Of a DNA stretch of 64,000 nucleotides, positions 1 through 64,000 are shown one piece after another (within the stretch, counting starts at the first letter, position 1; each line of letters opens with the position of its first letter). A program made the translations under genes and the position numbers. The DNA is from Bdellovibrionota bacterium. Lineage in GTDB: Bacteria; Bdellovibrionota_C; UBA2361; JBGSMV01. The stretch covers positions 32,001 to 96,000 of the forward strand of contig JBGSMV010000015.1 in assembly GCA_041739995.1 (NCBI GenBank), in the 5' to 3' direction. A model generated the notes under the pieces. That model made no database searches and was not told where the DNA came from. It saw only the letters and a list, made by a program, of their open reading frames with translations.

Positions 1-1436
1 TTTGAGGGGGTAGAGTATGCCCCAAGACAAAGCTCAGGACGTTGTTGGGTAATTCCTTCAAAGAACCCCTCCTGCCAGCGATAGTGAGTCTCATATACCA
101 TTCCCAGCAACTCAACCTCATCGGTAACACTCGAGAGTTCATGAGGTATGGCCAACAAGAGCTCAGCCCACTGACGAAGTGCGCGGGTCTGAGGGTGCAT
201 GTCTTGAGGCAACCTGACCGGAGCAAACACACTGCGCCTCGATCCAAAAATGATAGCTTGTCGAATGAGAGTTCGATCGCTGCACTCGTACTCCTTAGCG
301 AATGAGGGAACAGAATGAAGCACTGCTCGAGCCGAAAGCTGGGGGAAATTCGATTTACGCAACCACTTCTCGCCCTCGTAGCCATAGGCGAGAATTTTTC
401 CGGCCTCAAGTGCAAGAATCATAGTGGCAAGATGCGCCGATGGCAGCGCAGCTAACTCTTCTTGAAAATGTGGGGTGAGCACACGCCGCGCTGCGTGGGC
501 CACGCGGTGAGCGTACTCTGTAGAGTCACAGCGATCGGATGGAATTGGTCCATCAACTCGATCTCCTCCCTGCGACTCCTCCGAAAAAGAGGCGTGGGTG
601 GCGAGCATCGCAGAAAGGAGCGCGGTTGCGTGATCGGGAAGAGTTGCCCCAGAAAACACTTGCTCCAGCTTGCCGGTCTCTAGGCGATCGGCCACGTAAG
701 CAGGATAGTGCGGAAATTTAAGGATCGTTGCTGCCAGTCTTAGGTTGGTCTGAGTCAGCGCATCAAAGCGCACTAATGCCTGATAGAGCGGTGAAGCCTT
801 GGCCTCTTCCTCACTCACAAATGGCACACAAGCCAGCCCAACTATTTGCGCGTCAGGTCGTCCGTCACTATCCAATTTTTCAAGGGCAACGCGAACTCCC
901 GAGTAATAAATGCGTCCGTTGCCCGTTTGTCCAAGCATATCGTCTGCGGTGTAGGAGCGCCAACGATCACGCGATAAATACACTCCGACCCCAAGTGCCA
1001 GAAGCCACAACTTCCAGCAACAAACCAAAATAAAAGCAAGTCGCAGCAGTGCGAAGTGGATAGAAACAAAAACGCTAGAAGCAAACGAGAGATCTACGCG
1101 ATCACCTCCGATAACCCGCGCCGAGTAGAAAAGTGCTTCGGAGAGAGCGTCAAAAAGTCGCACCTCAATGGGCAAAGCTACGAATCGAAGCCATTCTCTG
1201 TACTCAGATTGAGTTTGCAGCAGATCTCTGGCCCAACCGCCACCACTGAGGAAAAGTGCCTGACGTGCGGACCCTCCTCCCGGACCAGCGACCTCGCTCC
1301 ACCACAGAACTCCAGGAACAAAAATACTCAGCGCGAGTGCGCTCGCGATGATCAGACGGACCCAGCTACCCCGACGCTTTAGGTGCTGCAGATCCTTGCG
1401 ATGTTGTCGTGATATTGAGTCCGCGCTAAGTGCCAA
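1..1436 (-). CDS. Large membrane protein, partial (runs off left edge), divergent from the T4SS operon
   Basis: Absent from the ORF track because it has no stop in the window. Manual translation is open from TTG at 1436 (GAGGT RBS upstream) to base 1, about 478 codons. Hydrophobic segments (VRLIIASALALSIFVPGVLWW; FALLRLAFILVCCWKLWLLALGVGVYL) precede a soluble region (DDMLGQTGNGRIYYSG...). Confidence 0.8.
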   Translation of the reverse strand, partial: MALSADSISRQHRKDLQHLKRRGSWVRLIIASALALSIFVPGVLWWSEVAGPGGGSARQALFLSGGGWARDLLQTQSEYREWLRFVALPIEVRLFDALSEALFYSARVIGGDRVDLSFASSVFVSIHFALLRLAFILVCCWKLWLLALGVGVYLSRDRWRSYTADDMLGQTGNGRIYYSGVRVALEKLDSDGRPDAQIVGLACVPFVSEEEAKASPLYQALVRFDALTQTNLRLAATILKFPHYPAYVADRLETGKLEQVFSGATLPDHATALLSAMLATHASFSEESQGGDRVDGPIPSDRCDSTEYAHRVAHAARRVLTPHFQEELAALPSAHLATMILALEAGKILAYGYEGEKWLRKSNFPQLSARAVLHSVPSFAKEYECSDRTLIRQAIIFGSRRSVFAPVRLPQDMHPQTRALRQWAELLLAIPHELSSVTDEVELLGMVYETHYRWQEGFFEGITQQRPELCLGAYSTPS

Positions 1437-1576
1437 GAAAACCTCTAAGCGTTTCGCTCAACGGAAGCCTCCTTCAAAGAGCCCCGACGCTGAGTAATGC
1501 CTAATATTATGCCAAGTTCTACCACTCGCCACGCTGAATCAACTGCCGTGGTGATTGTGGAGAAACTGCCGCTCCA

Positions 1577-1636
1577 AAACAGGGTCAATTCAAACAGGGT
1601 CAATTCAAACTGAGTCAATTCAAACTGAGTCAATTC
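1577..1636. repeat. 4 x 15-bp tandem repeat AAAC(AG/TG)(G/A)GTCAATTC
   Basis: AAACAGGGTCAATTC x2 then AAACTGAGTCAATTC x2, in the divergent intergenic region. Confidence 0.95.
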
Positions 1637-1989
1637 AATGACTAATACCCAGGCCTAATTTCATCAGACCCATTCTCGCTAGTACAATGTATATGGTTGC
1701 ACGCTGCGACTACGAAATGGTCTTAAACCTCGAAGCGCCCCCTCCGATTCACCCACCAGTTCCCCTGTATCTCTAATAATACAGATACTTTGCAACCTCA
1801 CGCCATGATTCATCCATAACACTCTCGAAGTCTGCCTGCTCTGTAGTTGCCCCGTGTCGCAGTCGCATCTTGTGAAACAAAGGTGCTCAGAGCGCAGAGA
1901 AGCTACACTAGTTGAGGATTATCAGGCGATTGTACTGCTATTTGCAGAGTTTAAGCGCGAGAGGAAACCAAGAGGAAACGGAGCGAAGT

Positions 1990-2463
1990 ATGAGTCGATT
2001 TTTCAATGTTCTTTCATTCATAGCCTGGGGCGTTATCGCCTCAAGCGCCCTTTTGAACACCTCTCTGGCCAAGGCCGATGGGATGGGGCCTGGCGGCGAA
2101 CCAGGACTCACGTCGGCGCATGAAAGCGCCCTCGAGGCTGCCCGTCTAGATAAAGAAGCAGCCGAAGCACGCGCTTCCATGGGAGAAAGTCCGTCAATTC
2201 AACAAGTTGACCCTGAAGTTCTATCAGCCGCGACTGGCCATTACGCGCGTGCACGCTCGCATCTGATCGCCGCCATCCGAGAGTTTGATCAGGGCTATAA
2301 GATGGCGAAACCAGACGCGATTTTGAACTCAAAGGAGTGGCGTTCTGACCTGATTTCCAGGGCTGAAGACCTAGAGAGAATTTTGGCCCCGCAGGCGCGC
2401 GCCAGCAAGTTCAGCGTCAAATACGACGCAGACCCAAGGCTGCTAGGGGCTGAAGCAAAGTAA
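1990..2463 (+). CDS. Secreted hypothetical protein, first gene of the T4SS operon
   Basis: ATG 1990 follows GGAG; Sec signal peptide ending ...SLAKA-D; helical mature part. Confidence 0.7.
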   Translation: MSRFFNVLSFIAWGVIASSALLNTSLAKADGMGPGGEPGLTSAHESALEAARLDKEAAEARASMGESPSIQQVDPEVLSAATGHYARARSHLIAAIREFDQGYKMAKPDAILNSKEWRSDLISRAEDLERILAPQARASKFSVKYDADPRLLGAEAK

Positions 2464-2509
2464 CTGGTCAGAACGACTATAGGAGTGAAGACAGAGGAGA
2501 TTCTATTCA

Positions 2510-2947
2510 GTGGACAATGGAGAGGTGATTCCTGGATTAAACGAAGAGTGGACGCTCGGAGGAGCGAAGCTGTTCGAATGGGTCGCAGGATTCATGATGT
2601 TCATCATCGCTTCGGAATTATTCTTCACGAATACGGGAAGAGCGATGCCGCAGTTGATGATGATTTGGGTGAGCACCACGTTTGGACTTGCCGCACTTCG
2701 TCGGACAGTTCCCGACGAGGAGCGCGGTGTACGAAACAAGGTGCTAACCGCCCTTGGCATTTCACCTCCAGGAATCCCCACTCCCGCAGCGCTGCAACCC
2801 TATTGGAGTGGCGCTCCGATGCGCGAGATGGACAAGACTTTGGCGTTTGTCGAGTTACAACTCGATATTGTTTTGGAGACTACTGAAGACGGTCAGCCAA
2901 GATTTCGAGATGACGAAGAAGATCTGAAGGTGTCAGGACGAGGTTAA
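2510..2947 (+). CDS. traL: TraL/VirB3-like inner-membrane T4SS protein
   Basis: Small protein with two TM segments after 'IPGLNEEWTLGG'; lies immediately before traE-traK-traB. Confidence 0.6.
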   Translation: MDNGEVIPGLNEEWTLGGAKLFEWVAGFMMFIIASELFFTNTGRAMPQLMMIWVSTTFGLAALRRTVPDEERGVRNKVLTALGISPPGIPTPAALQPYWSGAPMREMDKTLAFVELQLDIVLETTEDGQPRFRDDEEDLKVSGRG

Positions 2948-2951
2948 GTGT

Positions 2952-3623
2952 ATGGCGAAGGTTTCTCAGCTTACAAAAGATACCGCGCTTTTCGACGCGC
3001 GCGGTGAAACAGACACTATTCGTCTGTGGGAAAACTATCGCGACCAAGCGCTGCTTTGGCGCGGTATTGCCCTGATACAAATCCCTACATCGCTCGTACT
3101 GGTGGTACTCGCGCTCATTCTCTGGACGACTCGATCCGTCACGTTAAACGTTCCCGCGAAGCCACTTCCCGGCATGTATATCGCCAAAGAAATTCCTGAT
3201 ACCGAATTTATCGAAGTGGCCACAGACTTTATTAACCTGATTGGATCTTATCAGCCAAGCACTGCGCGTCGGCAGTTCAACCAAGCCAAGCAACTTCTGG
3301 TAGAGCCGATGCTTGCACGATTCGACAGCGAAATGATGGGAATCGAGCTTAAAGCCATCGAACAGACAACCCGTACTCAATTGTTCTTCGCCGACCCAAT
3401 TGAAACCAAACTCGAGCGCATCGATGACCGCTCAGTGAAAGTCTCCTTTGTCGGCGACAGGCTCAAACTAGTGGCGGGACAAGAGGTTCCTGCGGAGCTT
3501 ACCCGCTTCACGGTAGTACTGACCACCATTCCGCGGCAACAACTCAACCCATACGGCATCGTCATTACTAACGTGCAGTTCGAGAATCTATCTCGTGATC
3601 GAAGCCGCAGAGAAAGAAATTAA
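2952..3623 (+). CDS. traE: TraE-like T4SS protein
   Basis: One N-terminal TM, then 'TLNVP...EFIEVATDFINLIGSYQPSTARRQF' and C-terminal 'NPYGIVITNV'; synteny. Confidence 0.75.
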   Translation: MAKVSQLTKDTALFDARGETDTIRLWENYRDQALLWRGIALIQIPTSLVLVVLALILWTTRSVTLNVPAKPLPGMYIAKEIPDTEFIEVATDFINLIGSYQPSTARRQFNQAKQLLVEPMLARFDSEMMGIELKAIEQTTRTQLFFADPIETKLERIDDRSVKVSFVGDRLKLVAGQEVPAELTRFTVVLTTIPRQQLNPYGIVITNVQFENLSRDRSRRERN

Positions 3624-3639
3624 GTTTTGAGGAGTAGTT

Positions 3640-4452
3640 ATGATCGCTGGATTCACACGTAAAATAGCAATCAGTGTTGGGGTACTGTCGCTGTCAATCG
3701 CCTTAATCGGCATGACCGAGTCAGCCCTTGCGCGCGATATAAAATACAAAGAAGGCGAGATCCAAGTACGAGTAGTTCCGGGAGAACCTTCTGAGGTTCA
3801 ATTCCCAGGAAAAATCTCCGGTGGCTTTAAGCGTCGTCAGTCCTCACTCTCGATCGATCGTCGTGACGACTCCCTCATTCTATTTGCGGGAGATCAACTG
3901 CCTCCAACTGGAGAAGCAATAATCGTACGTCTTAATGATGGACGTTCGTACTCGATGCGAGTAGTGCGCGCCAGCCCTGATGCCCCGCGTGATTCAGTAG
4001 TACGAATTCAGGACAGTCGCTCAAGTGCCTTTGCGGTAGACGAAGAAGAGCCAGAGTACAGAGAGAAGAACTTCGCCTATGCGCCTCCTTCACAAATCAG
4101 CGGCCTGATGCGTGAGATGGTACTTGTCACTGAATTTGGAAAGGCAAATATCCAGGGATATCGAGCTAACGATGTATATAAGGGACAGGTAGTGCTTAAT
4201 GACGGCACTATTGTAGCCAAAATTGACCGCATCTTTGTTGGATCAAATCTGTGGGGATACGTGCTCGATGCGCAAAATCAGCTCGATACTACTCAGTTAA
4301 TCAATCCCGCAAGTTTCCGCTTGGACGGCACTCGCGCAATCTCAATGCGCAACTGGGAACTGGCACCGCGCCCGATGAATGCCGAGCAAGAGCTGGCAGC
4401 AAAAGAAGGGACCAAGATTTATATTATCACGAGAGCGAAGCCAACTACCTAA
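3640..4452 (+). CDS. traK: TraK (VirB9-like) outer-membrane core complex protein
   Basis: Signal peptide, 'SEVQFPGKI', 'GRSYSMRVV', C-terminal 'KIYII'; lies between traE and traB. Confidence 0.75.
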   Translation: MIAGFTRKIAISVGVLSLSIALIGMTESALARDIKYKEGEIQVRVVPGEPSEVQFPGKISGGFKRRQSSLSIDRRDDSLILFAGDQLPPTGEAIIVRLNDGRSYSMRVVRASPDAPRDSVVRIQDSRSSAFAVDEEEPEYREKNFAYAPPSQISGLMREMVLVTEFGKANIQGYRANDVYKGQVVLNDGTIVAKIDRIFVGSNLWGYVLDAQNQLDTTQLINPASFRLDGTRAISMRNWELAPRPMNAEQELAAKEGTKIYIITRAKPTT

Positions 4453-4503
4453 CAGTAATTCAGAGATGCGCAGACACATAGTCACAAATCTCCGGGGGAC
4501 AAT

Positions 4504-5853
4504 ATGAATCAGCGATTTCAAGATTTAGTTACATTACTGAAGCGTGACCGAAAGAGTCAGGTCATCGCCGGCGCTGTATTTCTCGCGCTGATGTTTCTGG
4601 TCTTCTCGGAACCGAAACGAGCGACAGGACCTCGGCGTGATATGAAGCTCGCCGCAGGTACTGGCGCGGCCAATAGCGACGAACGCTACTCTGACTTGAT
4701 TACACGTTTTGGTGGCGACCTTGAAGCAATCCGCGATCAAACGCACCAAACGAGCCAGATTCTTGAAGAGCAAAGGGTAAAACACGCAGAGTTTGAAAAG
4801 CGTACCGCTGAAATTTTCAAGCGAGTCCTTGAGCGCGTCAGCGAAGTAGAAACCGCGGCTGTAAGCGCAGGTCTTGGTGGCGCTGGAATGCCCGACCTTG
4901 GAAACGGTTCAGGTGCAGGGTCAATCTCAGGAGTAGGCGCTGGCGGTGCATTCGGTGACTCAGGTGGCGTTGCTGGCGCAGCAGGCCTGCCGGGGTCTGC
5001 TGGCGATCCACTTGGCGTAGGCGGCTACACTGGCGCTGGCGGGATGCCTGGCATGGCGGGCGGTCCTATGGGCGGCGCTCAGGCAATGAATGTGGGCTAC
5101 CAAGGCAACGGAGCCAATGGTGGCTTTGAGCCGGACTCACAGGAAAGTTTTGGATTTGATGATCAAAAAGTAGCGCCTCCTGCTCTTCCTCCTGCAAAAC
5201 CGATCGCAGTGGTGGGAGAAGGCGATTCAGTACGAGTAAAGATACTCGCGGGCGTAAACGCGCCGACTGACGGAACTCCTTATCCAGTAGTGCTGCAACT
5301 GACGGGAGATGTGCAGGGGCCTGATGGCTCACAATTACCGCTCGGCGAAGCACGCATGATAGCTGCGGCTCAAGGCTCCCTAACTGACGGGCGAGCATTG
5401 TTTCGACTAAGTTCTTTAAACATCAGACTTCCGAATGGGCGACGTAAGATCATCGATGACATTGATGGATACATCGTGGGCGAAGACGGCAAGCTTGGAA
5501 TGGAAGGTGTTCTCATTGATCCGCTCTCTAAGATTCTTGGAGCAGTCATGATTTCCGGTTTCGTCGAGGGAACGGGACAAGCGTATGCACAGCAACAATT
5601 GAGCGTCTACCAAAACGAGTTCGGTGGTAACACCACCGAGGTTACTGGTGACGTCTACAAGTACGGGCTGGGTCGCGGAGCGCAAAATGGCTCGAAAGAG
5701 TGGTCAAACATGATTAAGCAGCGAGCTGACCAGCTTGTGCCTCATGTTGAAGTTCTTTCTGGACGCGAAGGGACTGCTGTTTTTTCAAAATCTTTCATAA
5801 TTACAGAGCTTTACGAGGCGCTTTCAGAGGACCAGGAAGACGGCACGCTCTAA
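4504..5853 (+). CDS. traB: TraB (VirB10-like) core complex protein
   Basis: N-terminal TM, coiled coil, Gly-rich linker, then a TraB domain 'KILAGVNAPT..PYPVVL..GSLTDGRALFRL..GYIVGEDGKLGMEG'. Confidence 0.9.
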   Translation: MNQRFQDLVTLLKRDRKSQVIAGAVFLALMFLVFSEPKRATGPRRDMKLAAGTGAANSDERYSDLITRFGGDLEAIRDQTHQTSQILEEQRVKHAEFEKRTAEIFKRVLERVSEVETAAVSAGLGGAGMPDLGNGSGAGSISGVGAGGAFGDSGGVAGAAGLPGSAGDPLGVGGYTGAGGMPGMAGGPMGGAQAMNVGYQGNGANGGFEPDSQESFGFDDQKVAPPALPPAKPIAVVGEGDSVRVKILAGVNAPTDGTPYPVVLQLTGDVQGPDGSQLPLGEARMIAAAQGSLTDGRALFRLSSLNIRLPNGRRKIIDDIDGYIVGEDGKLGMEGVLIDPLSKILGAVMISGFVEGTGQAYAQQQLSVYQNEFGGNTTEVTGDVYKYGLGRGAQNGSKEWSNMIKQRADQLVPHVEVLSGREGTAVFSKSFIITELYEALSEDQEDGTL

Positions 5854-5914
5854 CGGGCATTTTCAAGTGAAGCACATCAGTGGCAGCGACAGATCAGAGG
5901 GGTAGCGAGGTTAT

Positions 5915-6400
5915 ATGAAAAAGTTGAAACAATCAGTGAGTTACAAGCACTTGGCTTCTCGAGTGGCACTAGCGGTATGCGGTCTCTCACTTGGAGCCTG
6001 CACCACGATGTCCAACGCGATGAACCCGCTATACGAAGCACCGTCCGAACGCGCGATGCTTGGGGACCGAAATGATCATGCGCTCAACGGCACAAAGACA
6101 AAGGTTGATACCGCCAGGCAAGCGCTTGATGCGATGACGACCTACCAGCGCACGAGCCTCCCTGCTCCACAGAATCCTGTAGTTCAACCCGCAGTGATGC
6201 GCCTTATGTGGGTACCTGACCGCTTGAACAAAAACGGCGATCTCATTCCTGCCCACTATTATTACCTGAAGGTCTTGAGTGACCGTTGGGCAGTGCAGGA
6301 TGCGTTCGAACTTGAAGCTCAGCTAAACGGTCCGCGCGGGGCAGCTTCAGGCCCAACGTCAAACATTCCGTATGTACTCGAGAGCGACAAGGTACGGTAG
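5915..6400 (+). CDS. traV: TraV lipoprotein
   Basis: Lipobox LGAC; TraV motif 'VMRLMWVPDRLNKNGDLIPAHYYYLKVLSDRW'. Confidence 0.8.
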   Translation: MKKLKQSVSYKHLASRVALAVCGLSLGACTTMSNAMNPLYEAPSERAMLGDRNDHALNGTKTKVDTARQALDAMTTYQRTSLPAPQNPVVQPAVMRLMWVPDRLNKNGDLIPAHYYYLKVLSDRWAVQDAFELEAQLNGPRGAASGPTSNIPYVLESDKVR

Positions 6401-6404
6401 TAAC

Positions 6405-6959
6405 ATGAAGACTTCCGAAAATTTCTCACCCCAGCCTAAGCTTTGTAGTTCCTACGCAATTGCGTTGGTCGTTGCTGCATCACTTCTCACCAGCTGTTCG
6501 TCAAGCAAGACTCCCGAAACAGGTGCTCTTCAAGCTCATCGCATTTCGCTTCGACAAGTTCCCCCTCAGCCAGTTTACTCAAGAGTGCGCTTTGGGCTCG
6601 ACCCTTCCCCACTTCCTTCTCGCGAATTGCCTCGAAGCAATGCAGACCTGATTAATCCTATCGTGCACATGGAACTCAAAAACGCCACTCTGGAAGAGGC
6701 GAGCTCAGTTCTTGCCGCTGTTTCACGTTACACCAGCTACACCGCAAGCACGATTGCAAAGCAACGCATCTCGCTGAATATGCTTGGCACCGTTGACGAA
6801 ATTGCCAGCCATATCGCCGCTGAAGCAGGTATCAAGGTAGTTGTTGATCACGACGTGCGACAGGTTCGCTTTTTGACCGGGATCGTAACGGATGAGTCAG
6901 GCGACATGTTTACCGAGGCTAGTCCTGAAGAACCCCGGTTCTTAGGAGAGGCTCAGTAA
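6405..6959 (+). CDS. Lipoprotein with a secretin N0/STN (DotD-like) domain
   Basis: Lipobox LTSC; alternating beta/alpha pattern 'VHMELKNATLEEASSVLAAVSRY...RISLNMLGTVDEIASHIAAEAGIKVVVDHDVRQVRF'. Confidence 0.55.
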   Translation: MKTSENFSPQPKLCSSYAIALVVAASLLTSCSSSKTPETGALQAHRISLRQVPPQPVYSRVRFGLDPSPLPSRELPRSNADLINPIVHMELKNATLEEASSVLAAVSRYTSYTASTIAKQRISLNMLGTVDEIASHIAAEAGIKVVVDHDVRQVRFLTGIVTDESGDMFTEASPEEPRFLGEAQ

Positions 6960-7011
6960 GGATAGCTCCTTAGCACGTGCAAAATAGGTTTTACGCAGGG
7001 AACGCAAAGGT

Positions 7012-9756
7012 ATGAGTATTAATCGGTTGACCAGAGAGCGCCTCTTCTCGGATGAGCGACTCTTCAACAAGCTGCTTCCCTTCGCGAAGTACGACGATGA
7101 GTACGAGCTATTCGTACACTCTGACGCTTCTCTGTGGACAGTCTTTGAATTACAGCCGCAGTGGCTCACACGCACTTCCGACGCTGAAGCCTTCCGACTT
7201 ACTGAATCCATGCAAGAAATGCTCGATTCCCTTGAGTACGGATTCAGCGTTCAAGTCAGCTGGGTTACCACTTTCGATGTTGAGCACTTGCTGCGAGACA
7301 GCATGCAACGTTATCCACTAAGCGGCCCCGCCGGCTGGATGGCACGTCGTTGGGTACGCATGTTGCGCAACTCTGCTCGAAGCGCAGTAGTAGGACGCCG
7401 CCCTCGCAAGCTCCGTCTGATTATGGCGTTTCGCTACGATCCTCCTTGGCGCGGGAAAGGAATTATTCAACAGCTTCAGCAGCAAATTGAGCTCTTACTT
7501 TTTGGCAAAGTGGGCACCACCGCTCACCAACGTCGGGCAGAATACCAAGGTCACGCCAACAAAATGAAAGGCGAGATGACCGGTAAGGGCGCAAAGCTCA
7601 TGGATCTGGGCTTTCGACCTCGTCGCCTTAACGGGCAAGATCTCATTGATCTGATGTATCCGCTGCTTAACCGACGCAGCATGAAATCTGGCAAATTTAA
7701 GCGTGGCAAAAATACTTCAGTGCCCGTGCCAATATTCGATCCAACGGACTTCCTCTCCAATCAAGTTTCTGAAACTTCCATGGAGCATCCTAAAAACGGC
7801 GTCATTAAAAAAGATGGTCGCTACTATCGTTCTATCTCCATGGTAAAGCCGCCGAAGCAGTGCTTGCCACTGATGACGACGCCTTTGCAAAGCTTTCCGT
7901 ACGAGAACATCTTAAGCGTGACCTACTCAAAAGACACAAAGGAACAGCAACTCGCTCGTCTCGACCGTCTCGATTCAACGCTTGGCTTCCGAGAACGCAC
8001 GAGCATGGGACGTCTGAACCAGAAGATCGTGCATCAAATTTCAGCAATTCGAACTGCCAGGCAAGAAATTTATAACGGTGCGGCACAGATGGTGCGAGCC
8101 GGCGTGCATCAAACCTTTATATGCCAGACCGAAGAGGAAGCCGTTCGAGCTACCGCAGAAGCGGTCGCTACATTTCCGCAGCTAAACGGTGCGCGCGGCA
8201 TGTTGCACGAAGTCTCCGATCTTGCACTCATGCTGAACACCATGCCTGCCTGCTACGACCCTGCCACCGATGGGCCCGGCTGGACTAATCTACTGGTCTC
8301 ATCTCGCGCCGTTCGACTGTTCCCTCTATGGGGAAATTGGCGCGGATCAGAGGGCTCACAGTTCATCCTTCCCTCGCTCTGGAATCGCGAACTTGTTGGC
8401 TTCGACCTCTTTGACTCAAACATCGCACCGAATACTCTGATCAGCGGCGTATCTGGTGCAGGTAAAAGCTATTTACTTTGTTACATCCTGCTGACGATGA
8501 ACCGAGGACACTTCGCTTCACTTCCGGACGGAAGAGTTGTCGAACGCCAACCGATTACTTTTGTGTTCGACAAGGGCATGGTCGGGCAGCCCTGTGGCTT
8601 TGACAAGGTAGCGCAGCTCTTCGGCGGCCGAATTTACGAGGCGACTCCTTCTAAGGCTCCGGCGATGAACTTCCTCTCTCGACTGGGGGAAACTCCAGCG
8701 GACAATCGCAACGAGGACTATAAAGATCTGCTTGATATGTGCTCCGACATCATCGGCGATATGGCGACCGATCAAGGACGCGGCGTCGATCGTCTCGAAC
8801 GGCAGTCTATTGTTGAATCGTTGACCGAGGCGCATCGACTCTATCGAAATGGGCCTATGCGTCGCGAAATAATCTTAACCGACGTAGTCGCCGTGCTGAG
8901 AGCACCACGCCGCATCGATGAACCAGACGATTCGGCTAAGCGTCGCCAGCGAATTGCCCTCCTGATTGGTGATTACTATGGCGAGGGCACCTACGCTCGA
9001 TTCTTTGACCGACCTGGCGCTCTCAAATTGAAGGAACGCTTCATTGTGTTCGATCTCAAGGCGCTGAGCAGAAATCCGGACCTCCAGCGAGTATTTCTCA
9101 AGGTCGCCATGTTGTGGGCAGATACGGTCATGAATGACCCTAAGGAGCTCGACTGCCGTAAAATTCTCGTATTTGACGAGGCGCATGATCTCATTGGTAA
9201 GACGTCAGCCAACACGATCGAAACTGCCTTCCGACTCTATAGAAAGCGAAAGGGCATAGTAATCGCAGCCTCTCAGAGCGGTGAGGACTTCTATGTGGGC
9301 TCTGGCGGGCAAGCGATCGTTCAGAACAGTGCGCACAAGATTTTCCTTCGACAGGACCCTTCAAAGTTTCACTACACGGCGCAGGCCTTCAATCTTACCC
9401 CGGAGCAGTCGAATGTGATTCTTCGTTTGCGAACGGTGAAAGGTGTCGAATCACAATTCTTCCTTCTTTCAGACATTGGCGAAGCCGCCCTGGTGTTGCC
9501 GCTTGAACCTGCCTTCTATTGGGCAAGTACAAACAACGGCGATGATAATCAGCTCTTCGCTGATGCGCTCGAAGAGGCGCAAGGAAACTTTTGGGCTGCA
9601 CTTGAGCGAGTAGTCGCGGTTGCCCCAAATGGCGCAGCAGCCTTCCATCAAAGGAGACTGCGAAACCAGGTATCCGGAGCGGATGATACAAGTGACATAA
9701 CGAACATTGTTTCCTCGATCATTTCGGAATCTGCCGAAGGAGTAGGTAATCTTTAG
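7012..9756 (+). CDS. traC: TraC/VirB4 family T4SS ATPase
   Basis: 914 aa; Walker A GVSGAGKS, Walker B ILVFDEAH, 'FRLYRKRKG..IAASQS', 'FIVFDLKAL'. Confidence 0.92.
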   Translation: MSINRLTRERLFSDERLFNKLLPFAKYDDEYELFVHSDASLWTVFELQPQWLTRTSDAEAFRLTESMQEMLDSLEYGFSVQVSWVTTFDVEHLLRDSMQRYPLSGPAGWMARRWVRMLRNSARSAVVGRRPRKLRLIMAFRYDPPWRGKGIIQQLQQQIELLLFGKVGTTAHQRRAEYQGHANKMKGEMTGKGAKLMDLGFRPRRLNGQDLIDLMYPLLNRRSMKSGKFKRGKNTSVPVPIFDPTDFLSNQVSETSMEHPKNGVIKKDGRYYRSISMVKPPKQCLPLMTTPLQSFPYENILSVTYSKDTKEQQLARLDRLDSTLGFRERTSMGRLNQKIVHQISAIRTARQEIYNGAAQMVRAGVHQTFICQTEEEAVRATAEAVATFPQLNGARGMLHEVSDLALMLNTMPACYDPATDGPGWTNLLVSSRAVRLFPLWGNWRGSEGSQFILPSLWNRELVGFDLFDSNIAPNTLISGVSGAGKSYLLCYILLTMNRGHFASLPDGRVVERQPITFVFDKGMVGQPCGFDKVAQLFGGRIYEATPSKAPAMNFLSRLGETPADNRNEDYKDLLDMCSDIIGDMATDQGRGVDRLERQSIVESLTEAHRLYRNGPMRREIILTDVVAVLRAPRRIDEPDDSAKRRQRIALLIGDYYGEGTYARFFDRPGALKLKERFIVFDLKALSRNPDLQRVFLKVAMLWADTVMNDPKELDCRKILVFDEAHDLIGKTSANTIETAFRLYRKRKGIVIAASQSGEDFYVGSGGQAIVQNSAHKIFLRQDPSKFHYTAQAFNLTPEQSNVILRLRTVKGVESQFFLLSDIGEAALVLPLEPAFYWASTNNGDDNQLFADALEEAQGNFWAALERVVAVAPNGAAAFHQRRLRNQVSGADDTSDITNIVSSIISESAEGVGNL

Positions 9757-9777
9757 GTACTGTGCATGGAGTGTTAT

Positions 9778-10080
9778 ATGATTGAAAAATTGGTGACTAT
9801 GAAAACATTCGCGGTCAGCTCACTGCTCCTTGGAAGTCTATTGGTAAGTGGGTGCTCCACTAAAAGCACCTCAGCCGTGGAAGTAATTCCACAAACTCGA
9901 GTCGCGGTGATCACTGCTCCCGGAGTGGTAGATCATATTTGGGAGGAACCAATGGTTGATGTCGTTGACGTTCCCCCGGGGCTCGATCCCGAGGGTCGCT
10001 ACTATCGACCCTCACACCAAGCCATTGTCGAGATTCGACAGGGCCACTGGCGTCAACAGGGACAGGAAGGGCAAAAATAG
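9778..10080 (+). CDS. Second TraV-like lipoprotein
   Basis: Lipobox VSGC; 'VVDVPPGLDPEGRYYRPSHQAIVEIRQGHW' parallels the TraV motif. Confidence 0.55.
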   Translation: MIEKLVTMKTFAVSSLLLGSLLVSGCSTKSTSAVEVIPQTRVAVITAPGVVDHIWEEPMVDVVDVPPGLDPEGRYYRPSHQAIVEIRQGHWRQQGQEGQK

Positions 10081-10120
10081 TTAATATAGTATCCGTTCAC
10101 GGAATGAAATTGATTTCACT

Positions 10121-20334: not shown

Positions 20335-21333
20335 CTATTTTGTCTTTCGACTAAGATCGATCATTTCAACTCCACCAAGGTATTCGGTAGTCGAAAGATC
20401 TTCCAAATCCTTAGTCCTCTGAATCACCGCAGCAATACGGGTCGCCGCTTCCTCAATCGCTAGAAGGGCCGCATCTCTTTCAGCCTGCGAGGTCTCGGTT
20501 GAGCGAATGATATATGAATTTCCAATAATAACGGCCAATGGATTGTTTATCTCGTGCTGAAGAGCTACCGCCACTTTGCCAAGTGCGACTAACTGCTGCC
20601 CCGCCACAAGTGCGCGTTGCATGACCCGAATGCGGTATGAGGCGAACAGCCCAAGCAGCAATGCAACTATAGTTACCACCGCAATTTCAATCTGCAATTC
20701 GCTCTCCAATCGCCCTGCTTGCCGTAAAGTTCGAGAACTAAGCACTGAGAGAATATCGCCGACATCATTGCTAAAGTCGGGTAAGCCTTTGTGTGCTTTT
20801 TCCAGCACCTCTGTCAGTGCATTTAAGGTTGCCGGAGAAGCAACGTCATCATTTGCCTTCATGGTTTCGACCAGTCGTCTGAAACGGTCGATGTCCACAC
20901 GACTTCGAACTAGGAGCCGCTCGAGTGGCTTCACCCGAGTATCGACTCTGGATTCGGCTGAAAATATTCTGATCTGTTCTTCGAGCGCGAGCACCGCCAC
21001 ATCCTGCCGCTGAAGTAAGGCAGAGAACGTAGTCAGCGCTCCACTGAGCGTTTCCGAGATTGGGATATCAGTGCTCCCCGCAGGAGAAGCAAGACGCCGC
21101 CTGAGGGCTCTTGCTGCATCGACCAGCTCGAACTTCTCGGTTTCTAACCGGGTCAGAGATGAAGAGAATACAAGCGCTTCCCTTCCCAGCGTGCGAAGCC
21201 CTGACTTCAACTTAGAAATCTGCACCAGCGCGAACACTCCAATCGCAAGCGCGAGAAAAAGCAGCCCAAGCACAGAGGTGGTAATTTGGCGCCTATGGCG
21301 ATCTATGTCTGAGCTAAGCTCTGATTGGCTCAC
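20335..21333 (-). CDS. Membrane sensor with HisKA domain but no HATPase domain
   Basis: Two TMs around a helical periplasmic region; H-box 'ALQHEINNPLAVIIG'; ends about 70 aa later. Confidence 0.8.
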   Translation of the reverse strand: MSQSELSSDIDRHRRQITTSVLGLLFLALAIGVFALVQISKLKSGLRTLGREALVFSSSLTRLETEKFELVDAARALRRRLASPAGSTDIPISETLSGALTTFSALLQRQDVAVLALEEQIRIFSAESRVDTRVKPLERLLVRSRVDIDRFRRLVETMKANDDVASPATLNALTEVLEKAHKGLPDFSNDVGDILSVLSSRTLRQAGRLESELQIEIAVVTIVALLLGLFASYRIRVMQRALVAGQQLVALGKVAVALQHEINNPLAVIIGNSYIIRSTETSQAERDAALLAIEEAATRIAAVIQRTKDLEDLSTTEYLGGVEMIDLSRKTK

Positions 21334-21596
21334 AAATGCTCCTTAACTCCAAAAAACCAGGGCTCTATAAACGAGCAATAGCTCCACCCTGACCCGGCCC
21401 CACCTCGTATAGTAGATGAACTCGACCAAGAGAGGGGCACGAAATGATCATTCGATGTTTTGTCCGCATCAGGTTACGGCTATACTTCCGCATCCTACCC
21501 TGCCCCTGGAAGAGGCTATCTGTAGAACGATGTCGACAACCAAAGGGCCGTTTTTAACTTTAACAGGCTGCGATTCTTACTTACCACCGTTGCCCC

Positions 21597-22667
21597 ATGT
21601 CCATTAAACCAATTACCCCTCAACCTCCCGAACCTGCTCCGGCATTGAGCCCCGAGGAACGCGAGCAGCTCCTTCGCAAGCGAATTGCTGACCTGCGGCT
21701 GTCCCTTGAAGGCTCGCGCCTCGAAGGCGTGGTACGCAGATTACACTCGGAACTTGATGCCGTAGGCGTCGACTTTAAACCTCACGTCTATCTCTCTGAT
21801 GAATGGGGCTGCCCAAACCTTGTTCCGGTAATCGGAGTCCCTTTTTATCTTGCGGACGAACGCCTGCGTCGCATTGAGGACGAGATGATGGAGGGCATTG
21901 AGGCTGAAACAGATGAGGAGGTCATATCTTACCTCAGACACGAGGCTGGCCACGCCTTCAACTACGCCTATAAGCTCTTTGAGAGCGAGGAGTGGCAAAA
22001 AATCTTCGGCCCCTTCTCCCGCCCCTACAACGACGACTATGTTCCCAACCCCTTCTCCGATCAGTTTGTTCGCCATATCTCGGGCTGGTACGCACAAAAG
22101 CACCCTGACGAAGATTTCGCGGAAACCTTCGCTGTTTGGCTGTGGCCAGAATCTAATTGGCGAGAAGCGTATCGCGGCTGGAGTTGTCTGAAGAAGCTTG
22201 AGTACGTCGATCGTATCATCAAAAAACTCGGCAAGACCGCTCCTTTGGTCACTGCCGAGGGCTTTAATCCTAACGCCGACGAGCTCAATGTCATCATCGA
22301 CGACCATTATCGCGCACTTCGTCCCACTCTTGAGGACGTCCCCGCCTACTTCGACGGTACTCTTCGTGATATTTTTCAAAAGAGGGCACCGAAGAACCTC
22401 GAGTCTATCGTCACTGATGCCGATAAATTCCGTGCAGACAAATTTCTTGCCCAGCGGCGCAGGATCATCATCAAAGAGGTCGCATACTGGACCGGCCTTG
22501 AAGACCGCTTGATCCGCTCGCTGGTCAATCACTTTGTGGAGAGATGCAAAGGCCTCGAGTTGTGGGTACATCCGGCGAAGTCTCAAGAAACGGTAGTGCG
22601 CTTAACCACGCTGATAACTACACTCTGCATGAATCGACTCTACAAAGGTGATTTTATTCTAAAGTAG
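21597..22667 (+). CDS. Putative zinc-binding metallopeptidase
   Basis: 'LRHEAGHA' (HExxH) and 'YAQKHPDEDFAETFAVWL'. Confidence 0.85.
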   Translation: MSIKPITPQPPEPAPALSPEEREQLLRKRIADLRLSLEGSRLEGVVRRLHSELDAVGVDFKPHVYLSDEWGCPNLVPVIGVPFYLADERLRRIEDEMMEGIEAETDEEVISYLRHEAGHAFNYAYKLFESEEWQKIFGPFSRPYNDDYVPNPFSDQFVRHISGWYAQKHPDEDFAETFAVWLWPESNWREAYRGWSCLKKLEYVDRIIKKLGKTAPLVTAEGFNPNADELNVIIDDHYRALRPTLEDVPAYFDGTLRDIFQKRAPKNLESIVTDADKFRADKFLAQRRRIIIKEVAYWTGLEDRLIRSLVNHFVERCKGLELWVHPAKSQETVVRLTTLITTLCMNRLYKGDFILK

Positions 22668-22730
22668 AAGCGGGCCCGTAAGAGCGATGTCCCAGTACCA
22701 GCGAAAACCCAGGCGGCGAGATCGAAATTA

Positions 22731-23846
22731 GTGGAATCAAAAAAAGTAACAATCCTCTACGACTCTGATGAGGACACCACGAAGGCTGAGGCCGTAGCTC
22801 GTGGAGAAAAATTTCCTCTCGTATACGAGCATCTGAGTGACGCACTAACCAAGCGGGGGCATCAAATATCGCTGATGGCTGCCGGCCTCAATATCAAAAA
22901 ACTTGTCACTTCCTTAGAGAAAGACAACAGCGACATCGTCTTCAACCTATGCGAGTCCGTCGGCGGCGTGTCTCATCACGAGCAAAATGTGGCCGCCGTT
23001 CTCGAATTAATGGGGAAAAGGTTCACCGGTTCTAGCGCCGTGGGTATTTCACTCGCTCAGGACAAGGCGCTTGCAAAGAAACTATTTCAGTTTCACGGCA
23101 TCAAGTTCCCGCGCTTTAGCGTTTTCGATGCGGGTACGGTCGAATGGTCAGACGAATTGCGCTTCCCTCTCATTGTGAAGCCGCTAAATCAGGACTCCTC
23201 AATTGGCATCGATGAGAAAGCAATCGTCACCAGCTCTCAGGAGCTTACCGACCGCATTAGCTACCTTCATCACGAACTGCGCTGCCCAGTGCTGGTAGAG
23301 GAGTTCATCGAGGGTCGGGAACTGTACGTCGGCATTCTTGGCAACGATGCCCCCGAAGCACTTCCAATTCTTGAGTGGGACTTCTCTAAGCTTTCCGAAT
23401 TGACCCCAAAGATCGCGACCTCAGAGGCGAAGTGGGACAAAGAATCAGAAGCCTACAATGCTCCCCAGTGCTTTCCTGAAGACATTCCTAAGAGCGTATA
23501 CCAAGACATTCAGCGCTCAGCAGTGGAAGCCTTCAAAGCGCTCAAACTAAGGGATTATGCTCGTGTTGATTATCGATTGCGCTACATCCCCAAAGGCACC
23601 GTCATGCTCTCTAATCCGCGTCTTTCCAAAAAGGCACTCCCCGCACCACCGATCGATCCCACTGAAATGATATCCCTGGTTTCTACCGTCCAAGAAGTGG
23701 ATGCCTGGGAATACTATCTCATCGAAGTGAATCCAAACCCCCACCTCGAACGCGGAGCTGAGTTTGCCCTCGCCGCGAGGAAGAAGGGTCTTAGCTATTT
23801 GGAAGTTATTGAACGAATTCTCGACGCCGGCCTAAAGCGCCGCTAA
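22731..23846 (+). CDS. D-Ala-D-Ala ligase-like ATP-grasp enzyme
   Basis: 'DKALAK', 'PLIVKP..DSSIGI', 'EEFIEGRE', 'YARVDYR', 'IEVNPNP'; lacks the canonical Ddl GGxSxE N-terminus. Confidence 0.85.
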   Translation: MESKKVTILYDSDEDTTKAEAVARGEKFPLVYEHLSDALTKRGHQISLMAAGLNIKKLVTSLEKDNSDIVFNLCESVGGVSHHEQNVAAVLELMGKRFTGSSAVGISLAQDKALAKKLFQFHGIKFPRFSVFDAGTVEWSDELRFPLIVKPLNQDSSIGIDEKAIVTSSQELTDRISYLHHELRCPVLVEEFIEGRELYVGILGNDAPEALPILEWDFSKLSELTPKIATSEAKWDKESEAYNAPQCFPEDIPKSVYQDIQRSAVEAFKALKLRDYARVDYRLRYIPKGTVMLSNPRLSKKALPAPPIDPTEMISLVSTVQEVDAWEYYLIEVNPNPHLERGAEFALAARKKGLSYLEVIERILDAGLKRR

Positions 23847-23911
23847 CCCCTCTCATGGACGCAAGATTCGGAGCTCTCCCGCCGAACTTCCTTGTGTCCA
23901 ACGACGCAGCG

Positions 23912-24409
23912 CTACTGAACCAAAAAAAGCACCTGGGGGATAAGCATATTCGCCACACGCTCACGCAGACATACCAAGTCAGCGCCTGACCGAAGCGCCG
24001 CACTGGTCAGGTCATGGTCCTCAGGAGCAATAAGGATGGTCGGAATTGACTGATGGGATGGCAGACACCGCATTTGTTTAAGCGAACGGACAATCTCAGG
24101 TCCACTACCATCCGGGAGATGCATGCCACACACGACCAGGTCTATATAACGATGCACAAGAAGCTCGCATCCACGGGAGGCAGACGCGGCAGCGACCACA
24201 CGAAATCCAGCACTGCGCAGCAACTCATTGAGGGTACTTCGAAGACTGTCGTCGCCCTCCATTACGAGAATGGTAAAGTGCGTGGCGATAAACTCGCGCG
24301 CCCTGCGTCTCGCACGCTCTTGTCGGCGATGTATCATCATTTCAGGAATGGCGTGCGAATAAGTGCTCTCGTCATGGTCGCCTTCTCGAAGCGCTGTTGC
24401 CTGGGCCAT
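23912..24409 (-). CDS. Receiver-domain protein (pseudo-receiver)
   Basis: AGGAGG RBS; 'ILVMEGDDSLR...IDLVVCGMHLPDGSG...ALRSGAD'. Confidence 0.8.
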   Translation of the reverse strand: MAQATALREGDHDESTYSHAIPEMMIHRRQERARRRAREFIATHFTILVMEGDDSLRSTLNELLRSAGFRVVAAASASRGCELLVHRYIDLVVCGMHLPDGSGPEIVRSLKQMRCLPSHQSIPTILIAPEDHDLTSAALRSGADLVCLRERVANMLIPQVLFLVQ

Positions 24410-24967
24410 AAACACCTCCTGCAAAAAAACCTTTTCTTTCGATCCAGCACCGTCGAGTGCGGATAGCTCAAGAGCTTCTAATTAGTCCGATTAGACGATT
24501 CGAAGACATTAGAGAGGTTTTAGCTCTTGGAGCGGTAGCTGTCGGATTGATTTTGGTCTTTTTAAAGGGAATTTCTTCGAAAACCACCTTGCCGTTTGGG
24601 TGGCTTAGCCGGTATCGCTCACGCGATACCGGCGTCAACGCTCGGAAGGCGTTGGCAAATCAGTCAGTTATGACTGATTTGGAGCATCGCTGTAGTTCGA
24701 CACTGTGTCGTGGCGAACGGAGGCGATGCGAGCATTAAATTGGCCATGGAAGGCCGATTTCATGCCGATTTCTCATGTCCGCGAAGCGGGTCCGTGAGAA
24801 ATCCAGGTTAGCGCGGTAAGTGGCTTTGTTCATACTCAAAAGGACTGGGCGCACAGGTTTTCGGCAACAGACCTACGAAGTGACAAGTTTTTGCTGCGTG
24901 TAGATTTGTAACGGTGGCACGGTGTTAACCCACTCTCGAATGCGGCGTGCTCACCGCAATTTCAAAA

Positions 24968-27886
24968 CTAAATCGGAGAATCAAGCTCTTCGCCCCCGTC
25001 AGCAGGCACCTCTCCATCATCAGTTACCTCGGGAAGTGGCTCAAGAAAGGTGGTTCCCGAATGTCGCTTTGAAGTCCGGTTCCCTGTGGAAGGTCCTCCC
25101 CCGTCTGAAGCCCTTGACGGGAGACTCCGCAGCACCTCTGCGGATTTCAATTTGCCAAGAATCTGAGTGCGAAGACGAACGTCATCTTCACTGCGAACCG
25201 CTTCCTCCAGAAGCGCACGCTCTTCTGAAATTGCTGCGTCCATACGGGAATATGCCATCGCTCGTGCAAGTTTCTCACGATGAAAAACGAGCGCCCGCAA
25301 CTGGGCAATCGACGCATCCCAATTTCTTGTCGAAAGATATCGTGTCGCTTCGATGTTGAATGGATCAGGCCCCGACGCAGGAGACTCTATCGCACGACGC
25401 GAAGTGAGCAAAACCAAGACGCTTTGCGGATCGGGGTTCGTGCGAAACCAGGTGGAAAGAAAGGATCCGACGCTAGGATTCTGCGGCTCACGTTGTCCCA
25501 ATATTAGTGCACTTACCAAAAGAACTATCTGAGGCCGCGTCAGGCGATGCTCGTCACCCGCAATAAACTGCAACGTTTCATCTACCTGCGGCGCATCAAA
25601 ATTTTTCACCAGGGCAGCCACCGCTGATTTTCTTACTCGAGCAGAGGGAAAAGAAAGAAGATCTGCCAAGCGCTCATCAGCGAGCGTGTCATTCGGGAAA
25701 ATTCCGAGTGCAAGCGCCACCTGAGTAGCCTCCGGCATACTTGCCCAATGCCCTGCCGGGTCACTACGAAACCATTCACTTCTCCTCGTAAATATATCGT
25801 CGCGCTCACGCATTCGTACCGAGAGTTGTCTCGCAACGTCTGGATAAAGTTCGGCGAAGGGGGCCACTACTAGCGCGTGGGCAAGAAACTCGTCGGGCGG
25901 ATTCTTAGACCCAACGAACTTAGTCACCGCATCGTCTCCAAGATTGCCCACCACGATGTGTGCCAGAGCTCGCGCCCGCAGGTCCCCCATCGACTTCACT
26001 CCAAGCTTCTCGAGCTCAATAAACGGGGGCCCATAGGGAGGCGGCAAGTTTGCGAGCGAAGAAACGGGGATGTCATCGAACTGACCTTCGGAAAGGGTGA
26101 AATCGAGATCTCCTATCGCTGCAAGCTGCACCCCTGGATGGATATCACGAAGCGGTACTCCCTTTGGTGACGGGGTACGCATCAGAGATGCGAGCGAGAA
26201 AATGAGCGCCTGCTTTCTGTCGTCCGAGTTAAGCTCCTCGGCCCAGAGTGAATTGAACGCGACTCTAAGGAGGCCTAAGCGCACCCCGGGTCGCCGCGTG
26301 CCCGTGGCCACATCCTCCATTATGACGTCCTGAGCCGCTGAATCGTCATCATAGAGGGCCGCATGAACGACCTCAAAGCGCTCGTCCACTTCGGCACTCT
26401 CCCAGGCATGCTGGTATTGAAGCACTCGCTCGCTGTAAGGAGTGTAGAACGACCAAATGGCAACTCCAAGCAGCGTCCCCACCAGTAACGCGACGATACT
26501 ACCGCGAACACGCCGGGACACCGGGGCTATGTGCGCTATTAAACGCGAGAAATTCTTAGCTTGCTTTAAGGTCTCACCCGTCGCTACCGATTGCGCTGGC
26601 GAAACATTTTCACTCTTTTGAAGCTCCGCGCTTTGCAGCGCGGATATACTCGACGCTCCACTCTGAGATCGAGAAGAAGGATTCTGAGTGCCCCGATCGG
26701 CCACGGAGGATCGCGCTGACACCTCTCCTTCTCGACCAAGCAGCTTACCGGATCTGATGTTGTGCTGCCGTTCTGTAGCAATCTCGCGTCTCGCACCTGC
26801 CCGAGGCTCTCTAGCAGACGGCGTAACGCGAACTCGTTCAGCGGGAATGAACCGTTCCCTAACCACTCGCATGTCGGGCCGACGTTCTGGGTCGGGATGA
26901 CACATGCTATCGAGAAATACACGATGCTCAGAACTTAAACTCTCGGAAAGAAGGCGTCGCAGTACCTTACCAAGCCCGAACACATCAGTCGCTACGGTCG
27001 GAACCGGACTTCGCGCCAACTCTGGTGCCGCAAAACCAGAGAACTGCAGATGTTTAGCGTCCAGTACATAGAAACCATAGTCGATCAGGATAGGATGTTC
27101 GTCGATCACTGCTATGTTTTGAGGGCAGATATGTCCATGAATCAATCCCTCCGATTGCAGTGTGGTAATAAGCGTGATGAGTCTCTGGGCGAAAAGTACG
27201 TTCTGAAATTTCTCTTCGGAAGCTCTGCCTCCCACATCAAGATCGGAGAGTACGCTTTCAAAATATGGTCGTCGAATCCATAACTGTCCCCTCGCCATCC
27301 CGCAGGAAAACACTCCCTGAGAGAGTGCCTCATGCACGCTATCTGAGCTTAAACCCCGTTCAATAGCGCCCAACAGTTGTTCAAGAAATCCTTTCCGTTG
27401 AGGATCGAGATAGGCTTCGGGATGCGATAGCCGAACTAAATGCAAAGAGCGCGCACCACCGTCTCGTGACACTGCGGTATCAAGCAACAGCGGGCGAACG
27501 TCCCAGGCAGGCTGACTCCCCCGCAGGGCGCCGACCACGACTCCTGAGGTCTGGCTGGTCTGAGAAAGAGAACCATCAGAATCTTGTGCCGCGTGCAGCG
27601 CTCGATCGAGCATAGTTCGCTCTTCCGTGCTGAGCCGCTCGATATTGGTAATAACATCGGATGCTCGGGAAGACCCCGCACCATGCGCGGCATGTCCAAG
27701 AAACTCCTCTATCTCATCACTTGCAATATCGGCGCTTATGTTCTGCTTAGTTGGGCTGAGATCTGACCGAGTAAGATCTGATAGCCTGGAATCAGAAGAG
27801 TCAGGCTGCCCGTCAATACCTTTTTGGTCCCGACCTCCTGAAGACGCAGCATCGCCTCCACGCTCATCATCCGAACCTGTACTCAT
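24968..27886 (-). CDS. Membrane Ser/Thr kinase-like protein (probable pseudokinase) with a large helical C-terminal region
   Basis: 'IHGHICPQNI', 'LIDYG', 'FAAPEL', 'TDVFGLG', 'PDPERRP'; TM 'IVALLVGTLLGVAIWSF'. Confidence 0.8.
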   Translation of the reverse strand: MSTGSDDERGGDAASSGGRDQKGIDGQPDSSDSRLSDLTRSDLSPTKQNISADIASDEIEEFLGHAAHGAGSSRASDVITNIERLSTEERTMLDRALHAAQDSDGSLSQTSQTSGVVVGALRGSQPAWDVRPLLLDTAVSRDGGARSLHLVRLSHPEAYLDPQRKGFLEQLLGAIERGLSSDSVHEALSQGVFSCGMARGQLWIRRPYFESVLSDLDVGGRASEEKFQNVLFAQRLITLITTLQSEGLIHGHICPQNIAVIDEHPILIDYGFYVLDAKHLQFSGFAAPELARSPVPTVATDVFGLGKVLRRLLSESLSSEHRVFLDSMCHPDPERRPDMRVVRERFIPAERVRVTPSAREPRAGARREIATERQHNIRSGKLLGREGEVSARSSVADRGTQNPSSRSQSGASSISALQSAELQKSENVSPAQSVATGETLKQAKNFSRLIAHIAPVSRRVRGSIVALLVGTLLGVAIWSFYTPYSERVLQYQHAWESAEVDERFEVVHAALYDDDSAAQDVIMEDVATGTRRPGVRLGLLRVAFNSLWAEELNSDDRKQALIFSLASLMRTPSPKGVPLRDIHPGVQLAAIGDLDFTLSEGQFDDIPVSSLANLPPPYGPPFIELEKLGVKSMGDLRARALAHIVVGNLGDDAVTKFVGSKNPPDEFLAHALVVAPFAELYPDVARQLSVRMRERDDIFTRRSEWFRSDPAGHWASMPEATQVALALGIFPNDTLADERLADLLSFPSARVRKSAVAALVKNFDAPQVDETLQFIAGDEHRLTRPQIVLLVSALILGQREPQNPSVGSFLSTWFRTNPDPQSVLVLLTSRRAIESPASGPDPFNIEATRYLSTRNWDASIAQLRALVFHREKLARAMAYSRMDAAISEERALLEEAVRSEDDVRLRTQILGKLKSAEVLRSLPSRASDGGGPSTGNRTSKRHSGTTFLEPLPEVTDDGEVPADGGEELDSPI

Positions 27887-27954
27887 GCATAACCCTTACC
27901 ATGACGGCCATCGCCCGGAGCACTGGTGTCACTCCAATGAAATCGCCTCACCAC

Positions 27955-29118
27955 TCAACCTACAATGACTGAGTCGTCACCAGAAACCACTTTGCGCTCA
28001 GCAACGAGCGCATCCAACTCGAGCTTAAGCCGAGGAAGAATCTCATCGTATCCGAAGGCCCCAAGAAGCTCTCCGCGTCGCTTCATGTTCACATGCTTTG
28101 GGGCACACCAAAGCCCAAGATCAGCGTCATCGCTCTCACCCGGGCCATTCACGCGACAACCCATCACCGCAATGGTGAGATTCTCATTGGCTGCGTAGCG
28201 CGTGAGCTCTCGCACCTTTTCGGCTAGTTCAACGAACTGAAGATTCTCCACCCGCGAGCAAGATGGACAGGAGATAATGTTAAGTCCGGCCTGAATAAAG
28301 CGTGGCACAGAGCGGAACCTTCCGGCATTCACGTCTGCAACAATCTGCTTCCCGATCAAAATCTCTTCATATTTTCGGTCAAAGGGCAGCGTCAAGGAAA
28401 CGCGAATGGTGTCGCCGATGCCTTCGGCCAGTAAATTTTCAAAGGCAACCCGGGTCTTGATTTCGCCCATGGGCAACATGCCCGCTTCAGTCACACCCAG
28501 ATGCATCGGAATAAAGGGGAATTCCTCTGAAAAACGCCGATTGATATCAATCACATCGTTGGGATCTGAACTCTTCAGGCTTACCACGTAGTTGGAGAAG
28601 CCGAGTTCTTCCATAAACGTCACATGTTCGCGAGCAGAATTGAGGGCGGCTTCAAGCGGGTCGTGGTTTTCCCCTCGCTTCTCAGGGTCAAGCGAGCCAA
28701 AATTAATTCCGATCCTCAGCGCGCAATCATGCGCACGGGCGGCCGCCACAATGTGGGCCACTTTCTCACGAACCGGAACGTCTTTTTCGTGGTGATGAAG
28801 GTGTCCGGGATTATACCGAACGCCATCGACAATCTCGGCCACTTGCGCAATCAGGCGATAGCTCTCTTGCAAATCTACTACGAGCCGAGCAGTGCTCTTC
28901 TTTCGTAACTCACGCAGCGCCTCTACATCTTTCTTACTATCGACTGCAACGCGAACAATATCTGCTCCGTGATCGACAAGCGTAGAAATCTGGTTCAGGG
29001 TGGCCGGAATATCCTGGGTGTGGGTAGCACACATCGACTGCACCGAGATTGGTGCACCTGCCCCTATCACAAGATCTCGACAGCGTACTGCTCGAGTCGC
29101 CTTTCGAATAATCTTCAC
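27955..29118 (-). CDS. ispG: HMBPP synthase
   Basis: 'PISVQSM', 'RYNPG', 'RIGINFGSL', 'HLGVTEAG', 'SCPSCSR', '[11 protein letters not shown]'. Confidence 0.97.
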
Positions 29119-29431
29119 AAAATAATCTTCACCGCAGAAATTTCAGCGCTATAGCAGCCCGAATTCCGAACCAAACGTAATGAACTCACGCTCAAGCCGT
29201 TTACCGGGACGCCATTCTCCGCCCTAAGGAAACCACTCACGGGACAAAAATACCCATGTTGTTAAGTTGTTATGCCCTTAACTATACTACCGAGGTTTTA
29301 GAGGGCGTGCAAATGAGTGTGTGCCTGGATAGCCCGCCAAAGATGCCCTTTTTACGGGTAGCGTCCTATAAGCATGTGAGCCATCCGGCGTGCCCGTCTC
29401 TGATAAAACTACCCCAATTTAGAAAGGCAAC

Positions 29432-29902
29432 ATGGGACTCCGTAAAAACCACCTGCTATCAGCTGAGCCAGCTTTAGGACTTAGAATAGCCCCATTAACT
29501 TTGATTCTTACGCTTAGCCTGTTCGCGTTCTGGCCGAGCCTGTCACTCGCACAAGCGGGCGATACCTCTGAGGACCCAGTTCCGGCTTCATCATCTGGCA
29601 CCCCGATTTACCCAGTCTGGAAACTGCTCAGCTTTGAACAGAAGGCCAACTACTTGGCGGGTTATGTGCAGGGCTGGAAAGACGCGTCTCGAGTTACTGA
29701 CATCGCCATTGAATATGTGAAGCAGAACCCGGAGGAGGCGGTACGAGGATTAGAGCAGCTAAAGGGCCTATATGACCTCTCAGATGTCTCGCCAAGTCTT
29801 ATGGTGTCTAAAATTGACTCCTTCCTTGGCGAGCCATCAAATCGCTCCGCCCCGCTGTCGCTCGCCATAAGCACTGCAAGGAATAGCTCCCCCGAACAAT
29901 AA
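29432..29902 (+). CDS. Secreted hypothetical protein
   Basis: Signal peptide (SLA-Q); 'WKLLSFEQKANYLAGY'. Confidence 0.7.
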   Translation: MGLRKNHLLSAEPALGLRIAPLTLILTLSLFAFWPSLSLAQAGDTSEDPVPASSSGTPIYPVWKLLSFEQKANYLAGYVQGWKDASRVTDIAIEYVKQNPEEAVRGLEQLKGLYDLSDVSPSLMVSKIDSFLGEPSNRSAPLSLAISTARNSSPEQ

Positions 29903-30193
29903 GGGATGGAACACTTCTCAAAGAGTCGGCCGACTGAATCTATGCGCGCAGTTACCCCTCTATTTAACTTCACCTGCTCCTTTTCGGATAAAACTCACGT
30001 GGTTTATCCAGCCTCTAGTATGTTAGCCTCGTCCTTGTCTTTCGCGAGACCCCGGGCCTAGGCCATGATGACATCCATGGATAGCATTCGAAGTCCCCGA
30101 AGCCTCGCAGGAAGGTTGTTGTGTTCGGCAGTTGTATTTAGCAGTGGTGAGAAATCACTGGCCGAAGGGTTAAGCCGCTAAGGAATCATATTC

Positions 30194-30733
30194 ATGACAT
30201 CGATGGACGACATCAACGAGTTATTCGAGCGCGTAACGGAAAAATATGAGGTCCCTGTACCGATCGGCGGTCGCTGCGAAAGCAGCGTCTATTATCGAGT
30301 AGAGTATTTAACAGAGCACGATCTTAACATGTGCGCCGAATATGTTGCGCGACGCATTAGAAACCTTCTGTCGCCTCAACACCCTCATGTATTTCTTAAG
30401 CTAAGTGGAGGATACACGTTCTTTGCGGAACGCTTAAGCGCCATGTACTCAGAGCTCTTTCCTGATGCCGGAGAGATTCCGCTTGAGCCCTACGTCGAAA
30501 GCAAACTGTCTAATGGTCATGGTGAGAAATATCGAGGTAAGAACGCCATCCTCGTCACCGACGTAATTACCACGGCAAGATCGAGCTTAGAGGCGCACAC
30601 AAAGGCGACACTCCGCGGCATCCGAGTGCTGTGCTGGGCAACCTTAATTGATCGTACCTTTGGTCCTGGACCGGTCCCGGTCGTCTCGGCATTCACCGGC
30701 GCGCCGGTTCGTGTTTTGACCCAGGTAGGATAG
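30194..30733 (+). CDS. Type I phosphoribosyltransferase-fold protein (PyrE-like, atypical)
   Basis: PRPP-loop-like 'AILVTDVITTARSS' and 'LIDR'. Confidence 0.75.
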   Translation: MTSMDDINELFERVTEKYEVPVPIGGRCESSVYYRVEYLTEHDLNMCAEYVARRIRNLLSPQHPHVFLKLSGGYTFFAERLSAMYSELFPDAGEIPLEPYVESKLSNGHGEKYRGKNAILVTDVITTARSSLEAHTKATLRGIRVLCWATLIDRTFGPGPVPVVSAFTGAPVRVLTQVG

Positions 30734-30981
30734 GGAATTTCTGAATATCCCGTGTTTCTATCTTCGCGCGCTTTATGATCTTTGTTGTTCAATCAAATGT
30801 AGGCCAATTTCTAGAGTTTGTTTGAACCACTAAGACCACCAAGATTTAGTTTTTCAGAGCTCCCTTCGGTAGACACGTCGTCTTGCGGCCCCTCACAATC
30901 GGACCATGCTCACGACAGCGGCCCCTGCTCACGACAGGGCTCACGATCGAAGCTCGCTTCGAACATCGACAGCCAGCCAAC

Positions 30982-31620
30982 TCAAAGGCCAAACTGACTC
31001 TCTCTAGGCTCCGAATCCGCTGAGCTCATCATAAGCTCACGTTCAAGAACTTCAGCACAATCTTCTAGAAGCCAGCTTAGAAGCCTTCCGTCCTCGCTAG
31101 TCTCTCCGATAATTGCGCCCGCTGCTCGCAAATGCGCTTGCGCTCGCACTCTTCTATCCTCGAGACCAGCCATCATGCCGATCGCCTCGCTCCCAGGAAT
31201 ATGCACTGGTTCTTGAAGGGCGTCTCTGCAGTCTGCAAGCCCGCTCAGTATTTCTTCCTTCGAATTCTCACTCCCCATACCACGCGACCTAGAAAGAAGC
31301 GCGTCTCTGCTTGACTCAGAACGCACCAGCGTCAGCTTGGGCAAGGGCCCCGGCATACGGCCCGATGCTTTTCCGCTACTTGTATGCACTAGGAGGCTTT
31401 CCGTCTGCGCATCTTGAGCGCTCTGAAATTCGCTCTGAAATTCGAGAGTACTGCGGCCCTTTGCATCGGAACCGCGCACCAGAGAAAGCAACGGCTTTGC
31501 CCTAACAATTACTCCCTTCACTGCTGAATTCCGGGTGGACATGCTCTCCGCTGCTTTCTTTGCCAAGAAAAGACTTCTCGTGATTCTGCGACCGTGTGGT
31601 GGGATAAAGTTCTCTCTCAT
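30982..31620 (-). CDS. Hypothetical protein
   Basis: GGGAG RBS before ATG 31620; the longer track ORF merely reads through the repeat. Confidence 0.55.
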   Translation of the reverse strand: MRENFIPPHGRRITRSLFLAKKAAESMSTRNSAVKGVIVRAKPLLSLVRGSDAKGRSTLEFQSEFQSAQDAQTESLLVHTSSGKASGRMPGPLPKLTLVRSESSRDALLSRSRGMGSENSKEEILSGLADCRDALQEPVHIPGSEAIGMMAGLEDRRVRAQAHLRAAGAIIGETSEDGRLLSWLLEDCAEVLERELMMSSADSEPRESQFGL

Positions 31621-31679
31621 CGAAGGACTCCCTGAATCAGGAACTAACCGCATCACTCGCTTTAAGTGCCACCGTGTCC

Positions 31680-31857
31680 ACTGAGCCCCTGCAAGACAAC
31701 ACGGGGCACCCGCAAAACAACACGGGGCACCCGCAAAACAACACTGAGCACCTGCTAGACAACACGGGGCGCCTGCAAGACAACACAGAGCTGCAAGACA
31801 ACACGGGGCACCCGCGAGACAACACAGGGCGCCCGCGAGACAACACGGAGTGCCCGC
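31680..31857. repeat. About 8 copies of a 21-bp tandem repeat CC(C/T)GCAAGACAACACGGGGCA
   Basis: Units at 31688, 31709, 31730, 31751, 31772 (short), 31791, 31811 and 31832; no spacers. Confidence 0.95.
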
Positions 31858-32093
31858 GGCCCAATAAGCAGAAAAGTTATCAAGCAAGCTGAAGTATCAC
31901 CGCAGAACCCTGCCCGACAACGGAGGCTAGGTTTAACTTAATTGAAGTAAGAGAATCAAGAGCAACATGCGTGTCGCTTGGAAATTTTGTAAGCGTTCTC
32001 GGGTTGTCTACAGATCACTGCAACGAAAGCTTAATTCCGTGTTGCCCCTAACGGGTCGATTTGCGGAGCAAATCGGGGGTGAAAATACTCTCC

Positions 32094-32165
32094 GTTCACA
32101 AGATGTAACCGTATCCGGTTCACAAGAGCTAGCCGTACGCGGCTCACAAGATGTAGCCGTACCCC
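32094..32165. repeat. 3 x 24-bp tandem repeat GTTCACAAGATGTAGCCGTAnnCG
   Basis: Units at 32094, 32118 and 32142. Confidence 0.85.
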
Positions 32166-32270
32166 ACAAGGGGACGACCACCGACCTGCCACCACCGAGT
32201 CTCTTTCAGCACAAAGACTTCCTAACTCCAACAGTTAATTTTTACCCCGTGAACGGATACGAGCTTTTTC

Positions 32271-33257
32271 TTAGGAGCTTCGGCGTCTGAGTGGGATCAC
32301 TTTTGCTTCTCGCGGCAACGCGCTCCCCGTAGTTAAACTGCGCTGCTCTGAGGAAAGGGATCGCAAACTCCGATGGGGTACAGTTCCATTCGAAACAGCC
32401 CCATTCGAAACAGTCCCATGCGCAACTTCATTACCAGGAATTCGATTCTGGGCCCGTCGCACAAGTTCTGCGCCAGTGATTTGCTGGGAAAGTTTTGCCT
32501 CGCTCGAGGGATTCGCCCCCGATATCCCCTTGGAAAGCTGTACTGACGTCGAGCGCATGCGCGAAGCGACCTCGAAAGGGTTCCCCCCAAAAGCCTCGAA
32601 AGAGTTCCCCCCAAAAGAATGTCGCTCAATCATTGGCGTATCGCCACTAGACTCCAATGTGACAGAGCGAACAGATTGCTGATCTCGGAGGTCTCCTAAC
32701 AACGATCTTCCTCCGCCTTCTAACTTCGCTGTTCTATCGGACCGCATTATCGGGCTCGCACTAGCTGGGTTCGCACTGACAGAGTTCGCACCGACACCTT
32801 CCGGGCGCACTAGTGGAACTCCTGGCACGCCCGCAATTCCTTTAAGCGCTTCCTCTAGCTCGGAACATGCGGCAGATGCTGCTTGCGATCGCGCCTTAGT
32901 CGCCACCAACGTGCGGCTCACCAGCGCAGTACGAATGAAATCTCCGCGCTCAGCGGCAACGACGACCTCTCTGTGGCGCTGATTCAGTGCCGTTTCGGCT
33001 TCTCTAAATTCTGCAAGAAATCTGTCGCGGAGATGAGCGACCTGCATCGGAAGCTGTCTGGTGTGAGGTCCATCAAGCAAGGAAGTGAGCTGCTTCACCA
33101 GTTCAGCATTGACGAGCCTCCATGCAGCTGCCTGCATTTCTGTATACTCGGCAGCTTCCCCCTTCTGGGATCTCTCCATTGAAGAATACAGGCGATGAGC
33201 CTGGCGGCTGCGCTGCAATAGCATCAGCAACCGCGATCGAAATGTTTCTCCGTCCAT
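32271..33257 (-). CDS. Hypothetical protein (helical N-terminus, disordered C-terminus)
   Basis: 328-aa ORF ending 'AKVIPLRRRSS'. Confidence 0.7.
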   Translation of the reverse strand: MDGETFRSRLLMLLQRSRQAHRLYSSMERSQKGEAAEYTEMQAAAWRLVNAELVKQLTSLLDGPHTRQLPMQVAHLRDRFLAEFREAETALNQRHREVVVAAERGDFIRTALVSRTLVATKARSQAASAACSELEEALKGIAGVPGVPLVRPEGVGANSVSANPASASPIMRSDRTAKLEGGGRSLLGDLRDQQSVRSVTLESSGDTPMIERHSFGGNSFEAFGGNPFEVASRMRSTSVQLSKGISGANPSSEAKLSQQITGAELVRRAQNRIPGNEVAHGTVSNGAVSNGTVPHRSLRSLSSEQRSLTTGSALPREAKVIPLRRRSS

Positions 33258-33333
33258 GCGGTGCTAAGAGTAGCGCATGCCGCACAAATTTCAAAACAAT
33301 TCCGTACCTGTGAATATCCTGTGGAAAGATGCG

Positions 33334-33717
33334 TCATCCCTCGACTGTACTGGTTGAAGGCGCCGGCATGGCCCTCAAAAGTGCCGCTCGAATCCGACTC
33401 GCAGTTCGCACCGCGTGCAGTAGCACTCGTTTTTCAAAGCGGCTGCTTTGAGCCTCCGAAAAGTCACCGCGCCCGACCCACTCAACAACGCGAGGACACG
33501 AATTACGGTACTCACGCAGCGCCCCCACGATCGGCTCGATGCAGCTTGGATTCGCTTTTTCCAAGATCGCAACTGGCTGAAGGTTGAGTCCAATTTCAGC
33601 CCGTAAAGCGCTCTGTGGCTCCTCGGCGAGAACTCGGAGCGAGCCCAAAAGTCTCCGAACACCACGTTCGCTGAGGTCAGCCTGCACAGCGATTCTCCGT
33701 ATTTCTTCGTCCCGCAC
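33334..33717 (-). CDS. Hypothetical protein, possible N-terminal HTH
   Basis: GAGGGAG RBS before GTG 33717; 'IRRIAVQADLSERGVRRLL'. Confidence 0.55.
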   Translation of the reverse strand: MRDEEIRRIAVQADLSERGVRRLLGSLRVLAEEPQSALRAEIGLNLQPVAILEKANPSCIEPIVGALREYRNSCPRVVEWVGRGDFSEAQSSRFEKRVLLHAVRTASRIRAALLRAMPAPSTSTVEG

Positions 33718-34015
33718 AAGCGCTCCCTCAATCAAAATGCATAATGAAAACGTGGTCAGATGCTATTTTTGCCGTCATGACTGACCCATTTCACTCCGTC
33801 AATCAATGGAAACTTCATTCCACTTACAATCACCTCGAAGCTCTTTCGGCTGGCTCTTAAGTCTCGCGGTCGGGGGCCGCATCTCTCTGGGAAAATATTT
33901 CCCAAAGCGGCAAACACTCTCCCGGCCCCCGGCGAGATCTGCCGAACCGGTCCACGTGACCCTCTCGCCGATCCACTCGCGAAGCGTCTCAGCCGCCAGC
34001 ACGACAAAAGGGTCT

Positions 34016-34031
34016 TGGCATGAGCTTTGCT
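34016..34031 (+). promoter_or_regulatory. sigma54 (-24/-12) promoter
   Basis: TGGCATGAGCTTTGCT matches TGGCACG-N4-TTGCW (GG-N10-GC); palindrome TGGGAAA-ATA-TTTCCCA at 33888-33904 upstream. Confidence 0.7.
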
Positions 34032-34035
34032 TTTA

Positions 34036-34320
34036 AAGTCCCTACGCATTCGATGGTCTATCCCACGAAGGGCTAGTAGGGGCTTGCCGGGGTGTCCTCC
34101 GATACCACACACACACACACCTTCCCCGGCAGGTCTTGAGCGTCATTCAGGGTCCTTCTTTGCTCTACGCCTTCAAGGCTTTAGAGGGAAGATAGGTTGA
34201 CTCGCAACTGTCAAGGGCTTGCCCTGAAGCAGAATTGTCATGGAGACCACCGAAGGAGTGAGGTATTAGCAATTAAGCGGTGAAGCCGGCCACCTCTAAA
34301 AAAGGTGGTCGGCTTTTTTT
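34036..34320 (+). ncRNA. Candidate structured small RNA
   Basis: No credible ORF; a series of stems lies between the sigma54 promoter and a strong terminator. Confidence 0.6.
34283..34320 (+). terminator. Rho-independent terminator
   Basis: AAGCCGGCCACCT-loop-AGGTGGTCGGCTTTTTTT. Confidence 0.9.
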
Positions 34321-34361
34321 GTTCCGTGCAAGTTGTAGTAGGCTCTGACACCGTGGAAGCA

Positions 34362-35318
34362 ATGCTGCCCTCAACCCCAGATCGCCTCGTTATCAGCCGC
34401 CCCCCTGGTGGCGACTTCCTTCATGCCTTTATCCCAGCAAGCCGCGGCCTCCCCTCAAATAGGGTAGCAAAGGCAGCGCGTGCCAAGTTGCTGATCCCCT
34501 TTCACTGTGGGGCAGTAATCTGCGCGACTATCCTGTTTGTGTTCATACTCCCGACTTCGGGTAGCAGTCAGACACCCCCGACTTCGAGTGCAGACTCCGC
34601 TCGGGGTAGGACATGGCGCACAATCGCCCCTGATCTCGACCTCGGCGAGTTCCTCCCCGAGGGCTCCTTTCTTCAAGCGCCACTAGTCATGGTGAGGTCT
34701 AGTCTGGCGAAGACCAAGCTACGCCTCATTCGCTCTGCCGAATTTGGCCTGGCCCGAGCCGAGGTACGTTCACTTTGTCGCCTAGCGCATGCGAGCGCTT
34801 GTATTAACGCGAGCTTCTTTGATGAGTCTGGACACCCTCTGGGCTTGCTGATCAGTCGCGGCGTCGTGATTCAAAACATGCATCAAAAGGGAAGAACTCT
34901 TACCGGAGTGCTGCAAGTCACGCGCTTTGGTCTTGATGTGTTATCTCGTTCTCAGTTTCGCTCACACAATGTACTTGAAGCGGTACAAGCTGGACCTCGA
35001 CTTGCGATCGACGGAGTAGCCACTTCTGGACTAAAGAACGACTCCCGCACCGGACGAGCCGCGGTTTGTAGGGATAGAGATAACCGAGTGATCCTTGCGG
35101 CGAGTTCTGCCGGGTTGAGAGGCCTCACTTTCGAAGAACTGCAAGACGCGCTGTTGCATGAGTCAGTCGGCTGCGTGAACGCGCTCAATCTCGACGGAGG
35201 CGGGTCTGCTCAAATCTTCATTGCGCCACGCTCCTCCTCTTCATCCGATACCGCAGTAGCAGTCGCCATTAACGGATTCGATCCGGTGCCGGTTGCACTC
35301 GGAATTTTTGAAGAGTAA
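34362..35318 (+). CDS. Phosphodiester glycosidase (NAGPA) family protein
   Basis: 'INASFFD', 'AVQAGPRL', 'ALNLDGGGSAQ'; start uncertain. Confidence 0.85.
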   Translation: MLPSTPDRLVISRPPGGDFLHAFIPASRGLPSNRVAKAARAKLLIPFHCGAVICATILFVFILPTSGSSQTPPTSSADSARGRTWRTIAPDLDLGEFLPEGSFLQAPLVMVRSSLAKTKLRLIRSAEFGLARAEVRSLCRLAHASACINASFFDESGHPLGLLISRGVVIQNMHQKGRTLTGVLQVTRFGLDVLSRSQFRSHNVLEAVQAGPRLAIDGVATSGLKNDSRTGRAAVCRDRDNRVILAASSAGLRGLTFEELQDALLHESVGCVNALNLDGGGSAQIFIAPRSSSSSDTAVAVAINGFDPVPVALGIFEE

Positions 35319-35602
35319 GGCGCCAGCCTCCCTAACCCGAAAAGTTAAACGATTCCGTCAAGCTTTAAACTTGTTAAAATAAAGCGCTGCCAACCATAAA
35401 GGCCTGGCTTAAGAGCTCCGACCATTCATAGTACAACCACTTAGCGCAGCTAAATGTTTGCAATTACCGAGTTTTTAGAAAGATTCCGGATTGACAGTGG
35501 AGTGGTCCACGTTTAATTAACGTAAACTAACTGTCGAAGGGATATGGTATCACGTCGGTTGTGCCAGGCTAGTTAGGTAGGCCAGTGAGGTAGGGAGGTT
35601 CC

Positions 35603-36121
35603 GTGGTAAAAGAAGTCGCGGTTCAGGGAATTGAGATGCTCGATCGTGAATTTACTGCAAAGGACGTGCAGCTTATTCTTCGCGCGCTCACTCAGGGCGA
35701 AGAAAAGATTGGCCTTGCTCTTCTTAACTACTACGCAAGAACGAACCTGGTTCCTTCGACTGGAAAAAGTCGCTCACGCGGTCGAAGAAAGTATTCCTAT
35801 TCAGATCTTGTACTCCTCTGCTGGCTGTTTCGCATGAAGGGAGAAGGCCTTCCCGTAAATCGTTTCCGCAGAGGTATCGACTACCTCAGGAAACGGTTAC
35901 CCAAGCTCCACAAGAACCCAGCGGACATGGTAATGCTCACCGATGGGCGTCAGCTCTTCATTAAGCATCGCGTCGAAGATAGAGGCGAGATAGCAGAAGT
36001 GCTTACCGGCAAGCGCGCGGGGCAGTACGTCTGGGCCTACGCGATAGGTTCGCTAATCGAGGAAGTCGATCGAATCATCCTTGAACGCTTTGAGCCAGAA
36101 GTGGCAAAAGTTGCTGCTTAA
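35603..36121 (+). CDS. MerR-like HTH regulator
   Basis: GGGAGG RBS; 'FTAKDV...LLNYYARTNLVP...RRKYSYSDLV..FRMKGEGLPV'. Confidence 0.75.
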   Translation: MVKEVAVQGIEMLDREFTAKDVQLILRALTQGEEKIGLALLNYYARTNLVPSTGKSRSRGRRKYSYSDLVLLCWLFRMKGEGLPVNRFRRGIDYLRKRLPKLHKNPADMVMLTDGRQLFIKHRVEDRGEIAEVLTGKRAGQYVWAYAIGSLIEEVDRIILERFEPEVAKVAA

Positions 36122-36125
36122 GTGT

Positions 36126-36195
36126 GGGGGCGTGACCGCTATACCTTTGAGGGCGTGACCGCCATACTCTTGAGGGCGTGACCGCCACAACCCTT
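36126..36195. repeat. 3 x 23-bp tandem repeat GAGGGCGTGACCGCCATACTCTT
   Basis: Units at 36126, 36149 and 36172. Confidence 0.9.
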
Positions 36196-36337
36196 TCATT
36201 TGTGCTATTCCCCTACTGAGAACTGCCACGTTGGGATAAAGTTGATCTCACCGTGGTGGTATGCCAGGATTTCGCCTCAGGAATACCCCCTTGAGGTAAG
36301 GGTCGATTCAGATTCATCGAATTTCGTCAGACAAAAT

Positions 36338-36401
36338 AGTGCAGATTTGGGACAGTGCAGATTTGGGACCGTGTAGATTTGGGACAGTGTAGTTATGGGA
36401 C
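36338..36401. repeat. 4 x 16-bp tandem repeat AGTGCAGATTTGGGAC
   Basis: Units at 36338, 36354, 36370 and 36386; the last contains the next ATG. Confidence 0.9.
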
Positions 36402-36568
36402 ATAGCCGCAGCGGAAGATCCAGCACAATTCGACAGCTCTTCGCCTTACTTATGGAGAAGAAAGCATGGTGGCTCATCCCTATGGTCTCCGTATTCCTAC
36501 TACTCGGGGTCTTGATCGTAGCGACTGCAAGCTCACCGCTGTCCCCGTTTATTTATGCACTGTTCTAA
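36395..36568 (+). CDS. Small membrane protein, DUF5989 (SxtK-like) family
   Basis: Manual translation (57 aa): MGHSRSGRSSTIRQLFALLMEKKAWWLIPMVSVFLLLGVLIVATASSPLSPFIYALF; shows the KKxWLxP...PFIYxLF signature. Confidence 0.85.
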   Translation: MGHSRSGRSSTIRQLFALLMEKKAWWLIPMVSVFLLLGVLIVATASSPLSPFIYALF

Positions 36569-36849
36569 GCAGTAGCGGCGATTCCTGAGGTGCCCAGGTG
36601 CTCGTGTCCAGGTGCTCGTGTCCTAGGCGAGAAACCTCTCTGGGCGTCTTTCTCGCTGCTCTCTCTCTGAACTCTTTGTTTAGTTCAATAAATATTGAAA
36701 AAGAGATCAGCGAGCGCGGCGAGACTTATTCTTCGAACTCTGGACTCAGGATACTAGGTCTTGGCTCTGTAGGGCTCCAGGCCACTCGCCAATCAAGAGC
36801 CTGCCCCTCCTATACGAAAGGCGTGCTGGGGACGGACAAGACATCGATG

Positions 36850-37131
36850 TCAAGGTAGCGGATTAGCTTGCTGGGCGGTAACTTCTCGCTCGATTCCATA
36901 CAGAAAGCAGACCACTTCGGCGATCAGCTCATAGGTTTCAGGCGGCACACGAGCACCCTGTGGCAGGTTTGAAAGCAGCTGAGAGAGTGCTTCGTCTTGA
37001 TGAACGGGAATATCGTGCTCGGCTGCGATACGCAGAATCTGACGCGCCACCTCTCCCGCTCCGGACGCGAGCACGCGCGGGATAGAGTCCTCTTCGTCAT
37101 ACTGAAGCGCGATGGCTCGTTCACGTTGCAC
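36850..37131 (-). CDS. Stand-alone FlhB C-terminal-like (EscU/YscU family) protein
   Basis: 'AIALQYD...PRVLASGAGEVARQILRIAAEHDIPV..D..L...VPPETYELIAEV'. Confidence 0.88.
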   Translation of the reverse strand: MQRERAIALQYDEEDSIPRVLASGAGEVARQILRIAAEHDIPVHQDEALSQLLSNLPQGARVPPETYELIAEVVCFLYGIEREVTAQQANPLP

Positions 37132-37175
37132 GGGTCATCTCTCCTCAAAGGAACTTATCGATTCTGTCACGAATG

Positions 37176-37712
37176 CTACAATTCTCGCCCGGAAGTCGTA
37201 GGACTCTCATTCGCCACCACTCCAACTACATGCTGTCCAAGTGCTTCAGTAGAGCGCACCTTTGACCTTGCACGAGCCAATTCGGACGGAAGTCTCCATC
37301 CACCGAGCTTTGGCTGTTCATCATCGCCGAAGAGAAGCTTATTCGAGCGCTCGTAATCAAAAAGTGCCTCAACAAAAGACGTGGTGGCTCGATTTGAGTA
37401 CTCATGAATGAAGTAATGCAGCGATCGCATTGAGTGGGCCATTGCCCGTCGAAGGTCGCGATCAACGGGGCCCATGTTATCCCCATTATCCACGAAGATC
37501 TGTCGGAACTGCTGACAAAGCTCCTCTGCGGAGGCCTCGGAATCCCATTCCATCATCTCTATAGTTCGATGAGCACGAGAGCGCTTCGCTTCGCGAAGCA
37601 CGATAAAGCGAGAGACAAAGGCGGTTCGACGCGCACGCTGCAAGGCCTCAGACTGAACAGACTCCAGGCCCTCTGCGTTTTCGATAACCTTTGATTTGTG
37701 TGGTAACTGCAT
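37176..37712 (-). CDS. Hypothetical protein
   Basis: 178-aa ORF with GAGG RBS, co-oriented with the FlhB-like gene. Confidence 0.7.
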   Translation of the reverse strand: MQLPHKSKVIENAEGLESVQSEALQRARRTAFVSRFIVLREAKRSRAHRTIEMMEWDSEASAEELCQQFRQIFVDNGDNMGPVDRDLRRAMAHSMRSLHYFIHEYSNRATTSFVEALFDYERSNKLLFGDDEQPKLGGWRLPSELARARSKVRSTEALGQHVVGVVANESPTTSGREL

Positions 37713-38123
37713 ACAACCTCTAACACCCCTAGTCTTAACACCAACAATCTTGCGACTCAGTCGATCTCAACTCCTCGATGTACGGAAGTACAATCGAGGC
37801 GAAGAATCGACCATTCTGCACTTAGTCGCTGATCAGACGATTCCCGCTTGGGACGGGCCCCTCTGCCGCGCGACCCTTCTTTGGGGCTACTATTCCTCGC
37901 TGCTGATTATGCTCATCGACGTTTTTTTGGTAGGTCTTGACCGCTATCTTCGCCTCCGCAACACCTCAGAAATTCAAGACCTTTCTGAGCAAAGGCTCAG
38001 AATGCACCCAGCCAAATTAGTAGGAACTTTTCGTAATCCCCGGGGCCTCTCCCCTTTGATCCATTTCGCCGCCGGGCTATCGTGCACGCGTATTAGACCG
38101 TTTAACCAGCTCTCCTGCCCCTT

Positions 38124-39380
38124 ATGAGCCACTTCCGCACTCAAGAACCCGCTGCTCAATCATTTGCGAAGGCCACGACGGCTTTGCGAACTCGCCACCT
38201 CGCTCTTCTGGTTGATGACTCAGTCATGCCCGAGCGTGTGGCGTTCGTCGCGCCAGCTCAAAACATAACCCCCGAAGTGGTAAACGAAATTTTGACGATG
38301 AGCGGCGGCCTGACCTTCGTCGCGGTACGCGCGGAACGAGCTCGATCTCTGCTGCTGGAACGCATGACGCGCACCCTGATGGAGAAATCAAATAACTCTG
38401 GCGCAAGCGCAGCCGCGCAAGACAGCTCTTCTCAACTCCGAACGATGTGCACTTCAGTCGAGGCCAGAGAAGGCGTCACCACTGGTATCAGCGCTTCCGA
38501 TCGAGCAAAGACCATTGCGATTCTAGGCGACACTGAGCTCCTTCCAAGGAAGCTAGTACGACCAGGTCACATCTTCCCCGTGGAAACGCTTCCCGGCGGT
38601 GCCTTGGTGAAAAATTCCGTGTTTGAGGCTGCGGTCGATCTCGTTACCGCCAGCGGATTCACCGAAGCCGCCGTTGTCGTAGACGCACTCGACCCTAGTG
38701 GTAACTTTCTGAGTCTCGATGACGCTACCTCGCTTGCAAAGGAAAAGGCGATTTCGGTCCTAAGTGTTTCTCAGCTCATTCGTGCGCGCCTTGAACTCGA
38801 GCACCTGGTCGTAAGAGTGGCTGAAGCCAAACTGCCTACCCGCTTCGGCGGCGAACTGAAGGCGGTGGTCTATCGCTCCCAGTTTGATTCTCTAGAGCAC
38901 ATCGCGTTGGTGAAAGGACAGATTGAGAACGCACCTTCGGTCCTCGTTCGAGTACAACCCGAGCTTACTTTTGGTGACATATTCGATTCGCGTTCAGAGA
39001 GCACTCGAAATCAGATCGATCGCTGCCTTGCGGCACTCAACGATCGGCCTGCGGGCGTCTTTGTATATCTGCGTAGACCGTTCAAAGTTCAGTTTGGTCC
39101 TCAACTTAATTCACGCTCAAATTCAGATCAGCAGCACGACCAAGAATCGAGCCCACCAGTTGATACGAGGCTAAAGCCTGCCTGGATGATGCGTGAGTAT
39201 GGGCTGGGGGCTCAGATCTTACGCGATCTCGGCGTCACTCGTGCCGAAGTACTTACCGGCACCACTCGTAACCTGGTGGGTATCAACAGCTTTGGAATTG
39301 AAATTGTGGGGCAGCTGCCAATTCCGGTCCTTCCTCAACCCTCTGCTTCCGCGCGAAATCAGGAAACCGTCACACCATAG
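38124..39380 (+). CDS. RibBA-like fusion (DHBP synthase plus GTP cyclohydrolase II), catalytically degenerate
   Basis: Retains 'SVEAREGVTTGISASDRAKT', 'RPGHIFP', 'EHIALVKG' and 'REYGLGAQILRDLGV'; active-site motifs are altered. Confidence 0.85.
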   Translation: MSHFRTQEPAAQSFAKATTALRTRHLALLVDDSVMPERVAFVAPAQNITPEVVNEILTMSGGLTFVAVRAERARSLLLERMTRTLMEKSNNSGASAAAQDSSSQLRTMCTSVEAREGVTTGISASDRAKTIAILGDTELLPRKLVRPGHIFPVETLPGGALVKNSVFEAAVDLVTASGFTEAAVVVDALDPSGNFLSLDDATSLAKEKAISVLSVSQLIRARLELEHLVVRVAEAKLPTRFGGELKAVVYRSQFDSLEHIALVKGQIENAPSVLVRVQPELTFGDIFDSRSESTRNQIDRCLAALNDRPAGVFVYLRRPFKVQFGPQLNSRSNSDQQHDQESSPPVDTRLKPAWMMREYGLGAQILRDLGVTRAEVLTGTTRNLVGINSFGIEIVGQLPIPVLPQPSASARNQETVTP

Positions 39381-39392
39381 AGGTGCTTTTGT

Positions 39393-40661
39393 ATGTCGAC
39401 AGTAACGTTCGCTGATGTGGTTCACCAACTGATTGACTTCTCGACCGAAGACCCGGCAGAAGCGGCAGTGCTTCGCATAATCGACACTCCCTGGTTCCAG
39501 CGTCTGCGGGATATTTCACAAACTGCGAACACCCGCTTGGTTTATATGTTTTCTGAGCATTCGCGCTTCGGTCACTCCATTGGCGTTGCACACCTCGCAA
39601 AGCTCTTGATGGATCGGCTCCAAATCCGATTCCCTGAAAGTGTCACCCCTTATCGAACTGCGGTGTTATTGTCGGCAACTTTACACGACATTGGGCACCT
39701 AGCTCCTGGTTCGCACACCGCTTTTAAAGCCTGGTTTCCAGGGCAGCCAGACACTCACGAAGACCTTTCGGCAAAAATTATTAACGAAGACCCCTCAATT
39801 CGATCGATCTTAGACCGCGTCGGCCCTGATGTTCGCAAAACCGTCACTGCCATCCTTGAAGAATCCAGCAGCGTACCCGCCTGGACCTGGGAAATTATCA
39901 GCGGCGGCGGATGGAATGTGGACCGCGGAAACTGGTGTATTGTCGACAGTATCCTGGCAGGTGTCAGCTACGGACGGTACAACGTCGCGGCCTTGACCGA
40001 AGCAATGCAACTCACCGCAGATCATCACCTGGCACTCAATGAGAGTCGCTTAGATGCCATGATGCATTTCACACTGTCTCGTCACGCCATGTATCGCCAG
40101 ATTTACCAGCACCGCGTGCTGCTCGCGGCTGACACTATAAACCGTGCGGTGGTGCAACGCGCTCGTGACCTTGGAGAAAAGATTCCGTTCGCAGACGAAG
40201 TCATGCAACAGGTACTCGCTGCGGCCTCACCTGAAGTGCTGCCGCTTTCTGCCATTTTCTCAATGCGTGAGTCCTGGTGGAAATATCACCTGATGCGCTG
40301 GGCCGATGGCTCTGACAAAATTCTTAGCGATCTTTCACGACGCTTAATAGATCGCAGATTGTTTAAAACCGTCCGGGTGCACGAAGTCGATAGCGAAGCG
40401 GCGCTTTTGGAGAAGGCCCGCGAGACCGTTATCGAAGCCGGGTTTGACCCACGCTATTACCTGCACTCAGTAGAGACGAGCGACGTACATGCAGGCGATT
40501 TCCAGACTCCTATGCTGGTACAAATGGACGATGGTCGGCTCCGCCACTTGAGTGATGCCGAACCTTTGTTCAAGGCGCTGGTGCGCGAGTCCCGCGGCAG
40601 TAGCAAGCAATGGATCGTGCTTCCCGATGAAGCCAAGCAGCTCTTTGGGCGTTCGCGCTAG
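39393..40661 (+). CDS. HD-domain phosphohydrolase (SAMHD1/YwfO-like)
   Basis: 'FQRLRDISQ', 'HSRFGHSIG', 'LHDIGH', 'MYRQIYQH'. Confidence 0.88.
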   Translation: MSTVTFADVVHQLIDFSTEDPAEAAVLRIIDTPWFQRLRDISQTANTRLVYMFSEHSRFGHSIGVAHLAKLLMDRLQIRFPESVTPYRTAVLLSATLHDIGHLAPGSHTAFKAWFPGQPDTHEDLSAKIINEDPSIRSILDRVGPDVRKTVTAILEESSSVPAWTWEIISGGGWNVDRGNWCIVDSILAGVSYGRYNVAALTEAMQLTADHHLALNESRLDAMMHFTLSRHAMYRQIYQHRVLLAADTINRAVVQRARDLGEKIPFADEVMQQVLAAASPEVLPLSAIFSMRESWWKYHLMRWADGSDKILSDLSRRLIDRRLFKTVRVHEVDSEAALLEKARETVIEAGFDPRYYLHSVETSDVHAGDFQTPMLVQMDDGRLRHLSDAEPLFKALVRESRGSSKQWIVLPDEAKQLFGRSR

Positions 40662-40745
40662 GGCGAGTTCGCTCTGAGACGGAATGTCTCGCAGTAATAA
40701 ACGGAGCAGTACATTTGCATCGAGAGAGCCAGATGACAGACCCAT
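40662..40745 (-). pseudogene. Truncated PIN/VapC toxin
   Basis: 'SLDANVLLRLLLRDIPSQ' is a PIN N-terminus; the frame then runs into the convergent HD gene. Confidence 0.7.
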
Positions 40746-40747
40746 GG

Positions 40748-41011
40748 CTACTTCTTTCCACGGCTTTGGTAAAAATCACTCACATCGGAAAGTGGCGCGC
40801 GCTCAGGAGATAGGTGCTTTGATGTCATCTATTGAATTTCTTCGAATGTAGCTGGCTTGGATATAACCGCTTCTCCGCGATCGGGATAAAAGCGAATGGT
40901 CAGCTTCGCGCCGCGTTCGGTTATGCCCCACTGGCGCCGCATTTCAACCGGCAACGTGGATGTCCCCTGGCTGGTAGCCGAGATGGTGTCTTCGATTACT
41001 TTTTTTGCGAT
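40748..41011 (-). pseudogene. AbrB/MazE-type antitoxin pseudogene
   Basis: ATC in place of a start, then AKKVIEDTISATSQGTSTLPVEMRRQWGITERGAKL; in-frame TAG at 40829-40831; final stop is 2 nt before the toxin ATG. Confidence 0.7.
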
Positions 41012-41070
41012 GTAAGAAATTTAAGATCTCCTTACTTTATTGATAAGTAAGATATTTTTAAAATACTTAC
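41012..41070. promoter_or_regulatory. Two GTAAG-N14-CTTAC palindromes (TA operator-like)
   Basis: At 41012-41035 and 41047-41070, AT-rich, directly upstream of the antitoxin relic. Confidence 0.65.
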
Positions 41071-41561
41071 ACTCCAAGCAGGTAAGCTCGTGAATTCAAG
41101 GCGTTGCGGTTGATGATGCGCTTGAGATTGGAGGAAAGGAAAAGGGGGGCGAGAATGTGATAAACCACACCGACAAACCCTCTTAACCATATGTGCCCGT
41201 AGAGACCAGTGAAAATGGTGCACCACATCGCTCACAACCTAAGACCGCAGGGTCACTTCCTTTCATGGCTTGACTCGGCCCAAGTGAGCTCTACGGGAAC
41301 GCCCTTATCTCCTCCGGGGCACAAAAACCACCCCCACTAACAGGCTGGTGAAAAGTACCCTCCTTGGCACTTTTTCACCCGCTCCAAGCTTCTTTCGCGC
41401 GACGAGCGGCGCGAAATCCGCATCGCTTCGCGTACTTACGCTTTGCTCCAGTCCGCGCTCGGACATCCTGTCCTGCCTAGCAGGGTCGTGAAATGAGTTT
41501 TCCACAACCCTGCTAAGTCTTCTATTGGGTTTTCGGTAGGCTTTGTTCTATTAACTACCTC

Positions 41562-43835
41562 ATGAGTCAACCTCCGGTAGATCAACCTGCCACTCCAGCG
41601 AAGGATACAACCTCATCAAACGGGACACCGTCAAACGGTGTCGCCTCTCATCCACCATCTCACACAGGGCCCGACCCTGCTGCACCCGACCCTGCTGCAC
41701 CCGGCCCTGCTGCACCCGGCTCGGTCAGCGTCGATCGTCTTGAGTCCGGCCTAGCGATACTCCGTCTCGGCGCCGAACAAGAACGCGTAGTCACCCTGAC
41801 GTTTGAGCGCATGAAATCTCTGCGCTCTGCAGTTGAAGCTCTAAAAGCTTCTCCGCCAAAAGGTCTCGTCATCACCGGCTCTGGACCGGATATGTTTACC
41901 GCAGGCGCTGATCTAAATCTTATTCAGAATGTGTCGAACCCAGCTGAGGCTGCGCAACTTGCGAAAGAGGGCCAAGACATTTTCTCCATCATTGAGTCGC
42001 TTCCCTGCGTCACCGTCGCTGCCATTAGCGGCCCATGTGTCGGCGGTGGCTGCGAACTTGCACTTGCCTGTAAGATTCGAATAATTACTGATCACCGCAG
42101 CAGTATAATTGGACTTCCAGAAATTAAACTCGGGATTCTCCCTGGATTCGGCGGCACACAACGACTCCCGCGTTTGGTCGGATTACCAAAGGCGCTCGAT
42201 ATTATTCTCGCCGGCAAAACGCTGCGACCAAAACAGGCACTCGCCTGCGGGTTAGTAAATGAGGTTACTACGGTCGAACGATTGCGTCAGCGCGCAGAAG
42301 AAGTCGCACTCGGCCATCGCCCTGCGCGTGCAATTCGCCTGCGCCTGATCGATCGCCTGCTTACCCATACTGGATTGGGTCGCTCTATAGTGAAAAAGAA
42401 AGCTTCCGCCGGTATCGCGCGCGAAACGCGTGGACACTATCCTGCACCACCTGCCGCTCTCAACGCTGTCTTGCTTGGCCTGGAACAAGGCCTAGCAGTA
42501 GGCTACCGCTTTGAGGCTCAAGAGCTTGGTCGCTTAATCGTCACGCCAGAAAGCAAATCACTTGTACGACTTTTCTTTCTTACTGAAACGGCAAAAGCCC
42601 TCGGCAAGCCCGCACGCAAAGATGTGGAGCATCTTCACGCCGTGGTGGTGGGTGCTGGGGTCATGGGGGCGGGAATCGCAGGGTCTTTGGCGCGCAATGA
42701 CTGCCACGTGATATTGAAAGACACTTCGGAAGAAGCGCTTTCACGCGGCATCTCTCAAATTCGTGGCACACTTTCTAAGGCTCGCCACCTCTCTGATACA
42801 GAGAGAAGCTTTGTCCTTAACCGTATTGAAACAGCGACTAAAGATCCAAGCAGCCTCGGCAATTCTCACTTCGTGATTGAAGCTATTTTTGAGAACTTAG
42901 AGGTCAAACAAAAGCTGCTTGGGAATCTGTCGAAGTTATTACCGCCCGATGCAATCATCGCATCTAACACCTCGTCGCTTTCCATCTCGCAGATAGCCTC
43001 GGTTATTGACCGCCCTGAGCGCGTGATCGGAATGCATTTTTTCAACCCCGTTGAGAAAATGCCCTTAGTCGAAATCGTCTGCGGAAAGGCGACTGGCACT
43101 CGCGCGATCGCCATCGTCGCCGCACTCGCGACTAAGCTCGGCAAGTTTCCAATTGTGGTCGATGATGTGCCTGGATTCTTAGTGAATCGAATTCTCTCAC
43201 CCTATATCGGCGAAGCTGGATTCCTTATCTCCGAGGGCTTTGGCTTTAAAGAGATTGACCAAGCCGCTGAGCGTTTCGGTATGCCGATGGGTCCCATACG
43301 CCTGCTTGATGAAGTTGGTCTTGATGTGGCGCAGCATGTCTCAGAAATAATGGTGGCCGGATACGGCGAGCGTATGAAAGCCCCGGAGCACGCCCGAAAG
43401 CTGCTTGCCATAGGGCGTCGAGGTAAGAAAACCGGTGCAGGTTTCTATGATTTCTCTGATAAGTCAGCGACGCCGTCCGACGTTGCTCGCGCAGCACTTG
43501 AGATAAATGCACCTGCCGCCTCGGGGCCTGAGAAACCAGATCTCGCTGAAAGAATGATTTTACGTTTGGTAAACGAAGCAGTGCGTTGCCTCGATGAAGC
43601 GGTTGCTGGTCAACCAGGACCGGAGGCAGCTGCACAGATAGACCTTGGCACCGTGATGGGCATTGGCTTTCCGCCATTTAGAGGCGGCATAATTAGTTAC
43701 GCGCAGTCCCTTGGGGCAAAGGCGATTCTCGAGCGCCTAGAGACTCTCTTTAGAAAGCATGGTTCCCGCTTCGAACCTTCAGAAGGCATTCGATCACGCG
43801 CCGCATCTGGAAAATCTTTCTTTGAGTCGATTTGA
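41562..43835 (+). CDS. fadJ: Fatty acid oxidation complex alpha (enoyl-CoA hydratase/3-hydroxyacyl-CoA dehydrogenase)
   Basis: 'AGADL', 'GGGCELALAC', 'GLPEIKLG', 'GAGVMGAG', 'SNTSSL', 'GMHFFNPV'. Confidence 0.9.
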   Translation: MSQPPVDQPATPAKDTTSSNGTPSNGVASHPPSHTGPDPAAPDPAAPGPAAPGSVSVDRLESGLAILRLGAEQERVVTLTFERMKSLRSAVEALKASPPKGLVITGSGPDMFTAGADLNLIQNVSNPAEAAQLAKEGQDIFSIIESLPCVTVAAISGPCVGGGCELALACKIRIITDHRSSIIGLPEIKLGILPGFGGTQRLPRLVGLPKALDIILAGKTLRPKQALACGLVNEVTTVERLRQRAEEVALGHRPARAIRLRLIDRLLTHTGLGRSIVKKKASAGIARETRGHYPAPPAALNAVLLGLEQGLAVGYRFEAQELGRLIVTPESKSLVRLFFLTETAKALGKPARKDVEHLHAVVVGAGVMGAGIAGSLARNDCHVILKDTSEEALSRGISQIRGTLSKARHLSDTERSFVLNRIETATKDPSSLGNSHFVIEAIFENLEVKQKLLGNLSKLLPPDAIIASNTSSLSISQIASVIDRPERVIGMHFFNPVEKMPLVEIVCGKATGTRAIAIVAALATKLGKFPIVVDDVPGFLVNRILSPYIGEAGFLISEGFGFKEIDQAAERFGMPMGPIRLLDEVGLDVAQHVSEIMVAGYGERMKAPEHARKLLAIGRRGKKTGAGFYDFSDKSATPSDVARAALEINAPAASGPEKPDLAERMILRLVNEAVRCLDEAVAGQPGPEAAAQIDLGTVMGIGFPPFRGGIISYAQSLGAKAILERLETLFRKHGSRFEPSEGIRSRAASGKSFFESI

Positions 43836-43988
43836 TTCGACGGTTGATGTTCCCCTCTTTCGTTCATAAAGCCCAAAAACATGCCGGGGGGCGGTAACCT
43901 CCCGGTATGTTACAAATGTTCACAGAATGTGATCACTCACGTTGGTCCTTGTGTGCCAGTGACGAAGAACGCGACAAACGAGCTTTTG

Positions 43989-44768
43989 TCACTCGCTAGG
44001 TACAACTTGCATCGAATCTCCGGAGCTCACGAGACGAAAGCCCGTCGCGGGAGCAACCCACACGACGTACTCGATCTCGATGTTCTGCGGAATCTGATCT
44101 CGGCCCCAAGGATGATCATCAAGCCGCGAGAACCCTCCGTCCTTTTCCCGAGTACCGCGAATCACCACCCTCCCCTGGCTCTCCTTGAATCCTGCGCGAG
44201 AAAACGCGGTCAGCATTCGATGATCCGAGTCCGGATGGGACTTGACGTGCCCGGCGACCGCCGTCGCACCGCGCTCAGCTGCGACGCTCAACGCACCGCG
44301 AAGCAGTGCTTGCCCAATACCCTTGCGTCGGATCTCTCGATCGACACACAGGGAACGAATGAAAGCCGGAACCGGAGTTCCGAGCTGTATGAGACAAGCA
44401 ACCGTCTTGGCAGCGTAGGTCGAGCTGATTGCCGCCCCGAGATGCAGCACGAGAAATCCGACCACCTTCCCATCGCCCTCGGTGGCATACAGCACCTGCA
44501 CCGATTCGGGCTCGGTGTCAGCACGATTGAGCGAATCACGCCTCGGCGGAAACACCAACCCGCTGCCGGTCAGATGCCAGAGCGAACGATGCGCGAGGTC
44601 AAGAATCTCGCGCTTGATGCGATCGGAATGCTTGATCTCGTCTGCCGTCGACGCCGCACTGATTGGCGTGAGCGCGTGAACGCTGATGGTCGAAGCATTG
44701 ACCGAGGCATCAGAGACCTTGACCTGACCACTTACCATTTCCATGACAAACCTCTCCTTGCTCTCCAA
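43989..44768 (-). CDS. GNAT family acetyltransferase
   Basis: 'IRSLCVDREIRRKGIGQALL', 'FSRAGF'. Confidence 0.8.
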   Translation of the reverse strand: MESKERFVMEMVSGQVKVSDASVNASTISVHALTPISAASTADEIKHSDRIKREILDLAHRSLWHLTGSGLVFPPRRDSLNRADTEPESVQVLYATEGDGKVVGFLVLHLGAAISSTYAAKTVACLIQLGTPVPAFIRSLCVDREIRRKGIGQALLRGALSVAAERGATAVAGHVKSHPDSDHRMLTAFSRAGFKESQGRVVIRGTREKDGGFSRLDDHPWGRDQIPQNIEIEYVVWVAPATGFRLVSSGDSMQVVPSE

Positions 44769-45061
44769 TATCGCTGGTGAGCGCTTGCGCCTGCCGTGAA
44801 AAAGAATCGCTCCAAGCGACGCTCTTTACCGACAGGTAGGTGAACCTTCTGCCCTTTAAGGCATGTTTTTGCGATTACGAACGAATTCGATCTACTCGGA
44901 TAAGGTGGTGGAAATGAGCACGCAAACGCGATCGACGCCTTTGTTGGTCAATCACATAACCGTAACCAATTCCTAACACAACTCTAACAGTTGTTAAACT
45001 GTTTTTGTCTTGTATATTTAGGTGGTTAGAAGACTTTGGGGCGAATGCAGACGCGTTTGTG

Positions 45062-45538
45062 CTACTTGGAAGACAGGTTATTGGTTCTGTATTCCTCAGC
45101 TACGCGCTCATTGAGCGCGAGCCAGAGAATTCGAAAATTCCCCAGAGCCGCCCAATACATCTCTTTGAATAATTGAGACTTCTGTTTACCAACAGAGTTG
45201 AGCACCACGGGCTGATTACCCTCAATGATCCAGTGGCTCGCAAACAGCACGCCATACGTCGCCACCACTTGGGCAAAAAGAGCCAGAATCAGCGCTTCAA
45301 GGCCTGAATTGCGCGCATACTGGAATCCAAACACGAGCGAAAAGGTGAAAACCCCTAAGAGCGTGCCTGCATAATGCCACATTCGAGTTTTCGGATTGCT
45401 GTGCTGTGATAGGTAGAGCGGCCAGAATTCTTTGAAGCTCTTCACGGTTGCAGGGTCAGCGCCCGCTGACGAAACCTGCGGTGGAGTCTGAACTTTTTCA
45501 TACTCACTTCCCCTACTGTTCCTCTCATTCTCGTCCAT
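45062..45538 (-). CDS. DUF962/Mpo1-like membrane protein
   Basis: 'SFKEFWPLYLSQHSNPKTRMWHYAG', 'SHWIIEGNQP'. Confidence 0.88.
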   Translation of the reverse strand: MDENERNSRGSEYEKVQTPPQVSSAGADPATVKSFKEFWPLYLSQHSNPKTRMWHYAGTLLGVFTFSLVFGFQYARNSGLEALILALFAQVVATYGVLFASHWIIEGNQPVVLNSVGKQKSQLFKEMYWAALGNFRILWLALNERVAEEYRTNNLSSK

Positions 45539-45638
45539 AGCACTCTCCAAAACTCATAAACTCAAAGGAACTACCAGATCTAACGCATCCTAAAGCTACC
45601 ACATCCGACTAATTCGCCCAACGCACCCACTCGCAATC

Positions 45639-45654
45639 CGGCATACCTTTTGCA
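45639..45654 (+). promoter_or_regulatory. Possible sigma54 promoter
   Basis: CGGCATACCTTTTGCA (GG-N10-GC), about 105 bp before the ATG at 45759. Confidence 0.45.
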
Positions 45655-45758
45655 GAATAGGTCCATCAGGGTGTTAGTTGGTCGATCGACACTGGTTCCG
45701 GGAACCATGTAGGGAACTCGCGTAAAGTGATAGTACGGGCCGTAGAAAGGGAAGTAGC

Positions 45759-46991
45759 ATGCTACTCAATCACCTTCGGCCATTCTTTCAACAGTCGCCT
45801 TTCGACATGCTGTCGCCAAAGCGCCTGGTCAAAATCTTCGTTGCGACGCTGATTGCCCAAGCCGCTGTCTCGCTGATTGATTATTCTTACGCACACGCAC
45901 TCAACTCAAAGTCCATTCGCGTCACTCGCCGGATACAAGCTCGCCTAATAGTTACAGACCACGCGCTCTCAAACAAAAAGGATCTGGTCTGCCTTCGCCG
46001 CAAACGCGGCCGCACTCCGATTCCAGGCCATCTCAGGAAGAAAAGAAAGGCTTCTTTCTTTATTCCGTTACGTCGTTCACGAAGAAATATCTCCTCGTTC
46101 GAAATGCTTACCTCGGTATGTACTCTAGCTCCCGGCCCTGTCCCTGAATTTACCGCCTCGCCAAACCCAACTGCAGCGCCAACAAATAGCGCGACGCCGA
46201 CTAGCCGAGCCACGGAAACTCCGACTCTTTCTCCCACCGCGGGAGCCACCCATACGCCTACTCGCACCGCCACGGCTACACGAACTGCCACAGTTACCGC
46301 CACGCGAACGGCCACCCGTACCCCAACCCGCACAGCGACTTCTGGACCGCCAGGAACCTCGACTCCAACGCGGACGGCCACCGCCACACCTACCCGCACG
46401 GCAACTCATACGGCGACACGCACTCCTACTCGGACCGCGACTCCCACACCAACGCGCACTCCGACCATGACGTCAACGCCTACGCCCACAACGGTCGGAT
46501 GTGTTCCACCTGCTGGCTACTCTCCTATTCGTACCGAAAGTGAATTTCGAAATATGAGTAACAGAAATGGCAACTATTTCTTGTGTAACAACATCCACCT
46601 CTCCACTGCGCTTAGCCCGCTTTTCAATAACGAAAGTTTCCGAGGTACTCTTGATGGCGGCAACAGAACCTTAAGTGGCGTGTCGCTCATCGCTCCTTCG
46701 CTACCCTCATATGGACTAGTGCGAGTTCTTGAAGGTGGCGTCATCCGCAACCTGACTATCACGAATCCCCAAGTCCACGGCAAAGGTGCCGTGGGTGTAG
46801 TTGCAGGTCTTTCTGCAGGAACGATCCAAAACGTCACCATCGTTGGAGGACAAGTGACTGCTGACCGGCACCCTGCAGGAGTGTTCGTTGGCATTCAAAT
46901 TAATGGCTCTCTCCAGAATTGCAGTTCGAGCACCTTTGTAACTGCCCAGGGACAAACAGGAGATCAATCAATAGGAGTGAGTTTCCCATGA
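45759..46991 (+). CDS. Secreted protein: basic domain, Thr/Pro-rich linker, GLUG-like beta-helix
   Basis: Signal peptide [10 protein letters not shown] repeats; '[23 protein letters not shown]'. Confidence 0.8.
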
Positions 46992-47791
46992 TGCGAAAGC
47001 TAATACTTTTCTCTCTTCTCTTCGGCATAACCGCACCCGTGGCATTGGCTGCACCCGATGCGGTCAGGGTCACGCGCAAGATCAGTGCGCTTCTGATTCA
47101 TACCGGTGAACGCCTGCCAAACAGAAAAGCTCTGGTGTGTTTGCAGCGCAACCCTAAGAAAGCACCTGCTCCTGGGTGGTTGAGAAAGGTCAAAAAGGTC
47201 CACGAATGGGTGCCTTTTAAAAAGACCAGAAAGAATCGAACAGCATTCAAGGCCATTAAGGCCAAGTGTATCTCCCACGCCCCGGCTCCTTCTGAGTGTA
47301 TTGCACCCCAAGGATTTGTCGGGATCTCTAGTGCAGAGACCTTCGCCCATCTCTCTGACCCGGAAGGAAAATACTTCCTATGTAACGACATTGAATTCCC
47401 ACAACCAATTGCTCCTTTAATGAACTCGCAAGCGTTCAAGGGAACTCTTGACGGAAATGGGAAGTCAATTCGTGGACTTCAAATCATTCGTCCGAACGAA
47501 CCCTCCATCGGACTGTTTCGTGTGCTGCAAGGCGCCACCATTAAGAACCTGCGCATCATCGCACCAAGCGTGCAGGGCAAGGGCGTAGTGGGAGTCCTCG
47601 CCGGAATATCAACGGCAACCATAGAACGAGTGGTGGTTGAAGGCGGCGGAGTCGTCTCCGAGCGTTATCCCGCTGGTTCTCTCGTCGGTGTGCAGCTAGG
47701 CGGAAACATCAACGCGTCAGAAGCCAGTGCAAGTGTCACGGCGCAGGGGCAACGCGCAGACATGATGCGAGGACTCTCGTTTCCTCCCTGA
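46988..47791 (+). CDS. Paralogous secreted GLUG-like beta-helix protein without the Thr linker
   Basis: ATGA overlap; signal peptide ALA; '[23 protein letters not shown]'. Confidence 0.8.
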
Positions 47792-47824
47792 ACTCACCAG
47801 TGACTTTAGGTCCTCTCATAATAT

Positions 47825-47881
47825 TCAACCAAACGGTTGACACTGTGCCTCGCGCTGCTCTATATTCAACCATATGGTTGA
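47825..47881 (+). promoter_or_regulatory. sigma70 promoter with two TCAACC-N4-GGTTGA operators
   Basis: TTGACA at 47837 and TATATT at 47861; palindromes at 47825-47840 and 47866-47881. Confidence 0.8.
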
Positions 47882-48266
47882 TAAAGATGCCCTTCAATTA
47901 GATAGAGTTTTTCATGCGCTGTCGGATGCGACCAGGCGCGCGATCCTTGAACAGCTTGCCCACGGTGAGCAAAGCGTCACAGAAGTAGCAGAGCCTCATG
48001 ATCAAACTCTGGCAGGAATTTCGAAGCACCTAAAGGTGCTCGAGGCAGCTTCTCTAATTGAGAAGACGCGTCTCGGCAGAGTGATTCAGTGTCGGGCTAC
48101 TCTTGAGCCACTTGGGTCCGCTTACGCAGCTTTAGAAGAACTGGGGGCTTTCTGGCGTAAGAAGCTAGAGGCGCTCGATCTATTTTTGAAGGAAGAAAAG
48201 GAGCATATAAATGACAAGCAAAGTACAACATCCAAAAGTCGTCGTAAAAAAATTCGTTCACGCTGA
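47874..48266 (+). CDS. ArsR/SmtB family regulator
   Basis: 'LDRVFHALSDATRRAIL..L..GE.SV..ISKHLKVLE'. Confidence 0.92.
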   Translation: MVDKDALQLDRVFHALSDATRRAILEQLAHGEQSVTEVAEPHDQTLAGISKHLKVLEAASLIEKTRLGRVIQCRATLEPLGSAYAALEELGAFWRKKLEALDLFLKEEKEHINDKQSTTSKSRRKKIRSR

Positions 48267-48693
48267 CTGTGAGCGAGTATTTGACGCCTGGACAAAGCCC
48301 GAACTAATGCAGCAGTGGATGATTCCCGGAGACGGTACTGCAAAAACATCGAACGACTTTCGCGTTGGCGGTTCATACAGTCATGAGATGATAAAGCAAC
48401 AGGCCGCGTCAGACTGCGTGGGCGGAACCGCGTGCGCTGATGGAACATTTAGCTACATGCACGAAGGTATCTACGAAGAGATCAATCGCCCTCACCGGCT
48501 TGTCTTCACCTGGAACTCACCAGCCGTACAGAACACGCGAGTGACCGTTGAGCTAAAAGCCCAAGACGGTGGGACCGCTGTCACGGTCACCCACGAGTTG
48601 ATTGACTCCGACGAACAGCGACAGAGTCATACTAGCGGATGGGAAGGGTGCTTGGAAAACCTGGCTTTGTTTTCGAAAGCAGCGGGCAAGTAA
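48211..48693 (+). CDS. SRPBCC/AHSA1 domain protein
   Basis: 'ERVFDAWTKPELMQQW', 'DFRVGGSY', 'RLVFTW', 'GWEGCLENL'. Confidence 0.9.
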   Translation: MTSKVQHPKVVVKKFVHADCERVFDAWTKPELMQQWMIPGDGTAKTSNDFRVGGSYSHEMIKQQAASDCVGGTACADGTFSYMHEGIYEEINRPHRLVFTWNSPAVQNTRVTVELKAQDGGTAVTVTHELIDSDEQRQSHTSGWEGCLENLALFSKAAGK

Positions 48694-48741
48694 TATTTAC
48701 TCACGCGATCCGAAGGCGCGCGGTGTTCTGCGCCGTTTCGT

Positions 48742-48818
48742 TTTCACCACGGAGTTACACAGAGGATCTCAGAGGAAAGAGTTTTCCTCTGTGTAACTCC
48801 GTGTCCTCTGTGGTGAAA
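48742..48818. repeat. Palindromic REP/MITE-like element
   Basis: TTTCACCACGGAGTTACACAGAGG...CCTCTGTGTAACTCCGTGTCCTCTGTGGTGAAA. Confidence 0.7.
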
Positions 48819-49165
48819 TAGAGCGGTGCTGAAATGTAATACTTCGCAGTTCACGACGATCACCCACTTCCGTTCTCGGTCGCTCACGTACTGCCTTTCA
48901 GCTTTTTGCCTAGGCCTCCATAGGCAATGCGAGGGGTGAACTCTCCATAAATTCCTGAGTCCTTGCGAGGCGTTTCTCAGTTGTAGAAACGGTCACCCTC
49001 TCTTTTCGACTGATTCGAACTGATGCGCTCCCTAAAGCGACCCTTTCCCAAGCAACCAAGTTCTTAAGCGGCAAAGGTTTTTTCATATGCTCATGCTTTA
49101 GTGCCGTTTCAACGACACTTCTAATGGGGGTAGGGATTCAGGAAGCGTTTGAGGGAGAGTCCCCT

Positions 49166-50488
49166 ATGCTATCTATGAGAGTCCCAGGAATTTATCTCAC
49201 CTGTACGGCGCTTCTGAGCTTGGCTCTCACCTGGGAACCCTGCACCGCCGAGGCCCAATTCAAACTTAAGCACCTAGGGAAGTCTGAAATATCTGTCCAT
49301 ATAGACGAACAGCTCTTCGCCTCATTTGCTAACGCAACGGACATAGAGATAACACTTAACGGCCCACCACGTGCCCACTTCATGCTTGCGGTCGGAAGCT
49401 CGAGCCAGCTCTTTGCAGAACGTCCCAGCTCTCGTCCACTTCCGGGCGTATCGTTGATAGAGGGCGAGTTTGATCGAAACGGCGAGGCCTCTCTCGAACT
49501 AGATCTGAGTGGCTTCAATGTCGCCCGAGTATACGTTCAAGCCGCCTTGGACAAGCGCGGATTGTGGCGCGATACTTCACTGACCCCCGTTCGCACTCTT
49601 GTCGATCTTGAAAGAGTCTTAAAATCAGGTGGGGTGATTCCGGCCGAACCAATAGTCGGCCCCACTGGGCCGAAGGGAGATACGGGCGAAATTGGGCTCC
49701 CGGGAGAACCTGGGATCGCCGGTCCCCAAGGTCCAATGGGAGAGACAGGTGCAATCGGTGCAACTGGGCCGGCTGGAGCTGTCGGACCGATGGGTCCACA
49801 AGGGCTTCAAGGATTGCGAGGTGATGCGGGTGCTGACGGAATCGCTGGCGCGACTGGTCCTCAAGGGGTGAAAGGCGACACTGGTGTTGCCGGTCCACAA
49901 GGGGAACGCGGAGCTGATGGTGCGGTCGGTGCAACCGGACCACAGGGCATCGCCGGACTACAAGGACTTCCAGGCATTGCCGGGCAAAAAGGCGACAAAG
50001 GCGATGTAGGACCGCAGGGTCCCGTAGGTCCTGCCGGCCCCGCTGGCTCAGGAGGCGGAGGTGCGGCAACATTCATCGGCTGGTCTGGCGGTTGCCCTCG
50101 AACCCTGTCAAGCGCAGGCTGGAATAGGTACTGCGCTGAAGGTACCGACTTCAACACAGCGCAGAGCCATCTCTCCGTTGCGCCTGACGGCACCATAACT
50201 GTACTGCAAGCTGGCTTCTATCAAGTGAGCATGGCTGCCTCAACGCAAGTCTCTTCTCTTGGATTTATAAGGCTCATGAGACAAGGCACTACCGTACAGA
50301 TTGGAAGTGCCACCGCAAACAATAACCTTGATGATCTTCGAGTCGACATCGCCTGGCCGTTCGCAGTCGGCGACAAGATCGTGATTGAGGTCTTCAACGC
50401 TGCCGCCAACATCAGTGGAACAGGCCCTTGGTCGCCTACGGATGCCTATAGCCGCATGCAGGTGACTTATCTTGGTCCCGCACAATAA
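49166..50488 (+). CDS. Secreted collagen-like protein
   Basis: Signal peptide AEA; about 43 uninterrupted Gly-X-Y triplets; C-terminal beta-rich C1q/BclA-like domain. Confidence 0.9.
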
Positions 50489-50520
50489 GGCCAATAAACA
50501 TTGCGCTTACAAATGGACTC

Positions 50521-51297
50521 TCACTCCTCGTCGCGCGCAATGACTATGCCATACGAGAGGCTCGCCAAGTCAGTCATGTGGTCTGACATCATACGCTGAA
50601 ACATCATGGTCTGCTCCAAGATATGCGGTACCGCATTTTCAGGAACACCACCCTGAAAGGCTTGATCAGAGAGATGAAGTCGAAAACCCTGGAGCATCGA
50701 CTTGAGATCTTTGGCGTGAGTTTGCGCACGAACGGTTAAAGGATCGCATGCTGCTATGGAGAGCACCTTGGTGAGTGTCTGAATCACCTTAGAACACCCA
50801 TCAACAATTTCATCTGTGGTAACTGCCGGCATTGATCGGGATGAAAAGCCAAACCCAAGCGATGGTCGACCAGTATTCTTTTCCACAAATTCGTCGAGCA
50901 TACCGTAGAGAGCCCGACTCAGATCTCTAACCATCGACACAGGATGATCGCCAGGCAAAGCCTCCGGCCCCTTCCTTGATCCTGCCGAGGGCTGTGTGAG
51001 CTCAGAAAACACCTCTTCGCTACCAGATGCAGAATTTGTAGCTGTAAGCGGCTTCCTATGTCCCGCTGGACTGTGTGCGTGCCTACGTTCAGGTGGATGC
51101 GGGGGCAGCTTTCTTCTCGTCGTACCCGAGAGGTCTTGTATCGGTTCTGGCGTAGCCTCATGGTTTGGCTTTGCTGCGTTGGATTCACCGGCAACTTCGC
51201 TATCACTCGACATCAGAGCACCCGACATAACGGCACTCGACATGCCTGGAAATCGATGTCCACCGCTCGCTGGCTGCTCTCTAAAACTCTGCTGCAT
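50521..51297 (-). CDS. Hypothetical protein
   Basis: 258-aa ORF with disordered N-terminus and helical C-terminus. Confidence 0.55.
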   Translation of the reverse strand: MQQSFREQPASGGHRFPGMSSAVMSGALMSSDSEVAGESNAAKPNHEATPEPIQDLSGTTRRKLPPHPPERRHAHSPAGHRKPLTATNSASGSEEVFSELTQPSAGSRKGPEALPGDHPVSMVRDLSRALYGMLDEFVEKNTGRPSLGFGFSSRSMPAVTTDEIVDGCSKVIQTLTKVLSIAACDPLTVRAQTHAKDLKSMLQGFRLHLSDQAFQGGVPENAVPHILEQTMMFQRMMSDHMTDLASLSYGIVIARDEE

Positions 51298-51481
51298 AAC
51301 GTCACCCTCAATAAACCTTCATCCACTTAAATTCGCTCACTTTCGATGCAAGGTTTTTGCTAACGTCGTGCTCACACTTGAATTACCCCCCTTCCACACC
51401 CACAACTAAGGGAACCCCTTTGTTATTGCTCTCAGGCATGCCTTGAGGATACGCTCTGCTAGCTAAGTTATTGAGCCAGCT

Positions 51482-53104
51482 ATGAAATTGACTTCTTCTC
51501 TCAGCACCTCAAGTCCTGATTTTCGGGCAAATCGAGAGCACTCTGAACGGTTGCTCGGTCAGCTGGGCGATCGGCTCTCAGAAGCCGCCGGAAGCCCCTC
51601 GGATTCGTCCATTGTACGGCACAAATCTCGCGGGAAACTGTTGGCCCGAGAACGCGTCGAACACCTGATTGATCCCGGTAGTCCTTTTTTAGAACTCTCC
51701 GCATTGGCGGGCCTTGAGCTGTACGAGGGAGTAAGACCAGGGGCAGGAATCATTACCGGCATAGGCCGGGTCTCTGGTCGCGAGTGCATGATTGTCGCGA
51801 ACGACGCGACCGTGAAAGGTGGCACCTACTTTCCACTGACTGTGAAGAAACACCTTCGTGCGCAAGAGATAGCTCTGGAGAACCATCTCCCCTGCTTATA
51901 CCTGGTCGATTCTGGTGGTGCCTTCCTTCCGCTACAAGACGAAGTATTTCCTGACCGTGACCACTTTGGACGCATCTTCTATAATCAAGCCCGCATGAGC
52001 GCGGCACGCATTCCACAGATTGCCGCCGTCATGGGGTCTTGCACCGCAGGTGGTGCCTACGTTCCCGCCATGAGCGACGAAGCCATCATCGTTCGTGAAC
52101 AAGGCACTATCTTTCTGGGCGGCCCTCCACTGGTAAAAGCAGCGACGGGAGTAGACATTTCAGCTGAAGAACTAGGCGGCGCAGACGTGCACTGCCGCAT
52201 TAGTGGCGTCGCTGACCATATCGCTGACGACGACTATCATGCGCTTCAGATCATGCGCCGCATTGTCGCGAACTTAGGTGTCGCCCCCCAGTCCCTTTTT
52301 GACCTCGCCACCCCTGTTCCTCCCGCATACGACCCCAACGAGATCCTTGGACTCATTCCTGCTGAACCAAAGAAATATTTCCCGATGCGAGAAATTCTCG
52401 CTCGCATGCTGGATGAGAGCGTGCTTGACGAATTCAAGCGCACCTACGGGGAATCCGTCATCTGTGGTTTTGCACGCCTCGAGGGCATGCTTATTGGAGT
52501 GATTGCCAACGACGGCATTCTGTTTTCAGAAAGTGCGGTAAAAGTCGCGCACTTTATTCAGCTCTGCAATCAACGCCGCATTCCGTTGCTCTTCATGCAA
52601 AACATCGTCGGCTTCATGGTAGGCAAAGACTATGAGCATGGCGGCATTGCTAAGCACGGCGCCAAAATGGTTACTGCGGTTTCTTGCTGCACAGTCCCTA
52701 AATTGACTCTTCTAGTGGGTGGCTCTTTCGGCGCCGGCAACTACGGAATGGCTGGTCGTGCTTATCAGCCTCGCTTCTTGTTCTCGTGGCCAAACTCTAG
52801 AATCTCGGTGATGGGTCCCGAACAAGCAGCCAGCGTACTTACCCAAGTCCGCCGAGAAGGCGCAGAACACAAAGGCAAAAAGACTTCTGAAAAAGAGCTC
52901 GACGCATATCGCCAAGAAATCGAGGCACGTTACAACGCACAAGCTTCAGCGTTTTATGCCACCGCACGCCTTTGGGACGACGGTATAATTAATCCCTTAC
53001 AAACCCGCTGTGTGCTCGCATTAGCGCTTGCGGCCAGCATGAACCGATCACATCAGCAGCAAAGCTCGACCTCTCAGTCGGACTTTGGAATTTTTAGAAT
53101 GTAA
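51482..53104 (+). CDS. liuB: Methylcrotonyl-CoA carboxylase, carboxyltransferase subunit
   Basis: '[10 protein letters not shown]', 'VKKHLRAQ', 'GSCTAGGAY', 'TARLWDDG'. Confidence 0.9.
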
Positions 53105-53123
53105 CTTTCGATTGCAGTTCTCA

Positions 53124-55334
53124 ATGGCGAAACATTCTTCTCAACCTATTCGTAGGCTCCTGATTGCCAATCGCGGCGAAATTGCGTGCCGCATTATTCG
53201 ATCCTGCAAATTAGCTGGTATTACTCCCCTTGCGGTCTTCTCCGAAGCGGATCGATACGCGCTGCACACCAGGCTTGCAACCGAGTCGCTGTGCATAGGG
53301 GAAGGCGAGGCTCAAGCCTCATATCTCAATGGCAAAGCGGTACTTGATGCAGCGATTGCACTGAAAGCTGACGCGATACATCCAGGCTATGGATTTCTTT
53401 CTGAGAATGCTGAATTCGCCAAACAAGTTGAGCAGAAAGGAATACGGTTCATCGGCCCCTCACCTGAAAGTATGCGCGCGGTGGGCGACAAACTCGCCGC
53501 CAAAGCACTCGCTGCTCTTGCCAAGGTTCCCGTTGCCGCCAGCATTGGAATCTCAGTCTCTACCAGCAAGGGCAAAGATGCGGGTAAGGTCTCCAATCTT
53601 GAAGCGCTTAAATCCTTCACTAAGACAGTCGGTTTTCCGATCATTGTGAAAGCTTCTGGCGGCGGTGGCGGTCGCGGCATGCGCAAAGTCTACAAAGCAA
53701 CAGAGCTTGAAGAGGCGATTGCGAGTGCGTCGCGCGAAGCACAAAGCGCTTTCGGCAATGCCACTGTGTTTTGTGAGAAGCTAATAGAAAATGCGCGACA
53801 TATTGAAGTGCAAATTCTAGGCGACCATCACGGTACTGTCCTGGCACTTTCTGATCGTGACTGCACCATGCAGCGCAAACATCAGAAAGTGCTCGAAGAA
53901 GCCCCCGCGCCGGCACTTGAAGCACATGTTCGCCAAGCTCTGCATCAGTCGGCCGTCAGCCTGATGAAAGCGGCGAAGTACGCGAATGCAGGCACCGTGG
54001 AGTTTCTGCTCGACAAGGCAGGTTCGATTTATTTCCTTGAGGTGAACTCTCGGCTGCAAGTCGAGCATCCAGTCACCGAGATGGTTCTGGGGATTGACCT
54101 AGTAGCATTGCAAATAGCGGTAGCAGAAGGGGCCAAGCTTACCGACTTGCTTCCTAATGGACTTAGCGTTTGCGGTCACGCCATTGAAGCGCGAGTGTGC
54201 GCCGAGAATCCAGAGACTGGTTTTATCCCGTCGACCGGAATGCTCAGCACCTTCTCTACTCCTCAGCAGAGCACTTCTTACTTCGAGAGCGCTGCGCCTT
54301 CGTCCGGTACACTACTTCGTGTTGACACCGGATTCGAACGCGGAGACAGAATTTCTCACTTCTATGATTCGCTTGCCGCCAAGGTAATCGTGCATGCTCC
54401 CAATCGCGCTGAGGCAATCACCTCCTTGCGTGCCGCGCTCAGCAACTTCCTCATTGAAGGCGTGCACACCAATCGTCACTATTTACTCTCTCTCCTCAAA
54501 GAAGAGTCTTTCGCCAAGGTTTCGCACTCTATCGACTCTGCTGGCTCAATTCAGACGCAGATCTCCCCGCGCGAGCGTTGGTTTGCTGTTGTTGCCGCCG
54601 CGCTCTGGGAAATTCTTGGCAGCGGACAAAGCACCGGCAGAACAGCTCGCCACACTCAAGGTGGCCTGCCAAATGCTATTGGCGCATGTGGTAGCACATC
54701 CTCCTCCCTCTCTCCTTGGTCGCTCGAGATGGGCCATCGACAGAGCGCGAGACAATCCGGCGCAGAATCGTCAGGCACCACGAGTTTTCAACGTTGCATG
54801 TTGGTGGATTCTCTTCCTTGCCAGGTTGAGATCTCAGGCTTGGGACTCGATTCCACGCACTCGCTTACTGCAACAGTGAAAGTTTCGAACGACGGCGCAG
54901 CCCTTTTAAGCGGAAGAGTCCAGGCCTCCATATCCAAGACCGGCGCTCTCGCATTTACATTCGAGTCTATTGGGCGAGAGTTTTTCTTTAGCGCCAAGGC
55001 TTTGGAGCGCTTCAATCGCGGCGAAGGTATTTGGGTCCATGGACAAACGGCGACATTTCGGATCACCCTCGTCCGAGAGAAGCTTCGCACTCATTCATCT
55101 AAAGAGAGCGCACACAGTGGAGAGATTACAAGCCATCTACCCGGCAAGATTTTGTCCCTGAAGGTCAAGGTCGGTGATACAGTCGCCCAGGGTGACGTGC
55201 TCGTGGTGTTAGAATCCATGAAAATGGAGCATCGCATTGAAGCTCCCTCGGCTGGCCGCGTCAGGGAAGTCTCTGTGACGAATGGTCAGACGATCGAGGC
55301 CGGAAAGATCTTGCTTTCAGTTGAAACTAACTAG
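53124..55334 (+). CDS. liuD: Acyl-CoA carboxylase biotin carboxylase/biotin-carrier subunit
   Basis: 'ANRGEIA', 'HPGYGFLSEN', 'GGGGRGM', 'RLQVEHPVTE', biotin site 'ESMKM'. Confidence 0.88.
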   Translation: MAKHSSQPIRRLLIANRGEIACRIIRSCKLAGITPLAVFSEADRYALHTRLATESLCIGEGEAQASYLNGKAVLDAAIALKADAIHPGYGFLSENAEFAKQVEQKGIRFIGPSPESMRAVGDKLAAKALAALAKVPVAASIGISVSTSKGKDAGKVSNLEALKSFTKTVGFPIIVKASGGGGGRGMRKVYKATELEEAIASASREAQSAFGNATVFCEKLIENARHIEVQILGDHHGTVLALSDRDCTMQRKHQKVLEEAPAPALEAHVRQALHQSAVSLMKAAKYANAGTVEFLLDKAGSIYFLEVNSRLQVEHPVTEMVLGIDLVALQIAVAEGAKLTDLLPNGLSVCGHAIEARVCAENPETGFIPSTGMLSTFSTPQQSTSYFESAAPSSGTLLRVDTGFERGDRISHFYDSLAAKVIVHAPNRAEAITSLRAALSNFLIEGVHTNRHYLLSLLKEESFAKVSHSIDSAGSIQTQISPRERWFAVVAAALWEILGSGQSTGRTARHTQGGLPNAIGACGSTSSSLSPWSLEMGHRQSARQSGAESSGTTSFQRCMLVDSLPCQVEISGLGLDSTHSLTATVKVSNDGAALLSGRVQASISKTGALAFTFESIGREFFFSAKALERFNRGEGIWVHGQTATFRITLVREKLRTHSSKESAHSGEITSHLPGKILSLKVKVGDTVAQGDVLVVLESMKMEHRIEAPSAGRVREVSVTNGQTIEAGKILLSVETN

Positions 55335-55456
55335 TTTTGCCTTGCGAAGACCCGGCAATCCAGCCCGCACTCCTTTATGCGAGCACTCAATGCTCATTTC
55401 AAATGGTTAAGGCGGGTCGATGATTTGGGTGTCCAAATCTCTTCAACCAGATTCAT

Positions 55457-56113
55457 TTAAGTCTTTCGAAAGATTCTTACATTCTTGTGCGGCGTTTCCA
55501 TTCGCCAGTTATAGCATGCTGCGATCCAAACAAACGTTTGCGGCTGATAAAACGAGACATGCGTAAAATCTCGTAAGTACCACCAAGTCTCAAATGGAAA
55601 AGTTCCATCGAAAACTTCAGTCATAATGACTAGGCTACCGCCCGGGGCGAGTAACTGATTGACCTGCCTGAATTCCTTTGCAGGGATATGAAAATGCTCA
55701 ATTGTTTCAGTGGAAATTATAAAATCGTACTGATCGGTTGCGAGAAATTCTTTCGGCGCAAAGTAAGGATCATAATTCTCAATACTGAAGCCTGATTCGG
55801 TGAGCATGGCCGCCACCACTGGCTCAGGACCAGAACCATAATCAAGTCCTCGCATCCCGTTTCGTAAGGTTGGAAGAAGTGGCTCAAGCGCACGATTTAA
55901 AAACTCTCGATATTGAAGATTATCTATAGAATTTTCGTGCATTTCATAGCGTTTGCGCTCCTCATTTTGATTGGGACGCAAATTAGGATGGAGCGATATG
56001 AGTCCGCAGTTCGCGCATTCACAGTATCCGCGAGCGTTTGGGATACTCCTTGATATTAGAACATTATGGGCGCACAGCGGGCAGGCTTTCATTTCCTTCT
56101 CGAGAGTCACCAT
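55457..56113 (-). CDS. Class I SAM methyltransferase with an N-terminal Cys motif
   Basis: CPLC..CANC; 'LDYGSGP', 'YDPYF', 'WWYLRDFTHVSFY'. Confidence 0.88.
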   Translation of the reverse strand: MVTLEKEMKACPLCAHNVLISRSIPNARGYCECANCGLISLHPNLRPNQNEERKRYEMHENSIDNLQYREFLNRALEPLLPTLRNGMRGLDYGSGPEPVVAAMLTESGFSIENYDPYFAPKEFLATDQYDFIISTETIEHFHIPAKEFRQVNQLLAPGGSLVIMTEVFDGTFPFETWWYLRDFTHVSFYQPQTFVWIAACYNWRMETPHKNVRIFRKT

Positions 56114-56341
56114 TACCTTCAATCGTTAACTTTATTTAAGCTTCTTAGGGAACTGTTTTCTTAGGGAACTGTTATTGTCGAGACTTGATGAGCAAACACA
56201 TCTGCAAACAGCGGGCCATCACCAGAAAAGTTCTGGGACACCCATACTCTTAGCATTGAGAATCTCAACCCATTCCAAATGGTAAGAGATTGGGTGCCCT
56301 AAGCTCCACTCTATCAGCTTCAGCACTGGGATAAAGAAACA

Positions 56342-57430
56342 TCAAATACCGGATAGCAACTTAAACTCTCGCAAGTACCCCCCTGCCACGAAGGCCGGGG
56401 AAAGTTCTAGTCGACGGGTCTGATTAGCTTCGAGCGCCTTAAGATAGTCACCGCTCTCTATGCACTCCGCTATCTTTGCAGCGCCTGCGCTCCAGTCAGC
56501 ACTCTCTATGTCCTCAAGATTACTATAGGGAACTTTTATCACTGAAAGCTTCTCAGAAACCTCAGCTGAATTCATTTCAAGGACCACGGGGATACTAAAT
56601 CCACGGTGCAGGGAGCCGGAGTTCTCACCTGTCCTGACCTTAGCTCCAAGATGATAGAGCTGAAGATTAAAGGTCAGATTGATTTGGCGTGGCATCACAT
56701 CCTCATGACACACCACCACCAGCGGGTGGGATGGTCTATTTATCGGAAGCGAGAGCCGAGAAGCCTGCACAAGCTCAAAGGACGGTAGACCGGCTTCAAC
56801 GAACATTTCGTCCAATAGCGTGAGCTGAAGCTCAGAGCTTGGCGCCCCTCCAAGATAGCCAATGACAGAGAGATCGGCGTGATTCATAAGCAGCGACGCG
56901 AGAACACGCACCGCATGCCTAACGGAACGCATTTCACCCCAGATGGTGTGCGCTCCAACGATAATTGGATCGATCTGTCGCGGAGCTTCTTCCAAAGTAG
57001 GCGAATCAAAAAATCCATGCGCGATGTCCATGCAAGCAAGCCCTGTCGCTAATAGTGCTTGGTCTTGCAAGTGCCAGGAGCCAAGAAGCGCTATTCTTGC
57101 TGCTGACAAGGATTCAAATCGCCAACCCTCAAGCTCTTCATGAAACCGCTGCTGAATTTCATCGGGGCGATGCATCAAAATTATGGTCGGAGCTGAGTTC
57201 CGTCGGACTCGGTCTGGTAGGGCCCTAAATATCTCCCTGTCATATTCTGCCGAATGGGGTGCTCCGTGAATCTGCACGAGTAACGGCGAATTGGTGCCAA
57301 AGCGTTCGTAAATCTCATCAGCAGAGGAACTCAAAAACGTGGGAACGCCGAGAACATCGAAACCTTGCTTCAGTATGCCACTAGAATAGTGAAGCAATGT
57401 CGGTGCGCCGAGAATCGAAATGAACTTCAT
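56342..57430 (-). CDS. Hypothetical protein, possibly GT-B-like
   Basis: About 360-aa ORF; weak cues only ('IILMH', 'IAHG'). Confidence 0.5.
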   Translation of the reverse strand: MKFISILGAPTLLHYSSGILKQGFDVLGVPTFLSSSADEIYERFGTNSPLLVQIHGAPHSAEYDREIFRALPDRVRRNSAPTIILMHRPDEIQQRFHEELEGWRFESLSAARIALLGSWHLQDQALLATGLACMDIAHGFFDSPTLEEAPRQIDPIIVGAHTIWGEMRSVRHAVRVLASLLMNHADLSVIGYLGGAPSSELQLTLLDEMFVEAGLPSFELVQASRLSLPINRPSHPLVVVCHEDVMPRQINLTFNLQLYHLGAKVRTGENSGSLHRGFSIPVVLEMNSAEVSEKLSVIKVPYSNLEDIESADWSAGAAKIAECIESGDYLKALEANQTRRLELSPAFVAGGYLREFKLLSGI

Positions 57431-57726
57431 TGACAATACACTTTCCCCCAGTAGGAGAGAGAAGACCATAGCTGCGGCAGCCAATCGGCGCGAGCTGCTC
57501 CAAGCTCACATCAGAAATTTCAAATTTTGCACAATCTTAAGCGCCAACGCCTCGACCTGTCGGCAGAGATTTCCGCGTCTCTTAAAGAGTCACTAAGCCA
57601 CTGTAACCTCAGTAAATTTTGAATGGTTGAACTTTTTGGTACTCCACCGATAGTGGCCACACACCTGAATTATTTGCGGGGTGTGGTTTGAGGTGTAGTT
57701 CCAGGTCCTCGATTCAACCGTGATGT

Positions 57727-58404
57727 CTACAAAGTCACGGCTTTGACTGGGTGCACCGATTCGCCATCGTAGATCCCCGCAGTGTCCTTAACCAGTTTTA
57801 GCAGCTGCGCTTTAAGCTCTCGTGAAAGGTTGCGCCCAGTCACCTCCCGGTACTCATGCGGGCAAAAACCGAGGTAATTTACCCAAACCACCAGATCGAA
57901 TGGCCCTGCTTTCAGAGAACTCAGCAACGATTGGTCTAAGTCCATCACTACGTGCTTGTACGGCTCAGGGGAGCTTTCACGAATGTCGACTCCTATGACA
58001 TCCATGCCCAGAGCACTAAGAAATCTCGCTCTCCACGGTTCGAATTGAACTCCATTGACGCTGACAAACAAAGGTCCAGGCTGAACCCGAGCTCCGCAGG
58101 CCACATCTAAGCACTGCAGTCCCTTCAAGGTAGAGAGGCCCCCAAAGAAACTTCCAACCGCCAGTGAGGTATCCAATAAGCGGTGCTCAATTCGTCTTGT
58201 GGTGAATTCATCGGCAGAATCTTGAAGTGGGACCAGAAGGTCGCGAATAACTTCTCGCAAAGTCCTGCCATCCGGCACTATGTGTTCAAGTTGGAACCGA
58301 TCACCCAAGTGCTTCGGAAGATTATCCAGGGAACGAAAAATCGCCCCATCACTACTCGGTAGGAATAATAAGTCCCGAGCGCTCGCGCGTGGTTGAGGAT
58401 CCAT
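57727..58404 (-). CDS. SAM-dependent methyltransferase-like protein
   Basis: 'CLDVACG', 'VIGVDI', 'PFDLV'. Confidence 0.7.
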   Translation of the reverse strand: MDPQPRASARDLLFLPSSDGAIFRSLDNLPKHLGDRFQLEHIVPDGRTLREVIRDLLVPLQDSADEFTTRRIEHRLLDTSLAVGSFFGGLSTLKGLQCLDVACGARVQPGPLFVSVNGVQFEPWRARFLSALGMDVIGVDIRESSPEPYKHVVMDLDQSLLSSLKAGPFDLVVWVNYLGFCPHEYREVTGRNLSRELKAQLLKLVKDTAGIYDGESVHPVKAVTL

Positions 58405-58470
58405 GCAGCGCAGTTTAGAGCGATTCCATACCTAATCAAACTGCGGCGGGGAGGCCCCCACCACCGGTGC

Positions 58471-60321
58471 CTACACGAAAGAAATATCTGCTGAATAGGG
58501 GGAATGCCTCAGGAACAATGCACGAGGAAGCACTTCCACCTTAACTCCGCTAAGAAAGCGCGCATGATGATATCCCACGGCCGCGATCCTCGCATCGCTC
58601 CGAATATCGCGAACCAAACAACGAACTTCAGCGCTCGCAAGCGTTCCATTCTCGAGAGCTGGCGTTCCAAAAGGCTGCATAGCAACCAGATGAGGCAAGG
58701 CGCGCATAGAGGTGACGACTTCGATACTACCGCACGCCGCGGCGAGAAGTGCGCCCATGCGAGCGAGCCGCATGGCTCTTCCCGTTGACGTTAGCTGGGC
58801 ATTCACCGCGTCGCTTAAGCACTGAGTGCCGCGATAGAAGCCCGAAGCTCCCTCTCCACCCGGATTGGTCAACACCTGAGCGAGAGTCCTGTACCAGCTA
58901 GCGGCAACAAACGTCTCGGCAGAATCTCGTGGCACAGGCGCATCCTCCCACTGAACCCCAGAAGCAGCGCGAATCTCAAGTAACTTCGCTGCCCGTTCGC
59001 TTTGCTTAGTGAGCACACACCAAGAAGCAAGGCGACATAAGGTCATATCAGCATCAATTCCAAGAGTTCCTGCCTTAGCCGCCGAAGACTCCACCGCAGA
59101 CCACGCCACCGCCTGTTGCTCGCCTGATCCAAACGCGTGCACAATCTGAAAGGCCTGGCTCGCCTCAACAAACAGTTCACGCCCAGTCTCGAGAAAGAGG
59201 TCTCTGGTGGGAACCTCCTTTCCTGAAAGAATCATGGCTGCTTGCTTGATGCCATGTGCAAGATTCGCCACGGGTTGACTCTCTCCGCCCTCGGCTGGAC
59301 ACGGAGAAATTTCAATAGCGCGCTTTACGAAGGTGATCGCTTCTGAAAACCTCCCTGCTCTTAAACTCCCTTCGGCCAAGTCGCAGCGCGCACTACTATT
59401 GGCAAACGAGGTCGCTCGCGAAAGCATCCGCGAAATTCGAGAATCGACCTCAGCCAATATTAAATTGTCTGGGTCACATCTGGCGAAACCATTTCGTATT
59501 TCGCAAAGAATCGGCAAAATTAACGCTGAGGGAACTGCTTCAGAGACAGCACCTTCACTCAACTCCTTACCTCGAAGGATCTCCCAAGCCTCTACCGGAG
59601 CTCCAACCCGACAGAGCGCAGCAACTACACTGGGCAAGCCGTGGGCAGCACCGGAAACGCTGGTCGACGGGCTCAGCAGTTCGACGCTCTCGCGGACAAA
59701 AGCCGCCATCGATGGCACGGCCTCTAATTTCAGGTGAGATTGCTCTGTAAATGCCCGCAGGACACCGAGCCGCGCGGCAGGCTGCGCAGCGTCAGGGAGC
59801 TCCGCGAGTTGTTTGCGCACTTGTTTAAGGACTTCTTCGGCACCTCTAAACAATCCGCTCCTGGTAAAGTAAGCTCCTAGCGAAGCATGTAATGCCGCAG
59901 CTTCAATTTGGGCTTCCAGTGGCGCTATCTCATCGATAGGACGAGAAGCGAGGGTTCCACGCCTAAGGACATCTGCAATCTTCACCGCTACGGCGCCGGT
60001 CACCACGCCATCTTTTTCACGTCCTGGCTGAGATCCCGATCCAAGTACCATTCCCGCCTGCCCAAAAATCATTCCAATTTCTAAGGCTGTTTGCGGAGCT
60101 GAACTAAGCACTCGAGGCGATAGAGACAGATGAAGCGCCTGAGATACAAAGAAAGGGGCGAGAGTCTGGTTCCACAACGAAGTGCGTTGGATGCGCACGA
60201 GCTGCTCTTGAGCATTGGGGGCACGAAAGCCTGTGAGCCCTCGATCACTCGACGCTCCACTCGCGCTATAATCTGAACCAGCACCGGAAGACGGCGAATT
60301 CTGAGAACTAAAGTGGACCAT
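58471..60321 (-). CDS. Helical-repeat (TPR-like) hypothetical protein
   Basis: Ala/Leu-rich; 'LRAGRFSEAITFVKRAIEISP'. Confidence 0.6.
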   Translation of the reverse strand: MVHFSSQNSPSSGAGSDYSASGASSDRGLTGFRAPNAQEQLVRIQRTSLWNQTLAPFFVSQALHLSLSPRVLSSAPQTALEIGMIFGQAGMVLGSGSQPGREKDGVVTGAVAVKIADVLRRGTLASRPIDEIAPLEAQIEAAALHASLGAYFTRSGLFRGAEEVLKQVRKQLAELPDAAQPAARLGVLRAFTEQSHLKLEAVPSMAAFVRESVELLSPSTSVSGAAHGLPSVVAALCRVGAPVEAWEILRGKELSEGAVSEAVPSALILPILCEIRNGFARCDPDNLILAEVDSRISRMLSRATSFANSSARCDLAEGSLRAGRFSEAITFVKRAIEISPCPAEGGESQPVANLAHGIKQAAMILSGKEVPTRDLFLETGRELFVEASQAFQIVHAFGSGEQQAVAWSAVESSAAKAGTLGIDADMTLCRLASWCVLTKQSERAAKLLEIRAASGVQWEDAPVPRDSAETFVAASWYRTLAQVLTNPGGEGASGFYRGTQCLSDAVNAQLTSTGRAMRLARMGALLAAACGSIEVVTSMRALPHLVAMQPFGTPALENGTLASAEVRCLVRDIRSDARIAAVGYHHARFLSGVKVEVLPRALFLRHSPYSADISFV

Positions 60322-60475
60322 CGACGAGGCAAGCAAAAAACGCCGTTATGGGCGTAACACATTGAGCGCGTTGTACTCCTATAGATATGGGTAAGCTAGT
60401 GCCAATCGTACGTCTAACGAAACTTAAATAACGCTGGAATGTGGACTAAGATTTTGTAGTTATTAAGTAAATCTT

Positions 60476-60928
60476 TTAGACGAGGTTCATTTCATGCACG
60501 ATCGCGAGCACTTCCTTAGTCTCGACCAGGCGTAAATTGTCGTCCCATGGAACTCGAACGCCCGCGTGCTTTCCGATCAAAACAATGGCTCCCAGGGGAA
60601 TTCCACTGATATTCGACTCCTCGTCGGAACCCTGATCGCTGGCGGTTGCCACCTCTAATACCTCAGCCAAAACACTCTCCGAAGCCGCTGCCTTAGCTCC
60701 TTCTGGAAGATATAATCCCCCGTCGGACACGTTGCTGTCCTTGCGGATGCTCACCAGAACCCGCATTCCTATCGGACTAACCTTCCGGATGCGTCGATGG
60801 TCTCCAAAACGCACCGAAGACGTTTTTCCGCGACCTCCCTCGGCTCGAAGATTCTGCAGCTCTTCGTTCATTTCCTGCTCAATCGTACGTTCAAGCAGGT
60901 CATCTTTTTTCTTTGGACCGTTGGACAT
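60476..60928 (-). CDS. GroES-like co-chaperonin with N-terminal extension
   Basis: 'PIGMRVLV..SDGGLYLPE..AEVLEVA..KHAG..EVLAIV'; start uncertain (60928-60952). Confidence 0.8.
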   Translation of the reverse strand: MSNGPKKKDDLLERTIEQEMNEELQNLRAEGGRGKTSSVRFGDHRRIRKVSPIGMRVLVSIRKDSNVSDGGLYLPEGAKAAASESVLAEVLEVATASDQGSDEESNISGIPLGAIVLIGKHAGVRVPWDDNLRLVETKEVLAIVHEMNLV

Positions 60929-61531
60929 TCGGAGCGCCTCATCAATCATCACGTCTAGGAAAGCCCCTCAGTGGAGCGGAAACGAACTCGGATAGTGTAC
61001 TGGGATGTAGATTCTAGCAACTAACGGCTCCCTCAGAGGCATTTCACGCCTGTCCTACATGTTGTTTGGGCATATTTCGCTTCGAAGCAGGGGGCGCGGA
61101 CCGGGAGGCTTCGAATATTGGAAAGAAATCGAGCGAAAGTTGTTCTCAGAGTGCCCTAGAACAGTTATTCTGACTCCCCAGCAACTGAGAAGGTTCGTTT
61201 TTCATCAGTGCATAGAATCACACGAGTGACACTCGGTCGGGCGCCACGAGTCAGGCGCTTTTTCGAGGTCTACTCGGAGCGGCGAGTTTCGTGGCACGCC
61301 GAGTGATTCTTCGTTGCACTTGGCGGATCAAATCCGACTTTCTTAATTTTAGCTCTGGCTTAATTTAGCCCTGGCTTTAGCTCTCGAGCACGCTCCGTTG
61401 CATTTTGTTCTGAGTGGCTTTGGAACTCCGCGCGTTGGAGGCCCACGGTCAACGACTCGGTTCACGGAAGGAATGCCGCGAAGTGTGAAGATAAATTTTA
61501 AAGGTCCGCCTGATTTTCTTAATGGGGTCAT

Positions 61532-62833
61532 ATGGGTGAGAAAGCAACCTTACAGTTTGGTAAAGATCAGGGCGGTAAGGAGCCAATTGAATTAGATGTC
61601 GTAGTCGGCACTGAGCAAGAGCGCGGCATAGACATCACTCGCCTTCGAGAAAAAACCGGATACATCACACTCGATCCAGGCTTCGTAAATACTGGCGCGT
61701 GCAAGAGCGCGATTACATTCATTGATGGAGACAAAGGCATTCTTCGTTATCGAGGAATTCCTATAGAGCAGCTTGCAGAAAAATCGACCTTCCTTGAGAC
61801 CTCATTCCTTGTGCTCTTCGGCAAGCTTCCGACGCAAGCAGAACTGACAAGATTCACCAATGAAATTAGCGCACAGACCTATCTTCATGAGGATCTAAAA
61901 AGCATCTTTTCCGCCTTCACTCGCGACGCGCATCCGATGGGCGTGGTAGGATCGATGTTGCATGCGCTCGCCGCTGTGTACGAGAGCGAGCCTGGCACTC
62001 GCGAAGAGTTGTTTTACGTGAACACCATCCGCCTACTCGCACAGTTTCCAACCATTGCCGCGTTCGCCTACAAGCGCTTGGTCGGTCAGCCCTTCATGTA
62101 TCCTGATCATAAGCGTGAATACTGCGAAAATTTTCTCTACATGATGTTTGCACTCCCGACTGTAGACTACGCGTCGGAAAAGGAAGTGGTTGAAGCGCTT
62201 AATTTGTTGCTTATTCTGCACGCTGATCACGAACAGAACTGTTCAACTTCAACAGTGCGTCTGGTGACTAGCAGCCACGCCAATCTGCAGGCATGCATGG
62301 CAGCCGGCATCTCCGCTCTATGGGGCCCACGGCACGGCGGTGCCAACCAAGAAGTAATCGAAATGCTCGAGCAAATTCGGGTGAACGGTGGTGGCGTGCA
62401 GCGCTACGTTGAAATGGCCAAGGACAAGGATAGTTCTTTCCGACTGATGGGTTTCGGACATCGAGTGTATAAGAACTTCGATCCCCGCGCGAAGATCATT
62501 AAGACCGCCTGCGACAAGCTGCTTAACAAACTGAAAGTAAGTGACCCCTTGCTTGATATCGCTCGCGAACTTGAGGCGGCCGCATTGAAGGATTCATACT
62601 TCGTTGAGCGAAAGCTCTACCCGAACGTCGATTTCTATAGCGGTATCATGTACCGCGCCATGGGAATTCCAGTGAACTTCTTCACGGTGATGTTCGCGCT
62701 TGGCCGATTGCCGGGATGGCTCGCACACGCGAAAGAGCTCATTGATGACACCTCAAATAAGATCGGTCGACCAAGACAGGTATACGTCGGCCCAGCACTC
62801 ACCAACTACACTCCAATTGCCGGACGAAGCTAA
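61532..62833 (+). CDS. gltA: Citrate synthase (type II)
   Basis: 'ITFIDGDKGILRYRG', 'HADHEQNCST', 'HGGAN', 'MGFGHRVY', 'YPNVDFYSG'. Confidence 0.97.
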   Translation: MGEKATLQFGKDQGGKEPIELDVVVGTEQERGIDITRLREKTGYITLDPGFVNTGACKSAITFIDGDKGILRYRGIPIEQLAEKSTFLETSFLVLFGKLPTQAELTRFTNEISAQTYLHEDLKSIFSAFTRDAHPMGVVGSMLHALAAVYESEPGTREELFYVNTIRLLAQFPTIAAFAYKRLVGQPFMYPDHKREYCENFLYMMFALPTVDYASEKEVVEALNLLLILHADHEQNCSTSTVRLVTSSHANLQACMAAGISALWGPRHGGANQEVIEMLEQIRVNGGGVQRYVEMAKDKDSSFRLMGFGHRVYKNFDPRAKIIKTACDKLLNKLKVSDPLLDIARELEAAALKDSYFVERKLYPNVDFYSGIMYRAMGIPVNFFTVMFALGRLPGWLAHAKELIDDTSNKIGRPRQVYVGPALTNYTPIAGRS

Positions 62834-62904
62834 CGACCCCAAATCTCGATCGCACCAGCATCACTGGCTGGAAGCTTTCTTTGGGAAAATTTCGTTGAGG
62901 TTTA

Positions 62905-63813
62905 GTGGGGCGACTATCAAGAACGATCGCTTGGCTGGTACCGGTCGCCGCATTACTACCGTACATTCTCGGGCCGCTTCTGATCCAGTTCTCCTTCGAG
63001 GCCGAAGTCGTTCGGCCGCTGCTTGAGCGCCTGATATACTTTTGGCTGCTGTTTTTGACCTGGTCGATCGCCCTGCAAGTTGCCTTTCGATGGTTCCTGC
63101 CAACTCCGGGAAAAACGAAACCCGCTGCCCGCACCGCCTCTGGCCTTTTCGAGAGGGTCGAACCCAAGCCGAAAGTGAGATCTGTGCTTCAAGTCGCCGC
63201 CTTGGTGCTCAGCGTATGCGCGTTTCTCGTCTCATTGCAGTTCGTCCAGGCGAAGCTAGAAAACCCTCCTTTTGCCCTCGCACTGTTCAGCGTGGGGATA
63301 GTCGCCCTACAGCGCTCATACTCGGCGCGCTCTCAGATTATCCGCGCAGGCATCGCCCGAGCCGTTTCGATTACCGGCATCAGCTACCTCTCTGTATTGG
63401 TAATGAAGCCTCTACTGTCATGGGAACCCGCTCTCGTTTGTGCTGCGCTAGGACTACTTTGGGCCGGGCGCGACCTGACCCAGCACCTCTCTGAAACTAG
63501 GGAACACTCGCCCACGCAGGCAGAAGTTGCGAATCCTCGGAAACTAGCTCGTTACACTCTAAAGTCTAGAGCTGCCTTGATGTGCTTCGTTTTGGCTCCA
63601 ACTCTTGTCGCCAGTCTTTGCTATCTCGGGATACTTCCGACCGAATTCATCCTCGTTTTCGGCATATTTCCCCTACTACTCCCGCTCGCGGAACGCCTTC
63701 GACAATCAGATCTTTCAGGGCAGGACTGTGAATTTATAAGGATTCGGGGCGATATGATTTTTGTCGCATTTGCTGCTATTTTAGTCGCGGTCAACCTATT
63801 GGGGCACTTATGA
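62905..63813 (+). CDS. Polytopic membrane protein
   Basis: About 8 hydrophobic segments. Confidence 0.7.
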   Translation: MGRLSRTIAWLVPVAALLPYILGPLLIQFSFEAEVVRPLLERLIYFWLLFLTWSIALQVAFRWFLPTPGKTKPAARTASGLFERVEPKPKVRSVLQVAALVLSVCAFLVSLQFVQAKLENPPFALALFSVGIVALQRSYSARSQIIRAGIARAVSITGISYLSVLVMKPLLSWEPALVCAALGLLWAGRDLTQHLSETREHSPTQAEVANPRKLARYTLKSRAALMCFVLAPTLVASLCYLGILPTEFILVFGIFPLLLPLAERLRQSDLSGQDCEFIRIRGDMIFVAFAAILVAVNLLGHL

Positions 63814-64000
63814 AACACTCAAGTTTTTCGCTCATTCGCATCGGTAGTTTATCTCTCGCATCAGTAGTCTTTTGTTCAGCTGTTGCTTTCGCCGCACCGG
63901 CACCTTCGGCCCCTGAATCTAACGCAGCCGTGAGTGCCCCAGGAAGCGGTAACGTAGGAAACAAAAAATCATTTGACCTCAATGAACAAGGGGTCAAAGC
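63810..64000 (+). CDS. Secreted protein, partial (possibly TPR)
   Basis: ATGA overlap; MKHSSFSLIRIGSLSLASVVFCSAVAFA-AP...FDLNEQGVK is open to the window end. Confidence 0.65.
   Translation, partial: MKHSSFSLIRIGSLSLASVVFCSAVAFAAPAPSAPESNAAVSAPGSGNVGNKKSFDLNEQGVK

Follow-up and report, generated by a model that had tools for sequence, protein, structure and literature searches.

A candidate sigma-54-dependent structured RNA gene with an anti-Shine-Dalgarno-like loop, conserved at one syntenic site in an order of uncultured bacteria

Small RNAs transcribed from sigma-54-dependent promoters are few (Qrr, Pxr, GlmY, CrcZ and the like), and each one known to us gates a major lifestyle switch. The Qrr RNAs of Vibrio, which rely on sigma-54 plus LuxO, are Hfq-dependent, and the LuxO site is a 13-bp palindrome, TTGCA-N3-TGCAA. 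Other regulatory RNAs are relevant through the motifs that they expose: CsrB, RsmY and RsmZ, the promoters of which are GacA/UvrY-dependent; the anti-Shine-Dalgarno (anti-SD) sRNAs of alpha-proteobacteria, which bear their motif in several hairpins; and RepG of Helicobacter pylori, a C/U-rich loop of which pairs with a simple-sequence repeat in the leader of its target. Among the alpha-proteobacterial anti-SD sRNAs, NfeR1 is reported to be tied to NtrBC (PMC10746234). Pxr of Myxococcus and its relatives is described as a sigma-54-transcribed sRNA with multiple stem-loops that is found in one lineage and always at one intergenic position; in some genomes paralogs stand in tandem, and a sigma-54 promoter precedes each of them. 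The pxr region, 108 nt in length, adjoins the bEBP gene nla19 on one side and an NADH dehydrogenase gene on the other (PMC5568312).

Here we analyse a 64,000-nt stretch of DNA (the window) from a member of one order of uncultured bacteria, positions 34016-34320 (+) of which very probably hold a real, conserved non-coding RNA gene that has so far not been described. In the unit a predicted sigma-54 promoter precedes a structured RNA of ~279 nt that is closed by a strong intrinsic terminator, and the RNA gene is most likely transcribed independently. Where genomes of the order need telling apart they are given G-numbers, G000 being the genome of the window and G001 its congener. An initial annotation, made from the DNA letters alone, had proposed a novel non-coding RNA here. 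Every element that it named could be located, with coordinates within 1-2 nt of those claimed, and the proposal of a non-coding RNA gene is upheld by the conserved promoter, upstream palindrome, anti-SD/(CA)n loop set in a covarying helix, and terminator. Its claim of novelty agrees with Rfam, as none of 4227 families matched even at E<=10: the covariance models of Rfam 15 gave 0 matches over the whole window at gathering scores and, when filters were made permissive, 0 in 33700-34500 at E<=10. A full-text literature search found no description of an RNA of this kind, although papers beyond the searched collection are possible. We know of no riboregulator described in this group of bacteria.

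The comparison with Pxr that had been drawn stands as an analogy (sigma-54, one lineage, fixed synteny, tandem paralogs) but not as homology. No similarity exists at the level of sequence or of Rfam, in which Pxr has a model, and to our knowledge neither the CCUCCUU/CA loop nor the UAGCGAGG motifs described below are features of Pxr. Similarly to Pxr, the unit occurs in tandem, with two complete promoter-RNA-terminator units in G033 (PMC5568312). Unlike the 108-nt region given for pxr (PMC5568312), the RNAs of the present family span ~150-285 nt; unlike pxr, the locus lies between two genes of no known family and a NAGPA gene, with all bEBP genes of G000 on other contigs. The Qrr RNAs resemble it in having sigma-54 promoters preceded by a 13-bp palindrome with a 5-3-5 layout, in ending with a terminator and in occurring as paralogous copies, whereas here the half-sites are GGCAA/TTGCC, the RNA has two to three times the length of a Qrr, Hfq was found in just 1 of 91 genomes and no Rfam match is seen. 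A C/U-rich anti-SD motif in a loop recalls the alpha-proteobacterial NfeR1/ar14 type, but in the present RNA there is a single large loop with a CA tract, the phylum is another one and Rfam again gives no match. Like CsrB/RsmY/RsmZ, the RNA ends in a terminator and repeats a short motif in hairpin loops, and its genome encodes CsrA; unlike them, it has a sigma-54 promoter and its motif is GCGAGG rather than GGA, in only 1-3 copies per RNA. Finally, RepG would be a precedent for pairing of a (CA)n tract with (UG)n, though its sequence and promoter are unrelated.

Family extent, promoter and upstream sites

The unit is found at one site, in conserved synteny, in 37 of the 91 genomes of the order and in 13 of its 21 families. 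What recurs there is the promoter, the upstream palindrome, the helix P2 with its loop, and the terminator, and it is because of this conservation at a single syntenic site that we regard the unit as beyond chance. Together with the two single-stranded motifs that are conserved, the promoter, activator site and covarying helix make for a well-defined family at a locus that is now an empty intergenic region in the annotation of these MAGs. Sequence words alone were poor guides to its members. An exact 18-nt loop word, searched in genome and metagenome contigs, returned the congener and otherwise only chance matches in coding-like DNA, true loci amounting to 1/2 and 0/3 in the exact-word scans. 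A degenerate loop pattern gave 21 matches in 124 genomes, the 12 with an upstream sigma-54 promoter being true and 9 being chance, and a reversed-pattern control matched at a similar rate. Since MAFFT alignments, whether of full RNAs or of P2, misplaced the helix arms, covariance model R1 was started from only three rows, and Infernal was used for the re-alignment. Model R2 produced 2 false matches in 25 at E<=0.1 and missed at least 9 canonical members that were later found by synteny.

A near-consensus -24/-12 promoter, as the initial annotation had it, is present at 34016-34031 (+): TGGCATGAGCTTTGCT differs by one mismatch from TGGCAC-N5-TTGCW. Within the window such one-mismatch sites number 4 against 2.6 expected, which by itself is not unusual; under the strict form TGGCAY-N5-TTGCW, only 17 sites exist in the 3.8-Mb G000 genome, TGGCATGAGCTTTGCT among them. 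The consensus of the family is TGGCAY-N5-TTGCT. Of the first 23 members, 19 match TGGCAC-N5-TTGCT at 10 or more of its 11 positions, 53-107 nt 5' of P2; in four members (genus g26) TGGCAC is intact and the -12 element degenerate. The promoter was also found at 14 further syntenic loci. G000 encodes rpoN (Sigma54_DBD, 207.7 bits) and ~10 enhancer-binding-protein genes (10 strong Sigma54_activat matches), the latter all on contigs other than that of the RNA.

Further upstream, the inverted repeat that had been likened to an activator site is found at 33888-33904 as TGGGAAA-ATA-TTTCCCA, its layout being 7-3-7, so that it is not a perfect 17-mer palindrome. Its core, GGAAA-ATA-TTTCC at 33890-33902, lies 126 bp 5' of the -24 element and matches 8 of 10 positions of a palindrome shared by the family, GGCAA-N3-TTGCC. 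A second copy, GGCGAGATCTGCC at 33931-33943, likewise matches 8/10 and lies 85 bp 5' of the -24 element, and the best site of most other genomes is found 63-85 bp 5' of the promoter. Matches of at least 8/10 occur in 20 of 23 family upstream regions, whereas shuffles average 1.4 (max 5); the consensus used for this count was itself drawn from the regions counted. Among the other sigma-54-like sites in G000 only 8 of 69 come with a palindrome match of at least 8/10, and a regulon search found none with two activator-like sites. The palindrome offers a handle for finding the bEBP that reads GGCAA-N3-TTGCC, and its signal.

The conserved helix, its loop and the GCGAGG motif

The predicted transcript of ~279 nt runs from 34042 to 34320 (+), its 3' end being the U-tract and its 5' end following from canonical sigma-54 spacing, in which the GC at -12 sets the transcription start. 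The + strand folds at -110.9 kcal/mol (z = -3.46), which 0 of 200 shuffles equal; for the - strand z = -2.59. Of the five helices in the initial annotation, P2 and the terminator hold up across the family, whereas the first stem, the multibranch and AATTG/CAATT turn out to be lineage-specific and unconserved in G001. The first stem-loop (34036-34085, +), pairing AAGTCCCTAC (34036-45) with GTAGGGGCTT (34076-85), appears in the MFE fold started at 34036; as the predicted start at ~34042 falls inside it, the 10-bp stem is probably incomplete in the RNA. It is unalignable with G001, and the 5' region is variable across the family. The central multibranch (34146-34228, +) is closed in the MFE fold by TTCAGGG (34146-52) and CCCTGAA (34222-28) around its inner hairpins and is specific to G000, ~50 nt of the central region being missing in the congener; in the family at large this region varies in length and sequence. 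AATTG (34233-37) and CAATT (34270-74) form a weak hairpin (34233-34274, +). The terminator (34282-34320, +) has a 14-bp stem at 34282-34316 with 8 G-C pairs, a 7-nt loop and a U7 tract, and a hairpin with a U-run of 5-9 closes the unit in every member not truncated by a contig end.

P2 (34086-34130, +), identified with covariance models R1 and R2, is a 7-bp helix of GCCGGGG (34086-92) and CCCCGGC (34124-30) around a 31-nt loop. Covariation, which the initial annotation had named as a check, is seen in this helix: over 31 rows 92.6% of the cells are paired and compensatory changes are seen at 7/7 pairs, a level of pairing matched by 0 of 500 shuffles, with slid controls at 31-53%. When the RNAs are folded at full length, the helix also appears in the MFE structure of 22 out of 23. 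Its loop is open, 27-46 nt across the family, and reads (A/G)CCUCCUUGA-CCACAC(R)CACAC. In the window the anti-SD-like core CCUCC lies at 34096-34100 (UCCUCC at 34095-100, +), and in most relatives the core is (A/G)CCUCCUU(G)A. The loop resembles the 3' tail of the 16S rRNA, which in G000 ends in ...GGAUCACCUCCUUU, and is identical to it over up to 8-9 nt. Next to the core is the CA tract CC(AC)7C (34105-34121, +), which includes a (CA)7 run at 34106-19; over 33 RNAs CACAC was counted 106 times versus 6.9 in shuffles. In the MFE folds 80 of the 92 nt of CCUC are unpaired, and the CA tract is nearly always so. In two genomes, G021 and G012, the loop motif is lost.

A second conserved element, absent from the initial annotation, is UAGCGAGG(U), present 1-3 times per RNA near the 3' end. 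In G000 it takes the variant form GUGAGG (34258-34263), which sits in the loop of the AATTG/CAATT hairpin. GCGAGG was counted 38 times in 33 RNAs versus 1.8 in shuffles (~20-fold), with the consensus A-N-U-A-GCGAGG-U-A; copies of GCGAG number 1-3 per RNA, with two or more in 17 of the 33 RNAs, and often lie within hairpin loops. A helix around the 3'-most copy is modestly supported, the mean longest stem being 6.7 bp as compared with 5.3 in shuffles. It is UAGCGAG(G), and not the P2 loop, that is the most persistent element of the family, G034 having the motif without P2. Pairing of the CCUC loop with GAGG in a kissing interaction was considered and rejected: in a hand tally, the flanking pair (N-CCUC with GAGG-N') was complementary in 19 of 30 RNAs versus ~18 expected from base frequencies, and G034, which keeps the motif and lacks the loop, disfavours it as well. 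A search of G000 for sibling RNAs, with the motif followed by a terminator, gave 28 matches versus 32 in the control, the RNA itself alone standing out.

Neighbouring genes and mode of action

Upstream, two divergent genes on the - strand (32271-33735) encode proteins of 133 aa (33334-33735) and 328 aa (32271-33257) that have no relative in Pfam, NCBIfam or PDB. The divergent neighbour is of the 328-aa type at 22 of 23 loci, the 133-aa gene is present at 10 of 23, and 85 of the 91 genomes of the order encode the N-terminal domain of the 328-aa protein. Downstream, with its ATG 41 nt past the terminator, lies a gene of the NAGPA/phosphodiester glycosidase family (34363-35318, +; Pfam PF09992, E = 1.1e-26).

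As a whole, the observations are best explained by an independent sigma-54 sRNA gene the product of which acts in trans by its anti-SD loop, a reading to which we assign a probability of about 0.5. It has the marks of a trans-acting sRNA gene: its own promoter, its own intrinsic terminator and no conserved ORF. Independence from NAGPA is indicated by the strong terminator in every complete member, the tandem units of G033 and the long gaps before NAGPA at some loci. We tentatively propose an enhancer-activated, Hfq-independent sRNA, in which an enhancer-binding protein would occupy the GGCAA-N3-TTGCC sites ~65-130 bp upstream and switch on RNA polymerase-sigma-54 at TGGCAT-N5-TTGCT; transcription would then proceed from ~34042 to the intrinsic terminator at 34320. 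The open anti-SD-like loop, held single-stranded by the non-pairing CA tract, would pair in trans with Shine-Dalgarno (SD) regions of mRNAs and block 30S binding, and it may do so without Hfq, which was found in 1 of the 91 genomes of the order as compared with 87 of 91 for CsrA. SD sequences are in use in G000, AGGAG occurring 157 times 5' of 1836 crude ORF starts as compared with 21 times inside the ORFs. How an sRNA carrying an almost full anti-SD sequence could achieve specificity without Hfq is the question that the family poses, and should it be an ordinary SD-blocking sRNA it would make a solid yet unsurprising addition to the catalogue. Two features count against a mechanism based on the loop. 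Some 20 loop nucleotides beyond CCUCC are near-invariant, which exceeds what a seed for SD pairing needs, and UAGCGAG(G) outlasts the loop in evolution. Searches for targets pointed to no particular mRNA: an RNAduplex scan of G000 (up to contig C64) gave nothing convincing, the best non-self match lying inside an ORF; the exact 11-nt loop complement, excluding the antisense of the sRNA genes themselves, occurred 0-6 times per genome in five genomes versus 3-6 for the reversed control; a (UG)n-SD target for the CA tract was not found in G000 (up to contig C64) or five relatives; and the csrA leader paired with the RNA no better than background.

Since the unit has a fixed place, passed over in the initial annotation, directly 5' of a co-oriented NAGPA gene, the locus could instead be a cis-acting leader, in which the sigma-54 promoter drives NAGPA, the RNA and its terminator serve as an attenuator or riboswitch-like element and the short RNA is a by-product. 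A co-oriented NAGPA homolog follows at 20 of 23 loci, and the gap between terminator and NAGPA start, 27-41 nt in G000, G085, G086 and G087 and less than ~100 nt in most others, leaves scant room for a separate promoter in several genomes; no sigma-70-like promoter was found in a scan of 33000-35500. However, the terminators are very strong, with neither an antiterminator pairing nor a conserved complement to the terminator 5' arm apparent by eye, and the gap extends to 354 nt in G001 (including a 113-bp tandem repeat) and to 303 nt in G083. In G004 and G017 no long co-oriented ORF lies in the DNA examined downstream of the RNA, each tandem unit of G033 has its own promoter and terminator, and NAGPA is present at the locus in G089, G014 and G007 where the RNA is absent. 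Moreover, with its large open loop, conserved in sequence, and its short motifs repeated in loops, the RNA is unlike a ligand-binding aptamer, and by inspection the NAGPA leaders contain no conserved complement to the loop. We regard a leader function as decidedly unlikely. It is more improbable by far that the region is an mRNA for a short protein, or that its motifs came together by chance and have no function. ORFs of 35-120 aa do overlap it, and the promoter match, taken within the window alone, is insignificant. Yet none of these five ORFs matches Pfam at E<=0.1, consistent with the initial annotation having seen no credible ORF; indels between G000 and G001 disrupt every reading frame in the element; and the parts that are conserved, at a single locus shared by 37 of 91 genomes, are a non-coding loop and a helix whose pairs change in a compensatory way.

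The persistence of the second motif leads to a different alternative, that the RNA is a protein-binding decoy: its UAGCGAGG(U) copies, possibly together with the CA tract, would titrate a regulator that binds RNA, as CsrB/RsmZ do CsrA, the P2 loop being secondary. This is unlikely in our view, even though the ~20-fold enrichment of GCGAGG, the two or more GCGAG copies in about half of the RNAs (17/33), their frequent position in hairpin loops and their retention in reduced variants such as G034 all speak for it. CsrA is the sole known global RNA-binding regulator that was found widely in the order, with Hfq in a single genome; being equally present in genomes that lack the RNA, it is uninformative either way. 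On the other hand, the classical CsrA signature is missing from the 33 RNAs (GGA 89 versus 105.9 in shuffles, AGGA 24 versus 26.2), one to three sites are few for a sponge, and no candidate binding protein is encoded beside the RNA, its neighbours belonging to no known family.

A bolder reading, which we consider a long shot, takes both motifs together as a sigma-54-induced mimic of the handshake between ribosome and mRNA, the loop copying the 3' tail of 16S rRNA (ACCUCCUU) and the GAGG-containing UAGCGAGG loops copying SD sites. Such an RNA might rival the 30S subunit for strong SDs, occupy the anti-SD of the 30S subunit or titrate a factor that reads either sequence, and the CA tract would be an unstructured platform, possibly one that binds a protein or nuclease. 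If this were true, the RNA would act globally in an Hfq-less lineage rather than on a few mRNAs.

Locus layout and predicted fold

Between two divergent genes of the window, the plus strand carries an inverted repeat (TGGGAAA-ATA-TTTCCCA, 33888-33904), a weaker second palindrome (GGCGAGATCTGCC, 33931-33943), a sigma-54-type promoter (TGGCATGAGCTTTGCT, 34016-34031) and, 3' of it, a highly structured stretch of ~280 nt that ends in a terminator with a 14-bp stem and T7 (34282-34320). From this arrangement we infer that a ~279-nt sRNA (34042-34320) is transcribed. The plus strand folds at -110.9 kcal/mol (z = -3.46; 0/200 shuffles as stable), and the minus strand has a z of -2.59. All the stems listed in the initial annotation are present, with coordinates off by 1-2 nt at most. 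The first of these stems does exist in the DNA, but the predicted start at ~34042 falls inside it, since canonical sigma-54 spacing sets the start site relative to the promoter. None of the five overlapping ORFs (35-120 aa) matches a Pfam family at E ≤ 0.1, in agreement with the earlier view that no credible ORF is present.

The claim of novelty also held: Rfam 15 gave no match for the whole window at gathering scores or, under permissive filtering, for 33700-34500 at E ≤ 10, and full-text literature searches on sigma-54-dependent sRNAs and on sRNAs of related bacteria yielded no description of such an RNA. Among sigma-54-dependent sRNAs, a known class, this one constitutes a new family. Judged on the window alone, the promoter word does not stand out from chance (four one-mismatch sites observed versus 2.6 expected), and the case therefore rests on cross-genome comparison.

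Conserved helix and loop motifs

The gene, its promoter and upstream (UAS) motifs, the 7-bp helix P2 (34086-34130), both loop motifs and the terminator are conserved. As MAFFT failed to place the arms of P2, we built a small covariance model, R1, from three rows; it recovered P2 in 12/12 known members and in 0/12 control loci (11 loci of chance pattern hits plus locus L013). In the R1 alignment of known members 95.1% of cells are paired, with both-sided changes at six of the seven pairs. On 31 rows, in an alignment that was fitted to a covariance model and is thus biased in favour of the structure, 92.6% of cells are paired, a level reached by 0/500 shuffles, with compensatory changes at 7/7 pairs (63 cells); sliding the partners by 1-3 columns left 31-53% paired. 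P2 is thus a covarying helix across the collected relatives. It is also present in 22 of 23 independent MFE folds of full-length RNAs, in which 80 of 92 CCUC nt are unpaired and the CA tract almost wholly so. The family shows free variation in its 5' hairpins and central region.

The P2 loop has the consensus (A/G)CCUCCUU(G)A-CCACAC(R)CACAC...CUUC. Given its likeness to the 16S rRNA 3' end of the source genome (GGAUCACCUCCUUU), and the strong enrichment of AGGAG 5' of ORF starts there (157 versus 21), we regard the loop as a near-complete anti-SD copy in an SD-using organism. A second conserved motif, A-N-U-A-GCGAGG-U-A, had been overlooked: the 33 RNAs contain 38 copies of GCGAGG, versus 1.8 in shuffles. 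There are one to three GCGAG copies per RNA, the last of them 10-25 nt ahead of the terminator; the source genome has the variant GUGAGG (34258-34263). The motif frequently lies in a hairpin loop, and conservation of the enclosing helix is weakly supported (6.7 bp versus 5.3 in shuffles).

Distribution, promoter and upstream palindrome

The single congener, G001, has at the syntenic site the promoter element CGGCACGGCACTTGCT, a nearly identical loop (UAUCCUCCGAUACCACACACACACAC), the conserved GAGYGAGGUAU block and a terminator; its closing helix is changed on both arms (GGGGCGGGG/CUCCGCCCC versus GCCGGGG/CCCCGGC), and it lacks ~50 nt of the central region. Using the 133-aa divergent gene as synteny anchor, we found 11 loci within the 91-genome order, 10 of which have the sigma-54 promoter, CCUCC/CA loop, GCGAGG and terminator in the divergent upstream region. 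A degenerate loop pattern searched over all 124 phylum genomes gave 21 matches: 12 matches are true, with a promoter upstream, and the nine without one are due to chance. R2, a further covariance model of P2, matched 25 of the 91 order genomes at E ≤ 0.1 (23 true and two false by context) and 0/33 class genomes outside the order at E ≤ 0.05.

Of the order genomes, 85/91 encode the N-terminal domain of the divergent 328-aa protein. Inspection of the DNA upstream of 328-aa-type genes in 36 further genomes (16 loci and 20 fetched regions) added 14 units with sigma-54 promoter and terminator, in two sets (G088, G015, G019, G021, G020 and G025; G003, G005, G036, G046, G009, G027, G012 and G034), for a total of 37/91 genomes and 13/21 families; P2 is canonical in 32 of the 37. 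The G088 unit retains CCUCC and lacks the CA tract, the loop motif is missing from those of G021, G012 and G034, and that of G027 is truncated by a contig end. The locus lacks the sRNA in G089, G014 and G007, where the NAGPA gene is directly adjacent, in families f7, f21, f19 and f3, and in the eight inspected f8 genomes, in which it is rearranged; the other 28 f8 genomes, covered by the R2 search, were negative except for one false match.

Of the first 23 members, 19 carry, 53-107 nt ahead of P2, a sequence that agrees with TGGCAC-N5-TTGCT at ≥10 of 11 positions. In the remaining four, all from genus g26, TGGCAC is retained next to a degenerate -12 element, and their sRNA promoter may be weakened or recognised differently. 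At these loci (L046, L049, L056 and L062, in G087, G086, G085 and G030) TTGC of the -12 element is replaced by ATGT, GTGG or ATGA, and the 5' leader ahead of P2 is short.

Further upstream, 20/23 regions contain a match at ≥8 of 10 positions to a 13-bp palindrome, GGCAA-N3-TTGCC, versus 1.4 on average and at most five in shuffles, a count that is partly circular because the consensus came from those same sequences. Its usual distance upstream of the -24 element is 63-85 bp, and a second site is often present at around -105 to -130; of the other sigma-54-like sites in the source genome, only 8/69 have such a match. The UAS-like element of the initial annotation proves to be one copy of this palindrome (GGAAA-ATA-TTTCC). 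The source genome encodes rpoN and ~10 bEBPs, none of them on the sRNA's contig.

Genomic neighbours and candidate modes of action

By strict synteny, the 328-aa-type gene (32271-33257, minus strand) is the divergent neighbour in 22/23 loci. Its product has a helical N-terminal domain of ~140 aa that mostly occurs once per genome among order members; no relative turned up in Pfam, NCBIfam or PDB, and the gene is an order-wide one with no assigned function. Downstream, a co-oriented NAGPA gene (PF09992, 1.1e-26; 34363-35318 in the window) follows in 20/23 loci. Because NAGPA often begins close behind the terminator (27-41 nt away in four genomes, < ~100 nt in most), the element might be a cis-leader of NAGPA. 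Such a role has a low but real probability. Against it, the terminators are strong, the gap reaches 303 nt in G083 and 354 nt, including a 113-bp tandem repeat, in G001, the fetched downstream DNA of G004 and G017 has no long co-oriented ORF, and three genomes have NAGPA without the sRNA. Moreover, G033 carries two complete, nearly identical tandem units ~700 nt apart (locus L064, G033:C56:6978-10023, minus strand, matches 1501-1546 and 2196-2241), each with its promoter TGGCACAGCGATTGCT, P2, the GCGAGG motif UAGCGAGGU and a terminator. Pxr, too, is known to occur as tandem paralogs, each under a sigma-54 promoter of its own (PMC5568312).

The G001 repeat (L002, 1032-1275; 2.2 copies, 88% matches) is not found in the source genome. 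Beyond NAGPA lies a 172-aa ORF (35603-36121, plus strand) with a marginal MerR-type HTH match (PF13411, E = 1e-4); co-oriented ORFs in this position form one homology cluster in 11/23 loci, without a member from the source genome.

Hfq was found in one of the 91 order genomes and not in the source genome (91% complete); CsrA is encoded in 87/91, often in 2-4 copies each. A classical CsrA sponge is unsupported because GGA is not enriched in the family RNAs (89 versus 106 in shuffles). RNAduplex searches of part of the source genome gave no convincing target, exact 11-mer loop complements in five genomes were at control level, and csrA leader pairing with the sRNA was at background. A CCUC-GAGG loop-loop contact found no covariation support, flanking pairs being complementary in 19/30 cases by hand tally versus ~18 expected. 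We therefore adopt the ordinary reading at a probability of about 0.45: a bEBP would activate the gene through sigma-54 from the enhancer, and the open anti-SD-like P2 loop of the sRNA would pair with SD regions of mRNAs without Hfq. A protein decoy built on the GCGAGG repeats is a more doubtful proposal, though less so than the cis-leader.

Elsewhere in the window, a 301-aa minus-strand ORF (30982-31887) without a Pfam family contains a 21-bp tandem repeat (31691-31848, 7.7 copies) encoding a repeated CCLAGAP-like peptide.
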